IMG/VR virus record: IMGVR_UViG_3300020439_000003
Location: 1-64,000 of that record
DNA length: 64,000 nucleotides
DNA from: a virus
Strand: one strand, 5' to 3'
Part shown: piece after piece, positions 1 through 64,000 of the stretch
Numbering within the stretch: position 1 is the stretch's first letter
How the letters are laid out: every line of letters begins with the position of its first letter
Notes under the pieces: generated by a model
The model's input: the letters and a program-made list of their open reading frames with translations, nothing else
The model's database searches: none
Told to the model about the DNA's origin: nothing
Position numbers and translations under genes: made by a program

Positions 1-3000
1 GTGGAAGTAATCGCTTGGTTGAATGTGACAGTACCCGTGACGCTGTGAGCATCCCCAGCAGCATTACCGATAGTTGTGTTGCCATCAACCGTGAGCGTTC
101 CATCAATCTGTGTATTGCCATCAACATTGAGATTACCGTCTACGTCAGCATTATCTGTGATGTTGACAGTACCGCCTGTGGAATCCAGGATTAAGTTACC
201 AGCAAGAGTGCCGATTTCATTTGCAGCATCAGTACCGATTTTCAGGTTACGAATGTTTGCTCTCTCACCAACAGTCAGTGCCTGGTTGAACTGAACAGTA
301 CCAGTGACTGTGTGAGAGTCAGAAGCAGCATTACCAAGAGTGACGTTACCGTCAACTTGGAGAGTTCCTTCTGCATAGGTATTACCAGAAGAAGCGGCAA
401 CAGTAAACTTACCGCTGTTGATATCAAAGTTATTAGTTACATCAAGGGTTCCAGTAATGTCAACATTACCACCGAAGGAACCAGCATCGCCTACAACCAG
501 ATCGTCTCCAACATAGAGATCGATACCAATACCAGCACCACCACCAACGATCAGTGCGCCAGTGCCAGCGTTAGTTGCATTTGTGCTATCAAAGAGTTTG
601 ATGCTACCAGCATCAATACCAGATCTCGTACCGTTGAATGCCTCAGAAGAGTTGGTCGCATTGTGATAGAAAGCATAGCGAGATGCAGTGGCATCCCAAC
701 CAAAGAAACCAAGTCTTGCTTGTGAATCATAGTATCTAAACTCAACACCACGGTCCTTAGCATCAGCACTGGAAGGGGCAGTGTCGCCACCCAGAGTAAT
801 GACAGGATCGTCCAGCGTAGTAACAGTAGAGTTCACCGTTGACGTAGTGCCGTTGACAGTCAGGTTTCCCTCAATGATGGCATTACCGTCTACGTCAAAG
901 TTACCATTAACAGTAACGTTATCAGTGAATGTGGATACACTGTTAACAGTAAGAGTATCGGTGTTTGCATTACCGATAGTTACGTTGTCAGTAAAGCTGG
1001 AAGGGTTGTTAAAGGTGCTAGCACCATGAACAGTCAAAGTACCAGTGCCTTGACCAGTTCTACCAATTACAGTATTACCGTTATCAAAGTCAACGGAGAA
1101 CTGAGTTACAGAAGAACCGTTGTTGATATTAAAGACTTCATTGTCGCTCTCAATAATCAGAGAGTCATAGATAGTTGTCTGACCATCGACAACCAAAGTG
1201 CTATTGAAGTCAACAGCACCGTCAACATTAAGACTACTGTCAAAGTCAACAGACTGATTGACTGTAAGGTTATCTGTGATAGTAGTATCAGAGTTAACAG
1301 TGAGGGTATCACTAGCAGCGTTACCCAGAGTAATGTTTCCATCAACTTGTAATGTTTGTTCGAGATGAACTGGACCACCTACGTCAAGAGTACCACGGAT
1401 GTCCGTAGAACCAGTGGCGGATTGAACAGTAAATTTGTCAGCACTACCGTTAGTGATCTTAAAGATCTTACCAGTGGTATCGAGAGTGATGTCATTGTGG
1501 AAGACAGCATCGTCATCCACATCGAGAGTGCTATTAAGGGTGACAGCACCATCAACATCCAGAGCGTCGTTAAAGTCAACAGCACCATGAACAGTCAGTG
1601 TACCACCCAGACCAGAACGACCAATGACAGTATTACCATTATCAGAGTCAACAGTGAATCTGTTGATGTTGCTACCATCTCTGACTCTGAATTCATGGTT
1701 AGCACCGTAGACCAGCAGGTTGCCGTCAATAGAGGTGTCGTGACCAACGTCAAGGGACCAAGCAATGGTGGTAGCACCTAAGACAGAATCAACAGTAAAC
1801 TTATCTTGACCGTATTGGTTTTGGATCTTGAAGTCATATCCATTAGCACCACCGATAGTACCGTCATCTTTCAGGATGAAGTTCTTATTAACTAGAACGT
1901 CATTATTGAATGTAGTTGTACCATCAACGTTGAGGTTTTCAGAGATGCCAACACCACCAGTGACTACCAGGGTGCCAGTTGTGGCAGATGTGGATCCTGT
2001 GTTTGTTGTGAGCCTGAGGTTACCAGCAATGAGAGGAGCGTCAGTGCCAGCATAAACTTCATTCGTGTTGGTGGCATTGTACAGGAAGCGATACCCGCCA
2101 GTGCCAGACCATATGTTGCTGTTTGCGTAATCTTCATCCCAACCAAAGAAACCAAATCTCTCTTGACTATCATAGTATCTGAACTCGATACCACGATCCT
2201 TATTGTCATCAAGTGTTAGAGTATCCTCACCTCCAAGCGTGATGATGGGATCTTGGATAGTCGTCGTGACACTGTTAACAGTAGTAGTTGTACCATCAAC
2301 TTGCAGGTCACCACGGATCTGTACCAGACCAGTTACGTCGTCATCATCATTAGGATCCAACACCATTGTAGCGTTGGTGGTGGACAGAACGTTGTCTTGG
2401 AAGTGGTAGTCCTCTACGTTCACTCTGCTGTCTACATGAGTAGCAGAGATAGTAATATCATTTTCAGCAGTAATGTTGATGAGCGCATCACCACCGCCAG
2501 CGTTAGTGGCATTGATCAGCAGGGTGCGATCAGCAGCATTGTTTTGAGTGTGCTGGAACGTCAGGTTGCCGTCGCCAGTCTTATCCAGTTTCTGAGTAAC
2601 TGTTCCATCAAGAGTAATATCAGGATCACTGAAATAGGAACGGACGTTGACATCAATCTCACCAGCGCCACTGTCCCCTGTATTGTTAGCGCCAAACAGA
2701 AGATTACCGCTCGTATCGTTAACTTTAACGTAGTTAAGATAATTGAATCCTCTGTATCCAGTGGTTGCAGTAAGTTCTTGATCAAGTTCAAAATTCTCAA
2801 CGGTGTTACCGTCAGCGAAACCAATACGATTGTTTTGCAGTTGCAGGTTATCAACACCACGTTCTGCAATCTTTACATAACCACCTTGGATGCTGTTAGC
2901 AGAATCCCATGCCGTTACATCAAAGTCTTCTTGGGAGAAGGATGCAAGACCCTTCTGGGGAGTCAGAGCAGATCCGAGATATCTCCAAGATCCTGTATCA

Positions 3001-3995
3001 CTGGTGTCTGTGTGTGTAGGTTCACCGCCGCCAGCGTTAATAGGAAGGATAGCCTCATACAGGCGATCATTCGAGTTCTTGACCTTATCATATCGAACGT
3101 ATGCAGTAGCATTATCATAAACAGGTGCCAGAGTACCCTCTCTTGCAGTAGAGATAGGTGCAGTAACGGCATAGGTCAGACGACCATATCTGTCAACAGT
3201 AAACTCAGTAGTGTTAACAGTCTGGTGAATAGAACCAGATTCAGCAACAGAAGTTTCTGGTTGATCCAGAGATACAGAACCAGTAGGGTTGTAAGATCCA
3301 ACCACAACAGGAGTATCAGCAAGACCGATCAGTGGGTTTGCTGATTGTGCATTACCATTAGAGACGACCAACTGACCAGGTTGACCAGTAATGTTTCTGG
3401 TAACAAGAGTACCAGCACCACTACGTGCAATGAGACCAATAGTTGTGAGACCTGCCAGTGCTGTCAGTTCAGGGTCAACGATCTGAGCGTCAGTAATACC
3501 ATACCCTGCCAACGTAGTTGGGTTAGAACCCGTGACCACACGACCACGAGAGTCAATGGTCAACTGTGTATAGACACCAGTAGCAGATAGGTCTTCTGCA
3601 TCATAGTGAGGCAGACCAGGTTGATAGTTCAGTTCTGCCGTGATGTTGATGTTGGCAGAACCATCAAACTGAGCAGAACCTGACATGTCACCCGTTAGGG
3701 TGAAAGATCTAGCGTTAGCAAGTCTAGTTGCCGTTGCGGCGTTACCGATAAGTGAAGCAGTAATGGCACCTGCTTCAAAGTTACCGTCAGCGTCACGCTT
3801 GACAAGAGTATCAGCAGTATTACTTTCTGTTTCTAGTGGTCGCTCATATTTCAATGAGTTCCATGGCGTCACGCCATCGCCGATTTTCAGACGTGAGGTA
3901 TCAAGCTCGATACCAAGTTCGCCTTGGGCAAGGATTGGGTTGACGTTCGCCCACTGCTGTGCGCCGTCACGTCTTAGTTGGATTCTATTTGCCAT
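1..3995 (-). CDS. Long tail fibre / adhesin, partial (3' end lies beyond the window), with Mtd_N-like N-terminal domain
   Basis: Absent from the ORF track because no stop codon falls in the window. ATG at 3995 translates as MANRIQLRRDGAQQWANVNPILAQGELGIELDTSRLKIGDGVTPWNSLKY, an Mtd_N/hyaluronidase-type fibre N-terminus. G/T/D/V-rich fibre repeats follow, and a TATAAATA promoter lies about 40 nt upstream. Confidence 0.85.
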   Translation of the reverse strand, partial: MANRIQLRRDGAQQWANVNPILAQGELGIELDTSRLKIGDGVTPWNSLKYERPLETESNTADTLVKRDADGNFEAGAITASLIGNAATATRLANARSFTLTGDMSGSAQFDGSANINITAELNYQPGLPHYDAEDLSATGVYTQLTIDSRGRVVTGSNPTTLAGYGITDAQIVDPELTALAGLTTIGLIARSGAGTLVTRNITGQPGQLVVSNGNAQSANPLIGLADTPVVVGSYNPTGSVSLDQPETSVAESGSIHQTVNTTEFTVDRYGRLTYAVTAPISTAREGTLAPVYDNATAYVRYDKVKNSNDRLYEAILPINAGGGEPTHTDTSDTGSWRYLGSALTPQKGLASFSQEDFDVTAWDSANSIQGGYVKIAERGVDNLQLQNNRIGFADGNTVENFELDQELTATTGYRGFNYLNYVKVNDTSGNLLFGANNTGDSGAGEIDVNVRSYFSDPDITLDGTVTQKLDKTGDGNLTFQHTQNNAADRTLLINATNAGGGDALINITAENDITISATHVDSRVNVEDYHFQDNVLSTTNATMVLDPNDDDDVTGLVQIRGDLQVDGTTTTVNSVTTTIQDPIITLGGEDTLTLDDNKDRGIEFRYYDSQERFGFFGWDEDYANSNIWSGTGGYRFLYNATNTNEVYAGTDAPLIAGNLRLTTNTGSTSATTGTLVVTGGVGISENLNVDGTTTFNNDVLVNKNFILKDDGTIGGANGYDFKIQNQYGQDKFTVDSVLGATTIAWSLDVGHDTSIDGNLLVYGANHEFRVRDGSNINRFTVDSDNGNTVIGRSGLGGTLTVHGAVDFNDALDVDGAVTLNSTLDVDDDAVFHNDITLDTTGKIFKITNGSADKFTVQSATGSTDIRGTLDVGGPVHLEQTLQVDGNITLGNAASDTLTVNSDTTITDNLTVNQSVDFDSSLNVDGAVDFNSTLVVDGQTTIYDSLIIESDNEVFNINNGSSVTQFSVDFDNGNTVIGRTGQGTGTLTVHGASTFNNPSSFTDNVTIGNANTDTLTVNSVSTFTDNVTVNGNFDVDGNAIIEGNLTVNGTTSTVNSTVTTLDDPVITLGGDTAPSSADAKDRGVEFRYYDSQARLGFFGWDATASRYAFYHNATNSSEAFNGTRSGIDAGSIKLFDSTNATNAGTGALIVGGGAGIGIDLYVGDDLVVGDAGSFGGNVDITGTLDVTNNFDINSGKFTVAASSGNTYAEGTLQVDGNVTLGNAASDSHTVTGTVQFNQALTVGERANIRNLKIGTDAANEIGTLAGNLILDSTGGTVNITDNADVDGNLNVDGNTQIDGTLTVDGNTTIGNAAGDAHSVTGTVTFNQAITS

Positions 3996-4034
3996 TGCTT
4001 ATTAAACGCTAGCAGGGTCAGGTGTCTCTTTGTT

Positions 4035-4042
4035 TATTTATA
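4035..4042 (-). promoter_or_regulatory. T4-type late promoter TATAAATA
   Basis: The plus strand reads TATTTATA, an exact match to the T4 gp55 late consensus, upstream of the fibre gene. Confidence 0.85.
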
Positions 4043-4045
4043 GCC

Positions 4046-4074
4046 AAAACAAAAGAGGACCCGAAGGTCCTCTT
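4046..4074 (-). terminator. Rho-independent terminator with cUUCGg tetraloop
   Basis: The minus strand reads AAGAGGACC-TTCG-GGTCCTCTT-TTGTTTT, directly after the stop at 4079. Confidence 0.9.
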
Positions 4075-4078
4075 ACGT

Positions 4079-4306
4079 TCATTCTTCGGTTGTTTCTTCT
4101 TCGTTTGCCTCTGCTACGCCCTCTGGTGTGTGGGGATAGAGATAATCGAGAGTCTCGATTGCTCCGAGAAGTTTAAGTGCGGTTGTTTCGTTTTCCTTGA
4201 TCTTGTTTGCGAGTTCCTTGTTCTGGTTCAGCAGATCTTGATAACGAGTCTTGAAACCATTTAGCAGATCCGATGGGGACTGCTGTTCAGTAACATCAGC
4301 GGTCAT
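4079..4306 (-). CDS. Small acidic coiled-coil hypothetical protein
   Basis: 75 aa, coupled to the upstream gene by an ATGA overlap; heptad-like central region. Confidence 0.75.
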   Translation of the reverse strand: MTADVTEQQSPSDLLNGFKTRYQDLLNQNKELANKIKENETTALKLLGAIETLDYLYPHTPEGVAEANEEETTEE

Positions 4307-4551
4307 TTGTTCTCCTTGATAAAGTCAATCAGTAATTTTTTAATGTCTGACACATCAGATTTTAGTCCATTTACCTCATCTTGTAAAGAGGCAAACTCCT
4401 TCTTCTTCCGTTGTCTTTCATTATACGACTGCATGTATTTAGCATACTCATCTTGGTCCTTATATACGATAGCATTTGATTGCATATCACGATAGAACCC
4501 TTTGTTTTCGTCCCCTTCAACGGGGACGAATTTCTTTCCACTAAACGTCAT
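4303..4551 (-). CDS. Hypothetical protein with C-terminal coiled coil
   Basis: 82 aa, ATGA overlap with the VrlC stop; C-terminal LQDEVNGLKSDVSDIKKLL. Confidence 0.8.
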   Translation of the reverse strand: MTFSGKKFVPVEGDENKGFYRDMQSNAIVYKDQDEYAKYMQSYNERQRKKKEFASLQDEVNGLKSDVSDIKKLLIDFIKENK

Positions 4552-7500
4552 GATGCGAAGGCAATAGCACGAAGGTCTTTGATCAATGGCACTTTCGCTT
4601 GGTTCTTAGACTTCATCACGATCTTGATTTGGAATGCTTGGAACTCTTCACCTTCAACGGTGTATTCAAAGTCTTCCCATTCTTCCTCACCGACGTTAGA
4701 AGATCCAACCTCAGGTACAGGAACCTTGATGAAACCACTCTCTTGGATAGGTTTGTCAGAACCAGGTTTTCTAGTACGATAGTATACATCGATATTAGAA
4801 TCACCAAAGCGTTGCATGGAGATCATCAGACGGATAGATCTAGACACGTTTGCAAGTTGTGCAATCTTAGTTAGATAAACGGCGTCGTTCTGATCACCTT
4901 GGTTAAGGAGTGACACGTCAGAGGTGGTATCGATCTCAGATTGGAGACCCAACACTTGCGGTCCACCTGGCCATTGGTTGATACGGTTGGAAGTTGTGAT
5001 GACAGACACACGGTCAAGGTCAATCACAGGAGAAAGGTTTTCTTTCTCAGTAGTCATGCTGATTCTAAGAGTCAGAGACTTGGAACCTTCCAGTTTGTTT
5101 GCTTCGTTGATGTCAGAGGCAATAATACGAGGATTATCGTAGTAGTTCTCTTCGTTCAACTGAATCTCATCGTAGGTGCCATTATTCACGAACGATGCTT
5201 GGTCAACGATCTGACCGCCATCACCGATAGATGTACCAGAAGTGGTATTCAATGTAGGTGAAATGTCAGTTTCTTTGAATTGCAGAATCTGAATCGTAGG
5301 AGTGATGAGTTCAAACGGAATGTTCTGTGAAGCAGAAACGTTTGGACCACCAGTTACAATACCGACACTAGCAACAGACTGTGTGGTGATGGAGTAGGTA
5401 TCCAGAGTAGGATCACCAATGCCAGTGTGGACCTTGTTGATCTCTGTCAGTGGAATACCGTCAAGATTATAACATTGAACCACTGTCTCTGCGTCCCAAC
5501 TGAGAGCAGCACCAGTATTCATAACATCAGAAGTAATACCACGTCCAGAAGGAGCAACGGTGATTTCTTTACCGTTATCAGAGATAGCAGAGTAAGCGAT
5601 GATCTCCTTCTTCTCAATAACGTGCATCACACAACGCCATGCCTCAGTAGCATCATCATCACCACCAGGAGGAGTTGGAGGTCTAAGACCAGTTGCCTTC
5701 TGATCTTCACCAACCAGCATCAGATATCCAGGGTTGGTGGTACTGATGGGTTTGCCGTTGATAACTTTATGGAAGGATCCAGCATTAGCAACAGAAAGTG
5801 TAGTTGCAGTAGACGACAAGTTAGAAGTAAGGGTAGTTGATCCGACTTCGGATTCGACATTCTTAATCTCAACGTTGTTAGATCTGTTATGCATACCGTG
5901 GTTAGGATGCGCGACCACAACCTTCTTATCAACTGTTCTCAACGATGGTTGGGAAACAGGATATGCAGTATACGAGTCGCCAGAGTACGAAGCAGAACTG
6001 ATAGTGCCAGAAACACCACCAGGCTCAGACAGAGTGTCGTTAGCGGTATCGAACTGCTTGTCAACATAGTTTGCGGTAATAGTAGATGTGCCAGAATCAT
6101 AGGCAGTAACCGTAGCGGTTGCGCCTGATGAAGAACCAGTAATCACATCACCTGCTTCAAACGTACCGTTGTTCACAGTGGACATTACCAGAGATACAGT
6201 AGACTGAGAAGATTTCAGACCGTTGGTAATGTTGTTTTGGTTATCAACGATACCTTGTACAAAGGTTCCAGTGATGTCGGTTACGGTTAGTTTTTGTGGG
6301 TTAGATACTGAATCAAATTCCAACACAGTTGCCTGAGCATTAGAAGGAGTTTGAATCAATCGGGCACCAACAGTGAAGTTGTAAGAGGTGCCAGTAACAA
6401 GAGTGATTTCTTGCTTAGGTTGAATTGTACTGATTGGGTTATTGATCAGTGATGCAAGACCATCGTTACCAGGTCCAAGTTGTGCGTTGTTAAACACAGC
6501 ACTACCAGTGACGTTAGTATCGAACTTCGCTCTATAAAGATTGAACTTCAAGTCTTCATACTGGTCAGCGGTCCACGTAGATGCGTTCTGTGATTTGAAG
6601 AGCACACCAGCGTAAGGCTGTTCAGAGATCGTTCTTGTACCAGTGATATCGATGTCACCCATACGTGAGATCCAGACCTTATATTCGTTAGAGTCGGAGA
6701 ACAGCACGAAGCAATGTTCTTCGGACTCAGGGATATACACAGGTGCTGGGAAGACAAATCTCGTTGCAATCGATGCGTTCTCAGAGATTTCAACCTGAGA
6801 AGGAATCAGAGTACAGTCAGAGAAAGGAAGGATGTCCTTAGTAGGATAACCATTTTCCATCGGACGGATCTGCATTGAGATGGGGATCTTCTGGTCCTTA
6901 GTAGCGAAGAAGATATCAACGCCAGTTACAAACGAACCACCAACTGCTTCAAGCAGGAAGGATTGTGCGAGAGGGTCCCACCAACCAACCTGTCTGGTGT
7001 TGGTACGAACAGAACGAACGGTTCTTCTGTCTCTAACAGTATCACGAACGATACGAGCATTACGAACAGCAAGGATGTTTTCTTGAACAGTGTTCAGAGT
7101 ACCTCTTGCGCTGTATTCTGCCTCAGCAGCAGAGTCAACTGCACCTGGCAGTCTGCTATCGGTCTCAGAAGAAGTGAGACGCATCACACGAGTACCAGTT
7201 GCCCAACGTGGGTTGGAGTTTCTTCGGGGGTTAGGAATAAAGAACGTACCTTTAACGATACCCAACAAGTCAGAGATCAGACGACGATCCTTAACAACTG
7301 CACGAGCACCAGAGGTTCTACCAACCAGAACTTCACCAACTGCAACGTTACCATATGCAGCACCCTGAGTTTGGGCTGCCATTCTATTGATATCAATGTT
7401 CAGGATAGGAGTCTGCGATGCATAAGAATCAGGCAGAGTGTCATTGGTAGAAGTATATGGGTTAGTAGTCAGACCATCGTTAGGAGCAACAACTCTCAGA

Positions 7501-10500
7501 CGGCAACCAGAGTTCAAACCAATAACAGTTTCACCAATCACAAAAGGAGTCTCATTGGTTGAAGGATCCTCAGAGGAGTTCTTAACCAGTTCGATCAGTT
7601 TAGGAGTGATGTACTGCATCACGTTATCACCATCGAAGAAGCAATACATTCTGGTCTTCGGCTTGATGCGCTCCACGTCAAAGGCGACGTTACGGGAGCG
7701 GATCCATGGGATAAATGTACTATCGATCACGCTATCGCCCAGTGAACGTCTATCCACTCTGGGCACAACTCTAATACGAGTACCAGATCTTACTTGACGA
7801 CGTGTCGTGACAGTAGTCTGAGAACGCATCACACGTCTCGGTACACCACGACGGAATGAGGTTTCTCTCCAAGTACGACCGTTAGTTCTTCTAGTACCAG
7901 TCCAAGCAGTTCTCCAAGCACGCCACTGAACAGGGGCAAAACCTCTGTTGTTAGTTCTAAATCTACGACGAGTTGCTTGGAAGTTACCTTCAATACTGGT
8001 CACACGAGCAGGAACACGGCGAGTGTCAACCCAGTCGTCAGATGCAGGAAGAAGGTCAATACGACCAATGAAGGTAAACACGTTGAACGGGTTCACGTTT
8101 TCCATACGAGAAGCGTATGGCTGAACGATCACTGCTTCTTCAACGAATGGTAGGGTCAGAATGTTTGCACCGCCCTTACCTCTACGGAGGAGTCTATCTC
8201 CATGGAAGACAACGTTGGACGATCCTGTCTTATTGAATTCCAGTGATACATTCTGAGTAAAGTGAGAAGGACGCAGAACACCCTCAGTAAAGTCCAGCGA
8301 ACACTTGTAGTCATCATCCTCAGTTGCTGATGTGGAGTGGTCGGTGAAATCATCCACCATGAAACCATTCTTCAATCTATCGAAACCATCACCATCATAT
8401 GCTTTGACGTTTCTAGCATCTGTTTCGAGTAGAGACAGAGAGGTGTAGTATTCAAGAGACTGCAAGCGGCGGTCCATGTTACCGATGTCTTCCATCGTGT
8501 AACGACGCTGCTGGTGCAGTGTAATTAGAATGTCTTCTTCAACATCATACACATATGGTTCGTACTGGATCTTCGCCAGCAACATAGCGTTATCGATGTT
8601 GTCTGCCTCTGGGGGATCTTCATTAGGAACACCCATAGACAGTTTAAGTTCACCATCATGCGTCATGAACAGTTTGTCCTGACGTGGCAGATAGTATTCG
8701 TAATCTGCTCTGAATTGTTCTTCTACCTTAGGAAGGTTAAAGATGGTTGAACCACCAGCACCACCAGTGCTAGTAAAGACACGAGAATCGAAGTCAAGTG
8801 ATTTACAGTTGGTGTAGTAAGGTTGCTCAACAGTACCAGAACCAGAAGCAAGTTCACCAACAGCAGGACGGAAGTCGATAGCGTCAGTCAGATCCTTACT
8901 ATTACGTTCGGTACGATACTTAGGAATCTCAGAGAAGTTGATACCAGTGTAAGACTGGTTAGAGAAGTAATCACCTGATGCTTCATGAATAAAGTAGTCG
9001 AATACAACTGCCAACTTACGCTTGGGTTCAGATGTACCTGCCTTACGAATCAATTTAGACACACCATAGAAGAAGGGTGTGATGTTGGGTTCCAGTTCAA
9101 AGTTACCAGTGATGTCCCTAGAACCTTTCTCAACAGAACCATCGCCGTCTTCAATAACAGCAACCAGTTTGTTCAGTTCGTCATCGAAACCATCAATAGT
9201 TTCACCAGTCTGGAATGTTTCAGCACTCAGGTTGACAATGTAAAGTCTATTGTTATTTGAGTTGAATGATACAACACGACCTCTGGCATTAGAAGTTCTA
9301 CCCACAACAACAGAACCGTTGTCGAAGTATACGTTCTCTGTCAGCACCACATAGGGGACTTGTGCGTCTTGCTCATCGGTAGATTCGTATACAGCATGAA
9401 GCTTGTATACATCGTTCAATGCAAATGAGATCTCCTCGTCTTCAATACGAGTACCATACAGGTTACCGAAGGAGAGACCGTAGTTCAAAACATCGTTCTG
9501 GTTTCTAGTACGAATCACCTTCATCGTACGCATCTTCGCCGCAGTCTTAATCTTCTTAGATACCGTGTTCACAGACACAGCAGCAGTAAGAGTTACTCGG
9601 GAGATGTTAGACGTACCACCAGAACCATTGTTGATACCAGTGATTTGAAGAGACTGTCTGTTAGCACCGAAACTTACAGAGATAGTAGGATTCTGTTTTT
9701 CAGACTCATTTTCAATATCAATAACAGTACCAGGACTCCAACCATATCCAGTATGAGTGTTAGAACCAGTCTCAATAGCGAGGATATAGTTCTCACCATC
9801 AAGGGTAGTAAACTGTTCGTTTTCAGGCAGTGTAAATGACACGTCACCAGAAGACAACTGCTTGTTAGCAAATGTTCTGATAGAGATGAACGATTCATCA
9901 CTGATTGCTTTGATTGCCTTCTTGGGCATATCAATCGCCAGCTCACCATCTCTGGTGTTCTTCTGAGTAAAGACAGGACGTAGACGAGTAAACTGAGTAG
10001 CGTTGTATTCTTGGTTGGCGATATTACCACCATTCTTAATCAACGAGTTATCCAGTTTTGCTTCCTGCAAACCGAAGTCAAATACAGGGGTAGTACCAGA
10101 AGACTTTCTATTCAGTGCAGTAAAACCAATGTTAGTCCCATCGATTCTTGTTACACGAAGTGAAGTGGAACCTTTGTTGTCAGTGGCGACGGGTGAGATA
10201 ACATCACCTGGGCGCAAGTCAGCGGCAAACGCAGTATCGAAACCAGTAATATCATTTGCTTTATCAACAGTAATAGTCTTACCAGTAAGAGCAATAGACT
10301 CATTCAGTGCCAAAGAAGCAGTGAAGATGATGGTGCTACCAGTTGGAGTGTCATATCCAACCAACTGACGGATATCGGACTGCTCATAAGAGAATACAGC
10401 AGCACAAGTATCCAAGACGCGACCGTCTCTTTCGATAACTTCACCAACTTGGAACTGACCAGATACCTGGTGCAGCATTGCATAGTCGGCAGCAGCAGAG

Positions 10501-11987
10501 TGAACGTAACCTCTTGCACCAGAAGAACGACCAATCAGAACTTCACCATCAATAATACTCTGTGAAGAAGAGAAGTTGATAGCAGTGAACATCTGGATAT
10601 CAAAGAGGAAGCACTTGTACTTCGCTCCATCAACTTCAAGTTGCAGGACTCTTGCTTTACCAATCAGGTTGCCCTGAGCAGTTTGAGAAGGACCAGCACC
10701 TGACCAGTTGTCTCTAAGGTCAACAGTCTGATAACAATGAGTAACACCCTCACCAGACAGTCTTGGCCAACCCCAGATATCATATACCTCTACTGCCTGA
10801 GACAGGTCAACAGGGATGATCTGGTTTTGACGACCAACAAAGGTACGTGGTTTTGGTGCATCAACATAGGTAGATGCAAGCAGTGAAGTTCTATATCCTT
10901 TTACATATGCTTTACCAGGTCCAACTTCCAAGGCAGCAAAGTTCTCAGATGCTGTTTGCCCAGCAGGACTGGTTTGACCAGGAAGATATACACCATTGTT
11001 GAACTGATCGTTCAGGTGCTCTCTTGCACGAACATCGAAGGTATCGACAACGTAGTCGCCATGTGTTTCAAACGTTCTACGAGCAATCGACTTCTCGATC
11101 TCGTTATATTCCGTACGGTCAACAAAGTTCTCAACAGTCGAGTTCCTGATGCGAAGCAGTTCGATGAAGTTTTTGTCAGTGTCGTCATCGATTGGCTTCT
11201 TAACAAGTTGTGTCTTGATTCTGAATCGGTGACCACCAGGAGCAGAGTAGTTGGACGAACCAATGGCATTGTCCGTAAGTGACGGATCATCCTCAGGTGT
11301 GATAATTGATTCGCTAACTTCAAATCCAACTCTGTAACTTGGGTTATTATCGTACTGTTCAAGAATAATATATGCAGACTGAATATCAACAAAGTGACCA
11401 CGGATAAAGTAGACACCTTCACTAATATAAGCAGTGGATCCAACTTCACTGGCATTTACAGGAAGCAGCTGAGCAAAAGGAGATCCAACTTCGATCAAAC
11501 TGTTACCGAAGGTGATCTCATCTTCAACGATCAACTGTTCGTTGTTCTGGAATTTCTTAGTCGTTACATCAGAAGTAGTGTCCCCAGACTCCACATATTT
11601 GATGTAGAACGTGATGTATCCACGAGAAGAATCAGTAGCAGGAATCGAGTAAAGGACTTTCGCTTTGATGCCCGTCGTCAGACCTTCAATGATTTTGCCA
11701 CTCAGTTGAGTTCTGTATGTCTCAACATCAACTCCCAAGAATGATTGCTGGATTAGAATACAATCCACGTTGAGGTCATAACCCACCTGTCCTGGGATGA
11801 CCATAGCACCTTCCTTGAATAGGTGCTGACCCATTGCTTCGATCTGGTTTTGCAGGATCGATTGCATGGTCGTAAGTTCCCTTGCCTGAATTGGGAATCC
11901 AGGTCGGAAGAGAACTCTATAAAAGTTTTTATCCTTATCGAAATCGTCGAAATAAGGAGCAATGTTTAGATTAGTATTCTGGGGCAT
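4548..11987 (-). CDS. VrlC-like / DUF4815 virion structural protein
   Basis: 2479 aa. The N-terminus MPQNTNLNIAPYFDDFDKDKNFYRVLFRPGFPIQARELTTMQSILQNQ and the motifs WDPLAQSF and LFKSQNASTW are typical of this family; it sits next to gp8. Confidence 0.85.
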   Translation of the reverse strand: MPQNTNLNIAPYFDDFDKDKNFYRVLFRPGFPIQARELTTMQSILQNQIEAMGQHLFKEGAMVIPGQVGYDLNVDCILIQQSFLGVDVETYRTQLSGKIIEGLTTGIKAKVLYSIPATDSSRGYITFYIKYVESGDTTSDVTTKKFQNNEQLIVEDEITFGNSLIEVGSPFAQLLPVNASEVGSTAYISEGVYFIRGHFVDIQSAYIILEQYDNNPSYRVGFEVSESIITPEDDPSLTDNAIGSSNYSAPGGHRFRIKTQLVKKPIDDDTDKNFIELLRIRNSTVENFVDRTEYNEIEKSIARRTFETHGDYVVDTFDVRAREHLNDQFNNGVYLPGQTSPAGQTASENFAALEVGPGKAYVKGYRTSLLASTYVDAPKPRTFVGRQNQIIPVDLSQAVEVYDIWGWPRLSGEGVTHCYQTVDLRDNWSGAGPSQTAQGNLIGKARVLQLEVDGAKYKCFLFDIQMFTAINFSSSQSIIDGEVLIGRSSGARGYVHSAAADYAMLHQVSGQFQVGEVIERDGRVLDTCAAVFSYEQSDIRQLVGYDTPTGSTIIFTASLALNESIALTGKTITVDKANDITGFDTAFAADLRPGDVISPVATDNKGSTSLRVTRIDGTNIGFTALNRKSSGTTPVFDFGLQEAKLDNSLIKNGGNIANQEYNATQFTRLRPVFTQKNTRDGELAIDMPKKAIKAISDESFISIRTFANKQLSSGDVSFTLPENEQFTTLDGENYILAIETGSNTHTGYGWSPGTVIDIENESEKQNPTISVSFGANRQSLQITGINNGSGGTSNISRVTLTAAVSVNTVSKKIKTAAKMRTMKVIRTRNQNDVLNYGLSFGNLYGTRIEDEEISFALNDVYKLHAVYESTDEQDAQVPYVVLTENVYFDNGSVVVGRTSNARGRVVSFNSNNNRLYIVNLSAETFQTGETIDGFDDELNKLVAVIEDGDGSVEKGSRDITGNFELEPNITPFFYGVSKLIRKAGTSEPKRKLAVVFDYFIHEASGDYFSNQSYTGINFSEIPKYRTERNSKDLTDAIDFRPAVGELASGSGTVEQPYYTNCKSLDFDSRVFTSTGGAGGSTIFNLPKVEEQFRADYEYYLPRQDKLFMTHDGELKLSMGVPNEDPPEADNIDNAMLLAKIQYEPYVYDVEEDILITLHQQRRYTMEDIGNMDRRLQSLEYYTSLSLLETDARNVKAYDGDGFDRLKNGFMVDDFTDHSTSATEDDDYKCSLDFTEGVLRPSHFTQNVSLEFNKTGSSNVVFHGDRLLRRGKGGANILTLPFVEEAVIVQPYASRMENVNPFNVFTFIGRIDLLPASDDWVDTRRVPARVTSIEGNFQATRRRFRTNNRGFAPVQWRAWRTAWTGTRRTNGRTWRETSFRRGVPRRVMRSQTTVTTRRQVRSGTRIRVVPRVDRRSLGDSVIDSTFIPWIRSRNVAFDVERIKPKTRMYCFFDGDNVMQYITPKLIELVKNSSEDPSTNETPFVIGETVIGLNSGCRLRVVAPNDGLTTNPYTSTNDTLPDSYASQTPILNIDINRMAAQTQGAAYGNVAVGEVLVGRTSGARAVVKDRRLISDLLGIVKGTFFIPNPRRNSNPRWATGTRVMRLTSSETDSRLPGAVDSAAEAEYSARGTLNTVQENILAVRNARIVRDTVRDRRTVRSVRTNTRQVGWWDPLAQSFLLEAVGGSFVTGVDIFFATKDQKIPISMQIRPMENGYPTKDILPFSDCTLIPSQVEISENASIATRFVFPAPVYIPESEEHCFVLFSDSNEYKVWISRMGDIDITGTRTISEQPYAGVLFKSQNASTWTADQYEDLKFNLYRAKFDTNVTGSAVFNNAQLGPGNDGLASLINNPISTIQPKQEITLVTGTSYNFTVGARLIQTPSNAQATVLEFDSVSNPQKLTVTDITGTFVQGIVDNQNNITNGLKSSQSTVSLVMSTVNNGTFEAGDVITGSSSGATATVTAYDSGTSTITANYVDKQFDTANDTLSEPGGVSGTISSASYSGDSYTAYPVSQPSLRTVDKKVVVAHPNHGMHNRSNNVEIKNVESEVGSTTLTSNLSSTATTLSVANAGSFHKVINGKPISTTNPGYLMLVGEDQKATGLRPPTPPGGDDDATEAWRCVMHVIEKKEIIAYSAISDNGKEITVAPSGRGITSDVMNTGAALSWDAETVVQCYNLDGIPLTEINKVHTGIGDPTLDTYSITTQSVASVGIVTGGPNVSASQNIPFELITPTIQILQFKETDISPTLNTTSGTSIGDGGQIVDQASFVNNGTYDEIQLNEENYYDNPRIIASDINEANKLEGSKSLTLRISMTTEKENLSPVIDLDRVSVITTSNRINQWPGGPQVLGLQSEIDTTSDVSLLNQGDQNDAVYLTKIAQLANVSRSIRLMISMQRFGDSNIDVYYRTRKPGSDKPIQESGFIKVPVPEVGSSNVGEEEWEDFEYTVEGEEFQAFQIKIVMKSKNQAKVPLIKDLRAIAFAS

Positions 11988-11990
11988 CTC

Positions 11991-13526
11991 TTAGAACTCG
12001 ATTACGATTTTGATATCTTCAATTTGGTCGCCAGCACGAGAAATCGCGCCTCTGTTATCTATGTAGATGATTTCGCCAGAGTTCGGTTCGATCTCAGGTT
12101 TGGCATAACCGTTAGTGAAGGACATACCCAAGTCATACTCAGTGTTGTTAATAACACGAGTAGAGACACCAGACACAACTGGGAAGTTGATATCAGGGTC
12201 TGCTGATGTACCAGAGGTAGAACCCGTCACTGGGTTACCTCCTTCAAACTCGGTAAGGTTACCAGTGATTTCTGGGAACACACCATCAATTCTGTTCTGA
12301 TAGTATTTAAGAACTTTGGTAGTAGCGTTCCAGGAAATGACACGACCACGGGCAGTTACCTGCTGACCACCAACCGTTCTGGACTGAGTAATAATCTCGT
12401 CAGTTTGGAACTGACCAGTAAAGGTTGGAGAGAAGATAACAGCACGAGTAGCAGACAACGTAATCGCAGACGTTAGTTCTGTCGTACCATACTGGTTAGG
12501 ATTGATAACGAGACCAATACGGCGATAGTCGTTATCAGTAGGGAAGTCACCCGATCCTTCATCGTAGGTAAACTTCGTGTTGATCATCACTCTGTAACCA
12601 CCAAGTTCCTTGGTAGGATCAGAACCATGACCAGTGTCAGGAGGAATAATAACGTCAATAGCAGCACCTGTTCCAGTACCAGCACCAATACCGTTGACCT
12701 CATCGATCACGATCTTACCGAAGGTGTAACCAGAACCACCAGAAGTCACAGTTGCCGAAACAACCTTACCACCGTCAACCACCAGAGAAACACGACCACC
12801 AACGCCGTCGCCCTTGATGGGAACGTTTTCATAGGTGCCGTTGTTGTATCCAGTACCAGACGCTTGAATGACCACAGTGTCGATCTCACCACCGACAGCA
12901 TCACCAGTCACAGCAATATCGCTGAGTACAGGCATGTAATCATTCGAGAAGAATTTCAGAACCTGACCAACAGGGATCGTATAAAGATACTTCCAACGGT
13001 AGCCATCAGCAGTGGTAATAATTGAAGTGGAGGTGCCAGTAGGCTCAACAGTAGAAGGTTTACCGTTAGGATCAGAAGGACTGGTGCCGTTGTAAATGCA
13101 CTTGTATACTTGGTACTGCGAGTTAACAACGTAGAAATCTGCGTCGTAAAGTTTCGTAGCACCCGACGATGCCGTCTTGGTGGAGGAGTAATCATGGCGA
13201 TACATATCATAAACGTAACCCAGACCACCAGTGGTTTGTTCTGGGGGTGTCCAGTCAATACGACGAACAACTTGAATCGTGTCATTTGCAAGAACACGCT
13301 TCAAGGAGATCATGTCGGAAAACGTATCACTAAACTCTTGGAACGAGTCAATAGGAGTCGGCGGTGCGTTTTCGTTGTCCCATTCTTGGGGACGACCAAT
13401 GAAAACGTACAGACGGTCTCTATTAGAACCCGCTACAAGGTCAGACTGCGTAGGGTCGGCACCCTCCAACGACTTAATAAATCGTTTCGCAGTAAAAATC
13501 CTAAATTGGTCGGTGAGAAGTGCCAT
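11991..13526 (-). CDS. gp8: Baseplate wedge subunit gp8
   Basis: Contains LYVFIGRPQEW, VYKCIYNG, DGYRWKYLYTI and the C-terminal SGEIIYIDNR...QIEDIKIVIEF. Confidence 0.9.
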   Translation of the reverse strand: MALLTDQFRIFTAKRFIKSLEGADPTQSDLVAGSNRDRLYVFIGRPQEWDNENAPPTPIDSFQEFSDTFSDMISLKRVLANDTIQVVRRIDWTPPEQTTGGLGYVYDMYRHDYSSTKTASSGATKLYDADFYVVNSQYQVYKCIYNGTSPSDPNGKPSTVEPTGTSTSIITTADGYRWKYLYTIPVGQVLKFFSNDYMPVLSDIAVTGDAVGGEIDTVVIQASGTGYNNGTYENVPIKGDGVGGRVSLVVDGGKVVSATVTSGGSGYTFGKIVIDEVNGIGAGTGTGAAIDVIIPPDTGHGSDPTKELGGYRVMINTKFTYDEGSGDFPTDNDYRRIGLVINPNQYGTTELTSAITLSATRAVIFSPTFTGQFQTDEIITQSRTVGGQQVTARGRVISWNATTKVLKYYQNRIDGVFPEITGNLTEFEGGNPVTGSTSGTSADPDINFPVVSGVSTRVINNTEYDLGMSFTNGYAKPEIEPNSGEIIYIDNRGAISRAGDQIEDIKIVIEF

Positions 13527-13548
13527 CTTTTAGAAATTACCTTCTTTT

Positions 13549-13556
13549 TATTTATG
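13549..13556 (-). promoter_or_regulatory. Late promoter CATAAATA upstream of gp8
   Basis: TAAATA core in a short intergenic gap, about 23 nt before the ATG. Confidence 0.7.
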
Positions 13557-13559
13557 TGT

Positions 13560-15446
13560 TTACTCAGGCTCCTTTCTCACAAGGTTAGTGTACTCTTGCG
13601 AGACAAACGTGCCGTTTGCACCACTTCCGCCACCAGTAATAGTATCGGAGGTAGTAAATTTATAGGTATTGCCGTTGTTGGTTATACCTGTAACCTTCAC
13701 GGTCTTATAACCATACGCATCTGCTTCTGATTGAATCTCAGCAACGGTAGCAGTTACACCAGTCACAGAACCTGTAACAGTTTCTCCTACTGTATAGTTA
13801 CCACCTGCATGGTTTTTGATTTTGATAGTGGATGCTGAGACGTGTTCGACTCCATCGTCAAGTTCACCAGCAGTTTGCACAGAAGCAGTAAGGGGCACAA
13901 GACTTGAATCATACAGTTGATCTCCCACTTGGAATAAGGTTGTGTTTTGTCCACCGACAGTTTCTTCAATACCGTAAAGGGTGGAAGCAATACCACCATC
14001 TAAACTGATTTCATCTTCAAAGTCTGTACCAGTATTTACCAAGTCAGGAATACCATCACCTGCACCATCCAACTCATCATCATCTTCAAACTTGAATCCT
14101 TCTAAGACACTAATCGGATTCTCAAAGGTGATGATAGATGAATTCTCATCTTCTACCAGAGGGTGTGGTCCAACACCAGTACCAGACGACGCTGATGTAC
14201 CAGCAATGAATTGAATCACCGAAGTCTTTTCATTAGATCTACCACCATCAATAAACGCCAGTTCATCAACTTGGAAAATTAAGAATAGTTCTCTGGTTGA
14301 AGGACGCCAGTCATAAACGATGGCAACCTTGTTAGATTTGTCTTCTTGTACTCTTCTAATACGGTCAGCAACAGTAAAGTTGTAACCAGATCCACCACCA
14401 GGTAGATCAGCAAGACCATCCAAAATAACACGTTGGTCATAACGGAAGTTAATACCTCTATCACATCCAGTGAAGGAGATAGGTGTCTTACCTGTATATC
14501 TAACAATCTCTCTGCCGATCTGGAACTTACCAGAACCAGGGAAAGCATTAGTAGTTTCAACATACATCGTAGTATCCGTTGCTGTTGCATCACGGATAAG
14601 AGCACTGATCTCATAGAAGGAGGAGACCAGTGAAGTTCTATTACGTTGTGTGCGAATCAGGTTCGTATCTCTGGTGAAGATAACCTGAGGGGGAGATGTA
14701 TATCCACCACCAGAATTGAGTAGATCGATTGATTCAATTCTACCCAGATTGATAGTTGCTTCTGCCTGAGCACCAGATCCACCACCACCAATAATCTGAA
14801 TCAGAGGAGGAGTCTCAAAGAACTCACCAGGGTTGGTAATATTGATTGCTTCGATCTTACCGAACTGATTAACCTCAGCAACACCTTCGGCATTCTGTCC
14901 ACCACCACCAGAAATAACAATAGTAATATCTTCGGCGGTATAGTTTCTACCATTGTTCTCAACGGCAAGACCAGTTACCTGACCAGTAGTAGGAATAAGT
15001 TCAGCACCAGACCCACCACCACCTTCAAGTCTGGCAGTAGCATTAAAATAACCATCACCAGGTCTAGTCACCTGAATGTAATTTACAGATCCAGCAGGTG
15101 CAAGAATAGTAGTTCCATCAGGACCATATTGATCTTCTTCCCAAAGCACAATGTTTGCATCTGCTTGGGTGATACCAGCATCAGTAGAATCGATAACCAA
15201 ACGCAAGGGATTATATCCTTCACCAGGATCGATTACATCAACAGATAAGATCTCTCCATTGTCTGCAATGTTTGCTCTCAGAACAGCGTCTCTAATCGGG
15301 GTGCCGCAGTTGCCAATAGACAATTTTGGTGGATCGTTGGGATCATACCCACTTCCACCATTTGTTACAATTACGTCCTTTACACCGTATACACTATTGA
15401 ATACGGGACGAATTGCTGCACCTGATCCTGGGACTGTTCTTGGCAT
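13560..15446 (-). CDS. Virion structural protein with GxGY-type baseplate repeats
   Basis: 628 aa with repeated 'ITNPGxGY..PP...GGGGSGA.A.A.I' units like those in cyanophage gp7. Confidence 0.75.
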   Translation of the reverse strand: MPRTVPGSGAAIRPVFNSVYGVKDVIVTNGGSGYDPNDPPKLSIGNCGTPIRDAVLRANIADNGEILSVDVIDPGEGYNPLRLVIDSTDAGITQADANIVLWEEDQYGPDGTTILAPAGSVNYIQVTRPGDGYFNATARLEGGGGSGAELIPTTGQVTGLAVENNGRNYTAEDITIVISGGGGQNAEGVAEVNQFGKIEAINITNPGEFFETPPLIQIIGGGGSGAQAEATINLGRIESIDLLNSGGGYTSPPQVIFTRDTNLIRTQRNRTSLVSSFYEISALIRDATATDTTMYVETTNAFPGSGKFQIGREIVRYTGKTPISFTGCDRGINFRYDQRVILDGLADLPGGGSGYNFTVADRIRRVQEDKSNKVAIVYDWRPSTRELFLIFQVDELAFIDGGRSNEKTSVIQFIAGTSASSGTGVGPHPLVEDENSSIITFENPISVLEGFKFEDDDELDGAGDGIPDLVNTGTDFEDEISLDGGIASTLYGIEETVGGQNTTLFQVGDQLYDSSLVPLTASVQTAGELDDGVEHVSASTIKIKNHAGGNYTVGETVTGSVTGVTATVAEIQSEADAYGYKTVKVTGITNNGNTYKFTTSDTITGGGSGANGTFVSQEYTNLVRKEPE

Positions 15447-16939
15447 TAGACTACAACGATATTACCGACCATGAGAGAGTGAATGTTGCACTGATACACA
15501 TATGTTGTACCAGCAGCAAGACTCATTGGAACTGTCCAGAATTGGACACTATTGATAGAACCAGTGGTTCCACTGATCTGAGATCCACCATCAGAAACTC
15601 TGAGTTCTAATGGGTGACTTGTGCCAGTAGTATTATCAAATCTGTATGTGAATCCGCGATACACATAAATCGTAGGATCACTTGCATCTGTGGCAATGCC
15701 AGGACCATTCACAGTGTACGCTGTGCTACCAGAAGCACTGAAAGTAAAGTTCAGAGCAGGAGATGCTACTTCGATGAAGTCTGTGTCTCCTTTAATGATT
15801 GACTGTCCTTCGTTTGCACTAGGTAATGTGAAAGTATTAGTGATTGTAACCGTGTTCCCAGAGATCGAAGTATCGATCCCATTGCCACCAACAATCGAGA
15901 TAGTAGAATCAGCGGCATTAGCAGTATAGACATTGCCCAGGTCTGCTGAAATCTTTTGGAGGACATTCTGAACTACGTTAGGAGCGTCGTTGGTGATAGT
16001 AATAGCACCAGCGTTTAGGTTGGTAGAAATACCAGACCCACCAGTGAATGTCAGTTGATCAGTGACAGTGGTTGCAGTCGTAGTACCATTATCAGCACCG
16101 AAAGTAGTGAAGACATTCTGATCCAGATCACCCAATGTACCAGTCATGTCGATGGTAAGTGTGTCACCAGACATTGAGGTAGAGATGTTCGTACCACCAA
16201 CAATGTTGAGAGTGTCGTTAGCAGCAGAAGCAGTTGTTGTTCCTGTGTCACCTGTGAAGGTTTCAAAGAGGTTTTGAGTGGTTCCACCACCGCCACCACC
16301 AGAACCTTGCAGATCATTACCAGGTTCCCATTTGCTGTTAGCAGCACTCCATTTCAGAACCTGTCCATCAGAGGGACCACCATTAACAGTGGTATCAACG
16401 TCAGCAAGAACAGTAATACTTTGGTTCTCATCTACCAGGGGGACCCAAGCGGCAGAGTGAGCAAAATATGCTTTGCCAGTGCCATGAACGTGAGCAAGCA
16501 TACCGTGATGGTTAGTCGCATCAGGAAGGTCGCCCAGAGTAGCGTAAGGGGCATACCATTTGAGATATCCATCATCACCATCGATGTAAGTGTAAGCAGA
16601 TCCAGACCCACCTGCCCAGAGTTTGATATCCCCAGTTCCAGTTTGATAAATTACGATATTGTCAGTTCCATCAGACACGATCTGATGACCATTAGTATCC
16701 AGGTTACCAGTCAGCGTGTCAAAGTTTCCAGCACGAAAAGCAGCACTAGGTGACGTGCCCCATTTCAGAACCTGACCCTCAGTAATACCAGAACCAATAT
16801 CAAACAAGATATCAGTTTGGTTACCTAGTTTCTCATAGAGTTCATTAAAATTGGAGTTCGCTTTGATGGCACCATCACGGAGGGTATCACCCGTTCCGTC
16901 ATTCGCCGCAGAACCAATGCCAATCGTCTGTTTTGCCAT
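15446..16939 (-). CDS. gp9/gp10-like baseplate-fibre connector with C-terminal cupredoxin-like domain
   Basis: The N-terminus MAKQTIGIGSAANDGTGDTLRDGAIKANSNFNELY matches the gp9/gp10 N-terminal motif. The C-terminus carries HPLELR...YQCNIHSLMVG. Confidence 0.75.
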   Translation of the reverse strand: MAKQTIGIGSAANDGTGDTLRDGAIKANSNFNELYEKLGNQTDILFDIGSGITEGQVLKWGTSPSAAFRAGNFDTLTGNLDTNGHQIVSDGTDNIVIYQTGTGDIKLWAGGSGSAYTYIDGDDGYLKWYAPYATLGDLPDATNHHGMLAHVHGTGKAYFAHSAAWVPLVDENQSITVLADVDTTVNGGPSDGQVLKWSAANSKWEPGNDLQGSGGGGGGTTQNLFETFTGDTGTTTASAANDTLNIVGGTNISTSMSGDTLTIDMTGTLGDLDQNVFTTFGADNGTTTATTVTDQLTFTGGSGISTNLNAGAITITNDAPNVVQNVLQKISADLGNVYTANAADSTISIVGGNGIDTSISGNTVTITNTFTLPSANEGQSIIKGDTDFIEVASPALNFTFSASGSTAYTVNGPGIATDASDPTIYVYRGFTYRFDNTTGTSHPLELRVSDGGSQISGTTGSINSVQFWTVPMSLAAGTTYVYQCNIHSLMVGNIVVV

Positions 16940-16961
16940 CTTCTTACAGTTTGTACGTTGT

Positions 16962-16969
16962 TATTTATG
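16962..16969 (-). promoter_or_regulatory. Late promoter CATAAATA overlapping the upstream stop codon
   Basis: TAAATA core about 23 nt before the ATG at 16939. Confidence 0.65.
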
Positions 16970-18572
16970 TTGCGTCAAAAGACACAGTGGTGGAGTCAAG
17001 AGTAGATTCGGTAGAATCGAACGAATCTGCGCTACCACCAGAGAATCCAGTGACAGTCAAAGTCGCAATTTCAGTTTGTAGTGGGGAGTTAGTTGCAGGG
17101 GTTGCACCAACAGGTCCACTAATTTCGCAACGGAATTTATACCCTGTCATATAAGACAGAGCAGTAAACGCATACGAATTGCTGGTTGCACCAGTCAGAA
17201 CTGCAAAGGAGAAACCACCATCAGTAGATCTGTACCATTGATATCGTTTGGGTCCATCTTCGGGACTGATTGCAGCGGTAACCGTAAAGGTAACCAACTG
17301 TCCACTTCCAATCGTGGCGTTCTGTGGTTGCAGAGCGATCTGAATCGTTGCAGGGATAACAGTTCCGCCGCCACCGCCAGGAGGTGGTGGTGGGGGTGCA
17401 GCACCATTGTTTGCTGGTTGATCAAGAGTCTCACGAGAAGTAAGACCAACCATGTATGGGAACATAGGAACCAGGTTCTGCTCACTATCTAATTCAGTAG
17501 ATAAGAAGTAAGCATATGTGCCATTTGGATATTCAGGAGTAACACAAAAACGTCCATTATGGTAGTCGAGGTTACCTAGACCCTCAGAATACTCCCAGTC
17601 CTGCATCAGAGCGCCTGCTGGGGGGTTCTGCTGGGACGATCCATAGTCTGGTCTACCTGCCGCTTCTTCTGACTTAATACGATAAGAAGTAGTTGCTAAA
17701 CCAATCTCACTATTATTGTTCCAAGGATCACTATAAAAGTAAGGTCCATATACGGGGAATCCATCAAAGGCAATACCAACAAGTTTGGAATGACCATCAG
17801 GATGTCTTAGGTTGTCACCGTTATACTGAGAAGAACCATAGTAGTCATTGTAAGTTGACATGATGGCATTATCTTTCCAGCATTCTAGGAACTCAGTATC
17901 GTGATAATGATACTGCCCAGTTACTTCTGGATGTCCACCACAATTATCTTCACCAAAATCTACTGGTGAATTGGGGAAGTGCGCGTTCCAGTTGAATCCT
18001 GTTGGTGGGTTGCCTCCACTTCCAGCCGATGGATTGAAGAAGACAACACCATTAGCAGCAATACCGATAGCTCCAAGCGGAGTTGCCACTCTACCGTTTC
18101 TCTGGTCATAATAGTTGTAAGTTCCTGAATGTGCTTCTCTCGTGTATTCCACGATGAGTTGCAAGTATGTACTACTAGCACGCCAGAATTCACCAGCAGT
18201 TGCAGTTTGTGCAGTACCTTTGTATATAAAGACTTGCTTCTTTTCGTCTGCTGTACCAGCATCAAACACGAAAAGAATTCTATCGCCAACACGGATAGAA
18301 CCAGTTGTCTCTGTACCTAGAAGACCATTATCCTCTACGCTCAGAGGGATCTCAATAATATATCCATTCTGTGTGAAGGTATTACTGTCGAATGCTCTGG
18401 TAACACCAAACGTTCCGCCTCTAAAATAAAAATCATGGTCAAAGTCCTGCTCAGTAACCGCATTAGGGTTATCAGCATTAGGAAACGTACCATAGGCGAC
18501 GGGATTGGGTAAACCATTCGCCGAAACGTCTATGATACGGGTGCCTGCGTTATAAGTAGCGGTTCCTGCCAT
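16965..18572 (-). CDS. YHYH-domain virion protein with Ig-like C-terminal domain
   Basis: Contains GGHPEVTGQYHYH, GIAFDGFPVYGPY and LDYHNGRFCVTPEYPNGTYAYF. A Pro/Gly linker precedes an Ig-like QPQNATIGSGQLVTFTV...YQWYRS domain. Confidence 0.8.
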   Translation of the reverse strand: MAGTATYNAGTRIIDVSANGLPNPVAYGTFPNADNPNAVTEQDFDHDFYFRGGTFGVTRAFDSNTFTQNGYIIEIPLSVEDNGLLGTETTGSIRVGDRILFVFDAGTADEKKQVFIYKGTAQTATAGEFWRASSTYLQLIVEYTREAHSGTYNYYDQRNGRVATPLGAIGIAANGVVFFNPSAGSGGNPPTGFNWNAHFPNSPVDFGEDNCGGHPEVTGQYHYHDTEFLECWKDNAIMSTYNDYYGSSQYNGDNLRHPDGHSKLVGIAFDGFPVYGPYFYSDPWNNNSEIGLATTSYRIKSEEAAGRPDYGSSQQNPPAGALMQDWEYSEGLGNLDYHNGRFCVTPEYPNGTYAYFLSTELDSEQNLVPMFPYMVGLTSRETLDQPANNGAAPPPPPPGGGGGTVIPATIQIALQPQNATIGSGQLVTFTVTAAISPEDGPKRYQWYRSTDGGFSFAVLTGATSNSYAFTALSYMTGYKFRCEISGPVGATPATNSPLQTEIATLTVTGFSGGSADSFDSTESTLDSTTVSFDAT

Positions 18573-18584
18573 TGACTTTTTAGT

Positions 18585-18592
18585 TATTTATT
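18585..18592 (-). promoter_or_regulatory. Late promoter AATAAATA overlapping the gp7 stop
   Basis: TAAATA core about 13 nt before the ATG at 18572. Confidence 0.55.
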
Positions 18593-21500
18593 GGAAGATC
18601 TGAGTAGGTGTGAATCCACTGATGATAGTGGCACCTGTCTGAACTGTGAGAATCACGGAGTTGGAGTAAGTAGGTTGAGCACCAGCAGCAGTGATTGCTA
18701 CACGGAACTCATCACCATCATCTGCCTGTACGGCAGCGTTAGAAGAGTAAACTGCATTTGTCTGACCTGTGATGTTGACCCAGTTAGTTTCACCATACTG
18801 CTTGCGCTGCCACTGATAGTTCAGTGCAGTGGTTCCGACAGATCCGTCCTCGCTCACGATGAACGAAGCGTCAACGGTGAAGGATGCAGTCTGACCTTGG
18901 TTCACAGTCACGTTAGTGGGTTGTGCGTTGATCAGGATGTAACCAGGTACGATCACGATTGGGTTACCGTCAGCGTCAGTACCTTCACCTGCATAGGTGT
19001 CGAAACCGCCGTTAACATTACCGCCCTCAGGTGCTACGAAGTCATCGGGGACAGTTGTCTCAACTTCAACCACAGGTGCTTCATAACCAATACCAGGGTT
19101 CTTAACCACGATGGAAGAGATTCCCATCAGAGCGCGAACGCGACCGTCGAAACCAGTAGAGGAGATCACGTCCACGTTCGGGCGTGAGGTGTAACCGTTA
19201 CCAGGTGCAGTAATCTGCGCCTTAGTAATTTCACCAGTTTTGATGGTGGCAAGAGCAGCAGCATTGCGACCCTTAACGGTGCCTGTGTACTCGAAGGTAA
19301 TCAAGGAGTTGGAAGACTCAATCAGAGCAACCTCACGAGGATCGCCCTCACCTTCGATTTGCAGGATGTCACCAGCCTCGATCGGAGGTACGACAGTTGC
19401 CGCGATCACGTCAGCGTCAGAACCGATGTAGGAGAAGGCAACGAATGTAGATCCTGCGCGAGGAATCTCAGCGAAGATGATTCTAGAACCAACCAGGTTG
19501 TAACCAACACCAGGTTCCTGAATCACACCATTAAGCGAGACGATGATGTTGTTCTCAGGCAAGATAGTGTTGGACGACACACCTTCCGTCAGAGTCAAGG
19601 AGTAGAAACCACCCTGATACTTCAAGTTGAAGGACGAGCGCAAGGAGTCAAACTCGAAACTGATGTCATCAAGTTGTCTCAGTTTACCCACGTAGTAACC
19701 AATGAATTCGGATCCGATCGTAGGAGGTTCAGTGAACTGAATCTGGTCGGAGAACGCGGTGTAGGCGTAGGTTGCACCAGGAGGTTGCAGCACACCATTG
19801 ACGAACACGAGCAGGTGACCAGCGGGATCTGGGAAGTATGCTTCACCGTTGTTGACGGTGAGTTTGAAGGAAGTTGCAGTGCCATCAAATCCTCGGAAGA
19901 ATCTATCGCAACGACCCAGGAGCGACTTCGCTTGCGTTACACCTGCCTGCCAACCATAGTCGGAGATGATCGACATGTTGCTAGGCCAATCACCCACGGC
20001 ATCTTCCAACCAGATGCGACCAGTGGTGCCGCTGATTGCCTTACCTGCGACCCTACCGTAAGAGGTGTAAGAGGTCTCAGTGACGGAGGAGATGTCTGCA
20101 CGGAAGATTGGGAAGTTGCTAAGGTTCTCAAACTTACCGATAGAACCATTTGCTGCCAGTTGAGGATCGACAGTTGTGGATCCATCTGCTGCCTGTCCGT
20201 ACGGACGCAGGTTCGCGAGCCATACGTTGTGAATGCTGTTGTCAGGATCGTAGTTATACTCAGTGACGATAGCAGTCCAACCAGGTTGTGCGGGGATGGT
20301 GCCTTGGAGCAGGTAAACCAGGTCGCCTTTGTTGAAGTCTCCCAGGAATCCTTGGTCTCTTATGACATTTGTGATCTGACACTGGATTGTCTTAGTCGCA
20401 TGTACGAACTGATTAAGTTCAAGATTCTTGAACCCAGTAGTAGTGATATCAGCGATGTCAAGAATAACGTCAGTGACAGAACCGTAGATAATGTCGCCAT
20501 CAACAAAATCATCTTGCAAGGACTCAATGTCGATCGTGATACGACCACCCGTGTTGCCCACGAGAGCACCAGCAGAGTTTTCATAGAGTGCGATGTCTGC
20601 CTCAGCGCCATTGCCCTTGTTGAAGATCATCTCACCCTGAGCAAATGCACCGCGATCAATGTTGATCAACATGCGCTCAGTCAGAGCACCTTGGACGGTT
20701 GCAGTGACAGCAGAGTCTACACCCACGAGGTCATCGCCAGCGTTAATTATGCCAGTGATATTCTCGATGTAGCAGTTACCTTCGTCAGTGTTATCACCCG
20801 AGAGGACAGAGGTCTGAACAATGAAACCGTAGTTAGAAGGATTGCCATCAACGTTGACTCTCTCGCCATTTGTGAAGCGACCCGAGGCAGATACGAGATT
20901 CGCCTTCTTGTACAGTTTGATGATCTCTGCTTCATTATTTCTAGTTCTGATAACGTCACCACGGCAGTTGGAGCTAGTACCAACAACCACGTCAGCGAGG
21001 TTGAAACCACCACTGATAGGCGTATCAATATCACGAGTACCATATGTAGTGGTCTCACGATTGATGCCAGAACGTACATCAACTTGGAATCTCTGCTGAC
21101 CACCAGTTGAGAGGTCAACATCAAAGTCGCTGTAACGTGCGTCGTGACGAATCTCGCGTGCAATCTCGAAGTATTGAGGAGTTGCGTTCAACACATAGAA
21201 CCAAGACTGACCTTGGAGTCCACGCTCGATGTCAGCCGAAGCGGGCACGTAGGTAAGAACATCACCACGAGAGTAGAAGTTCGGGCGAGTAATCTTGACT
21301 CTGTTCTCTCTTCTCTCGAAACCAACTTCAACGGTAGGAGTGTTAAGGACCAGTTCAGGATCAGTGTTCCAGTCAGTACCCTCATCATAGATGTTTTGCA
21401 GATTCTGAGCGTGAGTCGAGTTGACCCAGATCAGACTATTGTTGGTAGGAGGTGTAGAGCGCGTGAGTGCGAAATTGATTGGATTAGTAGAAGCATCAAT

Positions 21501-24500
21501 TCTAAACTCAGTGGACTCTTGCTCATACTCGAAGCGATACTCAATAGCATCCATCAGAGTATCATCCAGATAACGGAAGTATTCGTTATTTGTACCCCAC
21601 TCAGCAGTGCTGTTCTGATCGTAGAGGATACGCTTGCAAGCCTCAGAGATGCGTAGCAGATAGAAGATCAAGTGCTGTCTTACAACACCCTCGTATGCAA
21701 TGAATTGACCTTCACCATCGAACCAGGTGTTTGCCAGTTTCATAGAACCAGCGTTGCCGCCAGTGTTAAGGTCATAGATGATTGCATCCACCACTACCTG
21801 AGCGAAGGACTCAGGGGCAGCAGTGCCAGGATATTGAGTTGTTACTTCATCAAATGACTTGGCAACGATAGCGTGCTTGTTGAACACCAGGCGACGTGCA
21901 GTTGCACGTTCGGAGAAGGATCCACCACCAAGGGTTTCACTCATCAGATCGAACAGAGTATCAGCAGCAGAGATCACGTTGTAGCAAGTGTACAACTGAT
22001 AGTCAGTATTGCTGTTGTAAGGCGTAGTTCTAGTAACAGTGCTGAGATGAGTCGGCGTAGGTGATCCAGATGCTGCCTTAGCGACAGTATCGATCACGAG
22101 GTCAAACAGAGTCTCGATAGCAGAGGCAGTCTGCTCACAAGTGCTGTTCCAACCACCAGTTGCACCCGTGTCATAAGTAACAGACACGTCACGATGAACC
22201 ATGTCGTTGCTGTACTTGATTGGCCAGATGTTCGGCAGAGACTTGGTGATAGTTCCGTCAGTGATGCTTGCAGGAGTTGCAAGTGTATCATTGACGATAT
22301 CCATCAGAGTTCTCATGGTGGATCTTACGTCATTACATACACCGAAGGTTCCATCGGGAGCACCATCAGCAGTGATGGTGTACTGAGGATCACTGTATGG
22401 GAAGTAATCAAGATCACCATAGAACTTCTGATTATAAGAATGACCACCTTGCTTGGTGATTGTGTCATTCTGCATTACATCAACAGCAAGATCGAACGCC
22501 TTGTTAAGGATCCAAGTGGTCTCAGTTACCTGCGAGGTGACGTGAGCAACGGCAGCAGACTGGACATAAAGTTCAGCAGCATGGAAGACTCTGTTGTTAC
22601 CACCGTATTTCAGGTTGAATACCAATGCACTCAGAATGTCAGTAACGTCATGAACACAATCGATGCTACCAGCAGTAGTAACAGCGTTGTCTTCTGCACG
22701 TACGAACGTATGGGGATATTGCTCACCAGCGGGAGAAGCACCAACGTTAACCGTGATCGTGGTGCCAGTTACACCAGTGATCGCGATAGAATCTTCATAA
22801 TAAGGATCGGTGGTGCGAGGATAGGCGTGCTCAGTAGCATTGCCATCCTTAGTGCAGGTGAACACCAAAGAATGAGGTTGGATATAGATCTGGTTACCAG
22901 CAACCAAGGAGTGAGATCCAATGGTCAGTTCCAACACACCCGAAGCAGGAGTGTAGGTAGCGGCAGTAGGAGTGAAGTTCACACCACCAGTAGTACCACC
23001 GTTGATATTCAGTGAAGGATATTGCTGTTGACCCAGGTAAACTGCTTCCTCAGCAATGAATCGGATGTTTCTATCAATGATGTTAGCAGCATCAATGTAG
23101 CGGTCACGTACAGCATTCTGTTCGTAAGAGCTGGTCTCCACTTCGTCGAAGGATTCACCACCCAGGTCACCACCAGGAGTGCCGTCGCCACCATCAAGTT
23201 CTCTGTAAATATAGAGGTTGTCACGTCCGAATCCATTTCTCATGGTCATGATGCACATTTCCTGTGCAAACTTCATAACCCATTGTGATGCCTCTTCTTC
23301 ACCTTCAACGTGGAGGAGAGTATTATCTTCTGAATTCAGATAGAGTGCAGCAGCATCCCAGGTCTTAGAGTTACCACCCAGACGCATGTCGTGGACGATT
23401 GATTCGATAATATCAACCACATCATCAACACAGTTCTGACGACCGCCAGGAACCTTGAAGTTGATGAACTTAGACATGTCGTTCATGGTATGAACTGCTT
23501 CCCAAGCGATCACATACTTGTTACGCTCGATCATGTCAGCAGCATCCATGAGGCGATCATGGTTAGGACCACTACGAGTCTGATCAGGTGCCTGAGGATC
23601 AATAGTGATCGTGGTGTCACGATACACCTCACGGGTAGTCCAGACTGCAACGTAGTAATCGTCTTGGAATCTACCATCAATACCCAAACCAGCAGCAGTA
23701 GTACCGTTGGTTAGCAGAGTATTGTTGATTGCGTGCTTAACGAGTTTCTTGGTGAACTCAAAGGCGTCCAACATGGCGCTGAGTTCACCTTCAACATGAA
23801 GAATCTGATTGTCTTGGTTGATGTATTGATCCAGGACATATTGGGTAGAAGAGTTACCACCAGTCAGCAGGTCAGTGATGACAGCAGGCAAGATGAACTT
23901 CTTGATGTCTCTGAGGCAATATGGTTCACCATAACCAGGCATCTGCAAGAAGTCAAAACTACGGATTTCTCCGAGAGGTCCTTGAATATCAGCAGCATAC
24001 TTGTCTTGGATATATCCAACAACTTCCTCAGCAATGAAATCGCGGTTTTTCCAGATAGCATCGCCACCATCACGGAATCTATCGCCAGTTGGGCAAAGGA
24101 TGTCAATGATAGTATCAGCAAGAGAACTAATCTCGTTAGTTACCTGGGAAGATGCAGGAGAAGCAAAGTTGTTAGGAATACGAAGGATATCAGTGTACTT
24201 GGCAGGAACAGTGTCGCCATTCTCATCAACCATGGTTCCATAGTTGACCAGATCACTGCTAGTGGTAGTGATTACGTAGTTCATAATCTCTGCCAGTTCG
24301 TTCCATGCGTAGATGGATTGCAGCAGTTCATTACCAACGTAGTTCAGACCACCAGACTTGGTGAGATATCCTCTACCAGAGATCACGCTGTTATAGTTAC
24401 CACCGTAACGAATATCAGCAATGATTGCTTTTAGGATGTACTCTTTGGTGTCACGAATACACTTGTTAGTTCCTTGTTCACTGGTTTCAGTATCGCCAGG

Positions 24501-27500
24501 GATAACGAAGTCAGGATACTTCGCTGCCATCTTACCAACAGCAGTTTCTGAGATCCAATCGAGGTTGAGTTCAAGCATGTCGGCACACTTTCTGTGCTCG
24601 TCACGCGAGAGATCAATATCCTCAATGATGATTTCCTTAGTGGCGTAGTTGACCTTCTTAGCAGTTGCAGCAGAGTTAGTCTGACCAGTGTAAGTGGCAT
24701 ATGCCTCCTCAGTGCTGACAATGATCGACTGCTCCATATCCATACCAAACAGAATATTCTGGTTGTTAGTTGGATAGGTTGTAGTGGGAGTAAAGGTGCC
24801 AGCGTACAGAGACTCGTTGTGAATGATGAAGTTATCAACATAACCTTGGAAGGAGTTAGTGCCATCCCAACCAGCCATCATTCTGAATGGACGCTCAACA
24901 TAGGTGTTAGTGTCAGAGTAGTCACCACCAACCTGTGTACCATTAACAAATACCTTAGTGATACCAGTGGTTCTGGTAACTGCAACGTGAGACCATTGAT
25001 CCTGTGCCATGTTATGAGCACCAGAGATCTGATCAAGTCCGTTGATCCAATACTTAATGGAGTTGTTCTCCAAGTAAAGGACAGGAGATTGAGTCAGAGT
25101 GGCACTCTGAGTTCTAGTATCCCAGAGATACTTGATGCCAGACTGAGGATTGGTAGTAGGACGCAACCACATTTCAATGGTGAAGTCCGTAGTACCAAAC
25201 TTAGTCACATTAGACAGACTATGAGACAGTCCAGTATGAGTCTGGAAGTGTAGTGATTGAGTTCCTGCCTTCTTCTGCAATCCAGTCAGGGTAATCGTAC
25301 CATTAGCAGTCAACTTGGAATTGGTAATGGTCTCTCTGTCAGTGAAGGTGCCAGTAACAGCATTAGTGAACAACCACTTCAAACCAGAGTTAGTTCCCTT
25401 CGCTTCAAAGGATGCGCCAGAGGATAGACCTCTGATGGTGTCACCAGGAATGAAGAATCCATTACCACCACGATCCTTATAGGCAAGCTTGAATACACGG
25501 AGGTTCTCGTTCTCGTTGTATGTACCATCAGTGATAGGACTGAGAGCATTGATAGCATTCAAGTTACCAGCACCAACTGCACCAGCGGCGATTTCAACCA
25601 AGGTATGAATGCCTGCCTGTACGTCAGCACAGTTCTGAATGCTTTCGTTACCACCAGAAGAGTAATTAGGATCGTAATATGCTGCCTCAGTACCACCACC
25701 TTGGAAGATAGCATTGTCAACAGCACTGATGAAGGTGTGGGTATAACCACCACCAGTCGATACAGCGTTTGCGCTAGCAGATACGAAGGTATGAGGATAC
25801 TGCTGACCAGTTGGAGATGCACCAACATTTACAGTAATCGTGGTAGCAGTAACAGCAGAGATTGACAGATACTGACCATTAGCAGGGTCAGATGCACGAG
25901 GATATTGATGGTTAGAACCATTGCTATCCTGAGTACAAGTGAAAGTCAAACTTCCCTGTGCGATAGTGATGTTATCGCCAATGCTCAGCGAGTGAGAACC
26001 GATGGTGAGTTCCAACGAACCCGTTGCGGGGTTGTAGTTTGCGCCAGTAGGAGTGAACTGAACCAGAGGAGATGCACCAACATTAACATCAATGGTAGTA
26101 GCAGTCGTAGCAGTGATGTTTAGAGCAGTGTTGAATGCAGGGTCACCAGTACGAGGATAATCGTGGAAGGTAGCACCACCATCAGAGGTGCAGGTGAATC
26201 TCATCGAGTAAGGTCTGATCGTTACAGAATCAGAAGTTGAGAGACTGTGAGTGCCGATACTGATCGACATAACACCCGTAGAAGGAGTGTAAGTAGCAGC
26301 AGTCGGAGTGAATTGTGCAAGAGTTGTACCAGCAGCACCCAGATAAGGACCTTGATAAGTAGAAGGATCCTTCAACATGTAACCCAGTTCTGGGGTTCTA
26401 GTATTGACCTGTACATAGAGCAGGTTGTTGATAGCACGACGTGCCATCTCGCCCGCCTTTCTAAATGCAGTCAGGGACTCAGCAAGTTCTCCAACCAGAC
26501 CGTTACTAATAGGTGAACCATTAGTGAAATACTTCTTAGCAAATTCGACGATGTTGTAATTACCATCATCAGTAATGTCAGCAGACAAAGCATCGACCAT
26601 CAGACCGATGTCACGACGGCACTTAACTTCGTTAGCGGTGTATTGAGTTGGGATTACCTCGTCGAGGAGGTCAGCAAGGGAACCAGCAAGCAGGATGACA
26701 GAGATGTTATCGCAAAGTGTTTGCAGCGCAGATTGTACGTCAGAGCAGTTATTGGTTCCATAGTTCTGACTGTTAGAACCAGCAGTGCCGTAGTTATTAC
26801 CAGGAGAAGGATCAGCAGTGATACCAGTTCCAGTAGAACCACCAGTGGTTCTCTCGTTGTAGAAGATGTAAGTAACACCATCAACAACCTCAGATCCATT
26901 CAGGTCATTTCTGAGTGCTTGACGCATCAGTTCAGTTGCCTTATCGAATGCAAACTCAGTAGCAGCTGCTTCGTTGTTTACATACAGGAAGTTAAGACCA
27001 TCAGCACTGAAATACTTCTGTGCAAGTTTTCTGGTATATACTGTACCGCCACTGTAAACATCGAATGACAGAGCATCAATGTAGTAACCAATGTCGCGCT
27101 TGCACTTGTCAGCAGAAGGAACTGTCAGAGCAGGATACTCAGCAGTCATCAGAGCGTAAGACTTCGCTTGAATATACTCCTTATTCTTCTGAATCAGACG
27201 ATACGCATCAGCATATCTGGACCAGGCGTCGGTCGCGTTGTCGCCAGGATAGTAGAATCCAGGATGTTCAACAGCAATCTCAGCGTTAGCAAAGTCAACG
27301 ATCTCATCCTTGTTCAGGGAGATCATACGACCAGCATCTTTCCATCTGTTCTTGGAGTCGGTAACAGTGTTGCCATACTCGAAGGTGATAGAACGCAGAT
27401 TGTCACCAGCAGCAAGAGTGCCACCAGTTAGATTCTCGTACTCAATCTCGGTAGATCTAACTTCTTCAAAGTCAAGGAAGTCAGCATTGATTCTTTGATC

Positions 27501-30500
27501 AGCGTCATCAATTAGAGTAGGAGTAATCGTAGTCTTAGAGATATCATCCAGGATGACGTTAGCGTTAGTAAGAGAGATAAGACGCTCAAATACCAGACCG
27601 AAGAAGGTTGAACCTTTGTTAATGATCAACTGATCAACAACATCACCCAATCTAACTTCACCAGAGACAACCTCAGTCATGTTGTCGAGGATTCTACTAC
27701 CAGTGGTAGTATCAACGGTATATCTTTGGATAGTATCACCATCTTGGAAATCTGCCACAGATCCCTTCAAGTAATACAGGATCGGAGGAGATGCCTCTTG
27801 ATCAACTCTTACAACTTCACCACTTGCAGTGCCACCAGGTCCTTGGATCTTGTCACCCTCAGAGAAGGAATTCCAACCTGCTTCACCACCAACAGGACGT
27901 ACCAAGTTGATGTTAACAATAGGATCTCTGTAAGGAGAAGTGCTTGTGATTCTTGCAGCGATGTTGGAACTTGCAGAATAGATGATATCTTGCAGACCAA
28001 TATCATAGATACCAGTCTCAAATTCAGCAGTACCAGAAGTCTTAGAAAGAACCAGTTTATCATCGATATTTCCATCCAAATCTTGGTTGGTTTCTTCAAT
28101 GATTGCTTTGTCGCCATCGAGATTAGTAACAGTCTCACCAAACTCAAAGATGGTCTTATAGTTGACGCTATCAACATTCAGAATGTCACCACCATATTGG
28201 AGACCAAAGAATGTGACTGCTTCACCTCTTTCAAAGTAACCATTTGCCATGTCAGTGACATCAATGGTGTAATCAGTTGGGTTGACAGTGAACACAGTTG
28301 CAGTTGCACCAGTGGTCTGACCAGTGACTCTTACACCACCAAGTGCCTGCTGAGTGAATGTGCCACCAACGTTTTCAAGATATAGTTTTGTAATAGAATC
28401 GTCGATGCTTCCAATCAGGGCGCTGAATCCAGTTCTACCAACGTCAATACGCTCGTTAAGATCAAAAGGTCCACCTTGGATATCTACAACGTCGATGCTA
28501 GTAGCACCAGTTGCAACAACTCTTGCTCTTGCCTCAGATGTGAAACCGTTAACAGTATCACCCAGTTCAGGGAAGATACCACCGATGGTATTCAAGTTGA
28601 GTCGAGTGATCGGCATAATGTCGAACTCAACGTTTCTGTAAACAACCTTAGAGTCGGGTCTAGGAGGTTCAGCAAAGACGATGTTGTTACCAACGATTTG
28701 GAAAGATTCGCCAGGTGCTTGGATTACACCATTCAGGGTGACAACCAACTGGTTATCCTTAACGATAAGGTTCTCACCTTCAACTCGGAGTGGGAACTGC
28801 TTAGTAGAACCATCAAACTGAGCAGAGATATCGTCAATCTTCTTAACGATAGAAGTTAGAATTTCCTCAGAGTTAGTCAGTCTCTTCTTACGGAAGAGAA
28901 CTTCGGAGTTATTGAAGGTTGAGTAGATCGGTTGAGCAGCACCGAAGGAGGTGATCTGGTTAACGTTGGTGTACTCATTGATGTTCACCTGCTTAGTGAA
29001 ACCAGCAACAACCTTACGTCCAGAGATATCCTTACCACCAGTCAGTTCAAGCTGACCAAACATGTTGAAACCAGTTGGGTGGTTGTTTTCAAGGATCTGC
29101 TGCTTCCAACGGTTGATAGGAATCTGAGACTTGATAACGTAAGAGAAGTTCTGATAGAAGAAGGAGTCTTGGATCTTCTGAACAATCTCAGAGGGCTTAC
29201 CAACGTCATCGATGAATCTACCAGGAGTCTTGGTTAGAGCATCAATGTTCAGCACACCCTTAGCAATGTTGATGTTATCGATCAGACCAGATGCACGAGA
29301 GATAACACCCTGCACCTTACCACCAACAACAAAGTCACCACGGGGGTTAGTAACTTTAAGGATCTTAGGTTGAATCTGCCAACCTTCATTCTCGGATACA
29401 ATACCGAAGGCACTAGCAAGTTCATAGGATTCACCTTGGAAGAGTTCTTCACCTTCCAGGAAGCGAGAAGTCTCAACGACTGCTTCTGCTTGACCACCGA
29501 ACACCTCGGTGAGCAACACCTGACGACCATCACCCTGAGTCAAGAAGGTAATAAAGTTACCAGACTCAGCATCAACTTGGGTCAGTGCAAAACGGAGTTG
29601 GTCTGCTTCCAGACCATTTACATTACCAGCAATAGCATAGTAGGTCTGAGTAGAAGACAGACTGGTCAAACCAACGCTGCTTGGCTTGGGCAGTACACCA
29701 ACTTCACTACCAATATCATCAGCACGGAACTGAACCTCAGCACCAGTGGTAATACCATGAGGGAAGTTGAACTGCAAATAGTTCAAGTCAAGGTTCACAA
29801 CATAGGTGAACTCAGATTTCAGAGTGACAACTGGTTGTGAAGAGTAACCAGCACCAGGATTCTTGATCAGAATCTCAGACAGTCTGTTGTTCTTAACAAC
29901 TGCTTCTGCCTCAGCACCAGATCCACCACCACCAGTGATGATGACAGAAGGAGCAGAGGTATATCCAGCACCAGGATTAGTGATCTTGATCTGGGAGAGA
30001 ATAGAGGTGTTAAAGAGTTGCAGGTTGATCGGGAATGCAATCTCAGGACGCAGGGTGTAGTCATGGGAGTAACCATAACCAAACTCGTTGTTTTTCAGCG
30101 TCTTGATCTTACCAATCTGTCTACCAGTGAGGAACACAGCAGCACCGCTACCCTCAGCAGGGATAACCACTTCTAGTTCTGCACCAGAACCAGACAATGT
30201 GGGTCCAAGAATACCTTCAATACCATCAACGTCGATACTTGCAGTGGTGTAACCCTTACCAGGATCGGTCAGAGCAACATCAGTAATGGTGCCAGATCCG
30301 ATCTCGTCATCAACCTCAACGGTGATTTGCACAAGACCACCTTCACCATCACCCAGGATAGGAACCTGAGTATAGACACCAGATGCATATTCAGTACCAC
30401 CGTTGCTGATTCTGACCTTTTCGATCTTACGATCAGATGCAATGTCAGATACAACAGGGAGTTTCTTATAGAATCCACCAGGAGAGATCAGTTTAATCGT

Positions 30501-33500
30501 GTTGATAGGACCGATTGCTTTGACCGAAGTGGTGGAGTAGGAAGAGTTAGGACGATCAAACTCATCTTCACCAATTTCTGCATTGGTGAATTCAGGTTCA
30601 TGTAGAAGTTTGAATCTAAACTCAGTATCAGAGATAACTTCGCTGATAGTAAACTTACCATCAAACGGAGTCTTGATCACATCAATGAAGGAGTTGTTAC
30701 CAACAGGAGAATTGGCACCCAGTCTTGATGGGTCAAAGTAGTAAGTGATATTAGTAACCTCACCACCAATGGTAAACTTAACCACAGGTGTCTCAGTTGC
30801 AGAGGCCAAACCAGGAGTACCTTCACGTTCAATAACGTTGAAGGAGTATTCCAGCTTGTACTGGTTATCCTGAGAGAATGACAGATAATAACCGAAGTTA
30901 GAAGAATCACTCATATCAAAAATATAAGAGTGATTTCTAGTCAGCATTAGAGTCGGGTGCTTGGATGCAATCTTAACGCCAGCAATACCGCTAGTATATC
31001 CAGGATCACCACTTGCAGTATCCCGTAATCTGTAAGTGAAGTCTCTGGAAGAGAATACTTCCTGAACGAAGAATGAACCATTGAACTCACCACTGTTGAA
31101 TCCTTGTACAAACAAGATATTGCCAGCAGAATAGTTATGAGGAGTTACAGCAGTTGCATAGATCAGGTCAGATCTACCTTCGCTAGTTCTGATGATGTCC
31201 TTATCAAGAGTAACAGTCAGTTTGATAGTCTTGACAGTAGTAACACCGTTAATATCTGCAATCTTAGCATTGTCTGCATTAGGACCAGCAGTAATACTGC
31301 CACCCAAAGATACTACGTCTCCGATGATGAAATCAGAGTCAGAATAGGTATCAATAATAGTTACTCTATACTCTTCTGGTCTGAAAGGTCTAAACCTTGC
31401 ATAGTCAGAGAGTGGATCATATGTACTAACGTAGGACCAGGTGACATTTCCATCAGAAGCAGTACCAGTGGTGTGTACAGGGACAGTAGCACCACTAATA
31501 CCACCAGTGGTTGCCTGATACTTGTTTCTTCCGTAGTAGACGAAATCATTGATTTGATAAGATCTATTGGTTTCCCACTGATCTACCAAAGGAGTAGGCC
31601 ATGCATAATCAGCAAGATTTACTTGGATGGTTCCAGCAGCACTAATGTAGTTCCAAGTTACAGCACCATCAGTTACGATACCGATCTCATGAGTTGGTGC
31701 AGTAGCACCAGAAGTAGCAGTGTTAGTAGCGGCGTAGATCTTACCGTCGCTGTATACCTGATCATTGACGTTATATGCCTTACCTGTCACCCACTCTGCC
31801 TGAGGACGAGAAACAGTAAAGTCAATCTCTTCAATCAGGTTCTCTTGACCAGTAGAGTTTCTGAATCTATCAGTATTGTTAAAGTTACCAAAGATCTTAC
31901 CGATCTTATACTCAGTACCATAACCTGGGTTGTTGATAGGACCAACAGGAGTCTCTACAATCGTACCGTATGCTTGGGTAACGCCCTGAGCGTTGAATTG
32001 TTGAATAACAGTACCCTTATCAAACTTAACGTCTTGATTGAAGGTGAACTTCTTAACGTTGTCCATCTTAGAGTATGCTGCATCTCTAATGTAGTATTTT
32101 GCAATTACATTAGGAGAAATGAGCAGTCTCTTACCGAGAGGTGAAGGTACAGTGGAAGTTTTAGAGGTGTAAGTATTAACTGTCTCTCCAAAGGTATATG
32201 TACCAAAGTTCAGAGTAGACGTTACATCAGAATAGTCGAGAATTTGCAGACCCGAAGAACCTTCACTCCACACTGTAATGACAGGGTTATTCAGGTTGTT
32301 GATGTTGATTTGAGTTGCTTCACTAAACACAATACCCTGAGAACCATCAATCTGATAATCACCACGCTTACTATGGAGACGATCAAACTTAACCATATCA
32401 AGACCAGCATTCACAGTTTCAATTCTGTAACGCTCAGTAGGAACAGTCAGAGAAGAACCAGTGTAAACGGCACGAGGTTCTACGATGATGTCATCAACCC
32501 AACCAATGAAGGAGGTGTTGGTAGCACCAGAAGTGGCGTTAGACAGAACTGCAAGGTCATCCATTGCAATATCTTCTGTTCTAGTAGCAGTACAAACCTG
32601 TACACCATCGAAGTATGCAGAATAGACATAAGAACCAAGGGTGGGTTCTTCCTTAACAAGAACGATATGATGCCATGCCTCAGATACCATTGTGGTGAAA
32701 TAGGTAGAACCCACAGATACCACAGTAGTGCCACCACCACCCTGAGGGGTGATATCGAGGGTGACTTTACCGAAGTTAGGATCACCAACAGTACCATTGA
32801 TAGAGTAGATAACCTTATCGCCATTGTCGGCAATACAGGTGATCATTTCCATCTTAGGATTGTTGCTAGCATGGGTGCCAATCATCTTAACCCACATGCC
32901 GACAGTCCAGTCGTCATTGTTATCAAGGTCAGTCCAATCCAGACGACCTGCTGCTTGCAGTTTCAGTGAAGCAGAACCAAACTTGTAGATAGTATCATCT
33001 CTGAGGATGTTAGCACCACCAGTTACAGTGACAGCACTCTTCTTCTGCTTGGTTGCATCGAAGTAAGTATCAGCACTATCGTTGAAACGATATACAGCAG
33101 TAGGAACAGACTTCTGGATGTTGAGTGGGACAATAATGTCACCAGAGTTGTCAACTGAGTGTGTAGTGGTAGTAAATCCAAGACCATAGTCAGTGTCACT
33201 ATTGACAGAATCCCAAGCACCACGGATGATGTTGGTCTTGTACTGCATAGTGCCGTTGTACTTGAAGTTAAGTGCAACTACTTGCTGATTGTTATCTTCG
33301 TACTTGATGTGGGTAAGAACATTGACATTACCGAATTCATCAAGGCTAACACCAGCATGATTGATAGATTCAAACGAAATACTAGGAGCAATAATCTTAG
33401 AGAAGAACCACTCAGGAGTGCTGAGGGTAAGTCTGACTTGTTCCAGTGCAATCTTGAAGAATGCAACACCATAGTGCTTGGTGCCATTCCACATATCACA

Positions 33501-36500
33501 TACAAAGAACAAATCGTTGTAGGAATCCAGAACAAACTGAGGTCTTTGTACCTGACCACCAGAGACTGCCAACTTCTTGACATAACTCATTTCAATGTTG
33601 GCACCGTCGTAAACCATCTCACCGAACATGAGATCGTTATTGTCTAGATCAATACCAGCAAAAACGATTTTATTGTTACCAATGTAATGCAACTGGTGCA
33701 TTTGCTCACCTTCGCTGTCAGAAGCGAACTTACGCTTCTCTACAACGTCACCTTGGTTATTGAGCTGCATAACCCAGATGTCATCAGGATCTGGGGAGTT
33801 GGTGTCCGTCCAACCACAAATATAGAGTCTCTGCTCGTCATCGAGGTAAATATCACCTGCATAGTCGCGACGAGTCGCACCAGAGACACCAGCAATCTCT
33901 TTCTGGAATCTGATGACACCTTCGGGGTTATTTGCGTTATCGAGACCAGATTCGTACTTGACAAGCAGAATATCAGGATTGTATCCAGAAGTGCTCTGAG
34001 ATTCGGTTTCACCGAGCACATAGATCAAATGATTGTCCTCAGAAGTCTCGTCGAGGTAAATCTTCTTGAAACGTGCAGTTTTAATACTAGAAGAGGGAAG
34101 AAGACTTCTATCCCAAATCAGACCACCAAGATCGGAGAATTTAGCAAGGAAAGCAGAAGATTCGCCATTTGATTGAGTCAGTTCACCACAAACGTAAGTA
34201 GTACGGTCAGAAGCAGTCTGAACGTCTATGATTTCAAATGTAGAGGCATTAGTGCCACTCTCAACGTATTGGTTGACCCAATAGTAAGTTTTCTTGAATT
34301 GTTGGGGATGAGAAACTCGGATTTGAGGAACATCCTCAATATCGTAGTCAAAACCAGAATTGATGATATCAACACGATCAACTTTACCAGTAGTGGTATC
34401 CAGGATGATATCAAGCTCAACGTCCTGTCCAGAGTCAGTAATGATCTCATATGTCGGAGGAATTGACTCATTGTAACCAACACCGATCTGATCAACACTA
34501 ATTGACTCAATACCAGTCACAACGGACATGTAGAATCGCTTATTGGTGTTATCAGTGATAACTTTCGACGAAACGATAACTTCGTCTTGTGCAATCAGTT
34601 CATGATCATTAGAAGTGGTGATTTTGCCGTATGGCTCATCATCAATGATTTCCTTACGATATGCAGAGATAGTTTGACCAGTAACAGACTCAATTTGAGC
34701 AGAAGCACCAAATCCATCAGTTCCAGTGTTATCGAAGAACAAAGTATCGTTAACCTGATAAGAAACGCCAGGGTTCTCGATAACGAATCCGTCAATCTGT
34801 GCAGACTCGAATTTAGTAGTATTTTCAACTTCAATATCCACTCTGGACTCAGTAGAGACCGTTGGGAAGTAATCATAGATCTGCAATGCCGCTTCTTCGG
34901 TCATTGCTTGCAGAGTAGCAATTTCAAGGGGACTGATGATGCCGTCACCGTCAATATCTTCAATTTCAAAGATAATTACTTCACCTTCACGCTCAGTAAC
35001 GAGTTCATCGGATCTTTGGTTGGGTTGACGGTCAATATCGATGTCAACGTTGGCATAAGGGTCTCTGAAACGAGAAACATCAAGAGGGATGTTTTCTTGG
35101 GTTGCAGATTGACTCAGGTTCCAAGTATCAACAACAGAGTTGAACTGAGGACCAACAATATAAGGGAATACAGGAAGACCAGCGTCAGATTCGTCAATAG
35201 TTACGAAATAAGCGTAAGTACCAGCAGGATAGTCAGGAGTCTTACAGAAACGACCGTTATAGGGGTCTAGGTCGCCTCTCTGGAAGTCATATTCGTAATC
35301 ATTGATGAAAGTACCAGCAGGATAGGTTGCAAGCAGCGGACCATCCGTTCTAGCAGGAGTTGGGTTGGTATCAATGTTATATACGACCTCATCTTTCAAT
35401 TTGTAAGAAGAACGCATTCTTCTAAGACCACTGTTCTGATCAGTCGGGTCAATGTAACCGTAAGGACCATAAATCGGGTTACCATCAAACGCCCAACCAA
35501 TAATTGGAGAGTGTGCCTCGTTTTGACCAACTTCTCGGAAGTTTTGAGTCTGAGGATCAAGAACTACGTTGTCACCAACCACATAACGGAGTTCTTTCGG
35601 GTCGGAGACGTGTGCGTATTCACCACCATATTGGTTATTGAAACCAGTGAACACATAACCACGAGCAACGTCATATTTGGAGTTAAGTTCATATTCAAGG
35701 TTCTTGTTCCACTTGAATACAGTTGCTTCAAAGGTTGCAAGTTGACCAACTGCTTCCAGACGAACAGTAGTGTTACCTTGGGTATATCCAACACCTTTGT
35801 TAGTGATTTGGATAGAAATAACCTTACCTTTGTCTTCACCAAGGGTTCCGATGATAGCAGTTGCCTGAGCACCAAATCCATCACCGTTAATGTACACAGT
35901 AGGAGCAGTGGTATAGGCTTCACCAGAGTTAATGATAGCGATCGATACAATACGACCGTTAATCACAATAGGTTGTGCCAGAGCACCTTCACCAGAGTTC
36001 AGTTTGATCTCAGGAGTAGAAGTGTATCCAGTTCCAGCAGAAGTCAGTGAAACACCAGAAATAGGACCACGAACTTGTGCAGTAGCAAGAGCACCAGTGC
36101 CGCCACCACCAGTAATAGAGATAGTAGGTTGAGAAGTATAACCAGTACCAGCATTCTCTACCAGAATACGAGTTACACGACCATTAGTCACAACTGCCTG
36201 AGCAGTTGCACCAGAACCACCACCACCAACGATAGAGATCAGAGGTTGAGCAGTATACCCAGAACCCTGATCGGTAACATCGATAGAAAACAGTGAACCG
36301 TTAACAGTAACGCTAGCAGCAGCACCAGTACCACCGCCACCAGAAATTTGAAGTGCAGGCTTGTTACCAGCATCATAATCGATACCATTATTGGTGATAG
36401 CGATTGCAGTCAAAGGACCAAAGGTCACATAGTCCTTAGACTTGTAAGACCAGGCAGCAACACCGTTTACCCAAGAACCAACGGGGTTATTAGGTTGAAT

Positions 36501-39500
36501 AGTAGTTCTAGTAGAAACCGTAGATACAGTTCTAGGGAATCTAAGCAGTTTACGCTGGTTACCAGGAATTAGAGCAGAACCTTGGAAAGGACCGATCTTA
36601 TAGTTGGGTAGACCAGAGGCAGCAACGTAAACGTAGTTATTATTGAAGAAAGTATTCTGAATGTTTGAAGTGAACAGAGATACTACTTCGTTAATAGAGT
36701 TAATAGTAGACTTACCTCTATTCAGGTCAACAGACAAGAGAATGTTACCCTGAGGAGTGATCTGAGTCGGTACAGGGATAGCATAAGTGAAGGTAAAGTC
36801 GTCAAGACGAGAAGTTACTTCGTAAGTGCCATTGTAGATAGCAGGGTTAGCACCATAAATGGTAACTTTATCTTCTACAAGCAATCCGTGCGGGTTATCA
36901 CAAACGACGGTAGCAGTTTGGTTATTCGATCCCCCAGGAGTAATGCTTGTAACCTTGATGAGTTTCTTAACGTTATACAACCAGGATTGAAGGCGTTCAT
37001 CAGTGTCAGTGCCACCCAAAGCAGCCACATTAAGCTTATCGCCTGGTAGATAGTAAGAACCAGTGTCTTCAAGAACGGTAGTACCTGCTTCTGCAATACC
37101 GAGAACACGAAGTTTGACTTCGGTATCAGTTCCTTTGTTAACCCAGACAAAAATGTCCGAGTGAATCGTCGTGCCAGGGTCCCAGTCCTCAACTACACCG
37201 TTTTTAGAACGAGTACACTCAATAAACTGGTTCAGTGATTTTTCTTTGTACTGAACAACTTCACTATCATCAATAATGATCGTACCGTTCTTCTCTGGCC
37301 ACCCAATAGTTGAGTCAACGGTAATTATGTTACCATCGGTGGACAAAGGTTCAACAAGAGTCGTTTTATAAGGAATCTTGAAGCTTCCGCTCAGAGTTTC
37401 CTCTGAAATTGCTAATTCGTAAATAGTATCTGTACCTTCGATGATCGAAATTACGTTTTCGATCAAAACAGAGGCATTTTTGATGTTTTGGTCAACAGGA
37501 TCCTCAATTTGGATCAACTGTGCGTTTGGCAGATTGATAGGATCGCCAGAAATCAGTTCTGCACGCAGAATAGTGTCAACAACCCAAGATGCTGCCGAAG
37601 GAGTGACCAGTTCGTCTCTGGGGTAGTAAACATCAACTTCTTCACCGAACAGAATCTTAAATAGGTACTGTGCAGCAGTTTTCGTACCCTTTGAGATGTA
37701 GAAATCCTTGATCGTCTTAATAACTTGCACAGGATTGACCTGGGCATAGTCAATGTTGATCGTAGGCATGTATTGATCACGGAATTTGTCAAATACACGT
37801 CTAATGATCTGAGCGTCTAGGTTATGAACAACAGATCCAACAGTATGGTTGGTTTGAGCAAGTTGCTCTTCCTTAGCATAGACCTGATTGCCAAAATTAT
37901 CAAATTGGACAACATCAGATACACCACGGGCACAACCACGCAGTGAAGAAGGTTCGTAGTCTTGACCAGCAGACCTAATAAGGCAACCAGTCACCTCACC
38001 GAATCCAACATCACAAGATGCCTGTGCAGCAAGTGGTTCAGCGATGTAAACCTTAGGAGGATTCTCAGTAGAATACCCTTCACCGAAGTTAGTGATGTTA
38101 ATGTCAGTAATTTCACCGTTAAAGATGGTTGCTGCTGCCATTGCACCAGTACCACCAATAGATTCACCCAGAGGACCCTTACGATCGTCTACGATGTATA
38201 CAGAAGGAGCATCGGTATAACCAGAACCACCTGTCAGCAGGTTGATATTGGTAACACTACCGTTTGCGACAGTAACATCAAGAACCTGAGCACCAACGGG
38301 TTGTACAACTCTTGCTCTGGGTGCTGTTTGATAACCACGACCTCTATTAGTGATAGTTACAGATACAACTTGCCCGTCAGGTGACACAGAGCAAGTTGCT
38401 TCGGCATCAATACCATCTTCGGGAGCAGGATCGATGTAGATAGTAGGAGGATTGCTATAACCAAGACCATATTTGGTTACAGTGATAGATCCATCAACCA
38501 GACGACCCTCAGAATCGATTGTAGGGTCACTGCACTCAGCACCACCAGGGTTGATGAAGGTAATTGCAGGAATAAAGTCGTAACCAGAACCAGAGTTGGT
38601 GATCTCAATACCAGAGACTTGTCCTGTCGTATCATCAACAGTAATTTTAGCAGCAGCACGAGAACCATTGATCAGATCGCCAGGTTCAGTGATACGAACA
38701 ACAGGAGGGTTGTATGCAGTATAACCCTGACCACCGTTGATCAGTTTAACGTTCTTAATACCGTTGACCAAAGACCTGGCCGCGGCACCAGTTCCCTTTC
38801 CAGTAGAAGAGAAGATGGATACCTTAGGTGCAAAGTTCAGTCTATAACCACTACCACCCTTCTTGATAGTAATTGCTTCAATTTCACCATTAGCGCCAAC
38901 ACGAGTTACTGCCTCAGCACCCAATCCAACAGAAGGAGACACATACTCGATAGAACGAATATGGAATGTATCTTGTCCAGAGATGTTAACAAAGAATTTG
39001 ATTCTAGTGTTGTTATCAGTCAACACATAATCATCAAACGGGCGTTGCAGCACACCGTTACGGTTGATGATCAGACCAATTTCAGCAATAGGAGCATAAG
39101 GGAGGTTATCATACTGAACCACCATCGAATCTCCACCAATGAGATTTTCGAGAGGGGGATGAACCAGTTCTTTAATGACAGAATCAGCAAAACCGATGTA
39201 GTAAAGAATCTGAGTCAGTTCTACCTGGTCATTACCAGTTCTAGCACGAGGTGCAGTGGTAAAGATAATCTGAGAGCCAGTAATAGTATAGTCAACATCA
39301 GGAATCAACAGATCACCATATACAGTAACTGCAAGGTGTGCTGCTGAGACAGGTGAGACAGGAGTACCAAGGAATTTAAGATCAAAGGTAGTTCTACTAC
39401 CATCGAAGTCAGTCCATGGAGATTCTAGTGCTTGTCTCTTCTTATTAAATTCTTGTAGGGAGATACCTGGGGTCAGGATTACGTCAGGACCACGAACCGT

Positions 39501-39824
39501 CTGAGCATAATAGATAACTTCATTATCAATCATCACAGATCCATCCTGAGGGATGAATCCATCAATTTGTTCTACTTCAATCGTATCAATTTCAGCATCA
39601 ACATCCTTGATCACCGTCGTGCTAGAAGTCAGCAGTTTGGGATCATAGGCATCAAGATCAAGATACCTAAGCAAATTGTTCAGGATGTTATAGGAACGTC
39701 CTGTCTTCTCTTGTGACTTGTAATATTCAAAGAGAAATTGTACGAACTGCTGATCTTCTTCCCGAATAAATTCAGGGAGTTGGTCAGCAACTCTGTCCGA
39801 GATGTTAATTCTGTCTGCAAACAT
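18588..39824 (-). CDS. gp7: Giant gp7-like baseplate wedge initiator (7078 aa), multidomain
   Basis: Lies between gp6 and gp8. The N-terminus VADQLPEFIREEDQQFVQFLFEYYKSQE and the motifs IKDFYISKGT and IQDSFFYQNFSYVIKS...NHPTGF fit cyanophage gp7. It also has GxGY repeats, a YHYH-like segment (~35150-35520), two LamG-like domains (~32450-32980, ~24780-25200), CBM5/12-like repeats, helical Cys repeats and a C-terminal Ig-like domain. Confidence 0.8.
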   Translation of the reverse strand: MFADRINISDRVADQLPEFIREEDQQFVQFLFEYYKSQEKTGRSYNILNNLLRYLDLDAYDPKLLTSSTTVIKDVDAEIDTIEVEQIDGFIPQDGSVMIDNEVIYYAQTVRGPDVILTPGISLQEFNKKRQALESPWTDFDGSRTTFDLKFLGTPVSPVSAAHLAVTVYGDLLIPDVDYTITGSQIIFTTAPRARTGNDQVELTQILYYIGFADSVIKELVHPPLENLIGGDSMVVQYDNLPYAPIAEIGLIINRNGVLQRPFDDYVLTDNNTRIKFFVNISGQDTFHIRSIEYVSPSVGLGAEAVTRVGANGEIEAITIKKGGSGYRLNFAPKVSIFSSTGKGTGAAARSLVNGIKNVKLINGGQGYTAYNPPVVRITEPGDLINGSRAAAKITVDDTTGQVSGIEITNSGSGYDFIPAITFINPGGAECSDPTIDSEGRLVDGSITVTKYGLGYSNPPTIYIDPAPEDGIDAEATCSVSPDGQVVSVTITNRGRGYQTAPRARVVQPVGAQVLDVTVANGSVTNINLLTGGSGYTDAPSVYIVDDRKGPLGESIGGTGAMAAATIFNGEITDINITNFGEGYSTENPPKVYIAEPLAAQASCDVGFGEVTGCLIRSAGQDYEPSSLRGCARGVSDVVQFDNFGNQVYAKEEQLAQTNHTVGSVVHNLDAQIIRRVFDKFRDQYMPTINIDYAQVNPVQVIKTIKDFYISKGTKTAAQYLFKILFGEEVDVYYPRDELVTPSAASWVVDTILRAELISGDPINLPNAQLIQIEDPVDQNIKNASVLIENVISIIEGTDTIYELAISEETLSGSFKIPYKTTLVEPLSTDGNIITVDSTIGWPEKNGTIIIDDSEVVQYKEKSLNQFIECTRSKNGVVEDWDPGTTIHSDIFVWVNKGTDTEVKLRVLGIAEAGTTVLEDTGSYYLPGDKLNVAALGGTDTDERLQSWLYNVKKLIKVTSITPGGSNNQTATVVCDNPHGLLVEDKVTIYGANPAIYNGTYEVTSRLDDFTFTYAIPVPTQITPQGNILLSVDLNRGKSTINSINEVVSLFTSNIQNTFFNNNYVYVAASGLPNYKIGPFQGSALIPGNQRKLLRFPRTVSTVSTRTTIQPNNPVGSWVNGVAAWSYKSKDYVTFGPLTAIAITNNGIDYDAGNKPALQISGGGGTGAAASVTVNGSLFSIDVTDQGSGYTAQPLISIVGGGGSGATAQAVVTNGRVTRILVENAGTGYTSQPTISITGGGGTGALATAQVRGPISGVSLTSAGTGYTSTPEIKLNSGEGALAQPIVINGRIVSIAIINSGEAYTTAPTVYINGDGFGAQATAIIGTLGEDKGKVISIQITNKGVGYTQGNTTVRLEAVGQLATFEATVFKWNKNLEYELNSKYDVARGYVFTGFNNQYGGEYAHVSDPKELRYVVGDNVVLDPQTQNFREVGQNEAHSPIIGWAFDGNPIYGPYGYIDPTDQNSGLRRMRSSYKLKDEVVYNIDTNPTPARTDGPLLATYPAGTFINDYEYDFQRGDLDPYNGRFCKTPDYPAGTYAYFVTIDESDAGLPVFPYIVGPQFNSVVDTWNLSQSATQENIPLDVSRFRDPYANVDIDIDRQPNQRSDELVTEREGEVIIFEIEDIDGDGIISPLEIATLQAMTEEAALQIYDYFPTVSTESRVDIEVENTTKFESAQIDGFVIENPGVSYQVNDTLFFDNTGTDGFGASAQIESVTGQTISAYRKEIIDDEPYGKITTSNDHELIAQDEVIVSSKVITDNTNKRFYMSVVTGIESISVDQIGVGYNESIPPTYEIITDSGQDVELDIILDTTTGKVDRVDIINSGFDYDIEDVPQIRVSHPQQFKKTYYWVNQYVESGTNASTFEIIDVQTASDRTTYVCGELTQSNGESSAFLAKFSDLGGLIWDRSLLPSSSIKTARFKKIYLDETSEDNHLIYVLGETESQSTSGYNPDILLVKYESGLDNANNPEGVIRFQKEIAGVSGATRRDYAGDIYLDDEQRLYICGWTDTNSPDPDDIWVMQLNNQGDVVEKRKFASDSEGEQMHQLHYIGNNKIVFAGIDLDNNDLMFGEMVYDGANIEMSYVKKLAVSGGQVQRPQFVLDSYNDLFFVCDMWNGTKHYGVAFFKIALEQVRLTLSTPEWFFSKIIAPSISFESINHAGVSLDEFGNVNVLTHIKYEDNNQQVVALNFKYNGTMQYKTNIIRGAWDSVNSDTDYGLGFTTTTHSVDNSGDIIVPLNIQKSVPTAVYRFNDSADTYFDATKQKKSAVTVTGGANILRDDTIYKFGSASLKLQAAGRLDWTDLDNNDDWTVGMWVKMIGTHASNNPKMEMITCIADNGDKVIYSINGTVGDPNFGKVTLDITPQGGGGTTVVSVGSTYFTTMVSEAWHHIVLVKEEPTLGSYVYSAYFDGVQVCTATRTEDIAMDDLAVLSNATSGATNTSFIGWVDDIIVEPRAVYTGSSLTVPTERYRIETVNAGLDMVKFDRLHSKRGDYQIDGSQGIVFSEATQININNLNNPVITVWSEGSSGLQILDYSDVTSTLNFGTYTFGETVNTYTSKTSTVPSPLGKRLLISPNVIAKYYIRDAAYSKMDNVKKFTFNQDVKFDKGTVIQQFNAQGVTQAYGTIVETPVGPINNPGYGTEYKIGKIFGNFNNTDRFRNSTGQENLIEEIDFTVSRPQAEWVTGKAYNVNDQVYSDGKIYAATNTATSGATAPTHEIGIVTDGAVTWNYISAAGTIQVNLADYAWPTPLVDQWETNRSYQINDFVYYGRNKYQATTGGISGATVPVHTTGTASDGNVTWSYVSTYDPLSDYARFRPFRPEEYRVTIIDTYSDSDFIIGDVVSLGGSITAGPNADNAKIADINGVTTVKTIKLTVTLDKDIIRTSEGRSDLIYATAVTPHNYSAGNILFVQGFNSGEFNGSFFVQEVFSSRDFTYRLRDTASGDPGYTSGIAGVKIASKHPTLMLTRNHSYIFDMSDSSNFGYYLSFSQDNQYKLEYSFNVIEREGTPGLASATETPVVKFTIGGEVTNITYYFDPSRLGANSPVGNNSFIDVIKTPFDGKFTISEVISDTEFRFKLLHEPEFTNAEIGEDEFDRPNSSYSTTSVKAIGPINTIKLISPGGFYKKLPVVSDIASDRKIEKVRISNGGTEYASGVYTQVPILGDGEGGLVQITVEVDDEIGSGTITDVALTDPGKGYTTASIDVDGIEGILGPTLSGSGAELEVVIPAEGSGAAVFLTGRQIGKIKTLKNNEFGYGYSHDYTLRPEIAFPINLQLFNTSILSQIKITNPGAGYTSAPSVIITGGGGSGAEAEAVVKNNRLSEILIKNPGAGYSSQPVVTLKSEFTYVVNLDLNYLQFNFPHGITTGAEVQFRADDIGSEVGVLPKPSSVGLTSLSSTQTYYAIAGNVNGLEADQLRFALTQVDAESGNFITFLTQGDGRQVLLTEVFGGQAEAVVETSRFLEGEELFQGESYELASAFGIVSENEGWQIQPKILKVTNPRGDFVVGGKVQGVISRASGLIDNINIAKGVLNIDALTKTPGRFIDDVGKPSEIVQKIQDSFFYQNFSYVIKSQIPINRWKQQILENNHPTGFNMFGQLELTGGKDISGRKVVAGFTKQVNINEYTNVNQITSFGAAQPIYSTFNNSEVLFRKKRLTNSEEILTSIVKKIDDISAQFDGSTKQFPLRVEGENLIVKDNQLVVTLNGVIQAPGESFQIVGNNIVFAEPPRPDSKVVYRNVEFDIMPITRLNLNTIGGIFPELGDTVNGFTSEARARVVATGATSIDVVDIQGGPFDLNERIDVGRTGFSALIGSIDDSITKLYLENVGGTFTQQALGGVRVTGQTTGATATVFTVNPTDYTIDVTDMANGYFERGEAVTFFGLQYGGDILNVDSVNYKTIFEFGETVTNLDGDKAIIEETNQDLDGNIDDKLVLSKTSGTAEFETGIYDIGLQDIIYSASSNIAARITSTSPYRDPIVNINLVRPVGGEAGWNSFSEGDKIQGPGGTASGEVVRVDQEASPPILYYLKGSVADFQDGDTIQRYTVDTTTGSRILDNMTEVVSGEVRLGDVVDQLIINKGSTFFGLVFERLISLTNANVILDDISKTTITPTLIDDADQRINADFLDFEEVRSTEIEYENLTGGTLAAGDNLRSITFEYGNTVTDSKNRWKDAGRMISLNKDEIVDFANAEIAVEHPGFYYPGDNATDAWSRYADAYRLIQKNKEYIQAKSYALMTAEYPALTVPSADKCKRDIGYYIDALSFDVYSGGTVYTRKLAQKYFSADGLNFLYVNNEAAATEFAFDKATELMRQALRNDLNGSEVVDGVTYIFYNERTTGGSTGTGITADPSPGNNYGTAGSNSQNYGTNNCSDVQSALQTLCDNISVILLAGSLADLLDEVIPTQYTANEVKCRRDIGLMVDALSADITDDGNYNIVEFAKKYFTNGSPISNGLVGELAESLTAFRKAGEMARRAINNLLYVQVNTRTPELGYMLKDPSTYQGPYLGAAGTTLAQFTPTAATYTPSTGVMSISIGTHSLSTSDSVTIRPYSMRFTCTSDGGATFHDYPRTGDPAFNTALNITATTATTIDVNVGASPLVQFTPTGANYNPATGSLELTIGSHSLSIGDNITIAQGSLTFTCTQDSNGSNHQYPRASDPANGQYLSISAVTATTITVNVGASPTGQQYPHTFVSASANAVSTGGGYTHTFISAVDNAIFQGGGTEAAYYDPNYSSGGNESIQNCADVQAGIHTLVEIAAGAVGAGNLNAINALSPITDGTYNENENLRVFKLAYKDRGGNGFFIPGDTIRGLSSGASFEAKGTNSGLKWLFTNAVTGTFTDRETITNSKLTANGTITLTGLQKKAGTQSLHFQTHTGLSHSLSNVTKFGTTDFTIEMWLRPTTNPQSGIKYLWDTRTQSATLTQSPVLYLENNSIKYWINGLDQISGAHNMAQDQWSHVAVTRTTGITKVFVNGTQVGGDYSDTNTYVERPFRMMAGWDGTNSFQGYVDNFIIHNESLYAGTFTPTTTYPTNNQNILFGMDMEQSIIVSTEEAYATYTGQTNSAATAKKVNYATKEIIIEDIDLSRDEHRKCADMLELNLDWISETAVGKMAAKYPDFVIPGDTETSEQGTNKCIRDTKEYILKAIIADIRYGGNYNSVISGRGYLTKSGGLNYVGNELLQSIYAWNELAEIMNYVITTTSSDLVNYGTMVDENGDTVPAKYTDILRIPNNFASPASSQVTNEISSLADTIIDILCPTGDRFRDGGDAIWKNRDFIAEEVVGYIQDKYAADIQGPLGEIRSFDFLQMPGYGEPYCLRDIKKFILPAVITDLLTGGNSSTQYVLDQYINQDNQILHVEGELSAMLDAFEFTKKLVKHAINNTLLTNGTTAAGLGIDGRFQDDYYVAVWTTREVYRDTTITIDPQAPDQTRSGPNHDRLMDAADMIERNKYVIAWEAVHTMNDMSKFINFKVPGGRQNCVDDVVDIIESIVHDMRLGGNSKTWDAAALYLNSEDNTLLHVEGEEEASQWVMKFAQEMCIMTMRNGFGRDNLYIYRELDGGDGTPGGDLGGESFDEVETSSYEQNAVRDRYIDAANIIDRNIRFIAEEAVYLGQQQYPSLNINGGTTGGVNFTPTAATYTPASGVLELTIGSHSLVAGNQIYIQPHSLVFTCTKDGNATEHAYPRTTDPYYEDSIAITGVTGTTITVNVGASPAGEQYPHTFVRAEDNAVTTAGSIDCVHDVTDILSALVFNLKYGGNNRVFHAAELYVQSAAVAHVTSQVTETTWILNKAFDLAVDVMQNDTITKQGGHSYNQKFYGDLDYFPYSDPQYTITADGAPDGTFGVCNDVRSTMRTLMDIVNDTLATPASITDGTITKSLPNIWPIKYSNDMVHRDVSVTYDTGATGGWNSTCEQTASAIETLFDLVIDTVAKAASGSPTPTHLSTVTRTTPYNSNTDYQLYTCYNVISAADTLFDLMSETLGGGSFSERATARRLVFNKHAIVAKSFDEVTTQYPGTAAPESFAQVVVDAIIYDLNTGGNAGSMKLANTWFDGEGQFIAYEGVVRQHLIFYLLRISEACKRILYDQNSTAEWGTNNEYFRYLDDTLMDAIEYRFEYEQESTEFRIDASTNPINFALTRSTPPTNNSLIWVNSTHAQNLQNIYDEGTDWNTDPELVLNTPTVEVGFERRENRVKITRPNFYSRGDVLTYVPASADIERGLQGQSWFYVLNATPQYFEIAREIRHDARYSDFDVDLSTGGQQRFQVDVRSGINRETTTYGTRDIDTPISGGFNLADVVVGTSSNCRGDVIRTRNNEAEIIKLYKKANLVSASGRFTNGERVNVDGNPSNYGFIVQTSVLSGDNTDEGNCYIENITGIINAGDDLVGVDSAVTATVQGALTERMLINIDRGAFAQGEMIFNKGNGAEADIALYENSAGALVGNTGGRITIDIESLQDDFVDGDIIYGSVTDVILDIADITTTGFKNLELNQFVHATKTIQCQITNVIRDQGFLGDFNKGDLVYLLQGTIPAQPGWTAIVTEYNYDPDNSIHNVWLANLRPYGQAADGSTTVDPQLAANGSIGKFENLSNFPIFRADISSVTETSYTSYGRVAGKAISGTTGRIWLEDAVGDWPSNMSIISDYGWQAGVTQAKSLLGRCDRFFRGFDGTATSFKLTVNNGEAYFPDPAGHLLVFVNGVLQPPGATYAYTAFSDQIQFTEPPTIGSEFIGYYVGKLRQLDDISFEFDSLRSSFNLKYQGGFYSLTLTEGVSSNTILPENNIIVSLNGVIQEPGVGYNLVGSRIIFAEIPRAGSTFVAFSYIGSDADVIAATVVPPIEAGDILQIEGEGDPREVALIESSNSLITFEYTGTVKGRNAAALATIKTGEITKAQITAPGNGYTSRPNVDVISSTGFDGRVRALMGISSIVVKNPGIGYEAPVVEVETTVPDDFVAPEGGNVNGGFDTYAGEGTDADGNPIVIVPGYILINAQPTNVTVNQGQTASFTVDASFIVSEDGSVGTTALNYQWQRKQYGETNWVNITGQTNAVYSSNAAVQADDGDEFRVAITAAGAQPTYSNSVILTVQTGATIISGFTPTQIFQ
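21600..27360 (-). repeat. Tandem phycobiliprotein-like helical repeats inside gp7
   Basis: Repeated R-x-DA-x3-I-x2-N...YP..PG...C-x-[RDH]-D...[DN]-x3-[GD]G[NT] units: KCKRD, KCRRD, KCIRD, YCLRD, NCVDD and DCVHD, plus one Cys-less and one partial copy. Confidence 0.7.
22682..26312 (-). repeat. Three copies of an ~85-100 aa beta-rich module (FTPT.ATY.P..G...IG.HSL...FTC..D....H.YPR..DP...VNVGASP)
   Basis: Copies at about 26070-26312, 25765-26057 and 22682-22976, directly visible in the translation. Confidence 0.85.
31430..31800 (-). repeat. Two CBM5/12 (chitin-binding-like) repeats in gp7
   Basis: EWVTGKAYNVNDQVYSDGKIYAAT...APTH..G...DGAVTW and QWETNRSYQINDFVYYGRNKYQAT...PVH..G..SDGNVTW. Confidence 0.65.
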
Positions 39825-39829
39825 TTATC

Positions 39830-41965
39830 TTAGAAACAGGAGTCGATGTCGGGATACTCGAAAGCATCAATCGGGTAGTTAATCGTATTTATGTTGCCCC
39901 CACCATAGTTCCAACCAGCAAAGTTGAAGGGGTCAAAGTTAGGAATGTCACTGGGGTTAGTGACAAAATCAATCGGGTAAACTTCGGGGTTGAAGATGGT
40001 TGGGTCAACACCTGGCGGGATGGTAAGACCGTTACCATCGGGGAGAACCACAACGGGAACTCTCGTGTTGCCATCAGGGGTATCAGCAATATTTAGGGGT
40101 CCGACACAGACCTTTCCTGTATCATAATCTACCGTTCCAACAGACTCATTTAAGACAACTTCTTTTTCATTTCTGTTGGTCACCATGATCAATCCACCAC
40201 TACCATTGTCTCTGATGTTGACAGGTACAAGTGTTGAAGTCACAACTTCCTCTGAACTGAAAATAGCGTCTTCCAGAGCGGATTCAAAACCTGCTCGTCC
40301 ACCAGCAGTAGTCAATGAACCTGCTGCTTCACCAGCAGCAATTTGATCTGCTACGTCTTCGGTATAACCAGTTGCATAGAATGAACCTGTTTTAACGGAA
40401 GAGAACTTAGGATTACAATTACCACCACCGTCGCCGCCGTCTCCATCGCCACCAGGACCACCGTAGTCACCTGGGTTAACAATGGGGTTATTAAAGTCAA
40501 GACATTGTGTAAAGATATTTCCAAAGGTGAATTGGTCAAGGTTTTGACCAATAGTCATCTGACTGGTAGTACCAGCAATAGCATTGTCAGAAGAGTCAAT
40601 CATAGAATTGAACTTCGACATTTCCAGACGACCACCAAAGCGATCATCACGATTTTGACTATTAAATTTGTCAATAGATTTAAGAATCTCAGATGCCAAC
40701 TCGTTTGAGGATCTGGTTGTCTTGTTTCCATCGAACGAAGGATAAACCTTCGGGGACAGATAGTAGATTCTTGGGTCAACAACGATCGGTTGGATCGATG
40801 CCATAGAATAGTCAAGTAGTTGGTTCTGAATACGCTTTTTAGTCGTAGTGTTGAGGTTCACACCAGACTTAGAGCGAACAGCAATGTATACCTTGCCATA
40901 TTCAGGGGGTGACAGTTTCTCACCGCCGTAAGCAGTAACTGCTGCTGCCTGAGGATAGATGTCCTTTACGATATGAGCATAGTCATTCTCAGTAACTGCT
41001 CTGTTTTGGGTCGAGAACGCCCTTGGAGCACGATACTTGATAGATAGGGCAGATTCCTTCTCTTCGCCTGACTGAGACCCGTCTATGGTCGCCAGAGACA
41101 TCGATGAAGGCAAGATAGGACGGTTAGTGTTATCAATGGCACGTCCAATGAAATTAAACTTGGTTGCACCGTTAGCAGCAGGTCCGTCAGTGGCAATATA
41201 GGTCAGTACAACAAATTCATTATCAATCAACTTACGACCAAGAACACCATCGCCGAAAATAACCTTATATCTAAGGTCTTCGGTCTCTTCTAAGAAATAA
41301 ACACGAGAAGTAGAGTCAAGTGCAGTAACATTTCTAGAAACAGAGTATTCATCAATCTCAGCAGACTGTTCATTTGGTTTTACTGCAACAGTCAGCAGTT
41401 CAGTATCAACACCGTCAGCAGGAATCACATATTCTTGCTTTTTCGTATCATCAACGGTGTAATTAAAGGTAAGAAGGTTACCTTGATAGATTACCAGTTT
41501 CGTAAAGTTCGCAATACCAGTATTCTGGTCCACCGCTACTTGGGTGTCCTTCATAATGGCATAAGTATATGACTCACCATCTACCTGGGTGACGAATACG
41601 TCGCCTGCTTTGATAGTAACTGAGTCAGGGTAGGCAGAACCACCAGGAAGCAGTTGAGTCTGTGCAGAGACGCGCACACACGCCTTAGACGCCTTGATAG
41701 AACGAGGCGTATAGTTGATCTGTTTGGCAATGCGAACAATGTTGTCTCTAACAGTCGCACTTTCCAGGAATGCTTCGTTCATCGACATGTTTGCCAAGAA
41801 CGCAGCGTAGTGCGTATTGTAAGCAAGGATGTCGATCAGGTAAGAGGCAGTCGATCCCTCAAAATCATAATCCGTAAATTCAGGACGAGTCCTGAGATAG
41901 GATTTGATCGATTCCTTAATCTCAAAAAAGTCAAGAGACGTTAGTTCTGAGGGTGTTGCTGGCAT
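39830..41965 (-). CDS. gp6: Baseplate wedge subunit gp6
   Basis: Contains LDFFEIKESIKSYLR...FTDYDFEGS...LAYNTHY...NEAFLESAT, FGDGVLG and QNRAVT. Confidence 0.92.
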   Translation of the reverse strand: MPATPSELTSLDFFEIKESIKSYLRTRPEFTDYDFEGSTASYLIDILAYNTHYAAFLANMSMNEAFLESATVRDNIVRIAKQINYTPRSIKASKACVRVSAQTQLLPGGSAYPDSVTIKAGDVFVTQVDGESYTYAIMKDTQVAVDQNTGIANFTKLVIYQGNLLTFNYTVDDTKKQEYVIPADGVDTELLTVAVKPNEQSAEIDEYSVSRNVTALDSTSRVYFLEETEDLRYKVIFGDGVLGRKLIDNEFVVLTYIATDGPAANGATKFNFIGRAIDNTNRPILPSSMSLATIDGSQSGEEKESALSIKYRAPRAFSTQNRAVTENDYAHIVKDIYPQAAAVTAYGGEKLSPPEYGKVYIAVRSKSGVNLNTTTKKRIQNQLLDYSMASIQPIVVDPRIYYLSPKVYPSFDGNKTTRSSNELASEILKSIDKFNSQNRDDRFGGRLEMSKFNSMIDSSDNAIAGTTSQMTIGQNLDQFTFGNIFTQCLDFNNPIVNPGDYGGPGGDGDGGDGGGNCNPKFSSVKTGSFYATGYTEDVADQIAAGEAAGSLTTAGGRAGFESALEDAIFSSEEVVTSTLVPVNIRDNGSGGLIMVTNRNEKEVVLNESVGTVDYDTGKVCVGPLNIADTPDGNTRVPVVVLPDGNGLTIPPGVDPTIFNPEVYPIDFVTNPSDIPNFDPFNFAGWNYGGGNINTINYPIDAFEYPDIDSCF

Positions 41966-41966
41966 C

Positions 41967-42380
41967 TTACGTTCTCTCTAAGAGGAATTCAACAGTTTGA
42001 GTTTGCGGTTGACCAACGATTGCATATTCAATCGCTACGTCAATACTGTATTCATCATCAGAGAGGTTCACGTCAATGTTTTCGACCTCAACACGAGGTT
42101 CTAAACGTTGTATGGTATTACTTATCTCATCTCGCAGGTCTTCTGCGGTGAAAACGTCAAAGGGTTCAAATAATAGTCCTTTGACTCTTGATCCAATGTC
42201 AGGTTGATAGGGGCGTTCACCAAAAACCGTCAGTATCAGGTTTCTGATCGACTGCTTGATAGCATTTTCATTCTTCACCGTCGAGAAGTCTTCGGTATTA
42301 GGGTTTGCTTCAAATGAAACCGCTAGATCCTTAAAACCTCGGGAGAAAAACTTTTCTGATCGAAACCTGTACGACGGCAT
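41967..42380 (-). CDS. gp25: Baseplate wedge subunit gp25
   Basis: Contains KNENAIKQSIRNLILTVFGERPYQPDIGS...EPRV. Confidence 0.92.
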   Translation of the reverse strand: MPSYRFRSEKFFSRGFKDLAVSFEANPNTEDFSTVKNENAIKQSIRNLILTVFGERPYQPDIGSRVKGLLFEPFDVFTAEDLRDEISNTIQRLEPRVEVENIDVNLSDDEYSIDVAIEYAIVGQPQTQTVEFLLERT

Positions 42381-42386
42381 TGACTT

Positions 42387-42393
42387 TATTTAG
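42387..42393 (-). promoter_or_regulatory. Possible late promoter CTAAATA upstream of gp25
   Basis: TAAATA core in the short gap before gp25, very close to the ATG. Confidence 0.45.
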
Positions 42394-42620
42394 TCGTTAT
42401 CAGGATTATTTAGCAACTCAACGGGAGGGTTGTATTTTAGAAACTCCCAGAATGTCATTTTCATCTCTTTTTGGGTCATGCCGCAATGTTTAGCGGCATT
42501 TGGGAGATTCATTGTGGCATGGAAGAGTGCTTCGTTCGCTTGTTGAACAAGTTCGGGTGTAGTTTTAACGGCCTTGTCCACGATAACGTTTTTTCGCGTG
42601 GTTTGATGATGTCGCGGCAT
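42390..42620 (-). CDS. Small hypothetical protein, possibly HTH-like (true start probably downstream of 42620)
   Basis: MNLPNAAKHCGMTQKEMKMTF looks like a helix-turn-helix. The 5' part overlaps the 42565-42711 ORF. Confidence 0.6.
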   Translation of the reverse strand: MPRHHQTTRKNVIVDKAVKTTPELVQQANEALFHATMNLPNAAKHCGMTQKEMKMTFWEFLKYNPPVELLNNPDND

Positions 42621-42711
42621 ATTTGGTGTGCTGTCCTCGCCCTTGGCGTGTCTTTTTGGGTTTTGATTCGATGTGACTGCTGTTCAGTCCAGTTTTTGCT
42701 CGGGTTGCCAT
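42565..42711 (-). CDS. Small basic protein (48 aa) missing from the ORF track
   Basis: MATRAKTGLNSSHIESKPKKTRQGRGQHTKYAATSSNHAKKRYRGQGR*; fills the gap after the PAAR-like gene. Confidence 0.75.
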   Translation of the reverse strand: MATRAKTGLNSSHIESKPKKTRQGRGQHTKYAATSSNHAKKRYRGQGR

Positions 42712-42729
42712 GTCTTAATTAAAACGACT

Positions 42730-43263
42730 CTATGATGATAGCACAGTTGGACTGCCATATGCAACCACAGAGGAGCATGGATACGACCAGAAACGGAATC
42801 CAATACCCAATGGGTCCAGAACACGTCCGATAGGCAGTTTAGTTACAAATACAGTCAAACTGGTTGCCATGAGGAATCTAATGTGTCCAATACCTGCCAT
42901 ATCTTCAATAGTGAGAGCACTACAAATGATAGGAGTAAAGATAGGGCACAATGCCTTACCACATGGGCACATGTAGATGACAATATTCGTACATGGCGAG
43001 ATATGGTTAACAAAAACATCACCCAATGTCATCGTAGGTAACCCATTAGTCAGCACAAGTGCTTTGAGGGGGTTCAGGGCGGTGTAGGGGATCAATGGTT
43101 GAGGTGGCCACCAGCATGTCCACTCTTTGATCTTAATTGAATATGGTACAGGTGGAGTACCACATGCCTGAACAGAGTGAACTGTACCAGGAATGCAGAT
43201 ACCATGCCCTGAGCAGGGCAAACCTGTGATTGGTGCTACTGGTAGTAAGAGTCCGTATGCCAT
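42730..43263 (-). CDS. PAAR-like spike-tip protein (gp5.4-like), Cys-rich
   Basis: Contains CSGHG, VLTNGLP...GDVFVNH, GH...TVFVTKLPIGRVLD and CSSVVAYGSPTV. Confidence 0.7.
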   Translation of the reverse strand: MAYGLLLPVAPITGLPCSGHGICIPGTVHSVQACGTPPVPYSIKIKEWTCWWPPQPLIPYTALNPLKALVLTNGLPTMTLGDVFVNHISPCTNIVIYMCPCGKALCPIFTPIICSALTIEDMAGIGHIRFLMATSLTVFVTKLPIGRVLDPLGIGFRFWSYPCSSVVAYGSPTVLSS

Positions 43264-46200
43264 TATTCAGGGAACATGTTATTAGTGTCGGTCGAGAAGT
43301 TAGAAATTGCATTATCTGCAATTTCTGCATCATAATCAAAGTCAGGGTCATATTCATATGTAAGATCACCAGAGAATTCAACATCACCAAGATCTTTGTA
43401 AGCTTGCTTCTGTTTCTTCAATAGTGCCTTATCACCTGGGTCATGAGAAGACAAGTGTACTCGTCTTTGTTTAACTGGTGGATTGGGATTGATAGCATCA
43501 ACCAGGTCACCAAAGGCACCACCGTCGCATTCTTGGAAGAATGGATTGCCCATTCCTTTGACTGCTTGACCATATGCAATAGATGCACCAGTTGACCAGT
43601 TCTTGATATTCATCGTACCGCTGTAAGGTCCCATTCTCATACCCAACTGAGTAAAGAGTTGTGGATCAACAGCAATACTAACATCATTGCAGTATTCTAA
43701 GCAAGATTGGTTGTTACCTGAACCACCCCAACCACTACCATAGGTGTTTTGGAAACTATATGTGCAAGTAGAGAACCCACAACTATACCCATTGTACAAT
43801 CTATTTACACCCCAATACCCAGATCCTGTTGTTTTGCCTTGTGTTTGGTTATTACCCGACCCAGAGACATAATATGCACTGTATACATCAAGTACACCAT
43901 TGCTGTTGCTGCCATGTCTGAGGTAAGTATCCCAACATTCGTTAGGTGGGACACCGCCAGATAGTCTATCTACCTCAATAACGTAGAAAGTCTGGTCTTG
44001 TGTAAGTTCACTATACGATGTACCTGCTGAATAGTCAGGATCACCTGGTTGTCCGTTGGCACCAACCGTAGTTGCAGGGATTGTCCACTGTACAGTCCTA
44101 GTATTGTAGTTAAGATTGTCTCCCAACCACAGTCCTAACTGCTCTGCTTCACTAAAATTGTTGTGTCCCCAGTCAAAAGTGTTTTCATCCAATCCAACAG
44201 GGACAAAAATGATGTCAGATCCGCCAGATGGGTCCCAATAACAGCGACCTTCAATGTTTTGGCGACTACATTTCCACATTTTACGCTTATCGCCGCCATT
44301 CATGACGGGTCTTGCCTTAGTCAGAGCGGGTCTGGGCAGTTTTTGGAGGAAATTCATGAAATCTGCACCTTGTGATCCCGTAGTTTTGCCTTGAACAGAC
44401 AAATTTACGCCAAAATGTGCGTTATCAGACTTTGATCCGCAGTATTTGTAGATAATCCAACCAAAATCACGACCAGTTTCCGAATCAGTGAACGGACAAG
44501 GGAGATCTTGGAGTCGAGTTACGTTGTAAAACCTCGGTTGAGGGATCATAACGCACGGATCTTGGTTGTTCCAACCAAAAACATGACTCAATGTGGTGGA
44601 AGCTTCGTCAGTTCTCTGAACACCTTCGACCATTTGGGGATATTGCTCCTCCATAACGCTCTTAAAGGCTTGGTTAGCACCAGTAATACCCCTCACAACC
44701 GATGGTGGGAACAACGCTTCCTCTAAAATGTTCGGAATTTTGATTTCAGTACAACCAGGGGGGATGTTCGAGCACAGTTTTGTACTCTCAACGTCGTCTG
44801 TTCCTGAGAATTTGATGTATCCAGTAGGATACGTTGCACTAAAACCCTCCATCATGGTCTCAAATGACCCCATGATACCCTCATCAAGGATTTTTAGGTT
44901 ACTTTCCTTAGCACCAGACTTCCTTCTAACCTCACCTTTGAGACCATCGATCTTTTCTGACCCCTTGTAAGGGGTTTCTTCTGTGGTACTTTCAGCATCA
45001 ACAGTAGTTTTGAGGCGTTTTTGCTGCTCCTTAGTGTTAGGACCACGCATTTTGTAGTCTTCCTTCTCAGTTTGGATGATCCAAACCCTAGGTTGACGGT
45101 TAGGATCCGTGTCATAACCCAATCCACGGTCCTTAATAAGGATCTCATCGATAGCACCATCGGCAGTAAGGGACACAACTTCGACTTTTGCTTGTCTAAA
45201 CTTACTTCTACGCCTATGTTCGGAGGACATTGTTCGCAATTCCTCCTTCTCAATGAAGACAGTTGCGATCTCCGACTCATCTTCATCTACATCAGTACCT
45301 GAAATAGTGATGTCTTTGTTATTATCACTGTATGGAACCTTACTTTTCCGCTCTTTGAAGTCAGCTTTCATGTCTTTGCTGACTGCTTTCTGGTTCCTTT
45401 GGATCTGTTTGAAGTTATAATTGAACTTTGTGCCGTCAGGGTTGTCCAATTTGTTGGTTGGAGAGCGCAAAGTAGTGCCTTCCCACCCATCTAGTTGCTC
45501 TAATTGCTGTCTAGCATGGTCATTTGCGCCTTTTGCAGACAACTGTGCGGGTTCTTCGATGACGATTGAGGGATTTATGTACCCTCTACCACCATTGATG
45601 ATAGAAATACTCTGGATTTCCCCATTCTTATTGACGATACACTCTACTTTTGCCTCATCAATCGACTGTTGGTTGACCAATGCGGTCTTATCGATCTCTA
45701 CTTTGTAGTATGTGATCTTCTTAGGGAACTCATATACACCAAAAAACCCTGCTCGGTCGGGAACTCCGTACCCAGCAAGCACATTTGCACTCTTTCCAAA
45801 GCGTCCAGGGGCAGTAATGACCTGATTTGTGGTAAATTTATCGCCACTTCCGCGCAGTTCCATGTAACCGCAACGTAATTTGTTACCAAAATACGCAACT
45901 TCGTTGATTTCCCACCCGTTGATAGTGTCTCCTGCCTCAAAACTATCACCATCGCGGGTTGTATAGCGGAACAAGATGCGTTTTGTGTCAGTATCTACGT
46001 TCTTAAATGATTCATAGATGCCTCCACCACTTCCATCAGTGAGTTCTAGACGTGTATTTGTCGTTTTCCAACTGTCTTCACGGATTTCATAGAAGTGAGA
46101 ATGATATTCCTGAGTAGGAGTGATCAGATTTTCATCACATACGCAAGTATTTCGCCCCGAACCATCACTCAATGAGACAGATTTGTTCGGACAACAGTTA

Positions 46201-47438
46201 CGATTAGACAGAGAATACTGGATGGAAAAGATCGGACCTTTCCATGGATATGAAGTATCGTAGATGTAATAACAGAACTGAGAATCAAATAGAGTATGGA
46301 ATTCTAGGTACTTTGGCACTGCTGCCTTGACAGCACCGTTCTTACCATAGATCCATTCAAAGTATGCATCAGTATTAGTATTAGGACATTTCTGTGGATC
46401 ACCCCAACCAAAGTCTGGGTGGTGGTGTACAGAAGGAGAACCCCAGTATCTGTAACCCCTACGTTGTACGGGATCGGGGTTTAGTGGTCCTGCATCAGCA
46501 TCATACTGATACTCATAGTTTTTATGAGTGTAGATACCTGATCCATCATAGTTCCAGTTATACCAACCTGCCCTTGTACCATATCCAACAGGTGATCCAT
46601 ATCCCACAGGTCCAATCAAACCTTGGTCACGAACGTTCTTACGGTTACCCTGTCCTAGGTCTTCTTTGAATACCCATCCAACAATACCAACATAACTGTA
46701 ATCCTGATCTCTGGGGTCCTTACAATCAGGCACACCCGAGACGCCAGTCTGCAAGTTTACTTCTTGCGTCGGGTCGGCGGTGTAAAAATGGTCCCTTTTT
46801 GCGTTGCTAGTTCCCCTGTAATACTCATACAGAGGTACAGCTGATTCATCAGCATCCGCGAAATCGTTTGCATGGCTTTGACTTGTGTAAATGTATCCAA
46901 CAATTCCTACCTGAACATATCCACTACCATAACTGCTCTGAGTGGATAGTACAGAGTCATTACGATCGTTCTCATAGTGATGATACAGAGGTTGTGTCTT
47001 ACTACCCTTATCACTACGAGCGATATAGAATGCAGGTCTTCCATTACGAGGTTCATGGTTATATCCCTTAGAGACATTACCACTCTCCCCTGGGAAGTCC
47101 TCAGGAAATCTTAATTCTTCTTTATTGGTGTACTTGTGGTCTCTATTACTGCTATCACCTGATCCGCGATAGTAGCGGTAGATGGGCATTCTCTCGTAGT
47201 CGCACTCACCTACACACTGCTGCTCTTGATCACCAATGTAGTATACCTTATCCTCACCAAAAATTGACGTACCAGGTCCTTCATCATTGAAGGTGATTTG
47301 ATAGTTCGTTCCTGGTCCGCTATGGTGGGCGTATGATTCATATTTACCGTAAGACGGGCGATCCCAATTCTTTTGGTATTCATTCCCCGAATCGATGTTC
47401 GGGAAAGATCGCCCTGTCTCACTGATAAAAATACTCAT
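43263..47438 (-). CDS. Large virion-associated protein with DUF5648-like repeats
   Basis: 1391 aa; N-terminal PIYRYY..DHKYT / PLYHHY / PLYEYY..DHFYT..Y.YVGIVGW repeats and GxGY baseplate repeats. Confidence 0.65.
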   Translation of the reverse strand: MSIFISETGRSFPNIDSGNEYQKNWDRPSYGKYESYAHHSGPGTNYQITFNDEGPGTSIFGEDKVYYIGDQEQQCVGECDYERMPIYRYYRGSGDSSNRDHKYTNKEELRFPEDFPGESGNVSKGYNHEPRNGRPAFYIARSDKGSKTQPLYHHYENDRNDSVLSTQSSYGSGYVQVGIVGYIYTSQSHANDFADADESAVPLYEYYRGTSNAKRDHFYTADPTQEVNLQTGVSGVPDCKDPRDQDYSYVGIVGWVFKEDLGQGNRKNVRDQGLIGPVGYGSPVGYGTRAGWYNWNYDGSGIYTHKNYEYQYDADAGPLNPDPVQRRGYRYWGSPSVHHHPDFGWGDPQKCPNTNTDAYFEWIYGKNGAVKAAVPKYLEFHTLFDSQFCYYIYDTSYPWKGPIFSIQYSLSNRNCCPNKSVSLSDGSGRNTCVCDENLITPTQEYHSHFYEIREDSWKTTNTRLELTDGSGGGIYESFKNVDTDTKRILFRYTTRDGDSFEAGDTINGWEINEVAYFGNKLRCGYMELRGSGDKFTTNQVITAPGRFGKSANVLAGYGVPDRAGFFGVYEFPKKITYYKVEIDKTALVNQQSIDEAKVECIVNKNGEIQSISIINGGRGYINPSIVIEEPAQLSAKGANDHARQQLEQLDGWEGTTLRSPTNKLDNPDGTKFNYNFKQIQRNQKAVSKDMKADFKERKSKVPYSDNNKDITISGTDVDEDESEIATVFIEKEELRTMSSEHRRRSKFRQAKVEVVSLTADGAIDEILIKDRGLGYDTDPNRQPRVWIIQTEKEDYKMRGPNTKEQQKRLKTTVDAESTTEETPYKGSEKIDGLKGEVRRKSGAKESNLKILDEGIMGSFETMMEGFSATYPTGYIKFSGTDDVESTKLCSNIPPGCTEIKIPNILEEALFPPSVVRGITGANQAFKSVMEEQYPQMVEGVQRTDEASTTLSHVFGWNNQDPCVMIPQPRFYNVTRLQDLPCPFTDSETGRDFGWIIYKYCGSKSDNAHFGVNLSVQGKTTGSQGADFMNFLQKLPRPALTKARPVMNGGDKRKMWKCSRQNIEGRCYWDPSGGSDIIFVPVGLDENTFDWGHNNFSEAEQLGLWLGDNLNYNTRTVQWTIPATTVGANGQPGDPDYSAGTSYSELTQDQTFYVIEVDRLSGGVPPNECWDTYLRHGSNSNGVLDVYSAYYVSGSGNNQTQGKTTGSGYWGVNRLYNGYSCGFSTCTYSFQNTYGSGWGGSGNNQSCLEYCNDVSIAVDPQLFTQLGMRMGPYSGTMNIKNWSTGASIAYGQAVKGMGNPFFQECDGGAFGDLVDAINPNPPVKQRRVHLSSHDPGDKALLKKQKQAYKDLGDVEFSGDLTYEYDPDFDYDAEIADNAISNFSTDTNNMFPE

Positions 47439-47686
47439 TAGGGTTCTAAGACTTTGATGCGCTCTTCCAACATATTTAGACGCACATACAGGTCATCTAG
47501 TAGTTCCCGCATATTGAGATAGTCTTCATACCCCTCTGGTTTATATTTAATCATCTCTGCGCCAGGAGGAGGGATTTTTGCAAGGACCCCTTCTACCGTA
47601 GCAATACGAGTCGCAAGATTCTCTAATCCCTTAGAGATCATCTTAATATGCTCAACGTACGACTCTTCAAATGTTTTCTCAGACAT
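47438..47686 (-). CDS. Hypothetical protein
   Basis: 82 aa, stop overlaps the next ATG; coiled-coil character. Confidence 0.75.
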   Translation of the reverse strand: MSEKTFEESYVEHIKMISKGLENLATRIATVEGVLAKIPPPGAEMIKYKPEGYEDYLNMRELLDDLYVRLNMLEERIKVLEP

Positions 47687-47706
47687 AATAAGGTTGAACG
47701 CGGTTT

Positions 47707-47907
47707 TTACGGTTTTTCTGTACCCTCGGATTTTTTTAGAACGACAGACCCATCAGTCTCTTCGCTCCACTCTAACTCAGTCCCCTCATACCATCCAAGA
47801 TCTTCCATCAATTCAGCAGGCAGAGTAATAGACATATCTCCGAAGTCGTCTACCTCCACAGGTAGCGTAAATCTTTTGCTCATAGCACATATAGTGGCTA
47901 GTGTCAT
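47707..47907 (-). CDS. AbrB/MazE-type DNA-binding protein
   Basis: VDDFGDMSITLPAELMEDLGWYEGTELEW...DGSVVLKK is the swapped-hairpin signature. The likely start is MSKRF at 47883. Confidence 0.75.
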   Translation of the reverse strand: MTLATICAMSKRFTLPVEVDDFGDMSITLPAELMEDLGWYEGTELEWSEETDGSVVLKKSEGTEKP

Positions 47908-47909
47908 TT

Positions 47910-48428
47910 TTATATAGGAGCAGGATAATTTACAGCGTGTGGAGAACGTAACACTAACTCTGTCATTCTATGATAGAAAGAGTGTATAGTCAAGTCTACA
48001 ATCTTGCTTGGATCCAACCATGCATGATGTAGCATATATCCATGTCCCAGGTAAATACCGCTATGATTGCATAATCTATCCTGCTTGCTGGAATAACCCC
48101 CTTCTAGGCGCTCTAAGTGCAGTCTCATGACCATCATGTCACCATACTGTAAGTCTGAGAAAGGTGGGGGATCACTATCACATGTACCTGTATAGACATG
48201 AATGACTCCATCCTCTAATCGCTCTGCCTGATCCTCAATAAACGATGGGTCAAACAATGCCCGCCGATGTAACTTCGGATAGTCTCTGAGTGTTAGATTA
48301 AACTTCTTCTGATAAAACTCCATGCAGATGCCATAACAGTCACCTACCTTCATCTTATCTTTATACCATGGACGACCTACCCATTCGCCCCAGACCTCAT
48401 TCATTTCATCTAAGGTAGGTCTAGACAT
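47910..48428 (-). CDS. NlpC/P60-family peptidase
   Basis: WVGRPW...GDCYG (catalytic Cys), GDMMVM and NHSGIYLGHGYMLHH. Confidence 0.75.
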   Translation of the reverse strand: MSRPTLDEMNEVWGEWVGRPWYKDKMKVGDCYGICMEFYQKKFNLTLRDYPKLHRRALFDPSFIEDQAERLEDGVIHVYTGTCDSDPPPFSDLQYGDMMVMRLHLERLEGGYSSKQDRLCNHSGIYLGHGYMLHHAWLDPSKIVDLTIHSFYHRMTELVLRSPHAVNYPAPI

Positions 48429-48867
48429 TCTTCTTGCCTACAATCGTAGTGCCAACATGTTTCATATGAGGTGTAACAGTTTTATTCCTTTTCCTACCCT
48501 TAGTTCTATCCTTCTCTTCCCTCGTCTTTTCCTTATGACAGTCAACACATAACAACTGACATTTACTTAATTCCTCCATAATACTATCATGCCTCCTTAA
48601 CCACATACTACTGGTTCTTAATGTCTTATCCTCTGGACGCTTATGATCGATTTCCAGATTCTCTGTGGTGCCACACTTCACACACTTACCACCCATCACA
48701 CCAACATAGTACGCTCTATTCTCTCTCATCTTAATCTTATTGCGTTCTCGGTAATAATCCTTATGGCATTGCTTACAGTGACCTAAATGTCCGTCCCTGG
48801 TGCAACTGTAATACTCTGTGAGTGGTTTGGTCTTGTGACACCATTTACATGTTTTCTCTTGGGTCAT
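48421..48867 (-). CDS. HNH endonuclease with N-terminal Zn finger
   Basis: CKWC...CKQC, followed by GGKCVKCGTTENLEIDH...CQLLCVDCHKEKT. Confidence 0.85.
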   Translation of the reverse strand: MTQEKTCKWCHKTKPLTEYYSCTRDGHLGHCKQCHKDYYRERNKIKMRENRAYYVGVMGGKCVKCGTTENLEIDHKRPEDKTLRTSSMWLRRHDSIMEELSKCQLLCVDCHKEKTREEKDRTKGRKRNKTVTPHMKHVGTTIVGKKNV

Positions 48868-49086
48868 GGGGGTCTTTCGTGAATATGATACGTAGAGTCT
48901 CTACGAGACAATCCCAGATATATGCAAGCTCGACCCTGAGGGTGATCTTACTACCTGGGAAATTTTTTGTGGATGGGGTTTGCGAATTCATGAATAATAT
49001 ATCGACCGCTCTGGGATACTGTTATAGCTTAGAAAGAAGGTACTTTCTTAATAACCGCCCACGGCGGGGTCAACGAAGGGGACAAA

Positions 49087-49281
49087 TTAACTGTCCCCAG
49101 TGACTACTTCATAACAGAATCCTTCTAAGATCATGTACTCACACCACTGTGTATATTGGTGGAGTTGTTGATACAGATCTGTGTCAATTAGGAACTGCGC
49201 TAACTCTATCTGTTCATCGGGTGGGAGTGATCCAGAGTCATAAAGATCGAGGAGAACTTCATACTTAGTCGGGATGTTCAT
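49087..49281 (-). CDS. Hypothetical protein
   Basis: 64 aa, ATGA-coupled to the upstream small ORF. Confidence 0.7.
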   Translation of the reverse strand: MNIPTKYEVLLDLYDSGSLPPDEQIELAQFLIDTDLYQQLHQYTQWCEYMILEGFCYEVVTGDS

Positions 49282-49445
49282 TGTGTTGAATAGTTGAGTG
49301 AATCTTTCAGTGCTTGTTGATAAGAACTAAATGGTCCATACTTAGGACAGTTGTCGTAATCGTATCGCCAAAAGTGTTTACGTCTGTCCTCCCATATTCT
49401 AACACAAACTGGGGGAGATGTGTCAAGTTGTATGGATTTACTCAT
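49278..49445 (-). CDS. Small hypothetical protein (55 aa), not in ORF track
   Basis: MSKSIQLDTSPPVCVRIWEDRRKHFWRYDYDNCPKYGPFSSYQQALKDSLNYSTQ*; ATGA overlaps at both ends. Confidence 0.65.
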   Translation of the reverse strand: MSKSIQLDTSPPVCVRIWEDRRKHFWRYDYDNCPKYGPFSSYQQALKDSLNYSTQ

Positions 49446-49573
49446 GTGCAATCGCCGATGGATTCTTCTTCAATAGTCTCGTAATACATGTCCTCATAAG
49501 TTAGACCATCGTCCTCATCATCTGGTTCATCGAGGATGTCGTCAATCCAGTCAAATTGGGCAAATTCATTCAT
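49442..49573 (-). CDS. Very acidic 43-aa peptide, not in ORF track
   Basis: MNEFAQFDWIDDILDEPDDEDDGLTYEDMYYETIEEESIGDCT*; overlaps both neighbours in operon fashion. Confidence 0.6.
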   Translation of the reverse strand: MNEFAQFDWIDDILDEPDDEDDGLTYEDMYYETIEEESIGDCT

Positions 49574-49742
49574 AGTCAGTCTGGTCTAATCGTTGGTTCT
49601 TTTGTGTGTACTTAGTGTTGTAGTCTGTGGAAAACTCATCATCATAGTTGGATGATTTCTTGGGGTTAAACTGTCGCTTTTCTCGGATAGATTTGGGGCG
49701 TCTGCTGTTATGCAGATCATTGCGTTTGTATGTCCGACCCAT
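49566..49742 (-). CDS. Small protein (58 aa) with basic N-terminus, not in ORF track
   Basis: MGRTYKRNDLHNSRRPKSIREKRQFNPKK...DYE*; first ORF after the sigma70 promoter at 49783-49811. Confidence 0.65.
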   Translation of the reverse strand: MGRTYKRNDLHNSRRPKSIREKRQFNPKKSSNYDDEFSTDYNTKYTQKNQRLDQTDYE

Positions 49743-49782
49743 GGGAATTGCTCAGGTTGTGTTAACTGTGTAGAACTCTGTT

Positions 49783-49811
49783 AATGTAATCGATCTGGGC
49801 GAAACTGTCAA
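49783..49811 (-). promoter_or_regulatory. sigma70-type promoter TTGACA-N17-TACATT
   Basis: Perfect -35 box and 17-bp spacer, upstream of a four-ORF operon. Confidence 0.75.
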
Positions 49812-49847
49812 GTGTTACTGACAGTGAAAAATGTGTCCTCTATGTGT

Positions 49848-49876
49848 TTGACAAGGTGGGCGTGATAGGTTACACT
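49848..49876 (+). promoter_or_regulatory. Divergent sigma70-type promoter TTGACA-N17-TACACT
   Basis: Perfect -35 box and 17-bp spacer; no convincing plus-strand ORF downstream. Confidence 0.55.
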
Positions 49877-50061
49877 CCAAGGTGACAACAAATGTGCTAT
49901 TTATTGAACTAAATGGAACACACATTTATATTTAATTGTATATTTAATTATTCCACAGATTTGGGTGTTATCTGTGGAAAACTCATGTGTGAGTTACTGT
50001 GAAGTAACTGGGGAAATACTCGGGAGACGCTGATGCGTAAGGGAAGTGAGTATTTCTTACA

Positions 50062-50691
50062 TCATACGGGAATAACATTGAAAGTCAATGTAATTCTATT
50101 CTCTGATGGGTTAGACTCATAACCATGTGTAAGATTAGATGGATAGATGAGACAATCTCCCTGAGAGTAAGGAACAGTTGCTTCTTGAAGATTGAATGCT
50201 GTCATTTGTTCAAACGGGAGCATCATTACAGGATACATTGCACTAACTACATTTCGTTTGAATTTAAGATAGGAGTGCGATTGATCGTTGTAGGAGATAA
50301 AGAACGTGCCTGAAAAAAGACAGTTTGAATGTTCATGAGGTGCATAGATTGCACCTTGGTGTGCTACTTCTAGGTAGCAATCTGAGATCTCAAAGTTTGA
50401 AGCATAGCACAATCCTGATTCATTGTGTTTTCTTACTGCTTCAAGTAGTGTTGATTTAAGGGCGGGAAGATCTGCGAGAATTTGATTCGTTTCGCCAATC
50501 TGTTGGACATTGTGACATAAAACCTGACGTTCTTTAATGTCTACAAAGTCTTGATTTCTTGCCCATTTCAGAACATCATCAACATGATCTTTCATCTTAT
50601 ACTTTGTAACTGGGGTCATGAAAAGACCGTAAGTTTCAAAGTCGATTGCCTCATTAAGATTAGAGGACAGATTAACAGGTTGCTGAGTCAT
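50062..50691 (-). CDS. 2OG-Fe(II) oxygenase, TIGR02466-like
   Basis: LFMTPV, PHEHSNCLFSG, LIYPSNLTH and RITLTFN. Confidence 0.85.
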   Translation of the reverse strand: MTQQPVNLSSNLNEAIDFETYGLFMTPVTKYKMKDHVDDVLKWARNQDFVDIKERQVLCHNVQQIGETNQILADLPALKSTLLEAVRKHNESGLCYASNFEISDCYLEVAHQGAIYAPHEHSNCLFSGTFFISYNDQSHSYLKFKRNVVSAMYPVMMLPFEQMTAFNLQEATVPYSQGDCLIYPSNLTHGYESNPSENRITLTFNVIPV

Positions 50692-50828
50692 TTTAATTGA
50701 ATGATGTAATCAATGCTGTACTATGTAGTATAACATGAAATGGGGGCATTGTAGGCGCTTGTAGGTGTCACTGAGAGCGTCAATCGTATTGTGTAGGATA
50801 GAGGGGAAATAGTTCTGACCAGTGATAA

Positions 50829-50984
50829 TTAACCGACGAACGCTGATTGTGTTGAATTCGTGGTGTAGGGGATGTCAAAATCTTCTCCGAACATTTCATA
50901 GTAGAATTGCGAGAAGATTGCGAAGTCGTCAGTTGCATTGTTGTTCCAGACTTTAAGGATTTCGTTGTAAGTTTGCTCAGTCAT
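50829..50984 (-). CDS. Small hypothetical protein (51 aa), not in ORF track
   Basis: MTEQTYNEILKVWNNNATDDFAIFSQFYYEMFGEDFDIPYTTNSTQSAFVG*. Confidence 0.55.
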   Translation of the reverse strand: MTEQTYNEILKVWNNNATDDFAIFSQFYYEMFGEDFDIPYTTNSTQSAFVG

Positions 50985-51020
50985 AACGTTTGAGTAAGAT
51001 GAATTGAAGAATGGAAATAA

Positions 51021-51344
51021 TCATGCGAAAGTGTAACCGTTGACGAAATCATGGGTGACGTTGTTGTCACGAACGAACCACTCAAAGTTCTTTTGAAAAA
51101 CACCATCAGTGACGCCATTGCAGAAGCGGTTGATGATAGCATTGAGGCGAGATTTGGTGGTGTTAGTCTGCCAACCGCCATCAAATACGCGGAGGAAGTC
51201 ATCACCGACTTCTGCAATTTTGTTGCCGTGAAGACGAACAACGGAAATGTTCTCTTCTTCGTTGAAGTGAACTGTGGTGTTGCCTGATGTCCAGTTTTTG
51301 GAATTAGCGATGGCGGTGTTCATTGCCTGCTCGATTTTACGCAT
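51021..51344 (-). CDS. Early hypothetical protein
   Basis: MRKIEQAMNTAI...VRLHGNKIA...GGWQTNTTKSRLNA; first gene after promoter motif copy 1. Confidence 0.8.
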   Translation of the reverse strand: MRKIEQAMNTAIANSKNWTSGNTTVHFNEEENISVVRLHGNKIAEVGDDFLRVFDGGWQTNTTKSRLNAIINRFCNGVTDGVFQKNFEWFVRDNNVTHDFVNGYTFA

Positions 51345-51370
51345 TTTTGTGTGAATTTCTTTGACTCTTT

Positions 51371-51430
51371 AATAATACACGATTTTGGGTGCTTAGCACC
51401 ATGTTGTGTGCCGCTTATTTGATTGGCACA
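51371..51430 (-). promoter_or_regulatory. Early promoter motif copy 1 (inverted repeat + TGTATTAT -10)
   Basis: GTGCCAAT-CAAATA-AGCGGCAC ... CGTGTATTATTAAAGAG. Confidence 0.75.
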
Positions 51431-51669
51431 GGTTCGCACTCGTATCTGATGTTATTCGGATAGGTTTTTCGTGCCCAATTAAGTACACGATTGTTCTGTG
51501 CTTTAATGCCCTTAGATGTCTTCGGAGTTGTGGGCATTGTCTTCGTCACTTGCATCATTGTGAACTGGTCGTACATCCGAACCAGATACATTTGCGCGGT
51601 CGTTTTCATTGTAAGAATCGGTGAATGAGTTCCAAAAATCCTCCCAATCTTTCGGGGAGTTAGTGACAT
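51415..51669 (-). CDS. Hypothetical protein (likely start MKTTAQ near 51610)
   Basis: ORF track; the stop codon falls inside motif copy 1. Confidence 0.6.
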   Translation of the reverse strand: MSLTPRKIGRIFGTHSPILTMKTTAQMYLVRMYDQFTMMQVTKTMPTTPKTSKGIKAQNNRVLNWARKTYPNNIRYECEPVPIK

Positions 51670-51680
51670 CGACGATGTTC

Positions 51681-51914
51681 TTATTGTCCATTGAGAAAGT
51701 CATGCAATGCTTCATCGTATTCTGCTTGGGTTTGATACACTCTCCCGTGAATGTTGAGGGGGAAAGTCTTATCAACTCCTGCTGCTGCTACTGTCTCACA
51801 GTCAGCACGATCGTAACCCATTTCAATGAGATTTTCGACGTAAGGATTAGTCACTGGTTTGTAGATAGAAAGGTTTGCTAATTCTTGGTTGAGATTGTTG
51901 AAAATGTCTTGCAT
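51681..51914 (-). CDS. Hypothetical protein
   Basis: 77 aa; start overlaps the upstream stop. Confidence 0.7.
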   Translation of the reverse strand: MQDIFNNLNQELANLSIYKPVTNPYVENLIEMGYDRADCETVAAAGVDKTFPLNIHGRVYQTQAEYDEALHDFLNGQ

Positions 51915-52150
51915 TATACGATTTGAAATGTGTTGAGGTCGTTGCGATTGTCACATGCTTCCCATGCATTATAGAAAGAATCCCATGCGACTTCGTTATC
52001 AACAAACGAGGAAATATCCAGTTGCTCACATACCCAATCATATGCCATATCGATGTCTGCATTTGTATCATTCACAAATGCTTCGAGTTGAGTGATAACA
52101 TCGTTCCATGCTTCGATGTCATTGAAAGGGGAGAAGATTGGCGTTGCCAT
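51914..52150 (-). CDS. Acidic hypothetical protein (start MATPIF)
   Basis: The ATG at 52150 lies just after promoter motif copy 2. The longer ORF-track start would run through the promoter. Confidence 0.7.
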   Translation of the reverse strand: MATPIFSPFNDIEAWNDVITQLEAFVNDTNADIDMAYDWVCEQLDISSFVDNEVAWDSFYNAWEACDNRNDLNTFQIV

Positions 52151-52172
52151 GTCGTTTCGTTTGATTGATCTT

Positions 52173-52251
52173 AGTATTGCAGATCTCAGCGCCTGCGGTA
52201 GTTCACGGTGATACAAAACCGTGAAATTGGGTCCAGTTAGATGACTGGCAC
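52173..52251 (-). promoter_or_regulatory. Early promoter motif copy 2
   Basis: GTGCCAGT-CATCTA-ACTGGACC ... TGCAATACT, with an extra inverted repeat TTCACGGT-N8-ACCGTGAA at 52202-52225. Confidence 0.65.
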
Positions 52252-52830
52252 CTCGGTGAGGTTGCTCACGCTGATTTCTTGATAATCTGCCTTGCAATTC
52301 TTTCCCTTAACATCATCAATGTCAAAATATAGGTCGATGATCTTAACAACCTTGCCATATTGTACGAAGAGAACATCATCAATCTTCGTGCGACTCTTTG
52401 CACTTACAACATCATCAAAACCTGCGATTTCACCAGTTGTTTTGAATCGTGGTGCAACTCGTGGGAGTACACTAACAAATAAAATCTTCTTGCAGTTCTT
52501 AGCGAGTGGAGAATAATAGAGTCTTGCTGCCTCTCCGATGGTAGTATTTGCGTAATTCTTGATATTCTTGTTGACATTGCTGTTCATTGCCTTTGCAAGA
52601 ATAGCACACACTAATTCACCATTATCATCAAAACCTGCGATGTCAATGTCAAACGTGCCGCCGAATGCATCCTCGGGGAGTTTATACTCAAACTGCCAGT
52701 TTAGTTCAGCGAGATCAGGATTTGCGTTCAGAACCTCATTTAGGAGCACAGTGTGCAGTTCATCAGTACGCTTTGAAGAGCGAACATTTTGGAAGGAAGT
52801 TGTGAGAAAGTTTTCAAGAATCATTGCCAT
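52237..52830 (-). CDS. PD-(D/E)XK-like nuclease (restriction endonuclease-like)
   Basis: FEYKL...GGTFDIDIAG...CAILAKAMNSN...NYANTTIGE. The start was moved to the ATG downstream of the promoter. Confidence 0.55.
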   Translation of the reverse strand: MAMILENFLTTSFQNVRSSKRTDELHTVLLNEVLNANPDLAELNWQFEYKLPEDAFGGTFDIDIAGFDDNGELVCAILAKAMNSNVNKNIKNYANTTIGEAARLYYSPLAKNCKKILFVSVLPRVAPRFKTTGEIAGFDDVVSAKSRTKIDDVLFVQYGKVVKIIDLYFDIDDVKGKNCKADYQEISVSNLTEVPVI

Positions 52831-52847
52831 TTGTTTAACTTGAATAC

Positions 52848-52906
52848 ACAATAAAATGTGCTAAGCACATTTGCAACCGATCTTGTGACAGTTCATCAAT
52901 CGTCCA
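52848..52906 (-). promoter_or_regulatory. Early promoter motif copy 3 (TTGCAA-N17-TATTGT)
   Basis: TGGACGAT-TGATGA-ACTGTCAC upstream; a 19-bp palindrome fills the spacer. Confidence 0.65.
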
Positions 52907-53306
52907 TGGGGTTGCCTGTTCGCCAGTGTGTTCCCGCGCCTTTGTAATTTATCTCTTTTTTCTGTGAAAGTTTCATGATTTCTTGTGTCACTGGTTCATT
53001 GATATATGCTTCGATGAATTCTTTGCACTCACAAACTGTCTGACCAGTGTAACATTGAACATATGAAAATTGTGGGTTCCGCGCTCTCACAATATAACGC
53101 GCATTGTCATCAATTCCTTCAATAATAAATGCGGCGAGTGGTTCACTCCATCCGCCCAACTCCGTAGGATCAGGGTAAATAACATCATCCTCAGTTACCC
53201 ACACATATTCAATGTATTTGTGGCGGTCGATACGCAATGTGCGCTCAATGATGAGTTGGTCAGTCATTCTTTCAAGTTCGAGAAGTTTGTGTTTAATTCT
53301 ACCCAA
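52896..53306 (-). CDS. Hypothetical protein
   Basis: 136-aa ORF; stop inside motif copy 3. Confidence 0.65.
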   Translation of the reverse strand: MGRIKHKLLELERMTDQLIIERTLRIDRHKYIEYVWVTEDDVIYPDPTELGGWSEPLAAFIIEGIDDNARYIVRARNPQFSYVQCYTGQTVCECKEFIEAYINEPVTQEIMKLSQKKEINYKGAGTHWRTGNPMDD

Positions 53307-53516
53307 TTATCTGCCCTCGCTTAATTCATCTTCTAGCAAGTCAGGATAATACTCCTCGACTTCATTGATGAGTTCATTGACACTGTATTTCTCAAAGTTC
53401 TGCTCCAAAGTATCATAAACGAATTGCCACAAGTTCTTGTGATCCATGCCATCAATGATGCGCTCAATGTAAGCGTCTTGCAATTCGTCGCGGTCGATGA
53501 TGTTATCAGTGGTCAT
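53307..53516 (-). CDS. Acidic hypothetical protein (start MTTDN)
   Basis: DRDELQDAYIERIIDGMD...ELINEVEEYYPDLL. Confidence 0.7.
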   Translation of the reverse strand: MTTDNIIDRDELQDAYIERIIDGMDHKNLWQFVYDTLEQNFEKYSVNELINEVEEYYPDLLEDELSEGR

Positions 53517-53555
53517 GAGAATAACAGAAGGAAGGAGCATTGAATAAAGATAATA

Positions 53556-53807
53556 TCAGCAAGCGAGACACATTGCTGAGTTGAAAAGTTGAGGTTCAGT
53601 GTGCATGTCGGTTACTTCGTAACCATAACCCTCCACACGGGAGTATACTTCACGATTGAAATCTTTCTTCAACACATAACGCTTCGATTGAGATTGTCCC
53701 ATGAATGTAACAGTCTTCAAAATGTAGCGGGTGCTGATCTCACCGTCAGCAAACTTGACGGGGTAGAAGTCAACAACCATGTTTCCAGATTTGGCGGTGA
53801 GTTGCAT
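53556..53807 (-). CDS. Early hypothetical protein (start MQLTAK)
   Basis: The ATG lies just downstream of promoter motif copy 4. Confidence 0.75.
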   Translation of the reverse strand: MQLTAKSGNMVVDFYPVKFADGEISTRYILKTVTFMGQSQSKRYVLKKDFNREVYSRVEGYGYEVTDMHTEPQLFNSAMCLAC

Positions 53808-53836
53808 GAAATTCTCAAAATTTCTTTGACCCTTAT

Positions 53837-53893
53837 AGAATACACGAGAATCTGCCCAGATCAAGGATCAGTGGACAGTTCTCCTGGTGTCAC
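53837..53893 (-). promoter_or_regulatory. Early promoter motif copy 4
   Basis: GTGACACC-AGGAGA-ACTGTCCA ... TTGATC ... CGTGTATTCT. Confidence 0.7.
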
Positions 53894-54448
53894 ATTCAAA
53901 TTAAAACTTAGCGTCAATCGGTTAGTGTCATTTTTCTGCAATCTTACGCCATGACGTACAAACGAAGGGAACACAATCAGGTCGCCTTCATTGATATTGG
54001 GTTCATGAACAGGTGACTGCTCAAAAATGTGAGTATATCCGAGGATTGTATGATCCAAGTTCATATTCTCAAAATAGAATCGTCCATCCTTATCTCTATC
54101 GAACTGGATGAAGATCACACCAGAGAAGTTCACGAACTCAGGATAGTTCACATGATGATGAGGTTCTTGCGAATGTCCACTGTTATACAGATTCAACCAT
54201 GAGTTTACGATTTCAATCTCACAATCAGGAGGGAAATACTGATACAAATAAGGTGCTAGGACTTGTCCAAGTTCTTCGGGCGGGACGACATCTTTCTCTT
54301 CAAAATGTGTCGTGTGAACACTACAATTCCACCTACCCTCAGCATCAGTAAGGAGATGCCTAGCAGACTCCAAAAGGGATCCGAATGTCTCCTTGTGATT
54401 GTGAATGTGTGCTTGGTGGTATTTGATTGGGAATAGAATTGTTTGCAT
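53861..54448 (-). CDS. 2OG-Fe(II) oxygenase, TIGR02466-like
   Basis: SWLNLY...QEPHHH...FSGVIF...EGDLIVFPSFVRHGV...RLTLSFN. Confidence 0.85.
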   Translation of the reverse strand: MQTILFPIKYHQAHIHNHKETFGSLLESARHLLTDAEGRWNCSVHTTHFEEKDVVPPEELGQVLAPYLYQYFPPDCEIEIVNSWLNLYNSGHSQEPHHHVNYPEFVNFSGVIFIQFDRDKDGRFYFENMNLDHTILGYTHIFEQSPVHEPNINEGDLIVFPSFVRHGVRLQKNDTNRLTLSFNLNVTPGELSTDP

Positions 54449-54941
54449 CAGGTGTAATTTTAATCAGTTTCTTGGTGTAATCATATGCATATTTTGTACG
54501 ATTACCATGTATACCCCATCCTAACCATTGATAGGCATGATGCATATAATGTTCAACAGTTTGTCCACGTCCTTGTAAAACAAGAGCATAACGTGTCCAC
54601 TGTGGTTCATTCACCATGTAACGAAGTTGTGTCCCCAGTGTGCTCGGGTCTCCCCCGTATGCGCGGGCAAAATGGGCAAGTCCGTCATATCTGCCCTGTG
54701 AGGTCCACTGAATGAGACCATATCCACCAACCAAACATGCATCGTAAGGTAGAATTGCACCGCCTTCACATACATTTGGACGGAAGTTTGATTCTTGTTT
54801 GATGTTACCCATGACTGTTGCCAGTGCATTAACATCATGAATCCCCCTCGATTGTAGGAATTCAAGTGTCTGATTCTCTGCTGGTGAGCAGTCTACACAC
54901 TTGATAATCGGAGGGGGAGTTGGTGTTGTTGTCAATAACAT
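54360..54941 (-). CDS. Phage tail lysozyme (Phage_lysozyme2 / CwlT-like)
   Basis: ALATVMGNIKQESNFRP...GGYGLIQWT...QLRYMVNE. Confidence 0.75.
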   Translation of the reverse strand: MLLTTTPTPPPIIKCVDCSPAENQTLEFLQSRGIHDVNALATVMGNIKQESNFRPNVCEGGAILPYDACLVGGYGLIQWTSQGRYDGLAHFARAYGGDPSTLGTQLRYMVNEPQWTRYALVLQGRGQTVEHYMHHAYQWLGWGIHGNRTKYAYDYTKKLIKITPDANNSIPNQIPPSTHSQSQGDIRIPFGVC

Positions 54942-54976
54942 AATTTAGATTCGAGAGATCAACTAATGAAAGAATG

Positions 54977-55180
54977 TCAAGATTGCTCTGTATCCAACTG
55001 GGACAACTGTGGGGATCGCAGCAACTCGTGTTGGTATTCAAGTTCATTCCACAAACTGTCAATGAGACCATCGATATATGTACGATGGTTGAGATGTTGA
55101 GCAACTCTTTTGAGTTCTAATACCTGCTGTTTTGCAGACTCAATATGATAACATTCTCTACTTCTTACGTCAATGCTCAT
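54977..55180 (-). CDS. Hypothetical protein (start MSIDV)
   Basis: ATGA-coupled to the 55177-55377 ORF. Confidence 0.6.
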   Translation of the reverse strand: MSIDVRSRECYHIESAKQQVLELKRVAQHLNHRTYIDGLIDSLWNELEYQHELLRSPQLSQLDTEQS

Positions 55181-55377
55181 GCGAAACCGCCTCCTTTTGT
55201 CTTTTGATCGATCACATCCACAGTAACACAATACTGTGGATAGTTCCACCATGCCTCCATAACTCGCATGTAATCATCAACAATCTTCACACTACCATCG
55301 GCACAGTGTATTTTGTATCTATGCCGATCGTAAGGTTTCTCACATGTTTGCTTAAAGAAACTTGGCAAACCTGTCAT
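55177..55377 (-). CDS. Hypothetical protein
   Basis: 66 aa, ATGA-coupled; KPYDRHRYKI...DVIDQKTKGGGF. Confidence 0.7.
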   Translation of the reverse strand: MTGLPSFFKQTCEKPYDRHRYKIHCADGSVKIVDDYMRVMEAWWNYPQYCVTVDVIDQKTKGGGFA

Positions 55378-55526
55378 GATCGTGGATCCATGTTAGTACA
55401 GAGATCAGGATCAATCTTACAAAGACGATCCATCTTTTGATCTTGAATTGATTGAACTTTGTTCATTGCAGTGATGCCAATGTTAGCACCAATCAAAACA
55501 ATGATGAAAGCGAGGGCGATTCTCAT
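55374..55526 (-). CDS. Small membrane-anchored protein
   Basis: MRIALAFIIVLIGANIGITA hydrophobic helix; C-terminal CKIDPDLC. Confidence 0.65.
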   Translation of the reverse strand: MRIALAFIIVLIGANIGITAMNKVQSIQDQKMDRLCKIDPDLCTNMDPRS

Positions 55527-55598
55527 GATAATAAAAGAATGAAAGAGGGGAGGTCTCGCGGCAGGAGACACAATTATATAGACCCTCTATGTGATAGT

Positions 55599-55787
55599 TC
55601 AGCGTTGGAACTTGCCGTGCTTAAATGTAGCAAATTCAGGATTGTTGACCCAGCGACCCTGAGTGCAATCCCACACGATGGGCAGCGGTTCGGTCTGAGG
55701 AGTGTTCGGTGATGCCTTAGCGAGGACCTCACGGGACTGGGCAAACAGTTCGTCGAGAGTGTAGCGAGCAGGGCGGACGCCGTACAT
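55599..55787 (-). CDS. Early hypothetical protein
   Basis: 62 aa with a GGAG Shine-Dalgarno; first gene after motif copy 5. Confidence 0.65.
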   Translation of the reverse strand: MYGVRPARYTLDELFAQSREVLAKASPNTPQTEPLPIVWDCTQGRWVNNPEFATFKHGKFQR

Positions 55788-55812
55788 GTGTTGTCTCCGT
55801 TGATTACCTAGT

Positions 55813-55870
55813 AATAATACACGCTCAGGGCGTGGTCACCACTATTTATGGACACTAGGAGAACTGGACC
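55813..55870 (-). promoter_or_regulatory. Early promoter motif copy 5 (with embedded CATAAATA)
   Basis: GGTCCAGT-TCTCCT-AGTGTCCA TAAATA ... CGTGTATTATT. Confidence 0.7.
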
Positions 55871-56385
55871 CCAAGGTGTGGACAGATCGCACCGAGTGAG
55901 ATACGAATATCTTTTGTAGGTGGATCTCCATCATGTTCTAGTCTTGAATCAAAGTAGATAATTCTACCTTGTTTGAATTCCACTTTCTCACCCGTTGCAA
56001 ATGTCGTAGCACCACTATCCCCATAAGCATGGTAAATAACTGACGTTGCGGCATGATTGTAATCAGTGTGGGTTTGACTAACATGCCCAGGATTTTGTGC
56101 ATTGACCAATAACCTATGGACATGAGACAAAGGTAGATCAGCACATACATCTTTAATGATGCATTCATTGAAGTATGCGAAGAACCAGTACCAAGGAGTC
56201 TCCTCAGTAAATTCATTGTTTCTGATGACAGTATTACCCCAGAATCTTGCCTTTGAATAGTCACCATATGGAGTATTATTATAGAAGAAGGGGAAGTCTG
56301 TTGAGAGATAGTTACCTACGTCTCTCACCATCCAACTGGGGAAATAGTCATCAATGACTGTTACTGTGGTATCTAAATGTGTCAT
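55855..56385 (-). CDS. 2OG-Fe(II) oxygenase (prolyl-hydroxylase-like)
   Basis: VIDDYF, HTD, GRIIYFDSRLEH and RISL. Confidence 0.8.
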   Translation of the reverse strand: MTHLDTTVTVIDDYFPSWMVRDVGNYLSTDFPFFYNNTPYGDYSKARFWGNTVIRNNEFTEETPWYWFFAYFNECIIKDVCADLPLSHVHRLLVNAQNPGHVSQTHTDYNHAATSVIYHAYGDSGATTFATGEKVEFKQGRIIYFDSRLEHDGDPPTKDIRISLGAICPHLGVQFS

Positions 56386-56993
56386 CGTTTAATCAATGGA
56401 ATCTCAGTGCTCATTATGAAATTAGCAGATACAGTGATACGTTCACTATCCTCACGTTGTGTGTCCACTTGGTGATGCAAATATGATGGGAAGATGAGTA
56501 TATCACCTTCCTTACATTCAGGGAACCATGTATTAACCACTGGATAATGCTTAGAGAAGTATCCGAGGTGCATATTCTGATCTGGATTATAGAAGATGAA
56601 CTTAGCATCTACCTCAGGATCATATTGTAAGAGGTATGCACAACTAAACGTGGTGTTATCTCCTCCACAATGTGTATGCACCTCCTGTGAATCACCCTTC
56701 TTATATACATTGATCCAACTTTCCGTCATTTCTATTCGCACGGTGGGTTTCCCACCCAGTTGCTCATGCATATCATCTAAATTAGGACGTATTGCCTTAG
56801 CAAACACGTCCCACGAGAAGTCTTCATTATTGGTATCACTCTCAAAGGAGGATTGCAGTGTGCAATTCCACTCCCTCGGTTGTGATGTATTAGCGAATGC
56901 TAATTCTGATAGAAGTAATCCTTTGAGATACTGGTGTGCTTCAACTTCACCATGATAGTAGAACTTAGGAAATAAACCTTGAACTTTACCCAT
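56382..56993 (-). CDS. 2OG-Fe(II) oxygenase, TIGR02466-like
   Basis: SWINVY...QEVHTH...EGDILIFPSYLHH...RITVSAN. Confidence 0.85.
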   Translation of the reverse strand: MGKVQGLFPKFYYHGEVEAHQYLKGLLLSELAFANTSQPREWNCTLQSSFESDTNNEDFSWDVFAKAIRPNLDDMHEQLGGKPTVRIEMTESWINVYKKGDSQEVHTHCGGDNTTFSCAYLLQYDPEVDAKFIFYNPDQNMHLGYFSKHYPVVNTWFPECKEGDILIFPSYLHHQVDTQREDSERITVSANFIMSTEIPLIKR

Positions 56994-58237
56994 TATGCAA
57001 CAAGAGAGAGGGGAGGAATGCCTTTGACGAAGATAGCATCAACAACATTTTGTAGACGCTTGACAACGTGAGCACCATAAGTCTTGTGGACAGGGACAGT
57101 AACGAAACCAGTTGGTTTGTTGTACAATCCCCACTCACATGCATTGAGTTCACCAGACTTCAAACGTGCAGCATCATCTTTATCTAGGCGAATAACACGA
57201 CCGATAGTCTGTGCCATCTCAACAACATTCAAGTTGCGAAGAAGGATGCAGTGAGTGAGACCAGGGACGTTGATACCTTCGCTGAGGATAGAATAGTGGA
57301 ACACGATGAACTTCTTAGAAGCATCCTTACCCCACTCAGTGAGAGTATTGAAGAATACTTCACGAGATACTTTCACACCGTCGATGATAGCACCAAACTT
57401 AGATGTGACGTGCATGACACTGTAACCACGCTCTGCAAGTTGAAGCAGGAGTGTAGTCTTAGAGATCATGTTACCTAGCACGCGACTGCTAGGGACAGCG
57501 ACGAGAACTTTGCTGGCGTGAGTATCATCGAGATTGTCAATGATGTCACGCACAGTGTCAGCATCAACGTCATGAATGTTGTGCTTTGTGCGAGTGTTGT
57601 CTGTTTCAAAGGGAACGATAGTTGGAGGGAGGATGTGACCCTGCTCAATCAACTCAGGTGCAGGAACGTTACAAATAACAGGACCATACACGTCGCTGTT
57701 GTTCATGGAACGACCATGCTTGCGAGCGATACGAGGAGTAGCAGTGAAGAAGTATGCACGCTCAGAGAGATCAGAACATGCAGCAGTAGCAGCAAAGAAG
57801 TGACGAGTCACACTGTTGTGAGACTCATCAAAGTATGCAGCATTGATCTCAATACCAGCATCAACAACTTTGTTCAAAGAGTGATAGGTAGTGAAGATAA
57901 TGCAAGACTCACCTGCTGCACGCGCAGTGTTAGCGAACAGTGCAATCTTGTCAGACTTGGTGCTGCTGAAATGCTGTGTCTCACCTGAGTGAGCATGACA
58001 TACATGTGTCCATGTAGATGAAATAAACTGCATGAACTCGTCACACAGTTGATTAGCGAGCAGGATACGAGGAGCAACAACAACAATAGTCTGGGGACCG
58101 TTGTTGAGCAGTTGACGAGCGTGCTCGATCATGATGATGGTTTTGCCACCACCAGTAGGCACGATGACCTGACCCTTGTCAGCGGACTGCATAGCAGCGA
58201 GAGCGCGGGACTGGTGAGGGCGTAGGGTGATGGTCAA
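56993..58237 (-). CDS. SF2 helicase (ResIII / DEAD-like)
   Basis: LRPHQ, PTGGGKT, DESH, TATP, LSEGINVP and QTIGRVIR. Confidence 0.9.
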   Translation of the reverse strand: MTITLRPHQSRALAAMQSADKGQVIVPTGGGKTIIMIEHARQLLNNGPQTIVVVAPRILLANQLCDEFMQFISSTWTHVCHAHSGETQHFSSTKSDKIALFANTARAAGESCIIFTTYHSLNKVVDAGIEINAAYFDESHNSVTRHFFAATAACSDLSERAYFFTATPRIARKHGRSMNNSDVYGPVICNVPAPELIEQGHILPPTIVPFETDNTRTKHNIHDVDADTVRDIIDNLDDTHASKVLVAVPSSRVLGNMISKTTLLLQLAERGYSVMHVTSKFGAIIDGVKVSREVFFNTLTEWGKDASKKFIVFHYSILSEGINVPGLTHCILLRNLNVVEMAQTIGRVIRLDKDDAARLKSGELNACEWGLYNKPTGFVTVPVHKTYGAHVVKRLQNVVDAIFVKGIPPLSLVA

Positions 58238-58260
58238 GGCGTGTCTGTGTCAGTACATAT

Positions 58261-58317
58261 ATTATACATCACTCCTCGTCTTCCACCACCTCTTTGTGCC
58301 ACTTCCTACACTGGACC
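58261..58317 (-). promoter_or_regulatory. Early promoter motif copy 6 (TGTATAAT)
   Basis: GGTCCAGT-GTAGGA-AGTGGCAC ... GATGTATAAT, upstream of the helicase. Confidence 0.7.
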
Positions 58318-58402
58318 TTGTATTCATAATATGGATCAATCCTTGCTTGTCTCTCCCACTCTTCACATTTCAAAATCTCTTTATAGAGTTTGTCATCATA
58401 CA

Positions 58403-58735
58403 TTAGCGTGCCTCCATGTCTGGTAACATTTCATTGCCTGGGTGGTCATTAGTCTTACCACGGTATGCTTTCTTATGTTGAAAGTATGCTGGATCTAATT
58501 CTAAATCATCCCAGTCTTCTTCAAATATAACAATACAGCATTTAATCCATGGTGACAATGCATGTGGATCCTCGTTAGGTTTCTTACTTATACACAGTGT
58601 GATGTATTCATCACTAACAAATTCAATAGTTCCCTCAAAACCCTGATACCTAGCAGGACACCCAGGTTGTACTGCTTTGATGATGTTCCTGATCTCGATA
58701 GGAACTGACTCGGAAATAAAGAGGGGAGTGCTCAT
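58403..58735 (-). CDS. Hypothetical protein
   Basis: 110 aa; GTIEFVSDEYITLCI segment. Confidence 0.7.
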   Translation of the reverse strand: MSTPLFISESVPIEIRNIIKAVQPGCPARYQGFEGTIEFVSDEYITLCISKKPNEDPHALSPWIKCCIVIFEEDWDDLELDPAYFQHKKAYRGKTNDHPGNEMLPDMEAR

Positions 58736-59349
58736 AGTGTTAGAAACGAAGTTGGGTTGCCATAGTTACCTTTGACCATGACATTAAATGCTAGTGAGTA
58801 ACGTCTATTGTGATCCATGTTTGCTTCAACACAATGGACTAACTCACTAGGGAATATGAGTACCATGCCTGTCTGTGGTGTGATTCTCCACGACTTAGCA
58901 TTATATACATTTGTAGCATCACGACGTGGGTCAAGGTGTCGATGGCGTTGATCCATGAACATAATATCACCACAATTAGGATGTGTCCTCAGATACACCA
59001 CACCACTATACAAACTGTTACGATGTGAATGATCGTTAGCACGTTCCATGTGTTGATGCATGTTAATCCATGAACATGTGAAGTCAGTAGTGTGTGATAT
59101 TGCATCAACACCCTGCACACCAAATACATATTCATCAACGTGTTCTTTTAACCACGACTTGAAATCTAGGAACTTGTCTAGTATCTGTTGTTCAACAGTT
59201 TGAGCACCTAGATTATATCCTGATCTATCGTAGTTTCTAAATTCCAACTCATCAACAGCATCCATGATGTTGGGCATCTCCTCATCAACTGTCACATATA
59301 TTGGTGATGAGAACAGAGGGATAATCTCAGTCGGTAGTGAAGTTTGCAT
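58732..59349 (-). CDS. 2OG-Fe(II) oxygenase, TIGR02466-like
   Basis: LFSSPI, SWIN, HSHRNSLYSGVVY, LIFPSELVH and RYSLAFN. Confidence 0.88.
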   Translation of the reverse strand: MQTSLPTEIIPLFSSPIYVTVDEEMPNIMDAVDELEFRNYDRSGYNLGAQTVEQQILDKFLDFKSWLKEHVDEYVFGVQGVDAISHTTDFTCSWINMHQHMERANDHSHRNSLYSGVVYLRTHPNCGDIMFMDQRHRHLDPRRDATNVYNAKSWRITPQTGMVLIFPSELVHCVEANMDHNRRYSLAFNVMVKGNYGNPTSFLTL

Positions 59350-59824
59350 TGATTAGAATTCTGTTCTTATGATATTTTGGTGAGTGTCCAGTATGCATGT
59401 GTTGACCATTAAATGTCAATAGTCTGTTTGCCTTTGGTTGTACCCGTTGAAAACGACTGTCGGAAGGATCGCCAAGGATAATAGTATCTCCATCTGAATC
59501 ATTAACATAGTAGATACACACACGATGAGGTTCTTTGCAATCAGTGTGAAAGTCATGTCTGTATCCCTCTGGGTTATATAACGTCATATCTGCACGCACA
59601 CGAAGACATGCAGAAGACCTAATAGTCTCCTGCATCTTCGCAACTAACTCACAGAACTGTGGATCACCTTCATCACTCAACCAGTGATTAAATCCATGTG
59701 CTTGTATATCATCACACCCATTGGTGAGAGTTTGTTGGTAGAACCAAGGAAACTCCCACCCAGTGAGTATAGATAACAGTTCTGCATGATAGTCATCATC
59801 AAGGAAGTTATCGATGATGTTCAT
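59327..59824 (-). CDS. 2OG-Fe(II) oxygenase (start MNIIDNFL)
   Basis: FPWFY, HTD, IYYVNDSDGDT, NRLLTFNG..H and RILINAN. Confidence 0.85.
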   Translation of the reverse strand: MNIIDNFLDDDYHAELLSILTGWEFPWFYQQTLTNGCDDIQAHGFNHWLSDEGDPQFCELVAKMQETIRSSACLRVRADMTLYNPEGYRHDFHTDCKEPHRVCIYYVNDSDGDTIILGDPSDSRFQRVQPKANRLLTFNGQHMHTGHSPKYHKNRILINANFTTD

Positions 59825-60002
59825 CTCTGAGATGTAAGGAGGTCGCAATTTCATCAATTAGATTCCTTTTATGATCTGGAAGGTGACCAATCTTGTTGTA
59901 ATAGTCTTTTTGAAGTAGGAATAGTGCGTGGCGCAGAAGCACCTTCTGCTCTGGATTTAGTGTTGCAGTTTTAAGAAACATGGTCATAGGTGCAGAGACC
60001 AC
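59808..60002 (-). CDS. Hypothetical protein
   Basis: About 60-aa ORF filling the gap between two oxygenase genes. Confidence 0.55.
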   Translation of the reverse strand: MVSAPMTMFLKTATLNPEQKVLLRHALFLLQKDYYNKIGHLPDHKRNLIDEIATSLHLRDEHHR

Positions 60003-60008
60003 TACTAT

Positions 60009-60716
60009 TTAACGGTGGACCACTAAATTATAGCGTTTCCTGTCAGAACAGCAACACCTTTTAGGGGTCCAAATTGGAAGAGATAATGAAAGTCTCGGTC
60101 CTTTGGTGTGTCGGGTGTTGTGGTATGCCCTTGCAGGAAAGTATAGCACATCCCCAGGCGTAAGTAAAGTGTCTATTGCTATTGTCAACTCATCCTCACT
60201 TGGTGTGTAGGGAGGATCTTCTCCTTCAATAAGATGTGATGCTCGTTCGTTATATACTTGCCACCTCGTTTCTCCATCCATTTGTATGATGAAGTTGACG
60301 GGTTTGTCCCAGTGTGGTTTGAAACTTGGGTGCGAATTGTCAGCGCCATTAGTAATAAAAATGTGACAGTCAGCACATCCATCAAAGGTCTCTTCAATCT
60401 TTGACAGTAACTCATCAACTTGTGGTTTACCATGACCATATTTACATATGTTAATAGTATAACCCATATTAGCAAGTTCAAAGAGTTCTTGCTTCTTTGG
60501 TACACCCATATAAAACCATGGTTCTTCCACCTGTTCCAGATCCATACGTCTACCATTATCATCAATCACTGTGATAACGTGATTCCATGGAGCATTCAGG
60601 GCATCTTCGGCATCTTGCCATGTAACAAATGGTTCAATAGCATTGCGCCACACTCGTGGACGATCGTCTGCCTGATATACCTCAGGATTGAGAAACTCTG
60701 GGTTTGAAATTAACAT
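60009..60716 (-). CDS. JmjC / cupin_4 (YcfD/ROXA-like) oxygenase (start MLISN)
   Basis: SFKPHWD..NFIIQMDGETRW...LTPGDVLYFPARAYH...RLSLS. Confidence 0.85.
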   Translation of the reverse strand: MLISNPEFLNPEVYQADDRPRVWRNAIEPFVTWQDAEDALNAPWNHVITVIDDNGRRMDLEQVEEPWFYMGVPKKQELFELANMGYTINICKYGHGKPQVDELLSKIEETFDGCADCHIFITNGADNSHPSFKPHWDKPVNFIIQMDGETRWQVYNERASHLIEGEDPPYTPSEDELTIAIDTLLTPGDVLYFPARAYHNTRHTKGPRLSLSLPIWTPKRCCCSDRKRYNLVVHR

Positions 60717-61245
60717 TGAGTGCAATCCTATATCCTGTGGTGGGTGATGATGATGCATGTAATACATCACCTTTGAATACAACCATCTTGCCACGCTCAG
60801 GTGACACTCTCAACTGACATTGACGTTGAAATATACTCATCTCATCAGTGAAGAAGATAGTATCACCATCACTATCATTCACATAATATAATGCAGTGAT
60901 GTGTTCTTCTTCAAAGTCTACATGTGGACAGTGATGTTCTAGTTTGTCAGGTAGTAGGCAACCAAGGCGAACGCGATAAACATCAGAAAAATCTTGACCA
61001 GCAGCATCAGCAATAATCCTCAAAGCAGATTCAAATAGATCGTAGTATTGTGAGACAGGTTCATAGTCCATCACCACAACATGTGAGAATGAACTGTTAT
61101 CAAACCTACCTTCATATGGTCGATACCCACCATCAGCAAACGTGGTCTCTTTAACAAGATACCATGGGAACTGTTGTTGTGTTACAAGTCCCTCAATCTG
61201 ATCCTGAATAATATCAGGCAATGGATAATCAGAACTCAATAACAT
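60682..61245 (-). CDS. 2OG-Fe(II) oxygenase (start MLLSS)
   Basis: FPWY, PHVD, LYYVNDSDGDT, VVFKGDVLHASS and RIALNVN. Confidence 0.85.
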   Translation of the reverse strand: MLLSSDYPLPDIIQDQIEGLVTQQQFPWYLVKETTFADGGYRPYEGRFDNSSFSHVVVMDYEPVSQYYDLFESALRIIADAAGQDFSDVYRVRLGCLLPDKLEHHCPHVDFEEEHITALYYVNDSDGDTIFFTDEMSIFQRQCQLRVSPERGKMVVFKGDVLHASSSPTTGYRIALNVNFKPRVSQS

Positions 61246-61933
61246 ATTGCTTACGGTCGCTGGGTACATCACGGGGATACATGCAAGGGATAGACATTGA
61301 TAGACGCTTACCACCAGGGAATGGTTTGTGATACGTTCTAGCAGGGATGTACATAACATCTCCCTCCTGTAATACTGTATCCAGAGCGATAGTTAGTTCC
61401 TGACCTGCCTTGTCTGGTAGATAAGGTTCGTCTGTCATTTCGATCAGACCACTACATCTCTCCTCGTATACATTCCAGTGTGTTTCACCTTCAATCTGAC
61501 AAATAAAGTTAGGTGGTAGATCCCAGTGAGCACCAAATGACTTGCTGCCCTCCTTAGCACTACCAAATATATGTGCGTCACAATTACAATCAAACATCGC
61601 TTCAATGTTCTCCAACAGATTATCTACTGCTGGATTGTAATGACCATACTGTTCAATGATAAATGTATGACCTTCATTGATTGCTTGGAATAGTTCTTCC
61701 TTGTGTGCCACACCTTGTTCATACCATACTTCAAATTTCTCAGGTAGCATCAATCGACGACCCTCAAAGTTGAGGATCTGGGTTCTATAATACCATGGAT
61801 TATTAAAACAGTGTGTGACTGTATCCCAGTTGACATACTGTGAGAGATTATCTAATGCCTTACGCCATACCTTTGGTTTATCACCACACACAAACTCCTT
61901 AGGATTGAGGAATGGTAGTATCAATTTATTCAT
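61229..61933 (-). CDS. JmjC / cupin_4 (YcfD/ROXA-like) oxygenase (start MNKLIL)
   Basis: SFGAHWD..NFICQIEGETHW...LQEGDVMYIPARTYH...RLSMS. Confidence 0.85.
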   Translation of the reverse strand: MNKLILPFLNPKEFVCGDKPKVWRKALDNLSQYVNWDTVTHCFNNPWYYRTQILNFEGRRLMLPEKFEVWYEQGVAHKEELFQAINEGHTFIIEQYGHYNPAVDNLLENIEAMFDCNCDAHIFGSAKEGSKSFGAHWDLPPNFICQIEGETHWNVYEERCSGLIEMTDEPYLPDKAGQELTIALDTVLQEGDVMYIPARTYHKPFPGGKRLSMSIPCMYPRDVPSDRKQYVIEF

Positions 61934-62591
61934 GTAAATCACCCTCAGATTGGTCAATAGAACAACCTGCTACATTGATACTAATAGCAATACGTTCACC
62001 TACTGCTGGTTGTGTGCGATGCTTCAACCATGATGGGAAGATGAAGTAATCAAATGATTTTGAAGGTTGTGTGTTCCACTTCAAATCACTACCACAATGT
62101 GTTCCATCGTCAGAAATATCATAGTCAAATTCTAGTGGTGTCATGCGAAGAATATCTTCCAGAGGATTCTTGAATTGAAGATGACCATGCTCTGGATCTT
62201 TCTGCAAGTGATAAACAATACTCACATGTGATTTACTACGTTGACCACTGATGTGACAATGTTCTCCTGTTGTATCACCATCGTTATGCAAATTTGCCCA
62301 CATACTATCAATGTAGACATGCAAATCTCTCCTATAATTTAGTGTCCACTTCCAATACTCATGAGCAGCAACCATCACTGGATGTAGCATCCAGTCAAAC
62401 TCTTCATGGTCAAATAGTTCTTTACCACCTAACAATCCACCAGTAGACTTACCGTCTTCTAGTGCCCATGAACCACGAGTAGTTTTCGACCAGTATTCAT
62501 CGTAGAGTAATCTCTTAGTTGCTTCTAACTGCTCGGGGGTTGGTTCTATGCTGCCACGACAGATAGGAGTATCAAATAGTCTGCTTAGCAT
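61926..62591 (-). CDS. 2OG-Fe(II) oxygenase, TIGR02466-like
   Basis: LFDTPI, MWANLH, EHCH, FIFPSWLKH and RIAISIN. Confidence 0.85.
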   Translation of the reverse strand: MLSRLFDTPICRGSIEPTPEQLEATKRLLYDEYWSKTTRGSWALEDGKSTGGLLGGKELFDHEEFDWMLHPVMVAAHEYWKWTLNYRRDLHVYIDSMWANLHNDGDTTGEHCHISGQRSKSHVSIVYHLQKDPEHGHLQFKNPLEDILRMTPLEFDYDISDDGTHCGSDLKWNTQPSKSFDYFIFPSWLKHRTQPAVGERIAISINVAGCSIDQSEGDLHE

Positions 62592-63249
62592 TCTTCCTAA
62601 TAGTATTGTACAAGTTTTCCTTGTTTCTCACTGGTACGAAATTAAATGAGATACTAATTCTATCATCCTCTGTCTGATTGTCTCGCACAGCATGAGGAAC
62701 CCATGCAGGAAATAAGAATAGTCTACCAGCAAGTGGTGGATATTCATATGTAGTATCAGTATGTGGCACTGCTGCGGTAGACATATCCTCAGCAATACCA
62801 AGAGAATGGATTAGATAACCCTCAGTATGATCCTTATAGAATACTAACTTACCACACTCACCCTCTGGTACTTTGACATAAAAGACACCAGACATCACAG
62901 CACCAGGATGTACATGGACCTCGTTATATCCTCCATGTCCATTGATGTTCATCCAGACATTTGCATACTCAATATGTGACATCTCTGCCCCATATGTACC
63001 AAATGCTATCTCTGCATTCTTTTTAATAACATACAGCAGTTTCTTAAACTCATCACCTTCAAGTGATTCGTCATTCAATATCTGCTCACCCAAATAATCG
63101 GGAGACTGATAGTTCAGTTCTCCACGATTACTACGGTATTGACCTTCATTATTGTTCGCAATATCGAGAACAATATCAGTCATTGCATTGACATCAATAT
63201 CTAGATCAGTCCACCACACAGGCGTGGGGAAAATATAATCAAGATTCAT
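62572..63249 (-). CDS. 2OG-Fe(II) oxygenase, TIGR02466-like
   Basis: IFPTPV, WMNIN, HVHPGAVMSGVFY, LFPAWVPH and RISISFN. Confidence 0.9.
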   Translation of the reverse strand: MNLDYIFPTPVWWTDLDIDVNAMTDIVLDIANNNEGQYRSNRGELNYQSPDYLGEQILNDESLEGDEFKKLLYVIKKNAEIAFGTYGAEMSHIEYANVWMNINGHGGYNEVHVHPGAVMSGVFYVKVPEGECGKLVFYKDHTEGYLIHSLGIAEDMSTAAVPHTDTTYEYPPLAGRLFLFPAWVPHAVRDNQTEDDRISISFNFVPVRNKENLYNTIRKNAKQTI

Positions 63250-63734
63250 TACTTAGTCTTATTCAGTTCTTCGTCAGTTGCTGCTTGATTGCTCTCCCAG
63301 TTACTAAACTTGGAGTAATCCTTACCTTTCTTACTGTAAGGAGAGTTGGTCTTAACTTTGACCAACTTACGCTTCTCTTGGATCTCACTTTCAATCCAAG
63401 GTTCAGGATCAACACCCATGACAAACTGACGGTAGAGGTTAAGTGTTTCCAGTCCACCTTCCAGTTTCACAATCTCATCACGAAGTGCATTCATTTGAGT
63501 GAAGTCAACACGAGTCTCTTCTCTATCAAATGACATTGCACTCAATGCTTCTTGGAGTTTAGAATACTCATTGTATTTCTCACGATGTTGATACATCAGG
63601 TTACGCCAGAGATCATCAAAAGACTTGACTGCTTCCTTTGCAGATTCAACTTCTTCGATGAGTTCGGGCGGAAGGTCCACTTCAAGTGCTTCTTCTAGCA
63701 CTTCTTGTGATACATTTTCCTCAGACATAATCAT
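63249..63734 (-). CDS. Acidic coiled-coil hypothetical protein (start MIMSEE)
   Basis: ATGA overlap with the upstream stop at 63731. Confidence 0.7.
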   Translation of the reverse strand: MIMSEENVSQEVLEEALEVDLPPELIEEVESAKEAVKSFDDLWRNLMYQHREKYNEYSKLQEALSAMSFDREETRVDFTQMNALRDEIVKLEGGLETLNLYRQFVMGVDPEPWIESEIQEKRKLVKVKTNSPYSKKGKDYSKFSNWESNQAATDEELNKTK

Positions 63735-64000
63735 TCCTTGTAAATAGTGTTCTTTTGGAACTGGTAGGACGACGGTAAAGTCATACACCAATCATACATC
63801 TCTTTGTCCCATTCGTCAAACCTCAGTTCTGCTGTTAGTAGTTCTTCGGCATCGACTCGCGGATCGAGACTGTTCTGTAACCTTTTCAGGGTCAACGTGT
63901 GATTATTTAGTGGGTTGAATCCCATGCCTGCTGCAATATACCTCAACCCATCATTGTGTGCTGGATCACCAGCAAACTCATAGAGCACATGCTTCTCGGA
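63731..64000 (-). CDS. 3' end of a probable tryptophan-halogenase-like flavin-dependent halogenase (partial)
   Basis: GLRYIAAGMGFNP...LPSSYQFQKNTIY resembles the C-terminus of PrnA-like cyanophage halogenases. The FAD motif is outside the window. Confidence 0.55.
   Translation of the reverse strand, partial: SEKHVLYEFAGDPAHNDGLRYIAAGMGFNPLNNHTLTLKRLQNSLDPRVDAEELLTAELRFDEWDKEMYDWCMTLPSSYQFQKNTIYKE

Follow-up and report, generated by a model that had tools for sequence, protein, structure and literature searches.

Beta-155-type cysteine helices in phycobiliprotein-like domains of a cyanomyovirus baseplate protein as candidate sites of bilin attachment

The window analysed here is a stretch of 64,000 nucleotides of viral DNA (positions 1 to 64,000 of IMG/VR record IMGVR_UViG_3300020439_000003). 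Its baseplate module holds a very long open reading frame at the gp7 position, preceded by gp25 and gp6, with a phycobiliprotein-like region inside it:

18588-39824, minus strand: ORF of 7078 aa at the gp7 position of the baseplate module, from sequence
39830-41965: gp6, preceding the 7078-aa ORF
41967-42380: gp25, preceding the 7078-aa ORF
21600-27377, minus strand: phycobiliprotein-like region (residues ~4150-6075), with seven domains (A-G), beta-sandwich inserts and a Laminin_G_3 domain

The virus is a T4-like cyanomyovirus, and the 7078-aa ORF encodes its gp7-position baseplate protein. Database annotation describes the orthologues in S-WAM1, S-SZBM1 and P-RSM6 as virion structural protein or baseplate wedge initiator, and the N-terminus of the protein weakly resembles Baseplate_wedge (PF23786), at 26.7 bits, just under the cut-off of 27. 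Cysteine accounts for 0.5% of the protein (36 residues).

Residues 4001-7078 match PF00502 with 41.8 bits when summed over the repeats (gathering threshold 22.2), and the best single repeat, domain C, scores 21.8 bits, just below threshold, over profile positions 33-84. The same family is already precomputed in the database entries of most homologues. Alignment of domain A with hhalign yields E-values of 5e-5 against CpcB and 7e-6 against CpcA. At the level of sequence, homology to phycobiliproteins is seen over the front half of the domain.

The complete fold was compared with solved structures through VIA-align, using two independent AlphaFold models (predicted structures) that cover the following domains:

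26685-27242, minus strand: domain A (residues 4195-4380), predicted complete phycobiliprotein fold, with Cys4241 in helix E and Cys4360 in helix H
22275-23138, minus strand: domain F (residues 5563-5850), from model and structural alignment

Domain A (model m0f5de2c649eb, residues 46-230) superposes on residues 26-184 of the C-phycoerythrin beta chain 5aqd_M with a Z of 15.4 and an rmsd of 3.0 A over 148 aligned residues. Domain F (model mae5c8c20bd63, residues 4-290), which is laid out as helices A/B, a beta-sandwich insert in the B-E loop, and helices E (Cys5723), F, G and H (Cys5830), aligns with residues 20-177 of beta chains (Z 13-15, rmsd 2.2-3.5 A, 136-149 aligned); its 50 top rows are all phycobiliproteins or their derivatives, nearly all of them beta chains, and Foldseek returns a probability of 1.0. 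Haem globin sensors match less well than phycobiliproteins, with Z values of 10 or less. The structural alignments start at chain residues 17-33, and within them the start of the N-terminal X-Y hairpin, through which alpha and beta subunits pair, is unmatched.

The original prediction had singled out five copies of a Cys-containing helix motif within this region, and each of the five strings does occur once in the translation of 18588-39824 (minus strand), at the residues listed here:

26682-26747 (codon 26745-26747), minus strand: Cys helix 1, C4360, helix H of domain A, from model and structural alignment
25566-25631 (codon 25629-25631), minus strand: Cys helix 2, C4732, helix H of domain B by topology, inferred from element order
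22275-22337 (codon 22335-22337), minus strand: Cys helix 3, C5830, helix H of domain F, from model and structural alignment
22065-22139 (codon 22137-22139), minus strand: Cys helix 4, C5896, H-type, probably closing domain E
21927-21986 (codon 21984-21986), minus strand: Cys helix 5, C5947, H-type, probably closing domain D

The pattern C-x-[DQN]-[VT]-x-[SA]-x3-TL matches five times in the 7078-aa protein, for a chance expectation of 0.0006 (mean of 5000 shuffles) or 0.0009 (analytic).

Both models align with the solved chains as far as their C-termini, and in both the Cys stands 19 residues before the end of the alignment: Cys211 in the domain A model, where the alignment ends at residue 230 (opposite chain residue 184), and Cys271 in the domain F model, where it ends at residue 290 (opposite residues 172, 177 and 184 of the respective chains). 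The same spacing is found in beta subunits, between Cys153 and residue 172 of CpcB and, by chain length, for Cys158 of 177 and Cys165 of 184. This register, read from the ends of the aligned ranges for helices 1 and 3 only, makes it very likely that the two modelled helices are helix H with Cys in the beta-155 position. CpcB genes indeed end in the terminal helix form that the original prediction had quoted for beta subunits (Cys153 of 172). The resemblance it proposed to the beta Cys153/155 site is borne out by fold for helices 1 and 3, but not by helix sequence alone: a profile of 76 Cys helices retrieved no phycobiliprotein from the PDB at E <= 10, and a position matrix of the Cys helices, which chose the Cys153 register in 17 of 32 CpcB sequences, gave scores on CpcB no better than shuffles (p 0.18 with the Cys column, 0.87 without it).

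Cys helices 2, 4 and 5 probably close nested domains, judging from the order of elements. Domain B presents helices E, F and G (4397-4465), followed by two beta-sandwich inserts and then Cys helix 2, which is modelled as a helix (584-603) with a pLDDT of ~78-85. Model confidence is low for Cys helices 4 and 5, in a modelled stretch that does not include domain E.

The other candidate site lies in helix E, where six domains carry a Cys at the Cys84 equivalent:

27042-27104, minus strand: helix E motif of domain A, KC(4241)KRD...GGT, the Cys84/Arg86/Asp87 equivalent
26556-26621, minus strand: helix E motif of domain B, KC(4402)RRD...DGN
24396-24461, minus strand: helix E motif of domain C, KC(5122)IRD...GGN, in the best single PF00502 match
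24096-24152, minus strand: helix H of domain C, with Ser5225 at the Cys position (SSQVTNEISSLAD...)
23853-23918, minus strand: helix E motif of domain D, YC(5303)LRD...GGN
23370-23432, minus strand: helix E motif of domain E, NC(5465)VDD...GGN
22596-22658, minus strand: helix E motif of domain F, DC(5723)VHD...GGN

The Cys84/Arg86/Asp87 equivalents thus read C-x-R-D in domains A-D, C-V-D-D in E and C-V-H-D in F, and the Arg and Asp are invariant across homologues in domains A, B and C. Furthermore, hhalign pairs Cys4241 with Cys82 of CpcB and Asp4206 with its Asp39, a helix B residue that contacts the beta-155 bilin in C-phycocyanin structures. Domains A and E, together with the helix assigned to B, have an invariant Asp39 equivalent; in domains C, D and F it is the majority residue, with variation in F. 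Five of the seven domains would hence pair a Cys84-type site in helix E (C-x-R/H/D-D) with a beta-155-type candidate site in helix H, the pairings through helices 2, 4 and 5 following from their presumed placement.

Every homologue retains all five motif cysteines, even where local identity falls to ~35-50%, whereas the non-motif cysteines 4371, 5080, 5244, 5524 and 6063 are not retained across homologues. Among 177 distinct helices taken from 99 homologues, the helix-H column holds Cys in 174, with gaps in the other three; across the wider family it holds Cys in 175 of 177 distinct helices. Further conserved cysteines fall in the beta-sandwich inserts (4545, 4630 and 5657). Domain G retains neither cysteine, and domain C lacks that of helix H, where Ser is found in 48 of 56 homologues and Cys in none; since Ser occupies this position in domain C, the fold can do without the helix-H Cys. 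Conserved and probably surface-exposed baseplate cysteines might also bind metal or act as redox-sensitive thiols. There is, however, a single Cys per site with no conserved His or Cys partner in the helix, and the 7078-aa protein shows no metal-binding family match, so that we regard such a role as very unlikely.

Cross-linking is a further possibility, in which, once lysis had exposed the particles to oxygenated sea water, disulfide or other covalent bonds would link cysteines of different domains, subunits or adjacent baseplate proteins and stiffen a pigment-free baseplate. The oxidising medium of the virion and the matched numbers of cysteines (one in helix E and one in helix H in five domains, plus 4545, 4630 and 5657) are consistent with it, as is the lack of a modelled position for Cys helices 4 and 5. 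Yet domains A and F superpose at rmsd 2.2-3.5 A on the phycobiliprotein fold, in which the 84 and 155 positions are distant, and the chromophores at beta-84 and beta-155 of C-phycocyanin are ~35 A apart. A disulfide joining the two Cys classes, which the original prediction had offered as its alternative, is for this reason disfavoured. Cross-linking also leaves unexplained both the conserved C-x-R-D and Asp39 equivalents, which are bilin contacts in phycobiliproteins, and the co-occurrence with cpeT described below; we consider it unlikely.

Whether the genome encodes cpeT had been raised by the original prediction as a point to check, and it does, as a 163-aa protein of the CpeT family (PF06206, 39.2 bits):

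G000:C1:81349-81840, minus strand, outside the window: cpeT

Of 24 complete cyanomyovirus genomes, 20 have cpeT as well as the phycobiliprotein-like domains and 4 have neither. This co-occurrence amounts to only two or three independent contrasts (sign test p 0.5), and cpeT occurs without the domains in none of the 24. In a portal tree, monophyly of three of the genomes lacking both is rejected (AU p 0.0015), and a fourth such genome, S-CRM01, belongs to a separate published cluster (PMC10665884). In S-PM2 and Syn1, cpeT lies 1-1.5 kb upstream of a gene with phycobiliprotein-like domains. T-type lyases act specifically on the beta-155-type cysteine (PMC10452541), and the role of phage cpeT has been termed unresolved (PMC3037559). 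The cpeT of this genome, the agreement in 24 of 24 genomes, with its few independent contrasts, and the adjacency in S-PM2 and Syn1 all favour the 7078-aa protein as a candidate CpeT substrate. In Synechococcus hosts, host beta subunits are an ordinary alternative substrate of CpeT.

P-SSM2 and S-SSM7 carry pebS and ho1 (PMC3037559) and have neither cpeT nor phycobiliprotein-like domains, which indicates that phage bilin synthesis is not tied to cpeT or the domains. Neither pebS nor ho1 was found in the 109.5-kb fragment of the present virus, which is 59% complete.

The domains might alternatively be scaffold or receptor-binding modules, free of pigment and derived from a captured host phycobiliprotein gene, with the cysteines kept for folding, assembly or chaperone contact and CpeT acting only on host phycoerythrin or phycocyanin. 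Such an origin would accommodate a helix H without significant sequence similarity to that of beta subunits, G-H loops that are much longer and hold whole inserted domains, the Cys losses in domains G (both) and C (helix H), and the availability of host substrates for CpeT in Synechococcus. It is nevertheless hard to explain without thiol chemistry why a lone helix-capping Cys should be invariant in ~350 distinct helices while others drift, and the sufficiency of Ser in domain C argues that Cys is not a need of the fold. The absence of any cpeT without the domains among the 24 genomes also speaks against it, as does P-HM1, which has H-type Cys helices and infects Prochlorococcus MED4. It was from P-HM1 that Gasper et al. 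reportedly crystallised phage CpeT in 2017, and the degenerate phycoerythrin of MED4 is said in the same work to lack a T-type site, its genome being without cpeT. On balance, pigment-free modules appear rather unlikely.

Taken together, the shared fold and register, the conserved cysteines and a cpeT gene that is found in this genome and accompanies the domains in others lead us to infer bilin attachment to the domains, to which we give slightly less than an even chance. The five helices would each be the C-terminal helix H of a phycobiliprotein-fold domain incorporated in the gp7-position protein, and the lone invariant Cys opening each of them would stand at the beta-155 place (Cys153/158/165), the thioether site of T-type lyases. 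The most likely function would be covalent attachment of a host- or phage-made bilin in the infected cell during assembly, with the helix-H Cys served by the phage's own CpeT as putative lyase, and the baseplate would leave the cell carrying pigment. We know of no report of pigmented cyanophage particles.

Extending bilin attachment to the whole virion, each gp7-like chain could hold up to 11 bilins (six helix-E and five helix-H sites), with six chains per virion by analogy with T4 gp7. A baseplate pigmented in this manner might be a photoreceptor through which light gates adsorption or baseplate triggering, cpeT loading the virion's own beta-155-type sites, a speculation that we deem improbable. 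Light-dependent adsorption has been described for S-PM2, P-HM1 and P-HM2, and adsorption in the dark for P-SSM2 (PMC6628666). The first three phages have both cpeT and the domains; P-SSM2 has neither. If the photoreceptor reading were true, it would explain at the molecular level why S-PM2, P-HM1 and P-HM2 adsorb in a light-dependent manner, and the dark adsorption of P-SSM2 fits.

The purpose of the cyanophage bilin genes (cpeT, pebS, pcyA and ho1) has been regarded as unresolved, or a mystery, since 2005-2010 (PMC3037559). The puzzle is greatest in phages of Prochlorococcus hosts, which are phycobilisome-free, and a phage protein with conserved beta-155- and Cys84-type sites would give the virus a substrate of its own. 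If pigment is attached, this would be, to our knowledge, the first virion with a built-in chromophore, and it would offer a candidate mechanism for light-dependent adsorption, a trait that affects the diel rhythm of infection in the most abundant marine phototrophs (PMC6628666). Our literature search found no paper discussing PF00502 in cyanophage baseplate proteins; the beta-155 register, the co-occurrence with cpeT and the match with published light-dependent adsorption are new here.

Among known systems, T4 gp7 resembles the 7078-aa protein in its placement after gp25 and gp6, but is without phycobiliprotein-like, YHYH or Laminin_G domains and about seven times shorter. The closest likeness is to beta subunits (CpcB, CpeB and cryptophyte beta chains; PF00502), with which the viral domains share the globin-like fold from A/B to H (Z ~15), the C-x-R-D of helix E, a Cys opening helix H 19 residues before the domain end, a helix-B Asp aligned with beta Asp39 and a 'GIT' stretch in the G-H loop. 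In contrast with these free subunits of 17-20 kDa, the viral domains lie within a 7078-aa baseplate protein, their G-H and B-E loops hold long conserved stretches or whole beta-sandwich domains, their helix H is not significantly similar in sequence, and their bilin sites are predicted only. The core-membrane linker ApcE likewise has a loop-interrupted phycobiliprotein-fold domain within a large multidomain polypeptide (Z 11.6-12.8); however, its single domain of this kind binds the bilin autocatalytically through a different Cys, and its place is in the phycobilisome core and not in a virion. The CpcT/CpeT T-type lyases, finally, are the candidate enzyme for the helix-H Cys and not the feature itself.

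The five cysteine helices lie in a giant open reading frame (ORF) whose gene follows gp25 and gp6 and is itself followed by genes for a YHYH protein and a gp9/10-like protein. The relevant features are as follows.

Window 41967-42380: gp25, preceding the giant ORF
Window 39830-41965: gp6, preceding the giant ORF
Window 18588-39824, minus strand: giant ORF, gp7-position baseplate protein, 7078 aa
Window 25900-26300 and 22700-23000, minus strand: beta-sandwich inserts of the giant ORF, residues ~4500-4700 and 5607-5715
Window 16965-18572, minus strand: 535-aa YHYH-domain protein (PF14240, 128 bits)
G000:C1:81349-81840 (coordinates of the full record, outside the window), minus strand: cpeT, 163-aa CpeT-family protein, adjoining a 2OG-Fe(II) oxygenase gene

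At the equivalent position, S-WAM1, S-SZBM1 and P-RSM6 carry orthologues of 6600-8600 aa, whose annotation reads virion structural protein or baseplate wedge initiator. Together with the gene order, these orthologues indicate that the window, taken from a 109.5-kb fragment estimated to be 59% complete, derives from a T4-like cyanomyovirus (Kyanoviridae), and that the giant ORF is its gp7-position baseplate protein. The YHYH domain of the downstream protein also occurs in the giant ORF itself (residues 1397-1544, 101 bits).

All five motif strings named in the original prediction were found in the giant ORF, with their cysteines at residues 4360, 4732, 5830, 5896 and 5947, and the proposed pattern matches five times in this protein, compared to a mean of 0.0006 over 5000 shuffles. 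Conservation was assessed on homologous loci drawn from IMG/VR and GenBank, 99 in all. The layout of two helices followed by about three more is preserved in every locus of sufficient length, and the five motif cysteines are retained down to approximately 35-50% local identity, as are the six cysteines of a K-C-x-R-D...GGN motif and three located in the beta-sandwich inserts; five other cysteines of the phycobiliprotein-like region are not. The helices conform to the consensus [NT]-C-A-D-V-Q-S-A-I-D-T-L-F-D-I-V-x-D-T-L, the cysteine column being occupied by Cys in 174 of 177 distinct helices from these loci and by gaps in the remaining three. When 1.84 billion proteins were searched by profile, 775 clusters of related proteins came up, and in some of these the repeats number as many as 34; among the best 148 of the 775, Cys is present in 175/177 distinct helices at this column and in 670 of ~780 motifs at the helix-E position, which carries the Cys84-type site. 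Three metagenomic proteins among the relatives (P0128, P0130 and P0131; 4400-6400 aa) present 23-34 domain-profile matches and 12-17 helix-E Cys motifs, and the helix model detected no H-type Cys helix in them; a branch of the family may rely on the Cys84-type site alone. Searching a phage collection with the domain region yielded no matches at the DNA level and 362 records at the protein level.

The region containing these helices shows sequence homology to phycobiliproteins over the front half of the domain. Pfam assigns it to PF00502 (Phycobilisome protein) at 41.8 bits (cut-off 22.2), a score built up from profile positions ~28-101, which span helices B to E. The first of its phycobiliprotein-like domains (A-G, residues ~4150-6075) was aligned with hhalign to CpcB and CpcA alignments built on real cpcBA loci, which had been retrieved from genome contigs by means of a 60-residue CpcB probe, giving E-values of 5e-5 and 7e-6, respectively, and pairing Cys4241 with Cys82 and Asp4206 with beta Asp39. 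The local alignment to CpcB ends after helix E, short of helix H, and Cys4360 was paired with Cys153 only under forced global alignment.

Structural predictions, each calculated from 30-32 homologues, extended this comparison to the helices themselves. The first model (residues 4150-4780; mean pLDDT 79, pTM 0.83) superposes through its positions 46-230 on residues 26-184 of C-phycoerythrin beta (5aqd_M; Z 15.4, rmsd 3.0 Å, 148 aligned residues), followed in rank by allophycocyanin, ApcE and phycoerythrin alpha, with haem globin sensors at Z 10 or less. The second model (residues 5560-6110; mean pLDDT 68) superposes through positions 4-290 on beta-chain residues 20-177, with Z of 13-15 and rmsd of 2.2-3.5 Å for the best matches, and all 50 of its top rows are phycobiliproteins or derived proteins, beta chains in nearly every case (Foldseek probability 1.0). 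For the 631-residue model the Foldseek top 50 contained no phycobiliprotein, but a wide VIA-align search did recover them.

In both models the alignment extends as far as the C-terminal end of the solved chains, and its last model element is the Cys helix (212-231 and 272-290). In each, the cysteine lies 19 residues before the last aligned residue (211/230 and 271/290), the spacing of Cys153 in the 172-residue CpcB and, by chain length, of Cys158/177 and Cys165/184 in phycoerythrin beta chains. Given these alignments and this spacing, the models provide good support for Cys helices 1 and 3 (C4360 and C5830) being helix H of phycobiliprotein-fold domains with their cysteine in the beta-155 register, as read off the range ends rather than from a listing of residue pairs. 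The remaining helices (2, 4 and 5) are probably also helix H with a beta-155-type cysteine.

The likeness to the beta Cys153/155 site that had originally been proposed therefore holds in fold and position, but it does not emerge from the 13 helix residues alone, where the resemblance is less than had been supposed. Searched against PDB sequences at E <= 10, a profile of 76 diverse helices recovered no phycobiliprotein. Placed on references by its best score, a position matrix fell on Cys153 in 17/32 CpcB and on the start of helix H in 28/32 CpcA, and its scores reached significance on neither set, being no higher than those of shuffles on CpcB (p 0.18 with the Cys column, 0.87 without it). The best PDB match of the helix profile was 9ufe chain FA ('OCM6', 723 aa; TCATIQAALETL, E 0.1), in which residues 263-281 match (TCATIQAALETLPNNVIDA). 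Should 9ufe turn out to come from a phage or a giant virus, the entry may reveal the role of this helix in a solved structure.

Along the giant ORF, the helix-E (E) and helix-H (H) elements follow the order E4241, H4360, E4402, H4732 and then E5122, E5303, E5465, E5723, H5830, H5896, H5947, with a last E-type element lacking Cys at residue 6011. This order would fit a nesting of the form D[E[F...H3]H4]H5, with domain A lying within the B-E loop of domain B, whose putative helix B comprises residues 4156-4186 (Pfam positions 28-69). The related locus L017 carries one extra E and one extra trailing H element, consistent with nesting, and H4 and H5 are of low confidence in the second model, which was calculated without domains D and E. 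Should the nesting hold, five domains would each possess one helix-E and one helix-H cysteine. The beta-sandwich inserts (~85 aa; FTPTAATYTP...FTCT...YPR...VNVGASP) lie in loops of these domains and bear one conserved cysteine each (4545, 4630 and 5657). For model region 437-542, the structural likenesses (Z ~8) are to a domain of the phage phi92 endosialidase and to the half-domain that holds the first catalytic cysteine in ubiquitin-activating E1 enzymes.

Several observations bear on whether these cysteines carry a bilin. In domain C, Ser5225 occupies the helix-H Cys position (Ser in 48/56 homologues, Cys in none), indicating that the fold does not need this cysteine, and yet the lone helix-start cysteine is invariant elsewhere while other cysteines of the region drift. 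In beta subunits the two bilins are contacted by Arg86 and Asp87 and, in the case of the beta-155 bilin, by Asp39, and in most domains the equivalents of these residues show little or no variation; furthermore, the G-H loop ahead of the cysteine contains a conserved stretch (GITADPSPG..YGT.GSN). A disulfide linking the helix-E and helix-H cysteines, with no bilin involved, is disfavoured by the wide separation of the 84 and 155 positions in the phycobiliprotein fold, their chromophores being ~35 Å apart in C-phycocyanin. Bilin attachment by phage CpeT to the putative helix-H sites is the best explanation available, about as likely as not; against it, no coloured cyanophage particles have been described to our knowledge.

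The genome does encode cpeT, as a check suggested with the original prediction had asked. The gene overlaps the end of that for the 2OG-Fe(II) oxygenase (G000:C1:81349-82429, or 1462-2542 of locus L001), a pairing also annotated in S-SZBM1, S-WAM1 and S-SSM5. A genome-contig scan with the phage CpeT as query gave no matches, and neither pebS nor ho1 is present in the 109.5-kb fragment (~59% complete). Across 24 complete cyanomyovirus genomes, the phage studied here among them, we tabulated the presence of cpeT (PF06206) against that of the domain (its profile or PF00502).

Co-occurrence of cpeT and the phycobiliprotein-like domain
Both present, 20/24: this phage, S-WAM1, S-SZBM1, P-RSM6, P-TIM40, S-PM2, P-HM1, S-SM1, Syn1, Syn9, Syn33, S-ShM2, P-SSM7, P-SSM4, S-BM1, P-RSM1, S-SCSM1, S-CAM7, S-SSM4, S-SSM6b
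Both absent, 4/24: P-SSM2, S-SM2, S-SSM7, S-CRM01
cpeT without domain or domain without cpeT: 0/24

Among these calls, the S-CAM7 domain (E 1e-4) and the S-SSM4 cpeT (22.9 bits in total within a single 155-aa frame) are weak, and S-SSM6b, for which the first search showed no cpeT, was scored on the strength of a portal protein identical to that of S-SSM4. S-SSM4 itself was ruled out as a case of domain without cpeT when a relaxed search revealed a diverged cpeT. A portal-protein tree puts P-SSM2, S-SM2 and S-SSM7 together with S-SCSM1 and S-CAM7, both carriers of cpeT and the domain, in one clade of five, and grouping the three as a single clade was rejected (AU p 0.0015); published work places S-CRM01 in a different cluster (PMC10665884). 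These data point to 2-3 independent concordant changes, contrasts too few for significance in a sign test.

In S-PM2 and Syn1, cpeT lies 1-1.5 kb upstream of the domain-bearing giant gene, annotated 'short tail fiber' in S-PM2, where an oxygenase gene sits in between. H-type Cys helices are present in both giant ORFs and in the 3681-aa ORF of P-HM1, source of the CpeT reportedly crystallised by Gasper et al. (2017). In the RefSeq record of S-PM2 (NC_006820 165928-177267), 16 tRNA features are placed within this CDS, all under the CDS's own locus tag, which looks like an annotation error. In S-SCSM1 (NC_070962 172300-178716), cpeT is followed by an annotated ferrochelatase, two tRNAs and a virion tail fiber gene, and the domain matches lie away from it, at 36412-37623. 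Two considerations weaken the link between cpeT and the domains: host beta subunits are an ordinary CpeT substrate in Synechococcus hosts, and P-SSM2 and S-SSM7 carry pebS and ho1 (PMC3037559) yet lack such domains. Sullivan et al. (2010) considered the role of phage cpeT unresolved and described what pebS and pcyA do as a mystery (PMC3037559).

The distribution of these genes can be compared with known adsorption phenotypes. P-HM1 and P-HM2 fail to adsorb in the dark, whereas P-SSM2 adsorbs, and light-sensitive host receptors or phage tail fibres have been put forward as possible causes (Liu et al., 2019; PMC6628666). S-PM2 adsorption, as cited there from Jia et al. (2010), is light-dependent and independent of host photosynthesis. 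The three light-dependent adsorbers, S-PM2, P-HM1 and P-HM2, possess both cpeT and the domains, and the dark adsorber P-SSM2 has neither. A putative pigment-bearing baseplate photoreceptor behind light-dependent adsorption is thus a concrete hypothesis, for which four phages amount to an anecdote. Databases already flag PF00502 in giant-ORF homologues, and our literature search found no paper on phycobiliprotein domains of cyanophage baseplate proteins. New here are the beta-155 register and the family-wide invariance of the helix-H cysteine, together with the co-occurrence and adjacency of cpeT and their match with the adsorption phenotypes.
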